Assembly (NCBI GenBank): GCA_964270895.1
Contig: OZ185436.1
From: Podarcis filfolensis
Lineage: Eukaryota
Strand: one strand, 5' to 3'
DNA: 64,000 nt
Shown here: positions 1-64,000 of the stretch, piece by piece
Layout: every line of letters begins with the position of its first letter
Position numbering within the stretch: the first letter of the stretch is position 1
The notes under the pieces: model-generated
Databases searched by the model: none
Told to the model about the DNA's origin: nothing
What the model saw: only the letters and a program-made list of their open reading frames with translations
Position numbers and translations under genes: made by a program

Positions 1-227
1 CGAGCCATAGGTGTCTTTAATACATAGTTAATTCTCCCTCACGTCTTTTATCACCCGCCTTTTCTACCTACGATGTCCTTGAGCACTTGGCTGTCTGCCT
101 TCTTACCTCGTTACTATCCCCACACCTGGATAAACTATGCAATGTTCCACAAAAATGCAACTATTTCAGCTATAAAACTGCTCAAAGTATATAAATAACC
201 GCTCTACTTCTTTACATCCAAGTCAGG

Positions 228-598
228 TGAGAGACTGTCAAAGTACTGAACTGGTGTCTGGAATTAGTGACAGGCTGGATGAAATCAATAAACTGAAACT
301 CAATCCTGACAAGACAAAGGTGTTGTGGGTAAATGGACTGTCTTCTCAGAGAACTGGTGCTCAGGCTGTTTTAGATTGAGTTGCATTTCTCTCCTAAAGG
401 ATCGAGTTTTGCAACCTCGAGGTGCTCCTAGAGCCAGCTCTGTCACTGGACGTTCAAATCAAGCAATCTATGGCCTTTTAAACTGTTGGGAGGTGTTGTT
501 TTTGTTTGTTACTATGCTATGTGTTTTTATATTATAAACTGCTCTGAGATCCTAGGATGGACGGTATGGAAATTTAATAAATAATCATAATAAATAAA
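228..598 (+). mobile_element. L2-type LINE 3' fragment (degenerate)
   Basis: Encodes decayed RT C-terminal motif GWMK-NKLKLNPDKTKVLWV; ends in taaactgctctgag...ggtatggaaatttaataaata tail typical of L2 3' ends. Confidence 0.7.
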
Positions 599-834
599 CT
601 GTGTGGTACATAGCACCTTTCATTAGCAGAGGCTGGCGCACCAGCTGCAGCCGATCTTCGACAGAAACAGCCTGGCCATTATAAATCATGTTTAGGTAAC
701 ATCTGTGACCAGCTACTGTAATGTGCTTTACATGGAGCTATCTTTGAAGACTACTGAAAACTGAAGTAAGTTCAAAATAAGAGCACTAGACTACTATCTG
801 GCACCAGACATGGAAACCTTAACACACTGGTGCT

Positions 835-1225
835 TAAAAGAATTGCAGTGGATTCTGGTCCATTTCTGCACATGCTTTTGAAGCCCTACATAATTTTGAG
901 ACTGGGATATCTGAAGGAATGCTTGCTTCCACATCAACCAGCCTGCGTGCCAAGCCATCAGAAAAGGCCCTCCCTTCAGATGCCCTCACTAATTGAGGTT
1001 AGGTGGGTAGCAACCTACCAAAGGGCCATTTTTGGTAGTGGTTATAGAATTCCTGAGGAGGTTCACCAGGTGCCCATTCTGTTTGATGTGATGCAATTGC
1101 CTTTTTGTCCTCCTCTGTGCCTTAATCCAATTCAACTGCTTTGTCGCTGCTATTTGTTTAGCTGTATTGTACGTATTTACTGTTGTTTGCATTTTTATTG
1201 TGAGCCGAAGGATAGTGCACAAATA
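835..1225 (+). mobile_element. L2-type LINE 3' fragment (degenerate)
   Basis: Decayed L2 ORF2 C-terminus-like reading (LQWILVHF...LGYLKECLLPH...EVRWV...PEEVHQVP) followed by an AT-rich tail. Confidence 0.55.
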
Positions 1226-2705
1226 GAATAAAGTATAATAAAGTAACTGAGAAAAGAACTGGACTGGACTAGCACAGTGTGTTACAAGCCCTTCCCACTG
1301 CTGCCCTTAAAAGCACAAAGCAACTCTCTCCTACCACTTCTCCCTTCACATCTGCTCTCTCATTCTCACCAATGTTTCAACTGACTGTATGATACAGACC
1401 CCTTTTTGCATTCATTTTCCAGCTGATCTATAGGCAGCCTTGACAAAATAGGCAAAAGCAGGCATTTTTTCACCCATCCCCCATCTCTGCCCGAGAGAGT
1501 ATGTGTCTGATGTTTAATAGCCACTGCACAAACTTACCCTCTATGATCCAACCAAAGGAACCCATGACCAAATCGCTGTATCATATTATTGCCTGAGGCA
1601 TCCCTTCCCCACCCAACCCCACTGCATGCATCACAGCACCCGCCCAGCATTCGGCTCCCAGTGGAAATCAGATTCCAATGGCGAGAAGCCTTACCCTGCC
1701 TGGCAGCACTGATTCTAGCACTGCTGCATTCAAAGTATCACAGGATATGGCAAATGATTCTTGTGCATTGCTGTTTGACACATTGGGTCTTTTAGGTTTC
1801 AGCTGGGTCACACTTCGAAGTTTCTCTTTACGCTTGTAATCCTAAATAAGCTCCCTCCCTACAGAAATATTTTGAGAGCAATAACATTAATGTAAACAAA
1901 GGTTCCCCATTACAAAACTTGTTTTTAAAGTGCTTTTAACTTCCCAATGCAAATTATTGCTTAGGAGGTATTCACAACAGCTGTGGGACTATTCCCCCCA
2001 CCCCAATTTTACAGACCATGAAGGGAGTTAAGACCTTAAGATCTTCAAGACCACTGGACCACACTGCCACTCACTTTACACATTTCTAGAGAAGACTGTT
2101 GGAGAAAAGCAGACCAGCAGGCTTAAGGGAGAGCGCAAGGCAACTGCCTAGCAATGAAAATATAATAAAGCATATCATTTGTCTTTCTAAAGAATAATGA
2201 TTCTAAACCGATTACTGGACCCTGCGAAGCTTAGCTTTCATTTTAAAAACAGTAACATTTTTCTACTCCTCAAGGCTGTGAAGTAAAGCTTGAAAATGTG
2301 CAGGCAGTGGCAGTGAATCAATCACAGCCCAAAAGGGATCTTTATGGGTCTTCCAGTGTCCAGAGGCAATGCTCATGAATCTGCCATCCAAACTTCTCCT
2401 TTCCATCCTACACCCTCTAAGTTTCAAATCAGAACTCATTGTAAACACATGCAAATGTATGCATTCTTTTTCCTTTAGATGAACTATGATGCTATGCTTT
2501 CCGATTTTAGACATTTAAAATATATTATTCACACCCAAGCAAGAAAGTCTGACTACACAATGGCCTCTGAAATATATTTGGGGAATTAGGCAAGGATGGC
2601 TTTTAGTCTACCTCAATACCCACCCAATGAAGCAATACTTATCACTAGTTACTAAGACAGGAAAAATAACCATAGAATTCTCCTTTCTGAAAGAATAAAA
2701 TTACC

Positions 2706-2778
2706 TCTCTCTCTACATATATATACACACACAAACACACACACACACACACAGGTGGGTGGGTGTGCGCGCGCGCAT
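2706..2778. repeat. Compound microsatellite (CT)(AT)(CA)n followed by GT/CG alternating tract
   Basis: ctctctctctacatatatatacacacacaaacacacacacacacacacaggtgggtgggtgtgcgcgcgcgca read directly. Confidence 0.9.
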
Positions 2779-5700
2779 CACCAAACACATACATTTGTTG
2801 TTGGCTAAAGACCACAGCTAATGTTGTAATTCAGAAGCTAGGATAGGCCTTCCAGCTGGGATTATAAAGCGCTTTGTTTAAGGCTCAAGCCACAGCAACA
2901 CAAAGACTTGCAGCTTCAGAAGGTGTGGAATGTTAAGCCAACTCACTCATTCAATTTGATGCTTTTCTCTAATCTTTTATTTTTAATTAATGCTGTTCTC
3001 TCTCCTAGGTAATGACATTTGAAGAGCATCTTATCCATAGCTCTTTTCATCCAGGTACTGCTGCCTGGAGCAGCATGCCTCTGGTTTCTTGAAAGGTAGC
3101 CTATTTGTTTTATGGCAGTTATCCGAAAGCTCTGATCAGCCATGGAGGGTAGGGACCTAGCTTTACTGATGCAGCAATCTCCAGTGTTAAATACGTTTCA
3201 TATTTATGCCTGCATGTATTATATTAATGCTAGCACTTTCCTTCCTATAAATCCTCAGAGAGCACCTTTTGAAGGAGGAAGAGTTGAAAGGCACAAGGGG
3301 ATTAGGGCTTTATGAAGCCAGCAGATATCTCTAAGGAAGGAGAGATCTTTTCATCCTGCTAAACTGTGCAGGCAGGAAGGCGAGGGGAAGAGTGCAACTA
3401 CAGGGCTTCAATCCATTTTGAGGCTTTGTGTCTCCTGGTACAAGCCAGACCACCATCAGCAGACTACAGGTCACACAATACAGCTTTCCTGCCATCCTTG
3501 CTCCCTACATTCTACAAACAACATCTCTTTCTAGCAGAAATGAACTTGTAGTTGCCATCAACCTCCATCTCCAGCCAAGAATCTCTGGGATACCCAGAGT
3601 AATTCAAGAGCAGCAGCAGGAGGTTACTTGGCACAGCTCTTGCTCCCAGGCTCAAATGCCAGCACAGAGAGAAGGCAACAGATGCCCTCTTTTGAAGAAA
3701 CTCCTAGTTGTGCTTATGCTGTTTGAAAAGAGGGCTGGAACACAGAACAGCTGCTGCTAACTTCTGACCACCTCCAATCAACCAAAGCAAGTTGTTTCAA
3801 AAATTAGCAGAATGCAGATGGTAATCAACGGAAACACATTCTAAATGTTATACAGAACTGGTACAACATAATGAAAATCTTATGAGAGGTATTTTGTTAA
3901 AAAAGGAAACAGCCTCTACATGTCTAGTTCTCAGATTCTTCATAGTGTCCATCCCAATAGATTTTTGGCAGTGTTAGATATTTTAATTCTGGCCATCTAC
4001 TCGTTTTTTTAGTATTTTAGGGACTGTATCTCAGGTTTTCGAAAATGTATAGGAGCAACAGTATTTCTTTACCTGAAATTCCCATTATATATATTTCCTT
4101 AAATTCTGCTCACCAGTGTCACCCATGGCCCCAGCCCCATGTGACCACTTCTACTTTGAATCAAGGGGGCTGCTACAACTATAACCTTACCAGGTTGGAC
4201 ATTTTGGACCAACATAACCACTTTGTTTTATTTATTTGTAACATTTATATCCTACTTTTCGTCCAAGCAGCTCATGGTAGCATCTGGTACTCAACCAGGC
4301 TAATATTTTGCACATCAGTCACAAAAATGTTTGGCTGTCTTAGTAACTCTCTAGCATTAGTATATCAGGAGCTCAAGTACTTGGAAAAACATTTTCTCCA
4401 CTGCTTGCCAGTAGCTGACATGTCACAGTGAACTCAGGTACAACCAGCATCCTGTTCAAAATCCCAACTACTTAATGTGTTACTAATTATCAATGACAGC
4501 AACATATAAGTCAAACAGACAGCTCCATTTTTTGTCACAAACAGTAGCTTAAAAAAAAAAAAGCAGGGCAGATTTACTGTATTGGTTATTAATCAGTTTA
4601 GCCTCTCCGTGCCCTCATAATAAGAGTTTTTCCTTTTGACACTCCGTATAAAAGCCATCCTTGATCTAAGAGGCATGAGATTCAATAGAAAATTCCTGGC
4701 CACTTTCCATCACCTGTATGGATGTCTACTTTGCCCTCTCTCCCCTAATCTTCAATACTGGGGTGCAGAATATCTTGGCATAAAGAAAGTGCAGCTTGAG
4801 GCATGAGCTTACCAGTGAAGAACAAAGCAACACTCATGAACGCAAGACAGCATTAGGAAGACATACCCCTTTGATATTCTGTATAAATCATTCCAGGTTA
4901 AGCTGCCATCCAAGGGATGCTGAGAGGATCAGTTAATGAGTGTGAAAGCACTTTGAAGATGAAAAGCAATCCAAGCGCCAAGTATTATTTCAAATTGATA
5001 TTTATGTATGCTGCGTTTTCGTATTTTAAGATGTGCCTTGGCAAGCTAAGGGCTCTCTTTATCAGGAACTGTCTCCAGAGCAATCGGAGGAGATAGATTA
5101 GGAAGCCACAAACAAAATTTATATATGGAATTTCCTGGAGGGAGAGGGAATTTCACTGGGAATAAAAGCAGCAGCAGCTTCTGAAACAAGAGAGAGGGAA
5201 ACCCAGGTCCAAAACAACACAGATACATATTTCTATTTTATTTTTAAAAATCGTAAGGGAAAAGAAAAGCAAGTTCTCCACCCACCAAGGGCCACCAGAT
5301 GCTGCACTGTTTTCCAGGACCAGTCCCGCCTGCTCCTCACCCCCCCCCCTTCACCACCACATGGGTCTCCACAACATACTGCAGAGGACAAAAGTTTTGT
5401 CAGCTCTCAGGAATATATATATTTTCCGGGGGGGGGAGAAACTAGAGAAAAAGAAATCTCCAGCAACAGTAGACAGATGCAACTTCCAAGGCGCCCCTCC
5501 TGTTCTTTCACACATGGGGAACAACACGCTTCCCCTCCCCAGCCTAGAACTGCAGCTTTTGGGGGGGAGGGGTTAAAGAGACCGACTGCCGGGGGGGCAG
5601 ATGGAGAAAAGAGAGAATCATCCCAAACCGCGGTTGAGGGAGGCGGAGAGGCGGCTTTCGCTTCTGCAGGCCTTTCTCCCTCCTTCCCCGCCAACTAACC

Positions 5701-5975
5701 CCGCTCCCTCCTTTGTCCACTGCACCCCCCACTCCGCCCCGCCGCCGCCTCCCTGCCGCTCTCCCTCGGCCCTTCCCCACGGCGAAGTAGACTCGCCTTC
5801 CTCCACCCGCGAAGGCGGAGGAGCAGCAGCCCGCGTCGGACCCTCGCCTGGCGCCCGAGCTCCAGCCGGGCCTTGCACGCGCTCCCGGCGCCCCCGCAGC
5901 CCATTCATTAGCCTGAGAGAGAGCGGCGGCGGCCGCCCGCTCGCCCCTTCCTCCCTCCTCCTCGCCGCGTCGTAC

Positions 5976-6560
5976 CTGTTGTCCGCAAGCCCCCGGGCAG
6001 CACCTGAGGAGCCAGGAGGAGGAGGCGGCGGCGGCGATGGTTGGGAAGGCAGGCTCCCTCGCTCCCTCCGCGGGTTCCCGGGCGCCGCTTGCTAGGCAGC
6101 TCTCAGCCAAGGCTGCCGTCCTCCTTCGCAGCGTCTGCAGCAGCCCACAGTGGCGGCAGCGGAGGGAGAGGGGGCTGGTGCGCGGTGCATTAGCAGCGTC
6201 TCCTCCTCAAAGGCCACAGCAGGCTCTGCGGGGAGCACCGAAGAAGAGGAGCTGCTGCTGCTGCTGCTGCTGCTGAGGCTGCCGCGGTTAACCCTTACCA
6301 GCCCGGCCCCGCTGCTGGCAGAAGGACCGAGCGACCTCCTGCCAGCTCTCCCATCAGATCTGGCCCGCCCCCTTCCTCCGTATCTCCACCCACCAAGAAG
6401 GTTCCTCCGGCGGCGGCGGCGGCGTGTGTGCCGTGCCTCTGGTTTGTTTGCCGAGGCGTCGTCGGGGCTGCGAGTTGGGAATCCTGGCTTTCCTTGCAAT
6501 CGCCCGCCGGCTCTGCTCTAGAGTAGAACCGGAGAGGATCGCGGCGGGTCTGGGTTGGAA
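5976..6560 (-). other. NDST1: Probable non-coding first exon (5' UTR) of NDST1; rest of gene lies left of the window
   Basis: Minus-strand donor CAG|GTACGA (intron starts 5975) inside the CpG island; no NDST1 coding sequence in the window; identity inferred from synteny only; TSS approximate. Confidence 0.5.
6252..6275. repeat. (CTG)8 / (CAG)8 trinucleotide repeat
   Basis: Eight perfect CTG units read directly. Confidence 0.95.
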
Positions 6561-7970
6561 TGCGGCGGCGGCGCGCTCCTGAAATCAAGGCTGCCTTTCG
6601 CCGCCAATGCTGAACTTGCATCGCCGAAGTCGGGTTTACTTTTGAGACAGCGGGCCCCGTTGATCGTGGCCGTGTGGAACAGCATCTCGGAGCATGCTTA
6701 GCATACGCGTGAACCGGGTCGTTCCCCCACCCCCCACGCGCGCCTTAGCCCGAAATGCACGGGGATCAATTACTTACACTAGGATTCGCGCTGGCACCCC
6801 TTTCTGCTGTAGACCTCAGTGGTGTTCACACGAGGCGCCTAGGCCCTAGGGAAGTGTGTTGGGCTCCGCAGCTCACATGTGGAGCGAGATAGGTTTTGCT
6901 GATTCGTAGCCGGGAAAGTGCTCGTCCAGGGTGGAGGGAGGTACAGCAAAGAGGCACCTGCGTTTGTGTAGATCAGCAGGTCTTTGCCTAGTCCAAAAGA
7001 GACAAGCAGCGTTCCTAAGCAGTTTGCAGGCTTTGAGGCCCTCAGTATGGCAGCCCACCTTATTTTATTTTGCTTTGTTTGGTGGAACAGTAAGATTTTG
7101 GGGTGGGAGGGGAGTGTCATTTGTGCACCTGCAGTAACCCATTTCACATACGGGGAACACTGACAACTGATGACTCCATCGCAGAAAACTCTAAACCCAA
7201 GCAGAGCAGAGAATTCAATTCAGTAACATGACCCCACCTGAGCTGCATGGCTCTGATCAGATATATGCACTGTGTGGTCAAAGAACTCGGCATGTGGAAG
7301 ACAATACAAACACTTTTTCTCTGTGTGTCACCCACACGTATATCCAGAGAGATGAATATGTCACCGATCTAGGTTCATTTCAGCCTCGCTGTCTCTCATA
7401 GACACACACTTCTCCCAGAGCCTGGTCTGGATCCAAGCTACTCCTTTGTTGCACCTGCTGGTTGTGGCTGAGCAGCTGCTGTAACTTCCTTTCAGCCAGG
7501 TATCGTTCAGACAAGCCGCAGATTAATAAGTAACTAAATGAGAGTTGGGGGAAGCAAAACAGGAAGGAAACAATCTCCCATGCCTCACTGGTGATGTGGA
7601 CATCAAAAAGCTGCAAGGACCAGCCAAGAGTCGGTTGGCAATCCTGTTTCAAAGGCCATCAAAAAGAATAGGTTTGCACATAGCTGGCTCCTAAAATGGT
7701 TTGCAGTAAATTTTCTTTAAAAAGGTTTGCAGCTGGGAATACTGTCCCTACCTTGAACATGTCTTACTGTGAAGTACGCCAGATAATTTAGATGCAACTT
7801 AATTTCAAGGTAAATGTACATAGGGATGTAGCCCTGCAGCTTGATCTAAGCACAGTGATTCAGAATATCTGTCACACTTTTACCCTGCTCTTCTCAAGAC
7901 AGAGGTGATCACGGTGGTTTATAGGGAACCCATATAGCTTACAAGACAAGAGGTGCTTAGGCTTCATAGA

Positions 7971-8109
7971 CACCATACATTTAAAGCACACACCCAAAGA
8001 ATCCTGGGAGCTGTAGTTCCCCATCAAAGAGCTACAATTCCCAGCAAGCATCCCTAACAAACTACAATTCCCAGGACTCTTTGGCAGGGTGGGATTTAAA
8101 TGTACGGTG
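7971..8109. mobile_element. Palindromic MITE (non-autonomous DNA transposon)
   Basis: TIRs caccatacatttaaa / tttaaatgtacggtg with an internal inverted gaatcctggga...tcccaggactc core; related copy at ~20865-21008. Confidence 0.75.
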
Positions 8110-8625
8110 CCTCAGCAGCCAAACTGCATTGTTCTGGACCCAGTGAGTTCAGTGCTTTTATCCACAATTCCAAGGTACTGCTGCACTTGGAATTTGGGGA
8201 TTTTTTGTTTTTTAGACAAAGGGTACTGTAGATCTGGAAAGGATGCAGGGAAAAGGGGCAACTTCCCTATGAAGAAAATGTATAATATTTGTAGATATTT
8301 GGTTTAGAATAGCTACGGTATAGAGAAAGTGGCCAATGAGAGAGGTGTTTTTTTCCTTGTTCCATAATGCTAGAACCAGAGCTCCACTCCAAATATTTCT
8401 GTGGTGTGTCTCCAGCCCTGGCCTTTACATCACTTTGAGAGGCCAAAAGTAGGTAGAGACAGAATTCCAGACTTTCACATATCTAGGGAGGTCAGCAGTG
8501 TACCCACTGCCAGAGCCAACAGCAGATAGGGCCAACTTATTCTAGGTTTCCCCCATCACCACTGTGATGAGGGCAGTGTTCTATGAGGGTAAAACAGACA
8601 GGACAGTGCCCTGTTTGCCCTAAAT

Positions 8626-8761
8626 CAGGCATGGCCAAACTTGGCCCTCCAGCTGTTTTGGGACTACAATTCGCATCATCTCTGACCACTGGTCCTGTTA
8701 GCTAGGGATGATGGGAGTTGTAGTCCCCAAACAGCTGGAGAGCCAAGTTAGGCCATGCCTG
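8626..8761. mobile_element. hAT-type MITE
   Basis: TIRs caggcatggcc / ggccatgcctg; imperfect 8-bp TSD ccctaaat / ccctatac; internal ggactacaa...ttgtagtcc palindrome. Confidence 0.8.
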
Positions 8762-10371
8762 CCCTATACGGATCCATCTCCACTGGAGAAATAAGCAGTT
8801 GTTCACATATCACATAATTAAACTGACATTCACTAATATCACTTGGTGATAAAAGTGCACCTTTCCACCAAGAATTGGGCACTGACAACAGCAAAAAAGG
8901 TGGAAAATGTTCAGTGGTGGCATGGTGGAATAATTCCATTTGTAGTTTCTTCTTCTGCCGTCTATATTTTAATCCAGGCAGTTTAGGACTCTTTGTTGTG
9001 TGAGCCTGGCTAGAAAGTGGGAGATCAAATTGGATGTCAGTTAACTGAGTTTCAGAACTGCCGTTTGTCACAATATTAGGTTTTTTTAGAAGTGTTTAAT
9101 AAGGACGCCTCCCAAAGATTACTTTCTGGCATGGTGATTTCTTCTGTGAATAGTTCAAAACTGTGAGTCACCACCTCCCAAACGAATCTGCATTTCAAAA
9201 GTTTCCAAGATGGGATGAGAGATTTGTCATTTCAAAAATCTGCCAGTAAATCAGCTTCACAATGTAAAAATGCACATGCGAACCAGACAGTGAGTGGTGA
9301 TGTCAGACATCAGTTGAAAAAACATTTGTTTGTTGATAGCTTCTTTGTTACCAACTTGGTGAAATGGCTCCTGGCCTCCTCAGATCATTACACTGTATTT
9401 GGAACTTTAGAAAGTAACAGAACAGAGAGGTCCCTGCCTCAAATAGGTTACAATCTAAATTTCTATACAGCGAGACTGGGAGAGAGCAGAATACCCAAGA
9501 AGACACAAATCTAATTACTGTATAATGGAGAGTCTTGTGGCAATCTGAATACTAACAAATGTACTCTGGCATAGGTTTTAATGGACTACAGTTCGCTTCA
9601 TCAGCTACATTAAGTTTTATCTTGAGATGTAAACATTGAGGTCAAAAGGAAATGAAATGCAGAAAAGTATAGTTAAAATTATATTACTAACAGTGGTCAT
9701 TCACACATACACAAACACACACAAAATCCAGAAGTGTAGATAACATAGACATTGTGGCATTGCTTAGCCAATTAACACATGTAGTGTGATAGAAACTAGT
9801 TGTTATTCCACTAATTCACTCTGCAAGTGTCTGGCGACACAATCACACAACTTAATAAGTCATCCACAACTTCAGCCGTTCATTCCCGTCCTTTCAATGT
9901 GATTTATGGCATTATCTGCCAACAATGGCCCCTTTGCATTCTGCATAGGGCAAACAGATCTACACAAAAGAATGGACACAAATCTGACATCAGAAATGGC
10001 CATATCCAAAAATATGTATACTTCGTAAATGCATACATTTATTCATTACAGTTATTTTATCCTACCTTTCAGGATATAAATCCCATCAAGTCAGCTTACA
10101 AGTAACATGCAATTGCATATTACTTTTAGAGGGAGACCATAATGTGAAACCGCTAAATTACTTCATCAAGAAGTTAAATACTATGGCTTGTGGTTTGAAT
10201 CAGGATAAGGGATTTTTATCACACTGCATGTGTCAATTGGCTTACCAATATCAGGTTCCCAGTGTTATCAACAGCTTTTCTGTGTGTGAATGGCCACCAT
10301 TAACCATGTAATTATCACTATCTAGATTTCATTTCCTTCTTACCTTATCATTTACAGTTCCTTTCCATGTA

Positions 10372-10612
10372 CAGTGGTCCTCGGGTTAAGTACTTAATTC
10401 GTTCCGGAGGTCCGTTCTTAACCTGAAACTGTTCTTAACCTGAAGCACCACTTTAGCTAATGGGGCCTCCTGCTGCCGCCGCGCCGCTGCTGCACGATTT
10501 CTGTTCTTATCCTGAAGCAAAGTTCTTAACCTGAAGTACTATTTCTGGGTTAGCGGAGTGTGTAACCTGAAACATATGTAACCTGAAGCGTATGTAACCC
10601 GAGGTACCACTG
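10372..10612 (+). mobile_element. Tc1/mariner (pogo/Tigger-like) MITE
   Basis: TA|cagtggt...cgggtt and aacccgaggtaccactg|TA ends; near-identical copies at 44930-45155 and (reverse) 46072-46313. Confidence 0.9.
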
Positions 10613-13600
10613 TACAGATAAACTTCAGCTCAAGAGGACAGTTTCATGCTTCTGATAGTAAACTGCAGCCCAGGAACTCTTATGCCACAACACATTGGTT
10701 AGTCTTTGCAATGCCACAAGACACTGCTGCTTTTGCTGCAGCAAGCTGACATGACTCCCCCCTTGGCAAATGTGAACATACGAGCCATATGCAGGTTTAT
10801 GTGGAAGTCTGCACTGTGTTCAGAAGGGTTTAGTTCCAGGTAAATCTCTCTAGGATTGCAGCCCTATTTTCACTTGGCGATGAAGGTGAAGCAAAAAGCT
10901 TAAGGGAAAATTCTGATGGGAGATTTGCTGTGCCACTTTAGAAGCACAGAGTGTATCTCCTTGTTGTATATGGTACCATTACAATTCAAGACATTCCCCT
11001 CTTAGGAAGAGAATGTTTTATTGATTCGCAGCAGCATGGTGATGTTCTGGACTTCCTGGGGAAATCAGGACAATTGCCAAGCCTGCTCCCAGTTCTGCAC
11101 AAGGAGATGCAGCAGGATACTGTCCACATGCAACCCTACAGAGTGGCATAGAGTGAGGTGGAGAGAGAAGGAAAGCAGCAGTATCCACTGAATGTCAGTG
11201 TTCCTTTCTGCCCCCCAGGGGAAATAAGTGTTTAAAAAAAGAGTGCTAAGGACAAAGAGCTCCTGAGTACATACAAAGTCCATTGTTCTTTCTAATTAAT
11301 GGTGTTGAACTTGATGGAACAGTACAGAGTTCATGTATTTGCATTCACAGCACATTTCCATAGCACACACTTGTACTGCACTACAAATGCAGCCACCTCA
11401 CCACTTGATACCTTAATCACGTGTACTTTTTAAATAAAGGGTTGCTATATGAAAGCACCCACATACTAATTAATAGCAAAAACAGCCCCGATGGATCTTT
11501 GCCAGGCTTTGTGCTTTTCAGTTCTGGCCAAAAGCCCAGAGGTTAAAATTCAGACTAGACTGACTGGATGCGTTTTCTTCGTGCTTCTTTCTTGTGTCCC
11601 TTGTGTTCAGAGATGTGCTCAGTAGCTGTCTGTGGGCAGTACTAAGAGAAGCTGGGCCATGCGGATTACCTGGGTATGGAAGAAAAAACCTAATATCTCT
11701 GGAAATACACCCTGACCTTTTCAGGGGAGATTTCTTCTATGCCAGCAATCCCACACAGCGCCCCCACACTTCTGAAACCAAGGTTTTGTTTTGTTTTGAC
11801 TCAATGTGGGTGACATTGGCCCTGGGTGGCTTATCCTAAGTTATGTGATAATCTCTCAGCGAAAGGATTCCCTGGCACTGTGATTAGCCGGGAGAAGAAT
11901 GTGTTTGATGCTCTGTCCAGTGATCTATATTTCCATAAAGTCCTTTCTCCCCCTGCACCATTCCAGCAGCAAAACTTGGTGGAATGCCCTGAAGGGCCGG
12001 ATGAGGCTGCCTGCTTTTGGAATAATTGGTATGTCTAGCTGATGTCTTCTTCTAAGGCTGCTTCCTTTCTTTGGCAATTGGTGCGCTTCTTGTGTCCTCA
12101 TGCATGTCAGATTTTTGAAGCCAATTAACTCTGAGGTTTCCCCCACCACCTAACCAGGGATTGAGAAGAAGCTGCTGGCTCATCAAATAATTTCCACTTT
12201 TCACGCTCCAGTTGAGAGATGAGGGGCAGACCAGCTCCAACGGCCAGCTGCATGTTGGACTTTGCCTAGCTACAATCCCTGCTCTAGCCTGCAAAGAATT
12301 CCATTCCCTTGGCCTGGAGGAGAGTTTGGAGGTGGGGAGAGAAAGAGAGAGGCCCAGATTTGTCCTAGTTCATCATTTTCTCCCTGCCCCTTTATTCCTG
12401 CCTAGAGGCTTCCGAGGATTGTTAAGTCATGTACAGGCAAACTCGGAACAATAGCAATGGTACCTGAAATCATTGTCAGCACACAGTAGCAGTCATGTGG
12501 ATGCATAAATTTTAAACACCGAGGGCAGATGACACCTACGATGCAATCAGTGGCAAAGAATACATTGCTCCCCCCCCCCAATGGAACAACCTCTATTTCC
12601 AGCTCATGTTCAAACAGATTGGTTTCAAAACAAAACAAAACACCACCGCAGTAACTGAAAGTTTTACTTTTTAGTTGGTTCCTATGCCCTGGGCATATGC
12701 TCAAACTTGCAGGTAGCCTATGGAGATTAAAGGCTCTTCCAGATGACCAGTTAATTGCACATTCATTGCATTTCCACACACAGGTACACAATTCTCATGG
12801 TGCTTCTACAATGTCGCTGTTCATTGACCTTTCCGATTGGTTTGCATTGAGGTTATATGATGCCACACAGTGTGGCCAATACGCCAAACTTTCCAGTGCG
12901 TTTCCCCTTGCCCATGTTTGTGGTGAAATGTCTCCTGTAGTTTTCCATTTTGTTTTCCATCAACGAATTGTTTGATATTGTGGAACTGTACCAAAATAGC
13001 GCCCAGCAGCAAAGAAGAAAAGAAACAGCAATCCAAGGGTGTGAAAGCGAAGTACAATAGACATTACTCTTAAGAGTCCGACATGAACATATTGTGAGCA
13101 AGCAGGTTTTACAGTTCTTTCAGGAGAATGATAAAAACAGGATCCTCCAGTCATCCACAATAAAAAGAGTTATTTAATATATCGTTTTAAATAAACAGCT
13201 TTCACATCTCTAAACCTGTGTGTACTGTTTTGTGAACACGTTGCTCAAATAAACTTCAGCTGCAATCCTATGCACACTTACTTGGAAGTAAGCTCTGCTA
13301 ACATATTGGGACTCACTGAAGAGTAAACATTCATCAAATTGCACCCTAAAAGAATTATTATTATAATGCTAATAAATTTAAAAGCAGGTAAATTGAAAAG
13401 TTTAGAAATAAGTGCCTATGAAGGTAAATAGCAAAAGAAAATTTACATTGGATATAAATGTATATCCAACAGGGAAAAGCAAAATAAAAACACACCATAA
13501 AAACAAATGGGAACAAAAGTAACAGAAAAACAAACTTGTATCCTGCGTCACAGGACAGGAAGCTGATCTGGGATGCGGATCCTGCGGCCAGCCCTCCAGA

Positions 13601-16600
13601 TGTTACTGGACTACAACTCCCATCAAACCTGACCACGGACCATGCTTGCTGGGGCAGATGGGAGCAGGAGTCCAATGTAGAAGGTACATCTTCAAACTTA
13701 TACCAGCTTTATATCCATTTCATTGTCATGACTTCGCCAAAGAATCCTAGGAACTCTGATCGGGTGACTGCTCTGAGGATATAGGAGATCCCTAAGCAGA
13801 GGTAGAATTCCTTAGGGAGGGAGGGAGAGAATGACTATCAAAACTTTATGAGCACACTTCTGTGAAAAAATCCCCTCTGGATTCATTCCAAGTAAAAATG
13901 TATATTTATGGCACAAATATGCCCAGGCACAGCCAGTCTTAGCCACGCAGCAAGAGTGTCTGGAGCAGCAAATTCTGTAAAGCAGGTGTGGGAAAACCTT
14001 TGGTCCTCCAGATGTTGTTGAACTACAACTCCCATTACCCCTGATTATTGGCTACATTTTCCTCTCCCCTTTTAATGCACTTTTCTTTCCTGTTTGTCTT
14101 CTGTCCCTTGAGTCTCTGCAGTTTCCCATCCCATCTTTCCTGTGGTAGGTTCATCTGAGATCACATATTTCCTCTAAGCTATTTTCTGATAATGTAACTG
14201 TACATTAAGTACATGTGGAAAAGTATGCCTCAAAAGGCAAAGGCAAAATGTGAAAACTTACCACCAGAGGCTTAGGCATATTGCCTGTTGTGCATGAGTT
14301 AAAGTCCATGCACTGGTTAAGAATTCACTGTATGTTTAACATACAGTACAATGCTATGCATGTCTACCCAGAAGTAAGTCTCTTTGTGTTTAATGGTGTT
14401 TGCTCCCAGGTATGTGGGTACAGGATTGCAGCCTAGACTTTGGTTTAGGGTTGGTGGAAACAGGGTTCTTGTACCTTTAACAACTGTGTGGCAGGCAGAA
14501 ATGCAACTGGTTAAACCTGTCATAATATAGAAATATAATTATTAGAAAAGCTTCATCTGTTCACATTCTGTCTGTCAGACATTTTATTACTTCATAGTAA
14601 GGGATTTATTTTTTTCCGGCCTCTTCTACACTTGTGAAGGAGGACACAAATATGCACATGACAAAAAGCCATTTGCAATTTTTATGTAAATATGTGTCCT
14701 CTTTTGCAAATATCCTCTTCTGCAATCTCCATGCAGTGTACTGGGCCCAGAAAATCCTGTTGGCACCCCTGAGCGCTGACACCAGGTTTGTGAGGATCCT
14801 GGGCACCCTGCTTTCAGTGCCCTGCCTGACTTACTGGGGCACCATGGATGGTGAGCTGCATTCATTGCAGAACTGAATGGTGGCTTCACTGAGTAAGCCG
14901 CATTTCTCTTGCCCCCTGTGTGGCAACATTTGTGCAAATGGGAAAATAATAAACAAGATTGGTTGACTCCATGCTGAGTGGCACTGGGCAGAGAGGTGCA
15001 CAGGACAGCTGCACTGGGCAAGCAAGTGAACTATCTTTATGTTCCCTTCCTGGAGCTCTCAATACTTCATTGTCAAGACAATCAAAATACGGCTGCTCGG
15101 TCCGTTCAGCCATCCAGCGATGACCAGGGATTTTAATGAGACTCGGAAATTCCACCGGCAGAGTTTTCCACATGTGGTTGTAAAAGCTGCACCTGTTTAT
15201 TTTCCATGCTCTGAAATACAAGAAAAGGGCCACACAAGAAAGGTGTCGGTTCTACTTTTCAATTCAGCTTCGGAGGACGTAACGAAGGATGTTTATTGCT
15301 CACATTGTGCCTTCAGAGCTTCATGTTCTTTCTTGATCTTTGAGATGAAAAGGCCAGCCCTTCGTCATCTGTTTGTGTGCCACTGCAAGGCTACCAGAGT
15401 CTGTGGGGGCAGAAGAATTCCCAGTGCTTTCGCATTCCCAATGGCACTCAGCGCAAGAAATACACAAAAGAGCTCCAGGGACTGCGGGAAGCCCTTGTCA
15501 TCCCATTTGAGAAACATCAGTCAGGATACACGTTCTCCCTTTCCAGCGTTGTCCCAGCTCCACCCTCCGCCCCCCTAAGTCTGTGTTTCATTAGCTAACA
15601 TTTTGTGGTTGCCTCACTACACACTCAAGTGGGAATATCCAGCGCTGGAGAGAAAAAGCGTTGCTGTGATATTTGGTGTACCACATCTGATAGGGATGAA
15701 GCAGTAGACTGTCTGATCTCTGGAATGTGGCCTCTGGCACCGTTCTCTGGAATAATTCCCCATTAGCAAATGGGAAAAGGAACCATTTAAATCAAAACAT
15801 CCATCCCCCAACTAAAGAGAGAGGGAGAGATACCAGAGGAAAGTGAAAACACAAAACTGGTTACAAATTTATACTCACCAGGCAGAAATTCCTATTATTT
15901 GGAACTTAAGGCAGTTTTCGTACCCTTGCGTGTTTTCTGAGAGTCCATATTGTTCCAAAATATATTCGCGTTCCTGCGTCCATTACACCCCCGGATACCT
16001 ACACTGTCTACAAAAAACATGGCAATTTTGTCAAGAACAAAGGTCGTTTGCAAGGTCAGCTACAATAGTTCCAAGAAATATGCATTTTAGAATACTTGAA
16101 CCCTTGTGAGAGTTTTTCGGAGTGGGACTTGCACAGAAATTATCATGCCAAGAAAGGGGGAGAAAATATGACTAATAACTAGTCTCAGAGCTAAAGTTCA
16201 CAATGTCCAGTGGCGAAAATGTTCCCACTGATTAATTATTCTTGTGGGGAAAGGAATTTGCTAAGTATTTGGCCTGGCATTTGCAAACACCCATCCGCCC
16301 ACACAGTAACAACATGACTGTTAAAGGGGTTCTGATTAAGCACATTTGTCCATTTGCATCTTTCACTTAAGGGCTTGCCGGCTTTGCCAGCATCTGCCAA
16401 GCTAGGAGAAGAGATAAACAGATCAATCTCAAAACAAATTATGCAACTTCATGAACTTATCTTGGTGGGAACTGGTAGACCACACAAGTAGAATGGATCA
16501 ACAGTGAACCAAATAATTGCTTGATTTTTTTTTTAAGGCATGCTAACAACTTAAAGCAGATTTATAGCCACATCATTGCAAAGAAGGACTAAAGAGAGCA

Positions 16601-18871
16601 GAAGTATTTTGGCTGAATATTCTAGAATTATCCAATGCACAGAGGTAGTTGCAATTACCAGAGAATGCAGCAGCAATCCTATATGCAGTCCGGATGAGCA
16701 GTAATGGGAGGCTGTAGCCACAGAACAGTTGAAGGGAGATAGCTAAGGAGATAAAGTTGAAATATTCTCCACTGTCACTAGTTGAAAAGTACGGTAGATG
16801 TGGCTTTGGAGTTTATGGCTTACTTCCTGGCGAGAGATCCTGAGAAAATAAATTATCTTTCCTAACTAGCGCCAGGGCCTTTAATGCCAAGCATTAATGT
16901 TTCTGTTAATTGCCTTGACAAGTTCTCTGGAAGTGGTCTGAGAATGCTCCTCTCTGCTGTTGATAACATGGCGGTACTGCTGGTGCATGCATAGCCTCAC
17001 TTTTTTTTCCTGATCTGGGAGAGGAAGCGGAGAGACATTATTCTTCCTGTCAAGATACAAGGAGAAAACAGTATCTAAAAGATAATTCTGGATTCCTTCC
17101 TGTCGCACTGGGAGCTTCAGACTGATCAGCAGACTCAGCACTGGGGTGGCTTGACTGGGCTTCCAGAGGGGGCCGCCGTTCACTGGTTGAAGCTTCTGAA
17201 ACTGCTGTGGTGGGAGCTCTGAAGAGCAAGAGGAAGAGGAGGAGAAGCAGCCTTTGGCTGTCTCGCCATTCTCTGCCTGGCCTGCCCTGCAGTTTACCTG
17301 GCCAGCTAGGTCTGGCCCAATAGCAGCACACTCTAGCCAACCTTGGGCACCCACATAACAGATTGCCCTCCCCCCCCCCAAGAAAATGCATCACATACCC
17401 AAGCAGAGGGCAAAAGGAGGGCACAGATTTGTATACAAATTGCCTAAGCTCATTTATACATAGAGAGGCAAATGTAGACGTAATTACTATAATTTAAATA
17501 GAAACACAGTCCATCTCAGCACAGTGGGGAAGGGTGTGGCCAGGTGACCTGTTAGCCTGCTGTCCAGGTCTGATGGGCATCTTCAAGGTTTCTCCTCAAA
17601 TATTATTCAAACAAAGGACAAGGTCTAAAGCGTCCTGATATCCCTCTATTCATAGCTAGCAGCTTCTACCATGGAGGCTTCATTGCTCTTTGGGCCCACG
17701 GGGCGCCTCAAGGTTTTACTCTGGAAATATTGGGAGCCACCTTTTACTCAAGATGGAATCGGTGGTCTGGTAGTGACGGAGGATATATTGCTGCTACGAA
17801 CTCCTCCTTACTCCTGTCACACAAGGACAAACAGAAAGCAGAGTGATGGCCACACGAGGTGATTAAGCAGCGGTACAATACCTAGGAAAGCAACTCTAGA
17901 AAGAGAAATGACTGGAGGATGAGCATGAGCCTCTAGTCTTCCATTCGCCAACAGCCCATTGTTTGTTTGCATTTATCTCACATTTTCCCTCCAAGGAGGT
18001 CAAAGAAGTATACCTCTGAGGTAGCTGAAGCTGAGGGAGAATTACTGGCCCAATGTCACTCAGTGAACTGCACCATGCCCAGGCAGAGATTTGAACCTGG
18101 GTCTCTCCAATATAACTCCAAGACACTAACCAGTACTCCACACTGGCTCCTTGGGTTTTGTGAACTCATCCATGGAAGCCAAAACACAGAGGGAGAGGGG
18201 TGGGTGGCGGTGCTCCTTCTCTTCCTTAGCTCACCACGAATCCTTCCCTTTGGTGGGGAGAAAGGGGAGGAAAAACAGGAGGTAGGGGCCTCCCAACCGT
18301 GCCTTACATGGGAGATTGCTGGTGGTCAGAGTTGTGCTTTCTAGGTGCTCATCTGGCAGCATGGGCTATTTTGCTTTGATAAAGCAAAATAAAAATGTGC
18401 CGTTTCCTCACCTCTCACATCTGTTTCCAAAAATGCTTTAGATTGGCCATATCCTCTTGGATGCTAATTCCGTTTATAGTCTGCCCAGCCTTCCATGCAC
18501 ATATGGTTCCTTTTTTTCTGTAGCACTTCTGGGACGAAATTCTATCCCACTCCATTCACCTTTCCTGCACAGGCTGGCTGAGATGGGCCACCCACGTCGA
18601 GGATCCAGGCATAGCCGGGGGGATTCTCACACACATGAAGCAGCATCCGAACTCCCACCAACCCCCTAGTGGCGCTTATCGCCAGCTGGAAGATTGCGAA
18701 TGAGCTTGCAATTAATCAAGTTCATGTGGGAAGGAAATGCACTGGGTTTGGGGGCGGGGGTTATCCCATCGCTCACAGGGGTGTTAAGGGGTTGAAGTGA
18801 GTAGGCTGACACCAAGCAGTTTGTGAATCCCTTCTGGGGCAAGATAAGGGATAACGAAGTCTGGCACATTC

Positions 18872-19130
18872 AGGTCTTGAGGGTTTTTTGTACGGCCTTA
18901 TTGGCCACCTCGTGAGAAGAGAAGACTCCCTGGAAAAGACCCTGATGTTGGGAAAGATTGAGGGCACAAGGAGAAGGGGACGACAGAGGACAAGATGGTT
19001 GGACAGTGTTCTCGAAGCTACCAACATGAGTCTGACCAAACTGCGGGAGGCAGTGGAAGACAGGAATGCCTGGCGTGCTCTGGTCCATGGGGTCACGAAG
19101 AGTCGGACACGACTAAACGACAACAACAAT
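18872..19130 (+). mobile_element. BovB (RTE) LINE 3' fragment, 5'-truncated
   Basis: GHLVRREDSLEKTLMLGKIEGTRRRGRQRTRWLDSVLEATNMSLTKLREAVEDR-AWRALVHGVTKSRTRLN and (CAA)n tail. Confidence 0.92.
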
Positions 19131-19304
19131 TGGGAAATAGTTACAAACCTCCCTTTATCAACAGTGATGTGGATACGGTGACGATGGGGCTGTTGGACTA
19201 AGTAGGCCAGGCCTACTTGACTTAGGTAAATGTTGAGCCTTATGCAGCGCCCAGGTGTAAGTTGTTGCAGGCCCTGGAACCAGACATGGAAACTTGCCTT
19301 AGAA

Positions 19305-19440
19305 CAGGCATAGGCAAACTTCGCCCTCCAGATGTTTTGGGACTACAACTCCCATCATCCCTAGCTAACAGGACCAGTGGTCAGGGATGACGGGGACTGT
19401 AGTCTCAAAACATCTGGAGGGCCGAGTTTGCCTATGCCTG
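19305..19440. mobile_element. hAT-type MITE
   Basis: TIRs caggcataggcaaact / agtttgcctatgcctg; 8-bp TSD ccttagaa / ccctagaa. Confidence 0.85.
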
Positions 19441-20166
19441 CCCTAGAATAAGAATTCTTCTTTTTTACAAATTTACTAAGAAAATGTAGTTATGTGCCCA
19501 TTAGATTCTAGCTAATGGGCCTGAAACCCTGGAGAGCTGTTGCCAGTCAGTATAGACAATACTGAACTATGGAGATCAGGCAGGTACCTTCACTTTTGGG
19601 TGCCTGCTAAAAACATTCCTGTTTAGACAAGTCTTCCCAGACATTTAGAAAGCTGATGCTGAGTTTTAATTGGTTTTAGTCTATTGCTTTCACTTTCTGT
19701 ATGCTTTAAAATATTATTGAAAATTCTTCTTGTGATAATCTGACTGTTCTGTTTTGTAAAGTGTTTTGAAGTCCCCCCCCCCCCTACAATCAAGCGGTGT
19801 AATGAATAAATGAAAAATAAAAACATAATGGGCTTGTGGTCTGACTTGGTATAAAACAGCTTCCTATGGTCTTTAAAAGGGGAGGGCTGGGGGGCTGAGG
19901 AATCCTGCAACGGACACAGAAACAAGATGGTCAGAGAAAAGCCTTGCACACAGAGGAGCAGAAACAGAAAGTGAATACAGCTCTCCCTTGCAAAATTCAT
20001 TTCAGAGACGGCAGATAGTAAGAGCTACTGCCAGGAGAAGGGAACACTTGCTTGAATGGGAGAAGAGAAGTGCGGGGAAATAGCAAAGCTGTGTTATATT
20101 CTGAGCCTTGACTAGGCGTTTTCAGGCACCTTTTCTCCTGGCATCCATAATGGTGAGGGGCCTATT

Positions 20167-20561
20167 CAGGGCCATCTTAAGCATATCTGGCGCCGTGATG
20201 CAAAGCTCCCTCTGGCGCACCCCCCCTTTTCCCAGTTGTCCACCTTTTTAAAGGGAGGGTGGTGCTGCCAGCGGGGCTGGAGGAGGTGGGCAGTGGCTGG
20301 AGGGCGGCTCCTCCAGCGGGGAAGAGGCGGAGGCTGGACGCGGTGCCTCCCGACTCAGCTGGACACTTCATGCCGCGGTGGCCATGGCAGACGGAGGCTC
20401 TGGGAGCGGCGCTGCTTCGGTGCGGCATGGCGGAGGAGGGCGAGGGTGGCGAGCTGATGTCAGGAGGCGCCGCGTCCAGCCTCCGCCTCTTCCCTGGTGC
20501 CCTCCAGAACTTGGCACCCTGGCGCCCCGCACCACTAGCCTCTATGGGGAAGGCGCCCCTG
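20167..20561. mobile_element. GC-rich hAT-type non-autonomous DNA transposon
   Basis: Ends cagggccatcttaa / aaggcgcccctg; perfect 8-bp TSD ggcctatt; accounts for the GC-rich ORFs at 20177-20725. Confidence 0.8.
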
Positions 20562-21821
20562 GGCCTATTTATTCTTTAAGAAAAAGCAGTGCTAGTATTC
20601 TCTTTACATTCCAGCACTGGAATGAGAGCCAGCGTGGTGTAGTGGTTGGTCAGAGTTTTGGACTAGGACCAGTCACTGCCTCTCGGCATAACCTACCTCA
20701 CAGGGTTGTTGTGGAGATTAAATGAGGAAGAGGAGAACCACGTTTGCCACCCTGAGCTCCTTGACATATGCATGCAATAAATGAATAATAAGATTCCCTG
20801 CAGAACAGGATCATAACCACTCAGATTTTTATAGCTGTAGCGTGTTTGCACACTGAAGGACCAGACACTGAAAGCACATTTTACACACCCACCCAAAGAA
20901 TCCTGGGGACTGTAGTTTAACCTCACAGAGCAATAATTCCCAGGATCTTTAACAAACTATAGTTCCCATGATTATTTGTGGAGGAAAATGTGCTTTAAAA
21001 GTATGGTGTGTGTGTAGCCACGGCCTCATAGCTGTTATTGAGTTGGTGCCTGTAATTATATACAGTATCTTCCCACTACTAGTACCACAAGGAAATGATA
21101 GAGGACAGGAAAGGAACAGGAAAACCAACAGTGGATCCTCTGATAAATGCCCGGCTAATATACTGTAATTATTTAGGTTCCTTTGAAATGTAGACGCACA
21201 GATAGAAATTCTCCACACAGAATGGGCTCTGCCATACCAAAGGCCAGCTTGCCGATTAGCAGCACTAGCCACATATATTTTTCTGTCTGAAGTGATGGGC
21301 GCAATGGCCTCTCCCCACTCCATGAGCAAAAGCCTACAGCAATAGCAAGATAGGGTCAAGTTGGCTAGTATATTGTGTCAGCCCTAAAATGTGTCAATAT
21401 GTATTTTTAATCTCTCACTTCCATAGCACCTTCTGGTTAATTCATTGCTTTAATGGTCCTTTCTTCCTTTATTATCCTTATCACAGCCATCAGACGTTCT
21501 GCTGTTATTCTCATGTCTCATGTGGAGAAATGAAATTGAATGGGAGAAACCTGCCTAAGGCCTTCTCATTAGATTGCAAAGTTGATCTGGGGTTTGAAAC
21601 CAGTGTCCTAGGTCAAGCTCCAGTCTAACACCTTACCAGACCAGTCTCTATAAAGGTTTTTTAACACAGGATGTGAAGCTCACTGTACGAGCCACATTCT
21701 TCCCTTTGCCCTACACACTTTCATTTTTGTATCTGAGTCCTGTGCTGGCAGTGTGAGTGGCTGTGTAATCCTCTCCAACTGGACTGAACAATACTGTTTG
21801 GCAGTAAGTAGGGGAACCATT

Positions 21822-22217
21822 AGGCTGATCGCCGAAGAATTGATGCTTTTGAATTATGGTGCTGGAGGAGACTCTTGAGAGTCCCATGCACTGCAAGAAG
21901 ATCGAACGTATCCATTCTTAAGGAAATCAGCCCTGAGTGCTCACTGGAAGGACAGATCCTGAAGCTGAGGCTCCAATACTTTGGCCACCTCATGAGAAAA
22001 GAAGACTCCCTGGAAAAGACCCTGATATTGGGAAAGATGGAGGGCACAAGGAGAAGGGGACGGCAGAGGACGAGATGGTTGGACAGTGTTCTCGAAGCTA
22101 TGAACATGAGTCTGACCAAACTGCGGGAGGCAGTGGAAGACAGGAGTGCCTGGCGTGCTCTGGTTCATGGGGTCACGAAGAGTCGGACATGACTAAACAA
22201 CTAAACAACAACAACAA
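21822..22217 (+). mobile_element. BovB (RTE) LINE 3' fragment, 5'-truncated
   Basis: ADRRRIDAFELWCWRRLLRVP...LRLQYFGHLMRKEDSLEKTL...HGVTKSRT, (CAA)n tail, 12-bp TSD aggggaaccatt (21810-21821 and 22218-22229). Confidence 0.95.
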
Positions 22218-25200
22218 AGGGGAACCATTTACTTTCATTTTATTCCAGGGATTTTTAAATAATCCTTGGGTAGACTGTTCATAGCTCAGCAACAGAGCAC
22301 ACTTGGGGGGGGGGGAAGCCCCATATTAAATTCCCAGCATTTCCAGTTAAACTTCCTCTGAGACTTTAAAATATCCCATGAGCTTATATGACAGAGCTTT
22401 TTTCTTTAATTCATCTCAATGGACATTTACCAGCAAGGCAAGAGGTACACTTAGGGATAAACCTAGCTCACACTAATGGCTATATTCTAATAGCTGGGAT
22501 GTGAAACATGAACTACAGTTCAAAACAAACCCATTACAAGAATACTAAATGGAACACAATTACTGTATATAGCTGAGAGAACTGCCCACATCCCTTACTG
22601 AATCCATGAGATATATAAGGTCACATTTGCTAACAAATTCCAGATCTGTAGCTTCTCATTGCAATTGCTCCCTTTTTGTTGTTTGCTTCATAGGAACTTT
22701 GAGATGTTTGTTTGTGTGGTCATCTTGCTTTCATCCAACAATATCTCAAGCACCCTCTAGCGGGAGAAAAGAGAACAGCACCATCCACCTTTTAGTTTCA
22801 GGTTTTTATTTAATCTCATAACCGGACAAAAGCCAATATGGTCACAGCCATCTTCATTGATGCCTTCGGGGGAACTGGAGTTCCTTATAAGAACAAAACA
22901 CATATGATTTTTTTCCCTTCTAAACTCTTAAATTGTCAAGTAGCTCCATAAAGTTCTGAGCTCCCTCAGATCCCAGCAAAGTCAGCCTTTGTTAGGGCCT
23001 TCAAGTATTGCCTTTCTGTCCACCTCCAAAACCATTGGATCAATTCAAATTCCAGAACTTTCTCAAACACTGAATCTGACTACATCCACTCTTCCTTTAA
23101 CCAAGGACATCTCAGGCCAGGAAACAGTCCTTAAGCTCTGACGCTCACATTTAACAAATGGAAGCTCTGTTGAGTAAGATGCAAAGAAATTTCCCTGTGG
23201 TCACCTGCTTAAGGAAGAAATAAAATGGCAGTCCCAGTTCTGTCATTCTCTCCGCAAAGCCTATGCCATTCACAGCAATAGCCTTATGTCCCTACAGAGA
23301 GTGATGTGGATTAAAATCGCCACCAATTAGATCTTTTAAGAGAAAATGTTTCAGGGAATTATTACGTACATTAAAATCCCCACATACAGTTTCATTATTC
23401 TTTAAGACCCCTTTATACTCCACTGTAGATAAATTTTCACAAGAAGGCCATTGCTGTGTTATGGAGTCGTCTCGCAGGGACTTCATTTGATATTAATTGC
23501 ATTACATTCCTATTCTGTCTTTAATAGAAATGTCTTCTAACACAAAGAGACGTGCACCACTGGGAAAGGTTAGAAGCAAATACTATTGCTTAGAGGAATT
23601 TAGGGGTGAAAAGACCAGCATGTGGGTTGTTGGGGTTTTTTTGTTTTTGTTTCGTTAGCATGTTATTTAAATGTGCAACTCTTTCAGCACCCAGCTGACA
23701 TCAACCACTACAAAGCTGCCAGCTTTGAGGCGTGCAGTGAAACTCTCCCATGCCGGGCAGGCCAGGCCCAATTCCACCTCCAGCATGTCAGTTTTGTCCC
23801 TTGGCTCCCTGGTTGGTTGGCCCAATGCTCCAAGTGGTTGATCCACTTATTTTGAAGAGTGAATAAACTATCCCGCTTCTTTGAAACAGACTTTAAATCC
23901 ATCTCGGGGTGCTACACAGAGGATTCCACAAATATCGCAAAATGTCACCTGATCAAGAACCTGGATCAAGCCAAGGGCCCTTCTAGCTGCGCATCCTGTT
24001 TCTCACAGTAGGAAGCCACATGCTGATACAAATCCCACATGCAAGGCATGGGCAAAGTAGCCTTCTCCTGCCGCTGTTCTTCCCCTGCATGCTGCCTGTG
24101 ATCCGGGAGGTAACACCTCTGACATGCTGAGCACTATGATCTTCATGAGGTTCAACTATGTGTTTTGGTTCCCCACACCCATTAACCAACACAGCTTCCT
24201 CTGCTTTTTGTGGACCCCCTAGGTTCTGTGAACAGGCGACTAAGTATGCAAAACTACCAGGGAGCAAGTCTGAGTAAACACAACTACAATTATTATAAAG
24301 CAAGAGTGGCTGACCTTTTTGGGCCTGATCTGTAGTCAACCCTCTGGGGGTTGCATGCCAGAGAACATGCACAGGACCCATTTCCTAAATTAATCCATGC
24401 AGATCATCTAAGGAGAAGGATTCTCACCCCCTCTCCACTCATACGACATTGATCTGATGACAGCCCCAACAGGTAACAGGGCTCCACCCATGCCAGAGCT
24501 TTGTGTATACTTTTATTTACTTTCCCTTTTTTGCTGCTGCCACCCAAATCAGTAGAGACTTTAGGAGCCAGAGCAAAATTATGGTACTTTTTGGGTAGTG
24601 GTGGTGACATGAGCCACACCTACTGTTGGGTAAACATGAATAGGACAGGCTGCAAGGAGGCCAGTTACAACACTCCCAATATCAGAACCAGCCCTGAAAT
24701 TCCCACCACAATCCCAAAGTGTGAAAGGTGAGGTCTTGAGGCATCTGATCAAGACTTGTATTTTAAAATGAGCTTAAAAAAATATATATTTGCAGATGCT
24801 TGTGTGTTTTTATGCCAGGCAGAAGACCAGCTGGCTAAAAGACTTTGGCAGATGTTTATCCTCCTGGAAAAAGGCCCCCCTGATTTATTTATAGCAGGAG
24901 CCAAAATTCTCAAAGTTGTAAAAAGGGAATTACAGGCTGGGAGCAAAGGTTACTAGGTTACTGACCCTATAGAATACAATCAAGCTGCAAAAGCACTAAT
25001 TAAGAGTTGGTAAATAGTAGGATTCATTGTTTAACAGAAAATAATCCCATGTGCCTCCCATTAGAGACTTTAGCCACATTTTCCTAAGGTTAAAGGGCAA
25101 GAGCTAATAGAAACAGCAGCTGGCTTGAAAGGGGGGTTGCTTCTGGAAAGTGTTTTTACTAAGTTCCTTTTTACTTTGAAAAGGCCTTTGCTTCTAAAAA

Positions 25201-25399
25201 TCTATATATGTTATGTATGAAATATATTGGCTTAAATGTAATTATGCAAAGGATTTAGAAAGTAAGAAATGTTAGATTCTTATGTTAGATTCTTATTTCA
25301 TTGATGGTGTGTGAGAATGTGAACCCAAGATCTGTTTAAGACAGAATGAGCATTTGTTTTAACCATGTTTTGGAGGGCAACAGGGCAAGAAGGGCAAAA

Positions 25400-25730
25400 G
25401 GTGATCTGGTAATTAAGGTGCCTTGTTGAGGCAAATGTAAGATATATGGCTACTTGTTTGCCATTTATAGATAGAAGGAAATATAGCTCTTTGTCTCCCA
25501 TAAAAGGTAATAGGAAATGGGTGTATCTTTTATGATTGGTTCTAGCAAACAGCCAATAGGAATTTCAACCAGGCTGATTGGACAGAGGCAGCCAAAGGAG
25601 GAGCAAGGGGGCTGGGCTGAGGAAATATAAGTGCTGACCATCAGGGCTGGAGTGGGCAGAGCTTTGGTAACCATATACCACTGTGTCTCTCATTTATTTG
25701 TCTGACAAATAAATTATTATTTTAATTTCT
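25400..25730 (+). mobile_element. Possible solo LTR
   Basis: Three CCAAT/ATTGG boxes, then aaatataag TATA-like, then aaataaa, i.e. U3-R order; ends not defined. Confidence 0.35.
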
Positions 25731-27030
25731 CTATTGCTGCGTTGAATATTTCATTCCAGCTAAGCGTTAACCACAAGCAGGGTGCTACAGTATCTGCAGC
25801 AATCCTTTCCAACAGAAGAGCAGGATCTGAAATTAAGCTTACACAAAGAAGAAATTACTTAAAGTAAATTATTTAAATAATGAATCCAATTCAGCTAGGA
25901 ACGAATGTGTGGCTACTTACTCTTACTTTACAAGAAGATTCAGCCCTGCATGTATGCTATGTGCTTTTGTTCCCAGCAGTGTTTTTTGTTTGTTTTAATT
26001 CCCTGACTCTGGGTTTCTTCTCAGCCCCCCCAATCCCCAAATGAAATGACAGTCAGGCTGCTGAAAGTAGAGCTACTTCATCATCATCATCAGAGAAGTA
26101 GGGAATGGACGAGTGCCCATTCATGATTACCAATCAATGATTTCTTACAGCAACATGGCCTCCCACTCCCCTGTGTAAATCCTTCCAGGACCATCAAGCT
26201 GTGACAACCTTAATGCGAAGGAAACGTCAGGCTCCAGAGTGATATTTGAAAGGTCCCTTTGAAATATTTGGCAAATCTCTCTCTCTCAATCGATGCAAAC
26301 GGATGGAGATTCGTTCCAGATGAATGAGAGGTGGCAGAGCCCATCCTGTTGCAAAAATCATCCAGCAAGCCTCCTTGAAAGATAAATGAGATGTAAAATG
26401 TTGCCTGAGTTCCTTTACAGGAAAAGGGTAATAAAGAGATTGGAACTCGTTGCAGATTTCTGCTGCAGCACATTTACTTCTTGGCCAGGAGTCCTGCTTG
26501 TTCTGCTTCTTCCACTTGAGGGATTTCAAAACACCTTCAGATTCCATGAGCTGCCTCATCTATGACGGATATGATTTTGAGGGGCGGTAGTGATGGATGG
26601 ATTGCCTTGCTTGCCATCACGGTGCTACTGAAGTGCTTAATAAATCTTTCATTGACTTCAGTGGAATCATGATTCCAAGCCTATACTTTCAGCCGGGTAT
26701 ATTTAGGCTGCTGGCTGGGGATGTTTTATGCACATGAGTGGTGGTAGGCTGGGGATGGGGCAAAGACAACATAACTAAATGTGTGCTGTACAAAGCACAA
26801 GGGTGGAGAGCCTGTGGCCATCTAGATTTTGTTGCACCACAACTCCTATCATCCCTGATATCATTCCCCATCCATACTGTAGCCTGTACAATGGGGACAG
26901 AATTATAATTCAATGTAACTGAAGCTTTTTAGAAGCCAGATTCTTTAAGAATATTAGTTTAGTAAGATCAAAAGAAAGTGCATGTGTGCAAGTGTGCACG
27001 CACGTAGAACAAAAAATGATCTGCATTTAT

Positions 27031-27033
<3 letters not shown>

Positions 27034-27068
<35 letters not shown>
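27034..27068. repeat. (CA)n microsatellite
   Basis: Read directly. Confidence 0.95.
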
Positions 27069-27069
<1 letters not shown>

Positions 27070-28840
27070 ACTTTTGCAATCCTGTTATATGTCCCAAGTG
27101 GGAGGTTTAGGCAGACATGAAGCGGTTGGCTCCCTCCTTGTCTCTGTTTAAGAAATTATTTAAAATATACTTATTTTATCACGTGTTTCTCTCTTGATGA
27201 TGTTCCACTTGATTCTCTTCTTTTTTTCCAATTTTAGGCTAATTGTTATATAACTGTGGGTTGTGTTTTTTTAACTGCAACTTTTGAAGATTCCTTTTAG
27301 CCTCCCCCAGCAAGTGATACATTTTCTTTCTCCAATTTTGTCTCCCTTTTGTTGAGCCTGCAGGCGGGACCTGTTTAATATTATGTATGCCCAGCACCCA
27401 GACTAGCAGTCCTCAGTTCCCCACCCCACCACCAGCAGACCACTTGGAAAATTGCTGGGGGTCTCAGAGGAAATCCCCCCCCCACAGATCAAAGCACATA
27501 CGTAACTCATATTTTAATAACCACAGCCTTGTGTTTCATTCAGGCACAGTCAGCACTTTCCACCTGACAATGATGGAAACAAGCCACGTGAGCTCATAAC
27601 CAGTAATGCTATGAGCAGGGTTGCAAGCAGAGGAGGTGGGGTTAACCATAAACCTGTTTAAAATTCTGCTTAGTTATTAATTATTTTTCATCAGCAACTA
27701 CAAATTAGCATTTACATCATGTATTTTGCACAGAAGCAAACACTGCTTCATTGACACAGCTAACTCTATCCTATGAATCCTATACAAGTACACAGCTGAC
27801 AAACTATGACCGATCCAAACAACACATGCAAGTTAGCTGTATTGTATGCAATGGAAGCCATGTACACAGGATAGCTGACAAAATGCATCAAAAATGAAAG
27901 CTATACATGCATAAACAACAAAATGCAATCAATCAAAACTAGTGCAGTTTGGGGCAATACTATTTTTTAACCATGTTTTGCTTCTGCAATGAATACAAAT
28001 AAAAATTAAACTTTTTTCTGTTTGTCTGTCTTTCAGCGTCTGCACAACTGTCAAACCAGTGATATTATGAAAATCACAGGGTTGCATCCAACTCATTTCT
28101 ACTCAGGGTAGACCTCTTAAAATTAAATACCTAAATTAAGTCACATGCATTAATTTCAATGTGTATCTGAAGAAGTGTGCATGCACACGAAAGCTCATAC
28201 CAAGAACTAACTTAGTTGGTCTTTAAGGTGCTACTGGAAGGAAAAAAAATTTTTTTTTTAATTTCAATAGGTCTGAGAAGCGCTTAGTTGGATACAGCCC
28301 ACACGCTTTAGGTTAGGTCATTCCTTTAACTCAGCTATGGGGAACTTTGGTCCTCCAGATGTTGCTGAACTACAACTTTCATAGCCAGTGGTATGTGCAG
28401 CAACACCTGGAGGGCCAAACGTTCTGCTGTAACTGGCAATTTTCTGGAGGTAAATTAATAGACTGTGTCAGCACCATATTAGGAAAGCCACAGGCCCTTC
28501 TTTGGGAGCAATCCTAACACTTCCACCCACCCAGCATGGTGGGGCTTTACAGAGCAGCAGGGTCATTGTCACTTTCATAGCTCTGCTGAGCATCCCAGCT
28601 GAAGGGTGCAGGCAGAGACTGGGCCCAGCTCACTCAACCCTGCCACATGATGGCAGCATGGTCAACTCACATTCCAAAAGATCCAGAGAACATTCAGCCC
28701 CACCTCTGGAAAGCCCCATTTCTTGGTAGGCAGACAAGGGAGATCTCCACCAGAGAGACACCGCCCCACCACCACCAGCCCAACATAAAAGGGATATGGA
28801 TTGCTCTGTCAGTACAATATTCTACAACTAGCGCAAATGG

Positions 28841-29075
28841 CAGGGGTCAGCAAACCTTTTCAGCAGGGGGCTGGTCCACTGTCCCTCAGACCATGTAGTG
28901 GGCCGGACTATATTTTTTTTTGGGGGGGGGGGGTGAACGGATTCCTGTGCCCCACAAATAACCCAGAGATGCACTTTAAATAAAAGTACACATTCTACTC
29001 ATGTAAAAACATGCTGATTCCCAGACCATCCGTGGGCCGGACTGAGAAGGCGTTTGGGCCAGATCCGGCCCCCAG
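28841..29075. mobile_element. hAT-type non-autonomous element
   Basis: caggggtcagcaaac start and gggccgga...ccggccccc subterminal motifs typical of vertebrate hAT/Charlie-like elements; 3' TIR degraded. Confidence 0.7.
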
Positions 29076-29399
29076 GCCTAATGGTCTCCATCTCAGAAAA
29101 GGAAATTGGTTGTAGGGCCAGGTACAGATATTCTCAATGGTTCTACAGCTTTTTGGCACACAACCCAAAACAAGTTCAACTTCACTCACTTTTTGAAATA
29201 TGTAATATGGCAACCCTACCCTCTAACCTCCATCATATAAGCACTTTTGCAAATAATAAATGCTGATACCAGCTGTGGGGAAGAAAAGCTCTGATCTCTG
29301 AATAGGTTTTCCACCTTCTGGGAAAACTACATTTTGGTTATTGCAGAAATGGGACCCCCGGTTGTAGCCATTTCGATTGTAATTGCCGCAACCATTTTT

Positions 29400-30620
29400 C
29401 TAAGTAATGCTGTATATGCAATTAAACATTGCTTTCGGAGCCTAAGCACCTCTCAGCAGAAGCACTTCATCCGATGGGCAGAGAAACTCAGGACTGGGTT
29501 TCGGCACAGACAAAACACTTGCTGAGCCAGCACATTTCGGCACTGGGAAAACGGGGCCAGCCATATCCGAGCGCCAAAAGCAAGGCGCGCTCCCTTTGAA
29601 CCAAGGGAGAGCAAGCGCCGTCCTCTCCTCGCGGAGAAAGGCCGGCGCAGAGGAAGCGGCTCCCCAACAGGGACCTGAGCTGCGCTCGCGCACAGCGAGG
29701 AATCAATGAACGATCTGCGTCTGCCCTTTTCAAATATGTTGAAGTTTATATAAATGCTCCAGTTCCCGCCTTCCTTTCCCGCAGCCTCCATCTTCGCCAC
29801 GGACACTCGCAAAAGGCGAGGACAACGCACCCCCGTTTTATGTGTGCGGCTGGGGTGGAACGCGCTGACGTCAGAGCCGCCGCCCGACATCTTGAGGAAA
29901 GGATTTTATCTAGGCTCCGCCATCTTTAGTGAGGGTTTCCATCACTACCCCCCTCGCCATTTTGGAATAGGTCATTCCGACTGCTGCCTTATTTTTCCTT
30001 TCCCCCCTTTTTTTCTATCTTCCATCACTTCCCCAATCGATCAAATTCCGTGTGTGTGTGTATCTGCATTTAAAGATTAAGCCGGATTGTGTTTCGAGGA
30101 AGTGATCCGCCTTTGTCAGCCGTATCGCTTCCGGGTGAAGCGAGGTGACCTCTGACCCCCGCGACGCCCGCCTCTTCCTTTCCGGTGTTGGTTGCTGCCT
30201 GCGGAGACGTGCGAGTAAGTGTCGAGAGAGGGGGGTAACTTCCATCCACCCCCATCCTCGGGGACCCGGCTCTCCCCGAATTTGTCTGCGGCTTGCTTGG
30301 CCTCTCCTCCGCCGGCTGCACGGGGAGGGCGGCGGAGGGGAGGGCCTGGTGCCCCCGGTGTCCGCGGGGGTAGGCAGCACCGCGGTGGGAAGGAGCGCGG
30401 CTGGGCAAAGCGGGGATGGAGCCTCGTAGCGCAGCCCGCCTTTTGTTTCAGTTGCGCGCCTCTTGCTTTATTAAGAGGCGAAGCAGTAGCTTGAGTCGCT
30501 TTCCGTGATGTAGGCCGTTGTGGTTCTCATTAAGGCCAAGGTGGACGAGGCTTAGAGGTTCCCCCAAGGCCGCCGCTTGGGCCTCTGGCTGTGTCTGCTC
30601 TCCGGTAGGCAGGCTGGCTC
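29400..30620. promoter_or_regulatory. CpG-island promoter of RPS14 (likely bidirectional)
   Basis: CpG-rich; perfect CRE TGACGTCA 29866-29873; YY1-like CCGCCATCTT 29917-29926 and TCGCCATTTT 29954-29963; ETS/GABP-like GGAAGT and CTTCCGG motifs; palindromic TTTATATAAA 29745-29754. Confidence 0.85.
30171..30214 (+). other. RPS14: RPS14 non-coding exon 1 with 5'-TOP tract
   Basis: cctcttcctttccggtg pyrimidine start typical of ribosomal-protein mRNAs; donor GA|gtaagt at 30215. Confidence 0.85.
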
Positions 30621-32288
30621 CCTTCCTTTTGAGATGGTTTGACGTGGGAAAAGCTTCTTAGTAGCTGCAGGTTGTTTCAACTCACAAATTCCCTCATCCC
30701 TAGGAAGTGAACTTTCTGGGTCTGATTGCGGCCTTGTGAGATCAGAGATGGTCTCGCATCATGTTTGTGTTTTCAGGCCGTCCTGTTACATTGAGAGAAA
30801 AAAGATCCACGCATCACGAAGTCGTCTGCATCTGCAAGGTTACATACAGTACACGGCCCAGCTCTGCAGCATTGCAGCCCTTAATAGCCCTATTTTTAAA
30901 GTTTCCACCTCAAAGGCTGCAATCCTAAAGCCCACTTACCTAGCAGTAGTTTGCCTTCAGTTCCGTAGGACTGACTTCTGGAAATCAGTTGTGCTTTAGA
31001 GAGCGACATGTGCTTGGTTCTTTTCACCTGGAATGCCACACACACATACTGTTGTGTGTGTGCATGCTCTTTTTGGATTGTTCAGTGTTCGGAGATTATT
31101 TGCTTAAACCGATCGTAACCACAGTGTACTTCTTAATTATAGAATGAATTTTTGTGTTCTAGATGGGGGGCAGGTTGAGCTTTGTACATAGGAGAGACAG
31201 CTAACCCTTCTTTTCTAACCATGAGAACAGTAAATCATAGTAATGGCATAGATTAATATATTCTCTATGGCCATGAGAATTCTCAGCCAGACCTGAAAAA
31301 GTTTTCAGGATTACTTCTGCAGTCACTTGGGCTAGGAACATGGTTTATTTTGTTTTTTAAGTATGCTAAAGCTGCTTCCATATTCCAGTGATAGCCAATG
31401 TGCTGCCATCTAGACACTTTGTGCTCCACCTCCTAATGCTCCTTATCATGCAAGCTGAGGTTGATGGGAGTTGTAGTACAAAGCATCTGGAGGTTACCAT
31501 GTTGACTAGCCATGCTGTATTCTTGTCTCTGCAAAATCGCTGCCATCTAGGTTTCCATACATTCTGCCTATAATCCCCTTTATTTGAATGTTGAATGTAG
31601 TGACTGGAGGGTTTCTCTGCTGTAAGATACATATCTGTTTTTTACATACCCTTTTGTTTAGAAGTACTTAAGTCCTGAGGGTCCATTTGCCCCTACTCCA
31701 TCTTCTTGATGGATTGTCTGTGGAATATATATTGCTAAATATTACAGATAAGAGCAGTGGGGATCTTGCCACATGTATGATGTTGGGAAATGTATCGTGC
31801 TATAGGCCTAAGCATACCTGATTAAGGAGTGCAGGATTTTTCCTATAGGGATGTGATTGTGGTAATGTGTGCTGTTTGATTAGCATTATTATTCTTGTGC
31901 AAGTTATTCAGGGAGGTTGTTAATTTTTGTAACCTGCTAGCTAGTATAATTAGTGTGGAAGCAACACATTTCACTGAAATGCACACTCCTACAGAAGGGA
32001 TGTTCATTTAATAGGCCTGAAATAATTTTTAAAAGAAAGTGGAGACCATTATGTTAAGTCATTTGGCTCCTATGCCCTGTTTTATGAAGAGAATTATTAA
32101 AATATGTTGAAGAAAAGTCAATGCAAATTAGCACAAGTTTTGGTTCCAAGAACTCCCAATTCTGGTTGTTGCTGGTCTCACGATGCTGTTCCTGCTAGTT
32201 AATATATTGCATATATCTTAATCAAGACTGTGAACTTAGTAAACTATGGTGCTATTGATGTCCTTTATCTTCCCCTCGGATTTATATA

Positions 32289-32560
32289 CAGTGGTGCCCC
32301 GCAAGACTAATGCCTCGCAAAACGGAAAACTCGCTAGACAAAAGAGTTTTCCGTTTTGGAGGTGCTTCGCAAAATAAATCTCCTATGGGCTTGCTTCGCA
32401 AGACGAAAATGTCTTGTGAGTTCCTGCGGGTTCCCCCCCCCCTTTTTCTAAGCCGATAAGCCACTAAAAGCCGCTAATAGCCACTAAAAGCCGCTAATAG
32501 CGCTAATCCGCTAATCCGTCAATGGGCTTGCTTCGCAAGACGACTTGCGAGGCACCACTG
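32289..32560. mobile_element. Tc1/mariner (Tigger-like) MITE in RPS14 intron 1
   Basis: TA|cagtggtgcc ... ggcaccactg|TA; internal short tandem aagccgctaatagc units. Confidence 0.85.
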
Positions 32561-32980
32561 TATATGTGTGAGAGAAGTACCTGATGCAGTGATTTCCTTG
32601 TTTTCTGAGGCAAGGAAAAGGTGGGTTGCTGCAAGGGTGAGTGGATGTTGCTGGGAGTGAGGTGCAGTTAGAAGCTGGAACTTCAGACACAGGTGCTTCT
32701 GTTGCAACCTTTGCCAAGGTGCTTTGGACTAAGATTCCCTTCTGCCCCATACAGCACAACCATGCTGGCTGGGGCTGCTGGGTGTTGTAGGGCACTAGGT
32801 TGGTGAAGGCTGCTGTACTGCCTGACTGAGCTGGAAGTTGGCATCACTACAGAAAGGATTTTCTGTTCACAGAGCTGCAAAAAGGGCCGTGAACTAGCCC
32901 CACGTAGCTGCTTATTAAAATAGCTTGCAACTTGGGTCTGAACTACTTACTTTCCTTGCCTTGGAATCTTAATTTAATAA

Positions 32981-35844
<2,864 letters not shown>

Positions 35845-35866
35845 ACAGTAGCTGTTATCTTTCATC

Positions 35867-35885
35867 ATTAAAGCTTTCCAATAAA
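35867..35885 (+). terminator. RPS14 polyadenylation signals
   Basis: ATTAAA 35867-35872 and AATAAA 35880-35885, followed by T/GT-rich sequence. Confidence 0.85.
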
Positions 35886-37129
35886 CCTCTGCTCTCATTT
35901 GTTCTTTTCTTATACAACTCTAGTCACCGCTGGTGTCCTTAGAAGTACATCCTTGAGTTGGACCTTTTCTCACTAATTACTTACATGAAAAGCAGACTCT
36001 TTGGGGGAGTTTTTCTGTGCATTAACAGCTTCCACGGGATTTCTGTTGTATCACTTTTCCACTGAGTTATTTTTCTATGAAGCTACTCAATACTACTTAG
36101 CAAAAATAAAAAATCTTGCTACAGTCTAAGGACAATTTTGAAGGTGGTGGATAAAAGTAGAGACAAAGCATCTCAATTCCATATATAGATTGAACTTTAA
36201 AAAAAACACACACACAACCCTGGACAGCCACTTCCCCCAAAGCACTGTTTGGTTTTAGATGCAATAGGCTAGCAATGTGTTCTTTTGATTTTGTATAACA
36301 GAATTCTCATCTTAACTTGCCACATACACCTTTCAGGGATCCATTTAGAAAAACATTTAAATCTGTATGAAAGGAATAATTTGATTCTTCCCCATCTGCC
36401 TTTTTAGATGCAGCTTAGCTTTTCATTATTTCAGATTATTTTGTATTCACTGGTGCATTGTCACATGCAGATCGTCAATACAGATTTACCATGGTAGAGC
36501 TGTGGATCTGAATTGAGAATTTTCATTTACATTGCATTATTGCTGCACAGAAATCCCAAGCTTGTTTTCTCAGAAGTAACTCGCTGCTTTCAATGACATT
36601 TACTCCCATGTAAGTGGATAGCATTGCAGTATTTGTCTTTTTGTCAAGAAGTAGGGAGAAGCAATTGTGTGAGAAGTGTTTACCTGTGCAAATTCTCCAC
36701 GGTTTAAATAGTGCTGGAATGAGCACCAGCAAAAATAAGGACTTTGTCATAGCTCACATTCTTATTAACACTGCACTTATTTATATCCTGTCTTTTAATT
36801 TTGCTAAAAATTCACAAGGCAGCTTCCGCTAAAACAGGCACAAAACTGTTCAGAAACTAATTGCATTAATATAAACAGGCATGAAACGAGAAAGCAGCAG
36901 GGTTTTGTTTTTTAAAAAATAAATCATGGTACTAAAATTAAACTTAATTAAAATCCCAGGCAAATAAGTTTTAACTTTACATCGAAAATTAGGATTGGTA
37001 CTCCACAGGCCAGGAGCCACTGTAGAATAGGGCATATCTCAGGCTACTACCCCTTGGTGTCTGAAGATGGAGGCTTTCAGAGCAAGAACTTAGAAAATAA
37101 TATTTAAAAATTGTTGCAGCATTACTTAG

Positions 37130-37245
37130 GGAAGTTTTAAACCTTTGATGCTTTAGCGTGTTTTTAATCTGTTGGGAGCTGCCCAGAGTGGCTGGGAAAA
37201 CCCAGCCAGATGGACGGGGTATAAATAATAAATCATTACATTATT
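37130..37245 (+). mobile_element. L2-type LINE extreme 3' end
   Basis: ctgcccagagtggctggg...cccagccagatggacggggtataaataataaat tail. Confidence 0.6.
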
Positions 37246-37870
37246 ATTTCAGTCAGGCCATGCCTGGTTCAATAGTCTCTCTAGTTCCATCATGCCAAAT
37301 GAATGCTGGACCTTTTCTGGATACCAACTGTGTCCAAGTTGTAGCAACAATATTATTGATAACCAAATAGCCTGTAAAAGCAGAAAGGAGCTATTGCCAT
37401 TTTGGACTGTACCTCTGCCTTGGGTTATTTCCCTTTTTATATTATGGGCTGTACAGTTCTGAGTGTTTTAAGCGTTTTCTTCAAAACAGGTTTTGGTTCC
37501 GCAGCATGGTTTTGGTGGCAGGCTAGTTTCTTCCTGACTCGGGAGAAACAATACATAAAATGTCACAGGACCTTGCATGTAGCTGAGGTCTACTTCTGTA
37601 TTTAGGCTCTGTATTTAGGCTGATGAGAATATGCAAGGGGCAAAAGCGTATTCTCAGAGCAAGCCCAAAACATTTTACTGCCTGAGGCAGTACAGCAAAT
37701 GGCACCGCCTTCTCTCCAAATTGAGCTGCTGCCCTGTACCTAAGGGCAGTCAAGTTATTTTGACACTTGAAGCAATGCTTATCTCCTTGGTATTAATAAT
37801 GCAATAATAAATAAATGGCTCCACCGTTTTGTGGGACATCATTGAGAGAAAAAAAGGCTAAGGAGTAAAC

Positions 37871-38004
37871 CAGGCTTCCTCAACCTCAGCCCTCCAGAGG
37901 TTTTTGGCCTACAACTCCCATGATGCCTAGCTAGCAGGACCAGTGGTTGGGGATGATGGGAATTGTAGTCTCAAAACATGGAGGGCCGAGGTTGAGGAAG
38001 CCTG
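37871..38004. mobile_element. hAT-type MITE
   Basis: TIRs caggcttcctcaacct / aggttgaggaagcctg; perfect 8-bp TSD gagtaaac. Confidence 0.9.
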
Positions 38005-39788
38005 GAGTAAACCCTACATAATTATGGAGTGGAGCCCTTAAGGTGGTTGGATGGCACATTGTACGCCGTCACCTGACAACTGCAGCCAAGCTGGTGTCAG
38101 ATGTATTGCTCCGCTATCAGCGAGGTCAAGAGAGTGGTCTTCTGGGCAGCCCACAACCTCACACACACTGCCCAGGCTTGCAGCCCAGACAGGTCACTTG
38201 GGTGCTGCTAATGCAGCAGTTTGACTTCGCCCCCGAAGCACACAACATTGTCTCTTGAAACAGACAGATGCCAACAAAACAAGCTTTTTCATGAAACCCA
38301 AAATCCTCATTCTGCCTACCAGCCCTTATTCATCTGGTCCCTGGATTAATGACTACTAACTCATTCTTTGAAATGTCTTCCATTTTCATGATCTCTTTTT
38401 GTGCATCATTTCGTGGAAAAGGAACTTGGAAATAAAGACTTTCTTCCTCATTTTCTTTTGTGGTTTTATGTGGAAACCTAAGAAATAGAAAAGGGGAAAT
38501 GATAACCAGTACTCTAGCCAATCAGAAATTGGCTACTTCCTGATGTTTAGAGTTGCTAGGTAGAAAATGCTTCACAAAAGGCTCAAGCTGTACTTCTGCC
38601 TTTGTTATGAGAGAGCAGTAGCTTGTTTAGCAGTTGTGTTCCAATGCTTCCTAAGCAAACAGGTCATTTTTAAAAAATTGAGCTGCTAAAATTTCCACCA
38701 GAAGTAGCTAGACGAGAAATAAAAAGAATGTATATTCTTGTACACCTTCAGCACAGGATTGTTACAGGGCAGAACTCCTATTTCCTTTTGATCTTGAAGG
38801 ATTCATGTGCTCGAATCCTGCTTGCTGCTTTCCCACAGGCATCTCATTGGCCACTGTGAGAGCAGGATGCTGGACTAGATGGGCCATTGGCATCCAGCAG
38901 GCTCTTATGTTCTTAATGTTCACACAGACTAGCAGTGGCTCTCTGGGGCTTCAGACAATGGTTTCTCCCATTTCCTACTTGGGGACCAAACCAGGGAAAG
39001 CAAGCATTCATTCAATCAATACCCCACAGCAGTGGTGATGCCACTTCACTTCAGGGTACAGGCATCTGTGTGCCATTGTGGGGTGTGTTCACACCACAAT
39101 GTTTGCACATCTAGTTTCATAAGCTGGGAGGTGGAGGGGGCAGGAGATGAATACCAAAGGTATTGTAGGTAGAAGGTTGGCTCACCCTCTCCCACTCTTC
39201 CTACTCACCCAATTTCATTAAAACTACATGTAACACTGCTCTACAAATATTCTTGTCAAGAGTGCTTGTGACCTAATATCACTGTTACGAATGAGAGAGT
39301 TGCACATCACAGGATGCAAGAAGAAGCCACGCAACAAGTAGTGTGTTATTTTAGAGATGAAAGTATTTGGGGATTTGTTTACAAAATCAGTTCTGTACCA
39401 AGAGAAGCTCAAATGTCTGAGCTACATCTGTTGTACAAATCAAGCATATCTTTGCTTATTTTGCATTATTTGGCTTTTGCTGGTCATGTGATGATGCAAG
39501 CTGATACGCAGGCACTGAAGTTTTACCCTTCAGTATCTGGAAATCTTCAATATGATCCCCTAGTCGCCAACATACTTTCAAACCTGCTAGTTAAAGACAC
39601 TAGCCGAATGTAGAGGATTTATCTGCTAATGTGGACTCTAGTCTACAAAGGTCCTGTAATAAATCAGTTAACACTGGTAACGAGCATGGTACCCACAAGA
39701 TGTTTTGAAATAGACTTCACCAATCGCACCTGGCTGGGGCTGATGGGAGATGGAGTCCAAAGCATCTGGAAGGCATCTGATTGACATA

Positions 39789-40560
39789 TGTTAGGGCCCA
39801 GCACCGCAAGGGAGAGACAGCCCCCATTTCAGTGCAGTGACTGTCCAATGTAAACATGATCCAGTGAAAAGTTCTAGCTGAGCAAGGGTGACTTATTGTC
39901 CTGATCCCCTGGCCAATTCAGCAGCCAGACAACATGCCAAGACTGAGTCCAAAATCCAAGGGTCAATCAGCATCTGCAAAGTCCACAGGCCGAGATCCAA
40001 AGTCAAAGGCCGAAGGTCAGGAAACGAAGTTCAGGGTCAATCAAAGCCCAAAGTAGAAACCTGTGGCGGTCCAGGAGAGCACAAGACCAGGTTCTTCACG
40101 GCAGTTGAGCAGACATGGCACCTAAGCTCTGCTGTCTTCTTATAATGTGCCTGCTGGTTGTAGCATCTGGGCTTCATCCTCACCTGCTCTCAGCTTGCTC
40201 CAGTTGAGGAATCACAAGCCTCCTTGTGATCCAGGCCCCACCTGGCCAGCTAGTGAACTGGTCTATAGGCCCTGGCCTGCCTCTGCTTCCTGGAGTGCCC
40301 TGCCTGCTGATCATTATGCCTCAAGACCCACCATGTTCATGGGGGCCGGGGTTCCTCTGGCAAGGGGTCCCGCTGTTTGACTTCCTGTTCACTGGGCCCC
40401 GTCCCTTTGTCATCCTGTGTTACCCCATGAGTACTTCCTACACCAACCTCTCCTTTCCCACCCCCAGCTTACACCCCCCCCCCCCCGTGTGACCCAGTCC
40501 CAGCCGCAATCCCAGCCAGGATCCTCTTCCTCCTCCCTGAACTCCTGCCAGTTCATGGCA
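39789..40560 (-). mobile_element. Solo LTR (Gypsy-like)
   Basis: TG...CA termini (tgttaggg ... catggca), minus-strand TATAA, imperfect 4-bp TSD cata/ctta; homologous copy at ~51330-51934. Confidence 0.6.
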
Positions 40561-41835
40561 CTTACTCCCATAGCCTCCAACATTTCTCTGATGAAAACAG
40601 GGACGTCCCATTCCATAATGATAATTTTACTATTTATACCCCACACATCTTACTGGGTTGTCCCTGCTACTCTGGGCACCTTCCAACATACATAAAAACA
40701 TAACAGAACATTAAATGTTTTTAAAAAAACTTTCCTATACAGGATTGCCTTCAGATGGCTCAGGGGCTGAATAACTCCATACCCTCCAACATTTATGTGA
40801 TGAAAATAGAGGCAACCTAAGTAAAAGCGTGACATTCTGGGATCAAATCAGAAACCAGGACAGCTTCTCTAAATCAGGATGTCCCTAGAAAATAGGGACA
40901 CTTGGAGGGTCTGTACTCCCTAGTGCTGGTATCACTTGGGGGAAAGGAAAATGGTTTGGATCTTAACATGTTTTCAACAGGCTTTGTTAGCATTGGACAC
41001 TGCATCTCTCTTGCAATGCTGGCCCAACTTTACAATACTGCCCCCATTTTTCTTCATTGGAATATGCTGACTGAGGACAACACTTAATACATTTGACAAA
41101 GCTGGCCCTATTGCATTAAAGCGTAATGTGCCATAGGAATTTGTTGCAACAGGCTGACCTGGTTAACCCTCTGGACCCTTTATCATGCCCTTGGTTATAC
41201 TGAATTCAATATATGGCACCACTGTCTAGGAAGATGGTTAACACAAAAATACCCAATCTCTGCAGTCTTTTTTCTTTAGTCTAAACTTGACATTTACATT
41301 GGGACTGGCTGGTACATTCCCGAAGCCCACTCACTCTTTCCACCTATGAGAGAACAAAAACTGGGGACCTTCATTTGTTCTCTGTCTCTCATTGGGTGAT
41401 GACACAGGTCCTGCTATTGAGTGCTGGAACTGGGAATTCTAGGCTGTGGTCTTTTAAATTTAGGTGGTGGTTTTTGTTCTTGTTTGGTTGCAAATGAGTT
41501 AATAAAAGTTGGTAGTATATGATCTTCGCTCCTTGCGTCTCACTGTTTCAGGGAAGATTTTAATCTAGGTTTCACATCCCCGCATAAAAACAGTATTGTT
41601 CATCACAACTTACTATATTGTGGCATATTGCCTCATAAATATGCACCAGTATGTTAAAGATTCATCACATGCACTTTCCAAATCTCCCCTCCAAAGCCCA
41701 ATCTGAAGTAAAATCTCTCTCTAAAGAACAAAAAGTTACTTTATTTGAATAAACTGCCGTGAGAGCCATGAGCTACGTTACAGTGTTCTCAAAACGCACA
41801 GTCTATGTGGTAGCACAAAAAGCTGAAGAACTCTG

Positions 41836-42045
41836 CCTGACAACCGGTGATGTCATCTGAGTAGCCAATGAGATTTTTTAAAAAGTTAAAGCTGGGATAA
41901 TTTGCTTACGACCTGTGTGTTGGTACTGGTGGGGGTGGAGGAAGGACTTGAAGGGGTTTTCCAATTTTTTACGTCCTGCAACTTTCACTTCCCATTTCTG
42001 TGCTTCTAGAAGCTTCTGAGGAGCGCAGCAGCCTTTATAGAGCTC
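41836..42045 (+). promoter_or_regulatory. CD74 proximal promoter: X1-X2 box, inverted Y box, kB, Ets-IRF, TATA-like
   Basis: X1 CCTGACAACCGGTG 41836-41849; X2 TGATGTCA 41848-41855; AGCCAATGAG 41863-41872; GGGGTTTTCC 41953-41962; ACTTTCACTTCC 41981-41992 (reverse GGAAGTGAAAGT); TTTATA ~42034. Confidence 0.8.
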
Positions 42046-42111
42046 TTGCTGGTCCCAGGCAGAACATCTTAATTTGCTGCCACTAAGAAGAACATCAAAA
42101 GAGACAGCACC

Positions 42112-42176
42112 ATGGAAGATGACAGGAACAACCTTCTCCCCAATACATACACTGGCTCTGCTCCAGTGCCAGAAAG
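42112..42176 (+). CDS. CD74: CD74 exon 1 (coding part)
   Basis: accATGG Kozak; [22 protein letters not shown]; phase-2 donor AG|gtacat matches exon 2. Confidence 0.85.
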
Positions 42177-45100
42177 GTACATAGGATTGCATGTGTGTTC
42201 TTTCCCCCCACTACCTTGCACTTTTAATAATTTGTATGGGGTAAATAAGCATCAAGGTTTCCCACTGTAAACTCTCTGCCCCCTAGAAAGGCAGCCTGGC
42301 AGTGCCAGCCCCACCATTAGGCAAAGTGCGGCAGCTGCCTCAATCAGTAGGTTTTAAATATCATGAAAAGGCATCATATTGAAAGGTATTTAATGTGTAT
42401 TATATTTTTATCGCTGGGGAGGTGGGAAGGTGTTTGCAGGATTTTCTTTCTCAGGTACTAAAATAACTGGACTGGTCTTAGACATTTTGCATCTTTCTTT
42501 TCTTTTCTTTTCTTTTTGATGGTGGTAGTGTGGCACCTTGTGTTGCTCATGATGTTGTATCAGGCTAAGAGGTAGTATCTGTGCGTACTTTCTGTGTAAC
42601 TGCCAGCAGGTCCCAACTATGTGGGCAGAAAGTGATGGTAAGGTATAGCACTCAGCTTTCTATCCCTCTAAAATGAAAGGCTAAAACAGAAAAATATTTG
42701 GTAGCGTAAGTTGGGTGGTGGCGGAATTAACTGAAGCTGCAAACCTGTACGCATTTACCTGGGAGTAAGCCCCTTTGTACACAGTGAGACTTGGGAATAG
42801 GATTGCGTTGCAGAAATGACTCCTGCTTGTTTGCAACCCAGCGAGGTTCGAACAAAGCTACTTTATATTTCTCCTCATGCTGAATTGCAGATCTTTGCTA
42901 CAGTTAGTTCTGCCACAGTTAGTGTTGTCTCATACCTGGGCTGTTTTTCATAACTGAAAGGAAAAGTTTGGTGCAATTGATGCTCTTTAACTTTTATTCT
43001 TGCCTGCACCTCTCCAAATAAGGGGCGATTGGTGTGTTTTATATAGTCTCAGCCCTATATTTTATAACAATTCTTTGGAACTTTTGTATTTACCAGCCAC
43101 CACTAAGCATTTGAGGGGAGAGGATGTGTTCTTTCTTTCTTACCTTTTTATCCTGCGGGAAAGGCTATTTTACTTTTGAGGGAGGAGGAAATGGAAAGTA
43201 AAAAAATCAGAGTGTGAGCTTGATTGTTTAGTAAGGATTTGAGCCTGGATTTCTATATGCAAACTAACCTCTCTAGCCCTTGCACCACACTTACTTTTCT
43301 TAGTGTGCCTCCATTTTGTATGTCATGCTTTCAGGTTTCTTGTCTTTTTATTAATACATGGCGAATAATGATTTCTTAACAACAGTGACCATTTCGGGGA
43401 ATTACACTGCTGCGACGCTGGCAAGAGGCAGTCCCTGCCAAACCAAACAGCCAAAGCCAATCAGATAATAGAGACATGGTGATGTCACTTGTTGCTAGGG
43501 AGAAAGGTGTTCAGAAAATTAATATCCATACTTTAACATTATAACAGACTTTCTGTCCCGCATGTTGAGTTATATGGAGTTAAACTATACTGGAGATGGG
43601 TTTTTATTTTTAAAGCAACAAGCATTATATTCTGCTTATGAATCAGATCACATTTAAAGCGAGTAACTTCCGCTTGGGCTGTCTAGACTTGAATTTACAT
43701 GACAGAGTATAACTGTTGGAACTTCACTGTTTCATAGAATTATAGAATCAGAGAATGTTACCCCATCAGTTGAAAGGTACCCCGAGGTACCAACCCCTGT
43801 AATGCAGGAATCTCAACTAAATAATGCCTGATAGCTGGTCATTCAACCATAGCTGTCAACGTTTTCCCTTTTTTAAGGGAAATTCCCTTATTCCGAATAG
43901 GATTCCTCGCAAGAAAAGGGAAAGGTTGACAGCTATGCATCCAACCGCTGCTTGAAAAACTCCAAGGAAGGAGAGTCCACAGCCTCCCAGGGCATGGGCG
44001 TAGCCAAGAGGGGGCAGGGATGGGCAGCTGCCGCCCTAAATCAAGTAAATCAGTACAAAATACTTCACTAACTGAGGTTCTTCCCTCCCTCAACATTAAG
44101 CCTGCTGCCCCCCATGTCCCAAGAGAGGCCTTTCCACTATCAAGCAGCTCTTACTGCTAGAAAGTTCTTCCTGGTATTTAGTAAAAATCTTCTTTCTTGT
44201 AACTTGAAGCCATTGTTTGGGTCCTAGCCTCCAGAACAGGAGAAAACAAGCTTGCTCCATCTTCCATAGGACAACCCTTTATTTGAAGAAGGTAATCTCC
44301 TCTCAATCGTCACTTTTTTTTACCAGGCTTAACATACTCAGCCCCCTCAACCATTCCTCATAAGGCTTCGTTCCAGACCCATTTATTATCTTGGTTACCC
44401 TCCTCATGTTCTAGCTTGTCAATATCCAGGGCTTTTTTTGAGTTCTGGCACCTCTCAGGTGGGCATCATTGCCGTTGTAAGAGAACAAGGGAGGCGTTCA
44501 TGGTGAGTTCCACCAACTCTTTTTTTAGAAAAATAGCACTGTGCGATATCCATCTTAAGTTGTGGCGCACAGAACTGGACACAGTATTTCTTGTGTGGTC
44601 TGACCAAGGCAGAATAGAGCTGGACTATGACTTCCCGTGATGATGACTCTTCACTTCTGTTGATGCCACCTTTAGGGTTTGTTTGTTTGTGTTTGCTTGC
44701 TTGCTTGTTTGTTGCTGCATCACACTGTACCTTCTGGTGGATTAAGCAGGTGCTGTAAATGATTGGGAACTGTTTTAAAAATAATATTGATTATTGAGAG
44801 TATTAATATAAAACAGCCCCCCCTTGCACTGTATTTCATGATTCAATTTAGATTTTTGTAAGCACCATGTATTCTGCAAATAGGAATAAGAATTTCTGTT
44901 TAGCATAATATTCAGTCCCATTGCTAATACAGTGGTACCTCGGGTTCAGTACTTAATTCGTTCCGGAGATCCGTTCTTAACCTGAAACTGTTCTTAACCT
45001 GAAGCACCACTTTGGCTAATGGGGCCTCCTGCTGCCGCCGTGCCGCCAGAGCACAATTTCTGTTCTCATCCTGAAGCAAAGTTCTTAACTCGAGGTACTA

Positions 45101-48100
45101 TTTCTGGGTTAGCGGAGTCTGTAACCTGAAGCGTATGTAACCCAAGGTACCACTGTATTAAATAGCCAATCCAAACATCTCTTCTATTAAAACAAAAAAC
45201 AAAATCCTGGTTTTCTTAGCCACCACTAAGTATTTTTTGGGTGTGGGGATCTGTTCCTTCCCCCCCTTCCCCCCCTGCCCCGAAAAGCTACTTTACTTCT
45301 GAGGGAGGAGGAAATGGAATGCAACTGCTTTCCCTTTTCCTACACATGCAGTTACTGTGTTACTTGTTTCCCTCAAGAAACTCTAAAATACAACATTTTA
45401 GCATCATAACAGCCCCATAAAGTTGTCTGGGTTAAAGAGCTGAAAAAAGCGCCTAGTAAGCTTGATTTGAACCTGGGTTTTCACATGCAAGCCAACCTCT
45501 CTAACCCTTGCACCACACCTACAAAATGGAGGCACGCTAAGAAATGCATGTCATGTTCTTAGGTTTCTTGTCTTTTCATTTTTATTTGGTGAATAATGAT
45601 TTTTTAACAACAGTGACCATTTTGGGGAATTACCGAACAGCCAAAGCCAATCAAATAACAGAGATATGATGATGTCACTTGTTACTAGGGAGAAGGGTGT
45701 TCAGAAAGTTAATATCCATACTTAAACATTATAGCAACCTTTTTGTCCTACAGGATGATTTACATGGAGCTAAACTGTACTGGAGATGGATTTTTTTTTT
45801 TAAGCAACAAGCATTACATTCCTCTCTGAATCAGATCCAGAACATTTAAAGCAGATGAATTTAGCTAGGGTTTTTAAGTCTTGAATGTACATGACAGGGG
45901 ACATAAATAATAGGACTTCAATGTTTAGTAGAATTATAATTCTTCTGATAGAATAATAAGCTGCTGTGAGTGATTGAGTACTCTTTCTAAAAGTTAATTG
46001 TTTTTAATAAAAGTAGTCACAAAACAATGTGTGTGACAGGCAGTAGTTTAGAAGAGATTAATATGCCATTACAGTGGTACCTCGGGTTACATACGCTTCA
46101 GGTTACATACACTTCAGGTTACAGACTCCGCTAAGTCAGAAATATTACCTCGGGTTAAGAACTTTGCTTCAGGATGAGAACAGAAATTGTGCTCCGGCAG
46201 CACGGTGGCAGCCGGAGGCCCCATCAGCTAAAATGGTGCTTCAGGTTAAGAAAAGTTTCAGGTTAAGAACGGACCTCCGGAACAAATTATGTACTTAACC
46301 CGAGGTACCACTGTATTGCAAAGCTTGCTCGTTATATAAAAGAAGGTAGAAGAGAAGCATAACAAACATATTTAGAACTATTAAACATTTGTTGATTCTT
46401 GGCACTAGAACATATTTTCAAAATGTTATTTATCTGAAATGTTGCAAATGATTGATTTATATTTAACTGTGTTTGTGTTTATGGTTATATGAGAATTCAG
46501 ATGGAATTATCTGCATTTGTGTTTTATTTTAAAGCAAATAAACCTTTTTCTTTTTTTAAAAAAGGGCATCATTCTCCTTTTAATCACAGAAATGAGTATT
46601 TCTCAGGGGGTGTCTGCCGCACATAACACATGCATTCACCATTTGAAAGAGAGAACACTTTGTTGTGTGTGTTAAACTTGCTTTATTCATGTGCAGATTA
46701 ATGCGAATTTACTCGACTGAATAAAACGCCTATGATTGATCAACTGTCAAGGTATCTTTAATCTGGTGGCAGCCCTAATAAATACAGGGAGAATTATTGA
46801 TGTAACTGAAGGTCAAACTTCACATTACAATAGACATGCCTAAATGTATCTTCATCTATTTAAAATGTAGCTGTGGGGAGGGGAAAGGGGACATCGAGAG
46901 AGACATCCAATATGGAAGCACAGCATATGGAAAATAATTATCCCTTTCCCCCAGTGGCGTAGCGTGGGTTGTCAGCACCCGGGGCAAGGCAAGTAATTTG
47001 CACCACCTAACCCCCAGATGTTGCACCCGGTGCGGCCGGCCCCCCCTGCACCCCCCACGCTACGCCACTGCTTTCCCCTTTCACTATTTCCCCAATGAAC
47101 TTCCCCCACCCCACCCAAACTGCTACTTACCCCATTAGTAAAATCATACTAATGGGGTAAGTAGCAGTCATCAAAAAATCAATGAGGCTCATAGCAGCTT
47201 CAGTGTGCCTCCTGACTTACTTGCATTGAGCTCCTCCATGTAAGGGGTGAGCTGGATTGGCTGGATATTAAATAAACTTTTAATAAAACCATTTCACCTA
47301 ATTTAGCCCTTCGTTAACCAAGTCAAAGCATTCTGTTTGTGTTACAAGCCAGAGATATTCCGTGCCTTGGTAATTTGCATACAGGTGAATCTAAACCTGT
47401 TCTAAGAAAATAAGCTCTCAACCTGGACATCTGGACCACTGATTGGACAAACTGACATGCCTCTTTTGTACCTTGCAGGGGTTCTTCCAGCCGTAAACCT
47501 GCCTATGCTGCCTTTTCCATCCTGATAGCCTTGCTTATCGCGGGCCAGGCAGTGACTGGCTACTTTGTGTATCAGCACAACACCCAGATTTCCAAAGTAA
47601 CCAAGACTGCCACTGAGCTGAAACTGCAGTCGCTGGCCAGCAATCTCCCTCATGGTTAGTAGCTTCCTTCTTCCTCTTCCTGCCCTCTCCCCCACTCCGA
47701 CACTGTCTAACCTTTAAGTTTAACCATGGTATATTTGCAAGCATTCTTAATTCTTAAAACATTTCTCATTTTTTTGTGTTAATTGTGCAAATCAGAGCTG
47801 AAGGGACTGAGTCTGGGTCTGTCAGCTGTTTATGCACTTGAATCCTGATAGCCATCTCTTGTCTGCTTGCATAGACAGACCAGATGATAGTTTACTTTAT
47901 TTATTAAATTTATATCCCACCCCTCCTCCCAAAGAAAGGAAGGTCTAGTGGATCTACAGATTCAGAATGCTGACATTTTAATCTGGGGAGCAGTCACCCT
48001 GTTCTGATCAGGTTTAGTCATGCTTATTGTGAGTTTTATAGCTGCAGTTTATATTCTGCTCTTGGGTTGCTTTCATGACTGTTACATATTGTACATTAAC

Positions 48101-51100
48101 AGTTTATATCCATTTATAATTAATAAAAACACAAAAAGAAGCATTCTGCCCCTGAAGTCCGACACGGTACAACTTGAGCAAGGTTGTGCACCCTGTAGTT
48201 AGCATGGATGAGTAGGTTAGTGTTGTCAGTTGTGCAAGAGCCCTTCATAATATATTTGGATATGTGAAGGGCTATAGTTTGGTGGCAGCATGGTGTCCTC
48301 CATTAGTTTGAATCATCCTTTTTTAAAAAAGCTATCTGAGCTTTTGGACAGTTTTGAGGGATTTCCCTCCTAGGGGTAGAGTTTGGAAAGCAGTTTCTAA
48401 TATGAGATTGGGGGGGGGGGCGTCTACTACTGGGGGGGGGAACAAGTCTAAGTTTCCACTTTTGAGTCCAGCTCAGACATCTTGATTGAAGTCATGAACT
48501 CTCTGTGCAATATACCGTATTTTTCGCTCTATAAGACGCACCAGACCATAAGATGCACCTAATTTTTGGAGGAGGAAAACAAAAAAAAAAAAAAAATATT
48601 CTGAATCTCAGAAGCCAGAACAGCAAGAGGGATCACTGCGCAGCGATCCCTTTTGCTATTCTGGCTTCTGGGATAGCTGTGCAGCATGTGTTCGCTCCAT
48701 AAGACGCACACACATTTCCCCTTACTTTTTGGGAGGGAAAAAGTGAGTCTTATAGAGCAAAAAATACGGTAATTTGTACTCTTGTATGTTTGACTCATCT
48801 GTATAAGAGGAATATCCTTGGGGGAGACCACTTTTTTAAAAATAACAATAAAAATCTTCCTACATGTTTAATTGCACCACTCTTTTCTCCTGCAGCTCCC
48901 AAGGCAGTTAACCAGAAGAGAATGGCAATGGCCAACATTATGCCTATGGTCATGAGGGACCCAGATGAAGAGGTAAAGATGACAATTGCTTAACTAGTAC
49001 ATGGCGGGGAGGTGTTAGGGTTGCCTACTGCCTCGGAACCTCTCCTTTTCATCCATACAACTTGCCCGGTATGGATCCAAGTTTGCAGGGGACAGCTATG
49101 GATGAGGGGGAAGACATTCGTTCTGTCTTCTGGGGCCTTTCCTTTCCAGCCAGTCTGCCAATACAAAAACAACCCCTCCTGGCTAGTATGCAATGCTCCC
49201 AGCACCTAGACCTTATACCAGTGTTAGAAATAAACGTTAGGGTCTTGAGACTGACAGGTCCTGCCTCAAATTAAGCTGTGCAGAGAGATTCCATTTGAAA
49301 CAGAGCAGGGAGAGTGAGTTGGCTCGACATGAGTCAATGTGACATGAGTGAAGCTGACAGCCTATTAGGTCAGCTCTGTTCTCAGTTCTTATTTGGTCAC
49401 TTTGCAGTATGTAGGAATGGTTTGCCAGGGAATTAGCCTTCTTGTCAACGTTCCCTAGAGGTGGCGGCAACCAGGGAATGCTCCCAAAGCTGTTTTTGGG
49501 ACACCCCAGAACCCTTGGGAGGAAGTTCATACTAATGGTTTGGATCCCAATTTAAGTTCATTCCATATTGTTTCCCTTTAACGATACTTAAATGAGATCC
49601 GGATCACAAAAAAAGTTGCAACTACATTTTCACATTGAGTTCAAAGAGACCTGGGTGTAAGTAAGTCCACTGTATCTGTTGCAGCGTGTGAAGGACAGGG
49701 AAGAGCCCTTTGTGTAGTCTGCTCTGTGGGATTGGGCAAGGAGCAGCTTCATAGTGTGACAAATGTTGCATGCCAACCCCAATCTATGCCAAGATTCCAG
49801 GGGTGTTCTAGGTGCTCACCCAGGGCTGTGTTTTTGTTGGGAAAATCGTGGCACAGTGGAGGCTAGCGTCTTTAAGAAATAAGGTTTATTGTACACATAT
49901 TTACACCTGGAGTCTTCAATTGGGGGTGTAGAACAGGACACCCCAAGAGTGTTTCTCATTGCCTCTCTCATAGCTTCGGGGTTCAAAGCAGCAGTCAGTC
50001 ATGCATGGGCATAGCCAAGGGGGTGGGGGGCAGCTACCATCCCAATCAAGTAAGTAAATAACAATACTTAACTGACCAATCGTGTCACAGATAGCTCAGT
50101 TCTGCCCCCCCAACATGAAGCCTGCCCCCATAACATAAATCCTGGCTACGCCCAGGCAGTCATGGTTCCTGGTATCTTGGTGCAGCCTCCTCCATCCAAT
50201 GCCACCCATTCCTACTTTTTCCTTGTTCCCAGAACACCTTTAGATTTCAAAAGGACAATTTTTCCTGTGATATCATGCCCTGATCACCTTGGTAATCTCC
50301 CAAATCTCCTGTCTTTGTCCACTCCTGGGGCATGGGCAGGGGGAAGGATGGCTTTGTGCATTGCCAGTTGTCCTAAATGGCCCAGCACCCGACTCCCCAT
50401 TGTTTCTCAATGACTCTGCACTTAGCTGGCCCAAGCAGACTGGTTTGCATAAGCTAACCCATGTCTGGCACAGTTCTGCAGCTTGCATTTCCCTTCATAT
50501 TATCTAAATACTACCGTTTATTAATTTCTACCATTCACTAACAGACTCTGGTACCCTAGATCTATTTAAAAAATTAAATTCTTTGTTGTCGTCTCTTCTA
50601 CAGTCTCCAGAGGATAAAATGAAGCTGACCAATAGCACTGAAGACCAGATCAAACGTCTGCTCATGGTAAGAGCCTCGTCACCTTGCTTGTGAAACAGTT
50701 TTGCTTGTCTTAGATGGAGAGTACTCAAGTTTGCAGCTACAGACTCAACCGCTGGAGGCCTAGGGCTGAATCCCACGAAGTCATCCTGTTAGCCCAATAA
50801 CTTCCACTTGCTCAATGGAACACCTTCTAGCACTCCTCTTCCTGTGGGCCACCCAACCCACTGGGGCAGATTTGAAGAGGGAGGTAGAGGATGCACAGGC
50901 ACAACTTTGTTGGCTGCAACTCATAGCACAGAACAAGCTATTCTTTATGTTCATAAAAATCACTAACCTATTATTTGTTTTCCAACCACAGTATCTGACA
51001 GGTGTGTTTGTGTTCTCGGGAAGGATTGGGGATATTTATGCAGGGATCTAAATGAGGGAAGGGTGGACATGGGTTTCATTGCTTTTAGTGCACCAGTTGG

Positions 51101-54100
51101 TACTACTAGACTGAATGGTTATTTCTTCAGCATGAAAAGCAGCAAGGCACAATTGCAGCAACCTATGCCTTTCTTTCCCATGTGCCTATACCTCTTTAGA
51201 TCCAAGGACTGTAGCCTAAGTGCCATAACATTTACCATGAATAACGCACAGGTACTGAACTACATATACACTTTGGAAACTTTCCTGCACCCAAAGAAGG
51301 CACTACTGCACCAATTAAAACTCCCAAGTGTCCTGAACCCCTGGCCTACCTGGCAGCAAGTCAGTATGCCAAGTTCAAAGCCCAAGGGTCAATCCATACA
51401 AAGTCCAAAGATCAGGAAACGCAGTCCAGGGTTAATCCAAATAGTCAAGTCCAGCAGTCAGGATACAGTCCAGAGCCAAACCCAAAGCACTGTCCCGCAA
51501 GAGGTCCAGGAACATCCAAGTCAATGAATATGGGCAGTTGAGCAGACAAAACACCTCAGCTCTGCTTCCCTTTTATACTCTGTATGCTGATTGCAGCACC
51601 TGGGCTTGATGAGGCATGAGACCCTCACCTGTTCCAAGCCTATTCCAGCTGAGGAATCACACCCTCCTCCCAGAGCTAGCGAGCCCCACCTGGCCAGCTA
51701 GTGAGCTGGGCTGTGGGTCCTTGCCTGCCTCAGCCTCCTAGAGTGCCCCTCCTGCTGCCCCCTACGCCTCAGAGCCCACCATGTTCATGGAGACAGGGGC
51801 CCTGCAACTCTGGCTCCTTGCCACCCCCCGTCACTCTGTGAGTACTTCCTTCCTCATTCCCTGCTTGCCCTGTTGTGTCCCAGCCCCAGCTACACCCCTC
51901 ATCAGAATCCCCATCATCCTGCCAGTCCATGACACCAAATGACCTTGGAGGGCAGCATGGCAAGCATCTGTTAAATGAGAAACTTACATAAATTGGCATA
52001 CTCGTAATATGGGGCTATGTGGACAAAGATGGATTAGATAATAGGGAGTTTAGATAAACATTCAGACAGTGAGAGTTTGTGGTGCATGCTGTGACTAATT
52101 ATCATTAAATTTTAGGGAAAGCAAAGGCTTTTCTTTTTATTTCAGCTTCTCACTGGATGCAGTTGCTTGCTTGTTTCTTCGTATTTTCCTCCCCAAACCC
52201 ATGCCCTGCCCAATGTCCCAAAGAAACCCAAGGTATTTAGGAAATTGGCAGCAAAACACTATAACCCAAAAATAATTAAACCCAAAAATACAATCAATGA
52301 TTGAAAATAAACTAAAAACAAATTTAACTGTTCCCAAACAGCCACCAGAATATGCAAAATCGATGCCAGCGGAAAAGCTAGGGAGAGGAGCCTTTCTCTC
52401 CATTTGTATGTTCCCTTTGAAATCATTCTGCTGTGGCTGTTTTCCTCTTAAAAGGAATTGCATCCAAACTTTGAGCTCTTCAAGGCAGGGAGGAGCAGTC
52501 AAGGGAGGCAGCTTTAGGATGGGGGGGGCAGAGATAGTTCAGCAATCCCTCCCACCTGTACCTTTTGCCTGCCTTAGAAGATTGTGCTGGTGACTCAACT
52601 CCTACAAATGGGTCTGCTGCCATGCTCTCTGGCTGGACCTCACCATCACTGCATCTGGTTGAATTCATGAGATGGAGTTGGTATTTCACATGCCGCCAGT
52701 CCTGACCCAATCCTTTGAGCATAGTCTTGCTTTGCTAGGTGATCTCTTTCTGGGCCTCCAGCAGTCTTACTTTCCTTACATAACATTTGTTAACATGTTC
52801 CTCCCTGCAGCAATCAAACCCTCTCATAAAATTTCCTGAACTGAAAAAGAGCTTCATGGAAAATATGAATACTCTGAAGAACCGCTTGGATTTTGAGGAC
52901 TGGAAGGTAGGTGCTGCCATCTTTCACAGAATCCTTTCCCCCCACCCCACCCCCGTCCTGAAGAGAACATGGTGTCACAATGGATAGGCAATATCTCATT
53001 TAACAGATCATAGAGTTGGAAGGGACCATGAGGATTGCCTAGTCCAGCCCCCTGCAATGCAGGAATATTTCGCCCAATGTGAGGCTCGAACCCATGGCCC
53101 TGAGATTAAGAGTCTCATGCTCTAGAAGCTCTCTATCCTGTTAATTTTCTTTGCCTTGGGACTTATTCCTGTTGGAATCTAAGACTTTGGAAGGGATCCT
53201 AGTCCTTCTCTTGTGCTCAGGAAGAGAGTACAATACAAGTATCCATTGTCACTTGCAATGCTTCCTAGTTTGCTCTTGACTGCTATCTAGTGTTTTGCGT
53301 TGTTCATGTGTGGGATTTAAATAGGCCTCAGTTAAACTTGCTAAATGCCTGAGATTCTAGGAATTATGTTTGGGAACTGGCAGCAGGGAGTTCTTCCGTG
53401 AAGGGACCGCAGCGCTGGACCTCTGTTAATTATGCCAACAAAACCTCAGGTTTATTAGTGTAGTTAAAATTGGCTAAACTATATCAAAGCCCTTTCCCGC
53501 AGTGTACAGTGGCGTCCACCCAGCAGTGAAACATATGGTGGACTTCTCTTCTTGTCATTTGGCAATTAGACAGTGGTTAACTTACATTTCTTTATTTGTG
53601 GATAGGGATGCCTTTTATTAACTGCATTTGATCTCTTGCAGTCTTTTGAAACCTGGATGCACAAGTGGCTGCTCTTCCAAATGGCCAAGAATGAGATTCC
53701 AGCTGAACAAGGTATGCAAGGACTGTAGCACTGAAAGGAATTCTAAGGGTGATGGATGCAAATTTGCTGAAGGGCTCAAATCACAACACAACAGAAAACA
53801 TGCCATTTTGCTGCAGCTTCAGATCCTAAAGAGATGCAGGAAATCATGTGAAACAAAATCCCAATGTAATAGAAACAGTACATTTCTGTAGGAGGGACTG
53901 AAAGGACTTATGCATGCCAGAAGACTAATGTTAATGTATGCTGATGACTTGGGGGTGGAAGGAGATATTATACAGGACGTTGAGCTGCTGCTGAAAATGA
54001 TAGCCCTGTGTGGAGGTCTCCCTCTTTATTTTGGAACATGGACAGGACTGGCACCAGAATTTATGGAGCCCGGAACATGGTGCCACCCATGCCCCCCCAA

Positions 54101-56639
54101 ACACCCTCCCAATGCAGCTGTGCCCTTTCTTTTTCTTTCATGGTAACGACAACTCCACCAGTTGTGGGTGGTTTCATAGATGTATGGTCTGGGGCACCTT
54201 ATATTGTGGGTAAATTAAAAATGGCAGATAGTCATCATGGATAGGAGCGGAGCTTGGCTCCCCTTCAAAAGAAGCACAGCCACCCATCCACCATTAAAAT
54301 GGCTTTCCAGAGGTCCAGTGAAGAAGGTGGCAAGGCAGCACAACAGGATTGGGCCAGATGGGGGGGCCCCTTCTGGGCCTCTGGGGTCCTTGGCCAGTGC
54401 CTGTCCTGGGCAATTGCCTGCGCTGGGCCTGAACGCAGAGCATTACTTAACCAGTGATACATCATCATGTGTTTCCACACAGCCCCAACTTAGAAGTACC
54501 TTGGTTTAAGAACAGCTTAGTTTATGAACAACTTGGAACGCTGCAAACCTGGAAGTACCGTAGGTGTTTTAGTTTGCCTTGGAAGCAGAATATGTTTCGT
54601 TTCCTGTTGAGTGTGTTCCATTTGTAAATTGAGTCCCCTGCTGCTATGGGAAAGCACGCCTTGGTTTAAGAACAGACTTCTGGAAAGGATTAAGTTCGTA
54701 AACCAAGGTACCACTGTAATGCACAGCATGAAGACATCACGACACGAAGTGGCTAGAAACTGTTACAGGTGTGCTTGTGGAGGAGAACTCAACACAGTGT
54801 TGCTCTTTGTGCCGGCGGCTCCAAGTCCCTTGCATTGGTTTGGATCTGAAGGATGTGAGTGGAAGGCACTTCCTCTCATACAAGGGGGCACCTGCAATTT
54901 CTGCAGGCTTCCCTCTTCACCTGCACTTCCCCATCCTACATCTCATTCAGCTTTCCAGGGGCACAGGGGGCTGAAATGATGGGAGGGAAGCAGCAAATTT
55001 GCATTAACCTGAGAACTCCCACAGTTGGTTGGATCCAGCCCAATGCACAGCCCCACTAGCCTCAAGCAAGCCAGGGTGTGAGAGCCACTCACAGGCAATG
55101 CTCTCCCAGCTGGGGTTCATTTGCAAGTGTAAATCTAGTAATTAGTTGGGGAAAGCCTTGTAGCTCCAATTAACCTGGCAAGCTTTAGGCTGGGGGGGGG
55201 GGAAAGATTGCTCACCCTTAGCACAAAGACCACCCAAGCCCAGTATTCTCACTTCCAGCTGCAGTTCATCCACTATTTCTTGGCCTTTCTACGCAAGGCA
55301 CAAAGGTTTAGCCCTACAACGTTTTTCAGAACGTAGCTGCTGAAGGAGGCTGCTGAAAGGTACTGCCAGAAAGGGTTGCCCACCTGGGTGCAATTCCTTG
55401 GCCAGGACCACTTATTTTCAGCGGCAGACCTAAGCACTTGAAGAGTGATTCCACAGGGCTGTTTACTGTGCACTTGGCACTGTTCACATGTGCAACTTCT
55501 GTGCCGCATCCAGTTGATATTTGAGCCATATCCACTGTTTCCAGAGGGTGGATGAGATCACGGAATGGCGTTTTGATGAAGATGGCATCCTGTGGATGCC
55601 ACAAAGAAGGGCATGCATGAACAGCACCGGGTCGCCAGTGAGCTGCCATGTGCTCTCCAAGTCCCTTCCAGTATGAATCTTGTGACTGGAAGAGTTGGGA
55701 ATGTGCTTAATACGATAATCCTGTATATGCCTCTTCAGAAGTAACTCCCAGGATGCTCAGTCAGACTTATTGCCAGGTGAGTGTGTATAGGATTGCGGCA
55801 TATGTCTCTTTCCTTATAATCAGCGCAACTTAAAAGTGCTTAACTTTGCCTTGTACTCAAAACATGGAAACATATTTGACTTCTGTTGGCTCACCTCCAT
55901 TAGCTCCCTCCATTAGCTTCTGGGCCTTGTTTAGCTGCTGGCTTCCATATGGATGGTCTACCTGCAGGAACATTGCCCAGTCTACTAGCTTCTGTGCCGT
56001 AAGAGATCTGCTGTGCAGACCTTGGTTTTTTGGGGTGAGGTTTCCTTCTTTATCTCAGTTGAAAACTCGTGGGGCCAAGAGTAGGGCACTCTCAACAGTA
56101 GCACTGCAGCTCTGGATTTCAGAGAGGCCTTCCAACAACTTCTGTACCGGTTGTCTAGGTATGGAACATCTTTATCCTGTACAGTTGTTTGTTACGTTTT
56201 AAACAAATTCTGCATTGCCTTGGCTGCTGTTCTACACTGAGGGACCTAATAATGAAAACAGCAAAAAATGAATGTCTTCCTTGGCAGAAGATGTGAAAAA
56301 CCTGTTTCGACATGTTGTGATACTGACCATTTTACTACTCAAATATGCTCGATGTAGAGAACAGCTTGAGCCCAAAGCCACTTGCCGTCTCTTCAAAGGA
56401 AACGGTGGCTGCAAAAGGGGAACTCTCTGCTGACTTGCAATTCAATGAACGAGGTCTTCATGTTATAGAACCACCGGTTTTTAAAAAGCCTCTTTTCGCT
56501 CATCACAGCAGAAGCAAAACACGGTCTGCCCCTGGGAAGAGTGATTGGCAAAGAGCAATTCATTTGAAACTGCAATTATCTAAGCTAAATGATGCACCCA
56601 TGATGAAAGAAGACCTGTTGTTTGAATTAAGGCCCACTT

Positions 56640-56692
<53 letters not shown>

Positions 56693-57951
56693 AAGGAAAC
56701 CCTACTGAAACAATTTTAACAGTCACACACAGAGAGAGGGAGAGCCTTATTAGTGACACACAGTCTTGAATTTGGACACCGACATGGCCAACCACTTTCC
56801 TGTCCCAAATTTGGGCACCAATGCAATGCTTAAAAAAAGAATGATCCCTCCTTCTGTGATTTCAGCTGTTTCTGAAATAAAAGCCCGCAGCCGAGATTTT
56901 CATACCAATTAGCCACTCAGCAGTGGTCGGACACATTCCCATTAGCAGAATTTATATTAATACTGCCTCCATTAAGCAGTACTCATTAGCATTTGCTCTC
57001 ATTAGGCTAAATGGGTTCCCTGGGAGCCATCCCAATAAAATAGCTGTCCTAATTAAACGGGCATATTGTTACAAAAAGCAATTCTTTCCTCACATCCCCC
57101 CTTTACTTTCCCATGGTGCAGCCACAATGAAACAGCCTCTTCTCATATTAGGAGGCAGTTGATACATTCAGCCAAACCAAAAAGGATTGTTTCTCCTGGA
57201 CTTTCAGTTTCAAAGCTGCTTCTGTGGAGCTGGGGAATGCTTCCAGCTGTGCTATTTTTCTATAAGCGGGGAGCATTCAAGTATTTGGTGCCAACTTACC
57301 ACCTGAAGTGCTGTGGTGCAGGGAAAGCTTTACCTCTGAACTTAGCCATATGTCTCAAGCAAGGCAAGGGAGCTGTTCAGTTGTAGTTAACAGTTGCATC
57401 AAAGGGCAGTGCTAGCAGCTGGCAGTCAACTGTGCACACTGAAGTTTCTGTTTTTGTTTTGTTTAAAGTGAAAACCAAGTGCCAGACAGAAGAATGTGGT
57501 CGGGGTGTCCACCTGGGAAGATTCTGTGCCAAGTGTGATGAAAATGGCGACTATCTGCCTAAGCAATGCCATGGTAGCACTGGCTTTTGCTGGTGCGTCT
57601 ACAAAAATGGCACCATGGTTGAGGGCACTACTAAAGTCCGTGGGCCACTGGACTGCACTGGTAAAGAGCTTCTGTTTCCTATCAAGGGGGAAAGGAGTTA
57701 ATAAGCAAGCAGATGTCCTTTATATTCTTGAATAAACTGGATTGTCTAGAGTTAGGGAGCAACATCTTAATGGCCCAAGTCCTAGGAGCTAATGAGTCTC
57801 TCCCCCCCCCCCACCCCGACCTGGAATTGAGTCCTAAACACAGCCCAAGTGTTTGCACTGCAACAGCCATTGTTACAGCTGTAGCAGTGTTCTTTCCTTT
57901 TTCTAAATAGAAGAGATGAAGTCAGGCAGTGGAGTTTTTTTGGAGATATAG
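42112..57951 (+). CDS. CD74: MHC class II invariant chain (CD74/Ii), p41-like form 259 aa; 195 aa if the Tg exon is skipped
   Basis: join(42112-42176,47479-47654,48896-48972,50604-50666,52811-52906,53642-53711,57469-57660,57911-57951) = 780 nt with consistent phases; DxxxLL N-tail, [27 protein letters not shown] region, trimerisation helix [13 protein letters not shown], Tg type-1 domain. Confidence 0.95.
43455..43515 (-). promoter_or_regulatory. Inverted MHC-II X1-X2-Y enhancer module, copy A
   Basis: Minus strand CCTAGCAACAAGTG (43486-43499), TGACATCA, 21-bp spacer, CTGATTGG (43457-43464). Confidence 0.85.
43735..44670 (-). mobile_element. CR1 LINE 3' fragment interrupted by nested MITEs
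   Basis: atagaatc tail; aaactccaaggaaggagagtccac, gaaagttcttcct, cagaactggacacagta...ggtctgaccaaggcagaatag CR1 3' blocks; inserts at 43848-43937, 43993-44116 and ~44440-44545. Confidence 0.8.
44930..45155 (+). mobile_element. Tc1/mariner (pogo/Tigger-like) MITE
   Basis: TA-flanked cagtggtacctcgggtt...aaggtaccactg; same family as 10372-10612. Confidence 0.9.
45645..45705 (-). promoter_or_regulatory. Inverted MHC-II X1-X2-Y enhancer module, copy B
   Basis: Minus strand CCTAGTAACAAGTG (45676-45689), TGACATCA, 21-bp spacer, TTGATTGG (45647-45654). Confidence 0.8.
46072..46313 (-). mobile_element. Tc1/mariner (pogo/Tigger-like) MITE
   Basis: TA-flanked reverse-orientation copy of the same family. 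Confidence 0.9.
46952..47070. mobile_element. hAT-type MITE
   Basis: 16-bp TIR cagtggcgtagcgtgg / ccacgctacgccactg; perfect 8-bp TSD ctttcccc. Confidence 0.9.
47479..47654 (+). CDS. CD74: CD74 exon 2 (transmembrane)
   Basis: [58 protein letters not shown]. Confidence 0.97.
48515..48769. mobile_element. Tigger-like MITE
   Basis: TA|ccgtatttttcgctctataagac ... gtcttatagagcaaaaaatacgg|TA. Confidence 0.88.
48896..48972 (+). CDS. CD74: CD74 exon 3 (CLIP)
   Basis: [26 protein letters not shown]; tgcag| and |gtaaag. Confidence 0.95.
49760..50470 (-). mobile_element. Possible LTR-like element with nested MITE
   Basis: Minus-strand AATAAA (~49884) and TG/CA-like ends; interrupted by the 50004-50156 MITE; family not identified. 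Confidence 0.3.
50004..50156. mobile_element. hAT-type MITE
   Basis: Ends catgggcatagcc / ggctacgcccagg; perfect 8-bp TSD cagtcatg; relatives at 43993-44116 and ~62930-63040. Confidence 0.85.
50604..50666 (+). CDS. CD74: CD74 exon 4
   Basis: 63 nt, [24 protein letters not shown] sequon. Confidence 0.95.
51330..51934 (-). mobile_element. Solo LTR (same family as 39789-40560)
   Basis: Shared blocks cagttgagcagac, gaggaatcac, ccccacctggccagctagtga, cccaccatgttcatgg, tcctgccagt-catg-ca; minus strand starts TGTCATGG and has TATAAAA; left end unclear. Confidence 0.6.
52811..52906 (+). CDS. CD74: CD74 exon 5
   Basis: 96 nt, [32 protein letters not shown]. Confidence 0.97.
53003..53124 (-). mobile_element. 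tRNA(Lys)-derived SINE with CR1-like 3' tail
   Basis: Minus strand tagagcatgagactcttaatctcagggccatgggttcgagcctcac (tRNA-Lys CTT-like anticodon arm and B box), then gcagggggctggactag...ccttccaactctatgatc CR1 tail. Confidence 0.8.
53642..53711 (+). CDS. CD74: CD74 exon 6
   Basis: [23 protein letters not shown]; donor G|gtatgc. Confidence 0.97.
54497..54717. mobile_element. Tigger-like MITE (one end truncated)
   Basis: gtaccttggttt ... aaaccaaggtaccactg|TA. Confidence 0.7.
56643..56688. repeat. (AT)23 microsatellite
   Basis: Read directly. Confidence 0.95.
57469..57660 (+). CDS. CD74: CD74 exon 6b (thyroglobulin type-1 domain, alternatively spliced in mammals)
   Basis: 192-nt symmetric phase-1 exon: [64 protein letters not shown]. 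Confidence 0.97.
57911..57951 (+). CDS. CD74: CD74 exon 7 (coding part)
   Basis: Polypyrimidine tract + atag|; [13 protein letters not shown]; acidic Ser-Gly GAG-attachment-like motif; donor CAGG|gtgggc after 57956. Confidence 0.7.
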
Positions 57952-58668
57952 GCAGGGTGGGCTGGGGTGCTGCGATTCCCAAGAGTCACAACTGTGTGTG
58001 AACCACATTGACTACTTTACACATCCACCATGCCATCCTTTCGTGAGAAGCTCTTATTACATAGGCAGTGAAGTTAGAGCAATTTTGCACAAAATACTTT
58101 GGTGGCAGGATTTGGGGCATCTGGTTGTGGAGCCAATACTTGTTGCTTCCAAATTCACATTGTTTTTCCTTACTTGGAAGATAAACCCACTTTGATTTCT
58201 GCATGTATGTGTCTTATGTTCCTTGTGGCTTCACTATGGGGATGGTGTTTGGTCAATATTACGAGGCAACTTGATGTGAAAAAATAGCCTTGTTGGTTGC
58301 ACTTAGTCCTGCTTGATGACTGAACTTATGTCATTCTCTTACCACCACCACCACCACCACCCACATCAAGAAAGTGGGAAGACTGTTGTGAACAGTTAAG
58401 GAGGTTTCCCCCTGATATCTGCCCCTGAGTAAGCTTTTTCCAAATGTAACAAGCAAATGCAACAGCCATGGCAAATCATTTAAAACATTATGACCTTACA
58501 GCGCATAAAAATCTCAGAAAACCCAACATCTTCATTTGTGTCATTATCATTATGCCAATCTAACACATTCTCAAGAAACAAAACAAAACTTGGAATTAGT
58601 CAAATGAAAAAAAACCAGAAAAAAATATTGGAATTAGTCACAGCCTATGCAGAAAAAAACTTAAATCG

Positions 58669-58830
58669 TAAGAACATAATAAGAACTGTGCTGGATGAGG
58701 CCAATGGCAGATCTAGCCCAGCACCCTGTTCTCAGAGTGGCCAACCAGATGCCTAAGTAGAATCTGAGTAGAACAGCAATCTCCCTAATGGTGATTCCAC
58801 TCAACTTGCATTCAGAGGGATGGTGCCTCT
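58669..58830 (-). mobile_element. CR1-type 3' fragment (similar pieces at ~59300-59470 and ~38800-38915)
   Basis: taagaacataataagaac...ggccaatggcagatctagcccagcaccctgttctcagagtggccaaccagatgcc pattern. Confidence 0.6.
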
Positions 58831-58957
58831 CAAAAATCATAAAACCAATATATACCTACCTGCCAATAAGTACACAACTTTGCGTCGTTGAATGGACCAA
58901 AGATACAAATCGGTCAGTGCCCATTTGTCAGATTTCAAATGACCTTTCTCTCTACAG

Positions 58958-60360
58958 GCAGTGGAAAATAATATGCCCAAATGTTAATAATTTTGTGTAT
59001 TACTAAAAAATAATAATAAGATAGATGAAAAACAAACGATTGTGCTGCTGGCTGAACATGAGATAGCACAAACTGGTAGGAAGCATCCTAAAGGTGATGT
59101 GGAAACAAGAGGATATCTTAGGGCATTGGAAAGTGCTAATCTCTCTCTCTCTTCCTCCCTTTTCCAGGAAAAGGGCAACTGGTGAACGTGACAGCTGGTG
59201 ATACTGAGAATGTGACAGCTTCTCAGCTGAGCTTCAGTGACTAAATGATTGAGGTAACTTAAGGATTTTGCTGGCTCAAACCAAAGACCTGTCTAAGCCC
59301 ACCATTGTTTTACCCCCATAGTGGCCAACCTGATGTCCATAGGGAACCCACAAGCAGGAGATGAGGATCATAGCACTCTCTCTGTTGTTCCCAGTGACTG
59401 GCAAATCAGAGGCATGGTGCCTCTGATCCTGGAGGGAGCATACAGTCATCATGGCAGGAGCCATTGATCACCTTATCCTCCCTGAAAGTAGCTGGCTTAG
59501 TTCAGGAGAGCCTAGGAGTTCACCTTGAAGGCACCTTTCATTTCGGTGCTGGTGTTCTCAGCTACATACACAAGAGAGCAAGCCAAGTACTTTGTTTTTA
59601 AATGTAGGTGCCTTTTTTAAACAGTCTGTACAGATTGAATGGGCCACACAGTTCCTGCGGTTGGCAAGGCCTTCTATGTGCAGATAGTGGCACATCCAGC
59701 CTCTGCCTATCTTTTTTTAAAGCCTGAAATACAGATATTCTCTAGGTGTCGAAGGCAGAGTGGGTTTTGTGGGGGGGGGGGTGCGTGTGGAAAACGATAG
59801 GTATACAAGCCAAATTAGGATACCTCCCCACCTCAAGGCCTAACAGTTAAAGGCACCATTAACTTTAAGGGGCAGAACAACACAAGTTCTGTGGGGGTTG
59901 GCTTTTTGTGTACTTTCCATCAATTTCTGCCTCTGTATTACTAGGAAACATTTCTGGGGCTTGACACACCTTTCTCATTTCTCTTCTTTCTTCAGGAATG
60001 CCAAGCAAACAAGGCAGGCAGTAGCACCAGCTGCATCAGCTCAAGAAGCCCAGCTTATCTTCTCCAGTTTGCTCTCGTTTTTTGCTTCTGTATTGATTTC
60101 CTGAATTATGTTAGCCGCAACCACTTCTAAAATTCCTAGGCTTAAGCATTATCCTTAATGGAGGAGGGAAAAGTAGGTTGATTAAATATAATAGCTTGCT
60201 GAGCTGAGCCCTGAATTACCTTTTTAGAGAAGTAACCCTTGTACAACCACAGCTTTAGCAGCAAAATGCTTCAAGCAAGAAAGGGTGATGTTTTCCTCAA
60301 TTATTCAGCTCATGCAGAGAGGATCTTTTTTCCCCCTGAATAAACCCTGCAGTGATTCTT
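58958..60360 (+). other. CD74: Probable CD74 last exon / 3' UTR
   Basis: Acceptor cctttctctctacag| at 58957; candidate AATAAA 60339-60344; 3' end uncertain. Confidence 0.45.
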
Positions 60361-60644
60361 GTGGCTAATCAGGCTCCATGAATAGGGGAACATTTACTGA
60401 ATGTATGTGAATAACAATAGGATTCTGAGACAGTAAGCACATCTTCTGCAATGAAATGTCTGTTTCCCTCAAATGGGGGTGGGGGGGGAGAATATAAAAT
60501 TGTTTTCCAAATATATTCTTCAAAGGTTTATTACTCTATGTTTAATTCACTTTACTCTTTCCCCACTGGACTCCTCCTGATTTTAGATAAGTCTTACAAG
60601 AGGTAGAAGATTTCTACTGAACCCTTCATTTATTTGTTCTTTGC

Positions 60645-60880
60645 ATCTTTCTTCTTTGGTGATCACTCATAGCCAAGTAAGGTTGCCTTCCATGAACACA
60701 GTCTTAACAGTGAGTCCGTAAGTGACTGTGGAGACCAATTCTGGATCCACATGTCCTTCCACAGTGAGGACATAGGTTTCCAGGCAGGAGTTGATCACGG
60801 TGAGGGTTTGCCAAATGTGCCTTCCTCTTAGCCCGTTTCTTCTTTTTGCCCTGAGTTTGTGCTGCTTCTTTAAAGGGAAA
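60645..60880 (-). mobile_element. RTE-type LINE 3' fragment
   Basis: (AAG)n-like tail and gatcactc-tagcc-agtaag...ccaattctggatccac...ggagttgatcacggtg...tgccttcctcttagc blocks. Confidence 0.7.
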
Positions 60881-61684
60881 TTATCGAGTGTTCTTTACAT
60901 ATATGGATATGAACTGCTGTCATCCTGAGTCATGCTGGCTGGGGCTGATGGGAATCAGGGTCCTGATGGTCTAGAGGAATGGAGGCATTACCTTATGTAA
61001 GGTTTAAATATAGTTGTGAATCCTGAAACCCCAAATGCTGTACCCTATGGAGTTGGTTGTGTACCCTTTGCATTTGCTAGCATAGCCCTAGAACTTGCTT
61101 TAGTAGAGTTTCTAGCAAGAGAATACTGGAATTGTAGGTAAGGCTATATAAATCTATCTGGGCAAAGAACAGGCTTCTCCCGCATCCAAAGCAAATATAA
61201 GTGAATGTTTCTTCAATTACACAAGCAAGCCAGCAGAGTGGATATGTATTAGTGATAGATGATAGACGAGCACCCACGCTTATGACATACTAATTATACC
61301 CTTTGAATATATGATCATTGCTTTATTAGTGAACTCAAAGATGATTTGAACTGTAAGTCTTTGTAAAGTTAAAAATAAAATAAAAGATAACCTACTAATA
61401 CGGGGCTCTTGTCCATTGAGGTGGATGACTGAGAGAAGACTCCAATTAACTGGTTAACAACCAAAGGGAGAGAAACAGAACATACATTTCCATAAACCTT
61501 CCTGTGAAAACCACGAGGGCTGGAAGCTTGGCTCTCTTTAAGAACAAAACAAACAAACCACAAAGACATGAGCCTGTTCAACACAACATGACAGCTGTGT
61601 GCAGCAGACCAAATCCTTCAGAACTGTTTAGCTGCAGCCAAGAGATTTACACATTTTCAGTTTCCAAATAACACACATGTGCTT

Positions 61685-62472
61685 TTCCCAGTTACTATGG
61701 TTTTATTGTATGCTATTATTTAAAAAAAGAAAGAGAGGGAGAGAAAAGTACAAGAGAAAAAGCCAACCTAGAATCAACAGGGTTTTGTACATATTGAACA
61801 CAATTCCTGGATGGACATTGCAGAGACATAAAACTTCTTCCTTTAATGTAGTATGAAAAGAGGGGGAGGCGATCTTTTCCTTTAAAAAATATAACTCTTA
61901 AGGGTTGGGATGGGGTGAAGGAGGAAGTAGAGATAGCCGTAAAAGTAATTGCTGGATTCAGGATTGAATAATCAAAGGTGTTTGTCTTCCTCACATTCCG
62001 TCAGTTAACAGTAGCTGCATCTTCTCCATTGGCCAAGCAATTGGGGCATGTCTTATTCCCAAGCAAATAGCCAGATCAACTGTTAGCAATGCTTAGCTCT
62101 AAAAGTCACAGTTAAAAATAGTTATAAATACTGGAATCAAGTCTTTGACATTCCCATTTTCTTTTCTTTAAAAATATAAACAAACAGTTTCTTTCCCTTG
62201 AATGCTCCCAGCATATTTTTATTCTTTACTTCGTGCTTTAAGCCACTACATGAAAGGGAGAGAGAGAGAAAGAAAGAACATATTTAAAATTAAAATAAAA
62301 ACTACTGCAAAGGAGGGAAATTCTGCCAATGACAGATTTGTCAATGAGTAGGAAAATAATTTTTCAAATGCATCACAAGCATCTTTTCTCACCCTTGTGT
62401 TAATGAGGTACTATCACTGCTACCAACCACCAGAAAACACCAATGACCCAGCTCCACCCTAGAGCTATTTGA
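61685..62472 (-). other. TCOF1: Probable TCOF1 terminal 3' UTR exon
   Basis: Minus-strand polypyrimidine acceptor near 62460-62474; AATAAA (plus tttatt 61702-61707) followed by a GT/T-rich tract. Confidence 0.45.
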
Positions 62473-63163
62473 CTTTTGCAGAGGAGGAAAAAAGAATAAA
62501 GAACTCAAGGTACTTGAAGATACGATTTATTTCAGGCCTGACACATTCCAAAATAAACCTCCTTCAGAGCACACATTTTTAATGCCATTTCTCACTGAGA
62601 GCCTAACCCACTATAAAACTGCTATCGCTATGGAACTGCATTAAATCCTTATCGGAGTTCTAAGCGGCTTATGCCTGTTTCCCCAACCCTAGTGCCCTCC
62701 AGATGTCTGGACAATTCCCATAAAGTCTGGCCATTGGCAAAACTGACTGGGGCTGATGGGAGTTGGGAGCCCGAAAACATCTGGAGAGCGTCAGGTTGGG
62801 GAAATCTGGTTTATGCTCTTGATAGGAATTTAGAGCCATAAATTAAAAATGCAATTAAAAACAACCCAAAAACCTAGAACAGAATCATCTTCGTATATCT
62901 CTAAACTAAAAGTGATCCTGGAAGGAATAGGCCCAGCTGCCGGGGGTGGGGGGTGCAAGGCGCAGGTGCCCTCCCAGAAATCAATAAAAATACTTAACTG
63001 AGGTTCTGCCCCCCGAACATGAATCCTGGCTACGCCCATGCCAGCTGCCTTGAATGAGAGTATTTCCTGAGCAAAAGGCTCTAGCCAGAGAAAAAGAGCC
63101 ATTGGAATTTGCCAAGTTGACATGAACTAGTTGGCAGAGTACTTTAAAAAGATACTTACCGGC

Positions 63164-63193
63164 TCATGCTGCTCCCTCAAGATCACCAGTTTT
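63164..63193 (-). CDS. TCOF1: Probable TCOF1 (treacle) last coding exon, KTGDLEGAA*
   Basis: 34-nt exon 63160-63193 with acceptor tttctttcag| and donor CCG|gtaagt containing the stop. A short stop-containing penultimate exon and tail-to-tail position next to CD74 match my recollection of mammalian TCOF1; identity by synteny. Confidence 0.55.
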   Translation of the reverse strand, partial: KTGDLEGAA

Positions 63194-64000
63194 CTGAAAG
63201 AAATCCAGAACAATTTAGGTCTGTTGTTGTTTTTACGCCCCCACCGCCCCAAGAACTGGCACTGCCTCCAACGTCCTTGGCTCCCTTCACAGTACAGAGA
63301 ACACAGACCCAGTTTCAGATGGTGAAACAGGTCCTTCCAGTTCTTCCTAGGCTCAGCCACGCATGCAACCATCTTTCCAGCTCCCAATCTCAAATGCTGG
63401 CAAAATAAGACTTAATTCTCTGTTTAAGAAACACAAAGCATGCTGGGAAAGGGCATCTCAAGACTTTAGTGCTCCGGTGCAAAACTTAATTCTGGGGTGG
63501 GTGGGAAGGGTGTCAATCTCAAGCTTGTTTGGACTAATGGAAATTTCAGATTCCCTTGAAGAAATTATGTTAGGTCAGGGCAAAGTGCTCGGTTCAGGCC
63601 CATATTCTGGAGAGTCTGGGCAACAGTCAAAGCACAATAACTCATACTATCCTGTCAGAAGAATTAAGTAGCTCTAGCCTGGCTTTCACCTCACAGCCTA
63701 GTTTAGCTTTTAGGCCATATTCCAGACAACCAAGCAAAAGAAAAACTACTGCTATGCAAGGCTGAACCGAACTGCGTGTGTGTCACACCACCCACCTCAA
63801 GACCCTTAAACTAGTCTGCTGCTCTCAGGTATAGTGGTGAAAGCCACCCTGCCACTTGTGTTGAAGAAATCCCCAGCTGCCAATCAGATCGGCTTCTATA
63901 GATGGAATTGGGAGGAGAGGACGCCATCAAGTGGCAAAATGTCCTGGGAAAGCCCTGATCCGCCCCCCGCCTCTTTTTAAAAAGGGATTGCTCCATGAGG

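What the first reader, a model, noticed from the sequence alone, without database searches (positions are those of the whole stretch)
43095..45940. Duplicated inverted MHC-II X1-X2-Y enhancer in CD74 intron 1
Two collinear ~700-bp copies each carry, on the minus strand, a near-textbook class II module: copy A CCTAGCAACAAGTGACATCA-N15-CTGATTGG (43457-43499) and copy B CCTAGTAACAAGTGACATCA-N15-TTGATTGG (45647-45689). The 43-bp cores differ by 5 transitions and no indels, keeping the helical X1-Y spacing (21 bp) and an identical X2, while the flanks show indels. Both copies also keep a kB-like GGGGAATTAC and a purine-rich GAGGAGGAAATGGAA (ETS/PU.1-like). Inverted S-X-Y-like enhancers in intron 1 of mammalian CD74 bound by RFX/CIITA are established. 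Finding them in a lizard, with a local duplication giving three X-Y modules in 4 kb, suggests a deeply conserved and lineage-amplified CIITA enhanceosome cluster.
Basis: partly seen in the sequence, partly recalled or inferred. Interest (0 to 1): 0.78.

Follow-up and report, generated by a model that had tools for sequence, protein, structure and literature searches.

The report
Duplicated class II-type enhancer in lizard CD74
Intron 1 of a lacertid lizard's CD74 gene holds two old copies of a short switch built like the X1-X2-Y control module of MHC class II genes; one copy sits at the same place in other lizards, a gecko and a turtle, so this known mammalian type of enhancer is ancient in reptiles and was duplicated in lacertids.

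Summary
Two collinear copies (A 43095-43745, B 45217-45940) lie in intron 1 of CD74 (+ strand; exon 1 42112-42177, exon 2 47468-47653). Each carries a minus-strand X1-N3-X2-N15-Y module (43457-43499, 45647-45689). The pattern occurs 3 times in the window against 0.01 expected.

It is not a dispersed repeat as far as could be tested. There are no further copies in the window or in ten fetched CD74 loci. Genome-wide copy number was not tested.

Both copies are present in Podarcis lilfordi, Lacerta agilis and Zootoca vivipara, with A and B each monophyletic. Rhineura, Tiliqua, Sceloporus, Eublepharis and the turtle Emydura have one inverted module at the orthologous intron-1 place. X1-to-Y spacing is identical in all but Tiliqua. 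X1 and Y are the best-conserved positions and the spacer is poorly conserved. A brown snake keeps only X1.

The element is therefore an old sauropsid conserved non-coding element, duplicated before the lacertid radiation. RFX/CREB/NF-Y/CIITA binding is inferred from architecture and literature, not shown. Evidence that copy B is still under constraint is weak.

Three related features were found. An inverted upstream module lies at 38518-38560. The promoter module lies at 41836-41872. A third, forward intronic module present in the other lacertids is deleted in this window at 47262/47268.

This is a new member of a known kind, of moderate interest.

The parts
38518..38560 (-). Upstream inverted X1-(X2-like)-Y module 'U', 3.6 kb before the CD74 ATG. 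It has the same 43-bp architecture as A and B, with an AGGAAGT (ETS-type) core between X2 and Y.
   Evidence: The conserved block of about 150 nt aligns in the other three lacertids (89-97% by BLAST), Rhineura, Tiliqua, Sceloporus and Eublepharis (two copies); a matching inverted module in the turtle was found by the motif scan, not by BLAST.
41836..41872 (+). Promoter-proximal forward module 'P': X1-like CCTGACAAC, X2 TGATGTCA, then CCAAT 29 nt after the X1 start. It lies about 240-275 nt before the ATG.
   Evidence: It is 87% identical to the snake promoter. The same X1-X2-CCAAT offset is seen in gecko, turtle and quail.
42112..42177 (+). CD74 exon 1 coding part (ATG at 42112).
   Evidence: tblastn with Podarcis lilfordi CD74 P0049, 22/22 identical.
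43095..43745 (.). Copy A of the duplicated unit.
   Evidence: Orthologs are 90-96% identical in three other lacertids. It aligns over about 510 nt to the single copy of Rhineura and about 300 nt to Tiliqua.
43345..43535 (-). Central conserved block of copy A. Reading along the minus strand it holds an S-position block, a pyrimidine tract, X1, X2, Y, a post-Y block and the AATTCCCC block.
   Evidence: It is the only intron-1 stretch that BLAST aligns to snake (43355-43533, 71%, E 3e-15). It is 88.9% identical to B against 75.8% in the flanks.
43457..43499 (-). Copy A X1-X2-N15-Y core.
43746..45216 (.). Spacer between the copies. Most of it is shared with other lacertids at lower identity. It includes a hairpin element at 43848-43937 and a young SINE at 44926-45142.
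   Evidence: The spacer is 87-88% identical to other lacertids. The SINE has 3 full copies in the window and is absent at this site in the three other lacertids.
45217..45940 (.). Copy B of the duplicated unit. It lacks 38 nt next to Y and carries a micro-inversion at 45517-45551.
   Evidence: Orthologs are 89-93% identical in three other lacertids.
45647..45689 (-). Copy B X1-X2-N15-Y core.
47262..47268 (.). Breakpoint of a deletion, relative to other lacertids, that removes the third, forward intron-1 module 'C'.
   Evidence: Window 47071-47262 matches L002 up to 14562 and window 47268 onward matches L002 from 15370. Module C lies at L002 15179-15251.
47468..47653 (+). CD74 exon 2 (transmembrane segment). 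It marks the end of intron 1.

Best explanation
Copy A is the lacertid ortholog of an ancient sauropsid intron-1 enhancer of CD74, built like an MHC class II X1-X2-Y (S'-Y'-type) module in inverted orientation. Copy B is its paralog. B arose by a local duplication of about 0.7 kb several times older than the Podarcis/Lacerta/Zootoca split, and transposons later pushed the two copies apart.

Proposed mechanism (inferred, not shown): the RFX complex binds X1, a CREB/ATF factor binds X2 and NF-Y binds Y. They bind cooperatively because the spacing is fixed, and the complex recruits CIITA. With the promoter module (41836-41872) and an upstream inverted module (38518-38560), this ties CD74 transcription to MHC class II expression in antigen-presenting cells and after interferon-gamma.

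Shown here: sequence, position, duplication history, and deep conservation of motifs and spacing. Inferred: the bound factors and enhancer activity. Whether B still acts is open, at about even odds.
For: The architecture is exact in both copies and far above chance: 3 hits against 0.01 expected.

The location in CD74 intron 1 rests on exon homology and RPS14 synteny.

An inverted module with X1-start to ATTGG = 38 nt lies 1.2-1.7 kb after the ATG (about 1.5 kb after the exon aligned as exon 1 in Sceloporus) in Rhineura, Sceloporus, Eublepharis and Emydura. The distance is 37 nt in Tiliqua.

Over 7 lineages the mean pairwise identity is X1 0.88, Y 0.80, pyrimidine tract 0.72, X2 0.63, spacer 0.55 and outer flanks 0.27-0.47. 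X1 is the single best-conserved 9-mer of 252. This pattern of conserved motifs, fixed spacing and a free spacer is the one reported for mammalian XY boxes (PMC4381081).

A and B are each monophyletic across 4 lacertids, with support 100/99.

Fixed A/B differences are symmetric: 50 derived on A against 45 on B, and 7 against 4 in the central block. The central block is less diverged than the flanks.

The A unit is more conserved among lacertids than the intron background: 91.3% against 87.5%, p=0.006.

Mammalian Cd74 has two intron-1 enhancers that bind CIITA in vivo (PMC2883540). S-Y modules work in either orientation (PMC1802633).
Against: No textbook S box was recognised, only a conserved block at -14 to -30.

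X2 varies. It is changed in 3 of 8 lacertid copies and degenerate in Sceloporus, Tiliqua and the snake.

The 43-bp core is no better conserved between A and B than its immediate neighbours.

Within the lacertid crown the central block does not evolve more slowly than the unit's flanks.

The B unit is at intron background (87.1% against 87.5%) and its crown is about 1.6 times longer than A's.

The snake has lost Y and part of X2. No intronic module was found in quail.
Confidence: 0.7

Rival explanations
1. Only copy A is a working enhancer. Copy B is a passenger of an old segmental duplication, drifting neutrally, and its motifs survive by chance.
For: The B unit is as variable among lacertids as the intron background. 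The B crown is about 1.6 times longer than the A crown. B lost 38 nt next to Y that all other squamates keep. X2 is mutated in P. lilfordi B. The ETS-like motif decays in Lacerta and Zootoca B. With 12.5% variable columns, 16 invariant X1+Y positions in B have probability of about 0.12 by chance (derived).
Against: X1 and the Y core are intact in all four B orthologs after a long stem of 0.10 substitutions per site. Fixed differences in the central block are not skewed toward B: 7 on A against 4 on B. Motif positions differ at 2 of 28 between A and B, against 24% in the outer flanks (binomial p about 0.02).
Confidence: 0.35
2. The high A-B similarity of the central block reflects an old gene-conversion tract in the lacertid stem rather than selection on both copies.
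For: The central/flank divergence ratio is 0.45 for A against B, but 0.65-0.73 for comparisons with Rhineura and Tiliqua, and about 1 within the lacertid crown.
Against: A and B are reciprocally monophyletic, so there has been no conversion since the crown. The same block is the only alignable intron-1 sequence out to snake, gecko and turtle, so constraint on it is independently shown. Flank identities to the outgroups are near the alignment floor, which inflates those ratios.
Confidence: 0.2
3. The unit is a dispersed repeat or transposon fragment that happens to contain X/Y-like motifs.
For: Part of the unit (43236-43294) looked like an antisense tRNA-derived SINE head by eye. Transposons are abundant around it.
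Against: No other copy was found in the 64-kb window, while a control SINE gives 3 full copies. In ten loci of 23-40 kb each, the unit occurs only at the orthologous intron-1 place. ARAGORN and Rfam find nothing tRNA-like. Syntenic conservation extends to a turtle.
Confidence: 0.02
4. The inverted modules act mainly as promoters, either of an antisense or enhancer RNA running toward exon 1, or of an intronic CD74 isoform as described in mouse. Under this reading they are not distal enhancers of the main promoter.
For: In class II genes the module sits within about 300 bp of a start site (PMC4243378). Mouse Cd74 intron 1 contains an interferon-gamma-inducible promoter helped by the intronic enhancers (PMC2883540).
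Against: No transcript data could be obtained. No conserved TATA or initiator was looked for or seen downstream of Y on the minus strand. This rival is not exclusive with enhancer function.
Confidence: 0.1

Closest known systems
Mammalian CD74 (Ii) intron-1 enhancers (Moore et al. 1998 J Immunol 161:1844; S'-Y' modules of Krawczyk et al. 2004 J Immunol 173:6200; both as cited in PMC2883540 and PMC1802633)
   Same: The gene and the intron are the same, and there is more than one module per intron. The composition is of the class II promoter type (X and Y boxes). The expected partners are RFX and CIITA.
   Different: Orthology to the reptile modules was not tested, because no mammalian locus could be fetched and the two papers are not held. 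In lacertids the second inverted copy comes from a separate, lineage-specific duplication. Other squamates have a different second module ('C', forward orientation). No binding or reporter data exist for reptiles.
Promoter-proximal S-X-X2-Y module of MHC class II genes (e.g. HLA-DRA)
   Same: The order X1, X2, Y is the same. X1 is CCTAGCAAC-like, X2 is CRE/TRE-like and Y is an inverted CCAAT. Spacing is fixed while the spacer sequence is free, as in PMC4381081 and PMC1802633.
   Different: The reptile modules are inverted and lie 1.3-3.6 kb inside the gene rather than within about 300 bp upstream of the start site. The S/W box is not recognisable. X1-to-Y distance is about 1 nt longer than I recall for HLA-DRA; that comparison is from memory, not a test.
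Distal S'-Y' enhancers of the human MHC class II locus and the RAB4B S-Y enhancer (PMC1802633, PMC2278383)
   Same: These are stand-alone X-Y modules away from the class II core promoters. They act in both orientations and depend on RFX and CIITA. They resemble the upstream module U and copies A and B in concept.
   Different: The loci differ. U carries an invariant ETS-type AGGAAGT between X2 and Y, which is not part of the canonical module.

Membership tests
MHC class II-type S-X-X2-Y (S-Y / S'-Y') enhancer module | X1 box (RFX site, CCTAGCAAC-like) | tested here: met
   CCTAGCAAC in A and CCTAGTAAC in B. It is invariant in each copy across the 4 lacertids. It is the most conserved 9-mer over 7 lineages.
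MHC class II-type S-X-X2-Y (S-Y / S'-Y') enhancer module | X2 box (CRE/TRE-like octamer) directly after X1 | tested here: met
   TGACATCA lies 3 nt after X1 in A and B. TGATGTCA is found in Rhineura, gecko and turtle. It is weakly conserved: degenerate in Sceloporus, Tiliqua and snake, and changed in 3 of 8 lacertid copies.
MHC class II-type S-X-X2-Y (S-Y / S'-Y') enhancer module | Y box (inverted CCAAT, CTGATTGG) | tested here: met
   CTGATTGG in A and TTGATTGG in B. ATTGG is kept in 13 of 14 aligned sequences and lost in the snake.
MHC class II-type S-X-X2-Y (S-Y / S'-Y') enhancer module | Fixed order, relative orientation and spacing of X and Y, with a poorly conserved spacer | tested here: met
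   X1 start to ATTGG is 38 nt in all lacertid copies, Rhineura, Sceloporus, Eublepharis and Emydura, and 37 nt in Tiliqua. Spacer identity is 0.55 against 0.88 for X1 and 0.80 for Y. It was not scored with the published position-weight matrix (PMC4381081).
MHC class II-type S-X-X2-Y (S-Y / S'-Y') enhancer module | S (W) box at a fixed distance upstream of X1 | tested here: inconclusive
   A block at -14 to -30 is conserved among squamates (identity 0.62-0.70), but no textbook S heptamer was recognised and no profile was available. Published work also fails to find S/W at many CIITA sites (PMC4381081).
MHC class II-type S-X-X2-Y (S-Y / S'-Y') enhancer module | Occupancy by RFX5/RFXAP/RFXANK, CREB, NF-Y and CIITA; RFX- and CIITA-dependent enhancer activity | not testable with these tools
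   This needs ChIP and reporter assays. Read-based data were unavailable.
Conserved non-coding element | Alignable at the syntenic position across distant lineages while surrounding intron sequence is not | tested here: met
   BLAST of the lizard 5' region against snake hits, within intron 1, only 43355-43533; its other hits are the promoter module, exon 2 and a short stretch 3' of RPS14. The same block is found in skink, iguanian, gecko, amphisbaenian and turtle.
Dispersed repeat / transposable element | Many copies at non-orthologous places | tested here: not met
   No extra copy was found in the window or in ten CD74 loci. Genome-wide copy number was not testable here.

The most novel reading that the evidence does not exclude
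CD74 in the amniote ancestor may already have carried an array of CIITA-type X-Y modules: one upstream inverted, one in the promoter, one intronic inverted and one intronic forward. The two mammalian intron-1 S'-Y' enhancers would then be its orthologs. Lacertids added a fifth module by a duplication retained for a very long time. This window's lineage then lost the ancient forward intronic module C by a deletion of about 0.8 kb. That would be a natural case of enhancer redundancy and turnover inside the class II enhanceosome network.
Probability: 0.35. Interest if true: 0.6.

Novelty: new member of a known kind. Interest (0 to 1): 0.45.

Why it matters
S-Y modules are among the few composite regulatory motifs strict enough to be read from sequence. 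Showing that CD74's intronic module keeps its place, orientation and base-exact spacing from turtle to lizards extends the RFX/CIITA enhanceosome logic of mammals to reptiles. It also gives a ready set of natural variants for testing how many X-Y modules CD74 needs and how redundant they are. The variants are a duplicated copy in lacertids, a decayed copy in a snake, and a deleted third module in this genome. It does not reveal a new kind of mechanism.

Tried and rejected

2. The idea that the core is more conserved than its flanks is rejected for the immediate flanks (88.4% against 89.1%). It holds only for the whole central block against the outer flanks.

3. Within-lacertid constraint tests have little power. 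The cores are 39/43 invariant each, not different from background, and the central/flank ratio is about 1.

4. The SINE or tRNA origin suspected by eye for 43236-43294 is unsupported; ARAGORN and Rfam find nothing.

5. The kappaB-like GGGGAATTAC is a conserved AATTCCC block in non-gecko squamates but only a half-site. A GAS reading (TTCCCCGAA) holds only in the A copies of the four lacertids (G to A in their B copies) and in Rhineura. Neither was adopted.

6. The ETS-like GAGGAGGAAATGGAA is conserved only within lacertids.

7. Placing the duplication before or after the amphisbaenian split failed. The tree puts Rhineura with B (89/91), but the AU test does not reject an A+B clade (p=0.15).

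8. Look-ups of Hemicordylus (P0006) and echidna (P0088) CD74 found no record, so no mammalian locus was compared.

9. Krawczyk 2004 and Moore 1998 are not held. The HLA-DRA sequence could not be retrieved from a paper.

10. The scan's earlier findings held nothing relevant.


Full report
**Observation**

On the minus strand, 43457-43499 reads X1 CCTAGCAAC, three bases, X2 TGACATCA, fifteen bases, Y CTGATTGG. At 45647-45689 the sequence is the same except for five transitions and no indel. One change is at the degenerate X1 position (GCAAC to GTAAC), three are in the spacer and one is at the first base of Y. The kappaB-like decamer (43396-43405, 45624-45633) and the purine-rich 15-mer (43182-43196, 45305-45319) are present in both copies.

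The repeat finder and MAFFT show two collinear units, A 43095-43745 and B 45217-45940. They differ by several rearrangements:
- a 38-nt indel next to Y;
- about 100 nt present only in B;
- a micro-inversion of about 30 nt (43289-43323 against 45517-45551).

The pattern X1-N26-Y with up to one mismatch occurs three times in the window against 0.01 expected from shuffles. The third site is 38518-38560, also on the minus strand.

**Context**

The window holds RPS14 followed by CD74, both on the + strand. tblastn with Podarcis lilfordi CD74 (P0049) places the exons as follows:

| Exon | Coordinates |
|---|---|
| 1 | 42112-42177 |
| 2 | 47468-47653 |
| CLIP exon | 48889-48972 |
| thyroglobulin-type exon | 57465-57665 |
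| last | 59167-59241 |

Both copies therefore lie in intron 1, inverted relative to the gene. Exon identities (77-100% per tblastn piece, mostly 90% or more) and the tree below show the source is a lacertid close to Podarcis.

Exon 2 went to the search of protein representatives. The big search was used because a single exon cannot find full-length relatives through the length-limited word search.

**Is it a dispersed repeat?**

BLAST of either unit against the window finds only the other unit, plus a weak 64-nt match of the A core to the module at 38.5 kb. A control SINE (44926-45142) finds three full copies. In ten CD74 loci from other species the unit occurs only at the orthologous intron-1 place. 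ARAGORN and Rfam find nothing in 43000-46400, so my by-eye impression of a tRNA-derived SINE head at 43236-43294 is unsupported.

**Other species**

Through P0007, the word search and the look-up of encoding contigs I fetched these CD74 loci:

| Locus | Species |
|---|---|
| L001 | Pseudonaja textilis |
| L002 | Podarcis lilfordi |
| L003 | Lacerta agilis |
| L004 | Zootoca vivipara |
| L005 | Rhineura floridana |
| L006 | Tiliqua scincoides |
| L007 | Sceloporus undulatus |
| L008 | Eublepharis macularius |
| L009 | Emydura macquarii (turtle) |
| L010 | Coturnix japonica |

All three lacertids have both A (90-96% identical to the window) and B (89-93%). The spacer between the copies is only 87-88% identical.

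Rhineura, Tiliqua, Sceloporus, Eublepharis and the turtle each have one inverted module at the corresponding place in intron 1. The positions are L005 11310-11365, L006 11660-11715, L007 12317-12372, L008 11187-11242 and L009 11351-11406. The snake keeps X1 and the flanking block but has a 2-nt deletion in X2 and a mutated Y. No intronic module was found in quail.

The distance from the X1 start to ATTGG is 38 nt everywhere except Tiliqua, where it is 37.

Mean pairwise identity over seven independent lineages:

| Feature | Identity |
|---|---|
| X1 | 0.88 |
| Y | 0.80 |
| pyrimidine tract before X1 | 0.72 |
| X2 | 0.63 |
| block in the S-box position | 0.62 |
| X2-Y spacer | 0.55 |
| outer flanks | 0.27-0.47 |

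X1 is the best-conserved 9-mer of the whole 260-column alignment, rank 1 of 252. Conserved motifs with fixed spacing and a free spacer are what Scharer et al. report for mammalian class II XY boxes (PMC4381081).

**History of the duplication**

In a maximum-likelihood tree A and B are each monophyletic across the four lacertids, with support 100/99. The duplication therefore predates their split, and no conversion has occurred since. Stem branches (0.10-0.11 substitutions per site) are several times the crown depth (0.02-0.05), so the duplication is old.

Rhineura groups with B (89/91), but an AU test does not reject an A+B clade (p=0.15). Whether the duplication followed or slightly preceded the amphisbaenian split is therefore open.

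Copy A keeps the 38 nt and the orientation seen in the outgroups. The deletion and the micro-inversion are B-specific and shared by all four B orthologs.

**Constraint**

Between paralogs the central block (43345-43535) is 88.9% identical against 75.8% in the outer flanks (p=5e-4). The 43-bp core (88.4%) is not better conserved than the rest of that block (89.1%). Within the core, motif positions differ at 2 of 28 and the spacer at 3 of 15.

Fixed A/B differences polarised with Rhineura are symmetric: 50 on A against 45 on B overall, and 7 against 4 in the central block.

Among the four lacertids the A unit has more invariant columns than the intron background (91.3% against 87.5%, p=0.006). 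The B unit does not (87.1%), and neither 43-bp core differs significantly from background (39/43 each). The B crown is about 1.6 times longer than the A crown.

The central/flank divergence ratio is 0.45 for A against B, 0.65-0.73 for comparisons with outgroups, and about 1 inside the lacertid crown. An old conversion tract in the stem therefore cannot be excluded, and current constraint on B is not shown.

**Other modules at the locus**

- **U** (38518-38560, minus strand, 3.6 kb upstream) has the same 43-bp architecture, plus an AGGAAGT core that is invariant in all but the second gecko copy among squamates and is not kept in the turtle. It aligns from lacertids to gecko, and a matching inverted module in the turtle was found by the motif scan.
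- **P** (41836-41872, plus strand) is X1-like plus TGATGTCA plus CCAAT at offset 29. That arrangement is shared by snake, gecko, turtle and quail.
- **C** is a third intronic module, in forward orientation and followed by a kappaB site GGGAATTTCC. It is present in P. lilfordi (L002 15179-15251), Lacerta, Zootoca, Rhineura, Sceloporus, Tiliqua and Eublepharis.

Module C is missing from the window. Relative to P. lilfordi about 0.8 kb is absent at 47262/47268. I could not tell a true deletion from an assembly fault.

**Mechanism and literature**

In mammals the S-X-X2-Y module binds RFX, CREB and NF-Y cooperatively and recruits CIITA. It is strictly conserved in order and spacing, and it works in either orientation in reporters (PMC1802633, PMC4243378, PMC4381081). 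Mouse and human Cd74 have two intron-1 enhancers that bind CIITA in vivo (PMC2883540, citing Moore 1998 and Krawczyk 2004; those two papers are not held).

By analogy, A most likely acts as an RFX/CREB/NF-Y/CIITA-dependent enhancer of CD74. That applies also to U, to P and, where present, to C. For B this is about an even bet. None of this binding is shown here.

I found no paper in the held library on such elements in reptile CD74.

**Verdict**

The functional claim remains inference. This is a new member of a known kind of enhancer, with an old retained duplication and a lineage-specific loss of a sister module as its more interesting aspects.

Noticed in passing
window 38470-38620 (core 38518-38560, minus strand): A third inverted X1-X2like-N15-Y module lies 3.6 kb upstream of CD74. 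It has an AGGAAGT (ETS/PU.1-type) core and an extra CCAAT between X2 and Y. It aligns from lacertids to gecko, with a matching inverted module in the turtle found by motif scan (AGGAAGT not kept there). Eublepharis has two copies (L008 5831-5916 and 8200-8290).
   Followed up: partly
window 47262-47268; L002 14562-15370: About 0.8 kb present in P. lilfordi is missing here; the corresponding interval is longer in Lacerta and Zootoca. The missing stretch contains a forward X1-X2-Y-like module followed by a kappaB site GGGAATTTCC, which is conserved from gecko to lacertids. It is either a real lineage-specific deletion or an assembly fault.
   Followed up: partly
window 41953-41965 and 41981-41992: The CD74 proximal promoter has a kappaB-type GGGGTTTTCC overlapping a CCAAT. 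It also has ACTTTCACTTCC, the reverse complement of an ETS-IRF composite GGAAGTGAAAGT. Both are largely conserved in the snake promoter.
   Followed up: no
window 44926-45142, 46101-46317, 10370-10583: Three copies of a young SINE are about 92% identical to each other. The two in CD74 intron 1 are in opposite orientation and are absent at these sites in P. lilfordi, Lacerta and Zootoca.
   Followed up: partly
window 43289-43323 against 45517-45551: A micro-inversion of about 30 nt distinguishes copy B from copy A. The A orientation matches Rhineura and Tiliqua, and all four lacertid B copies share the inversion.
   Followed up: partly
L001 11380-11610 (Pseudonaja textilis): The snake ortholog of the intronic module keeps X1 and the flanking blocks but has a 2-nt deletion in X2 and a mutated Y box. 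This may be decay of the module in this snake.
   Followed up: no
window 43848-43937: A 36-nt inverted-repeat pair is separated by 18 nt inside the spacer. It looks like a small hairpin (MITE-like) insertion.
   Followed up: no
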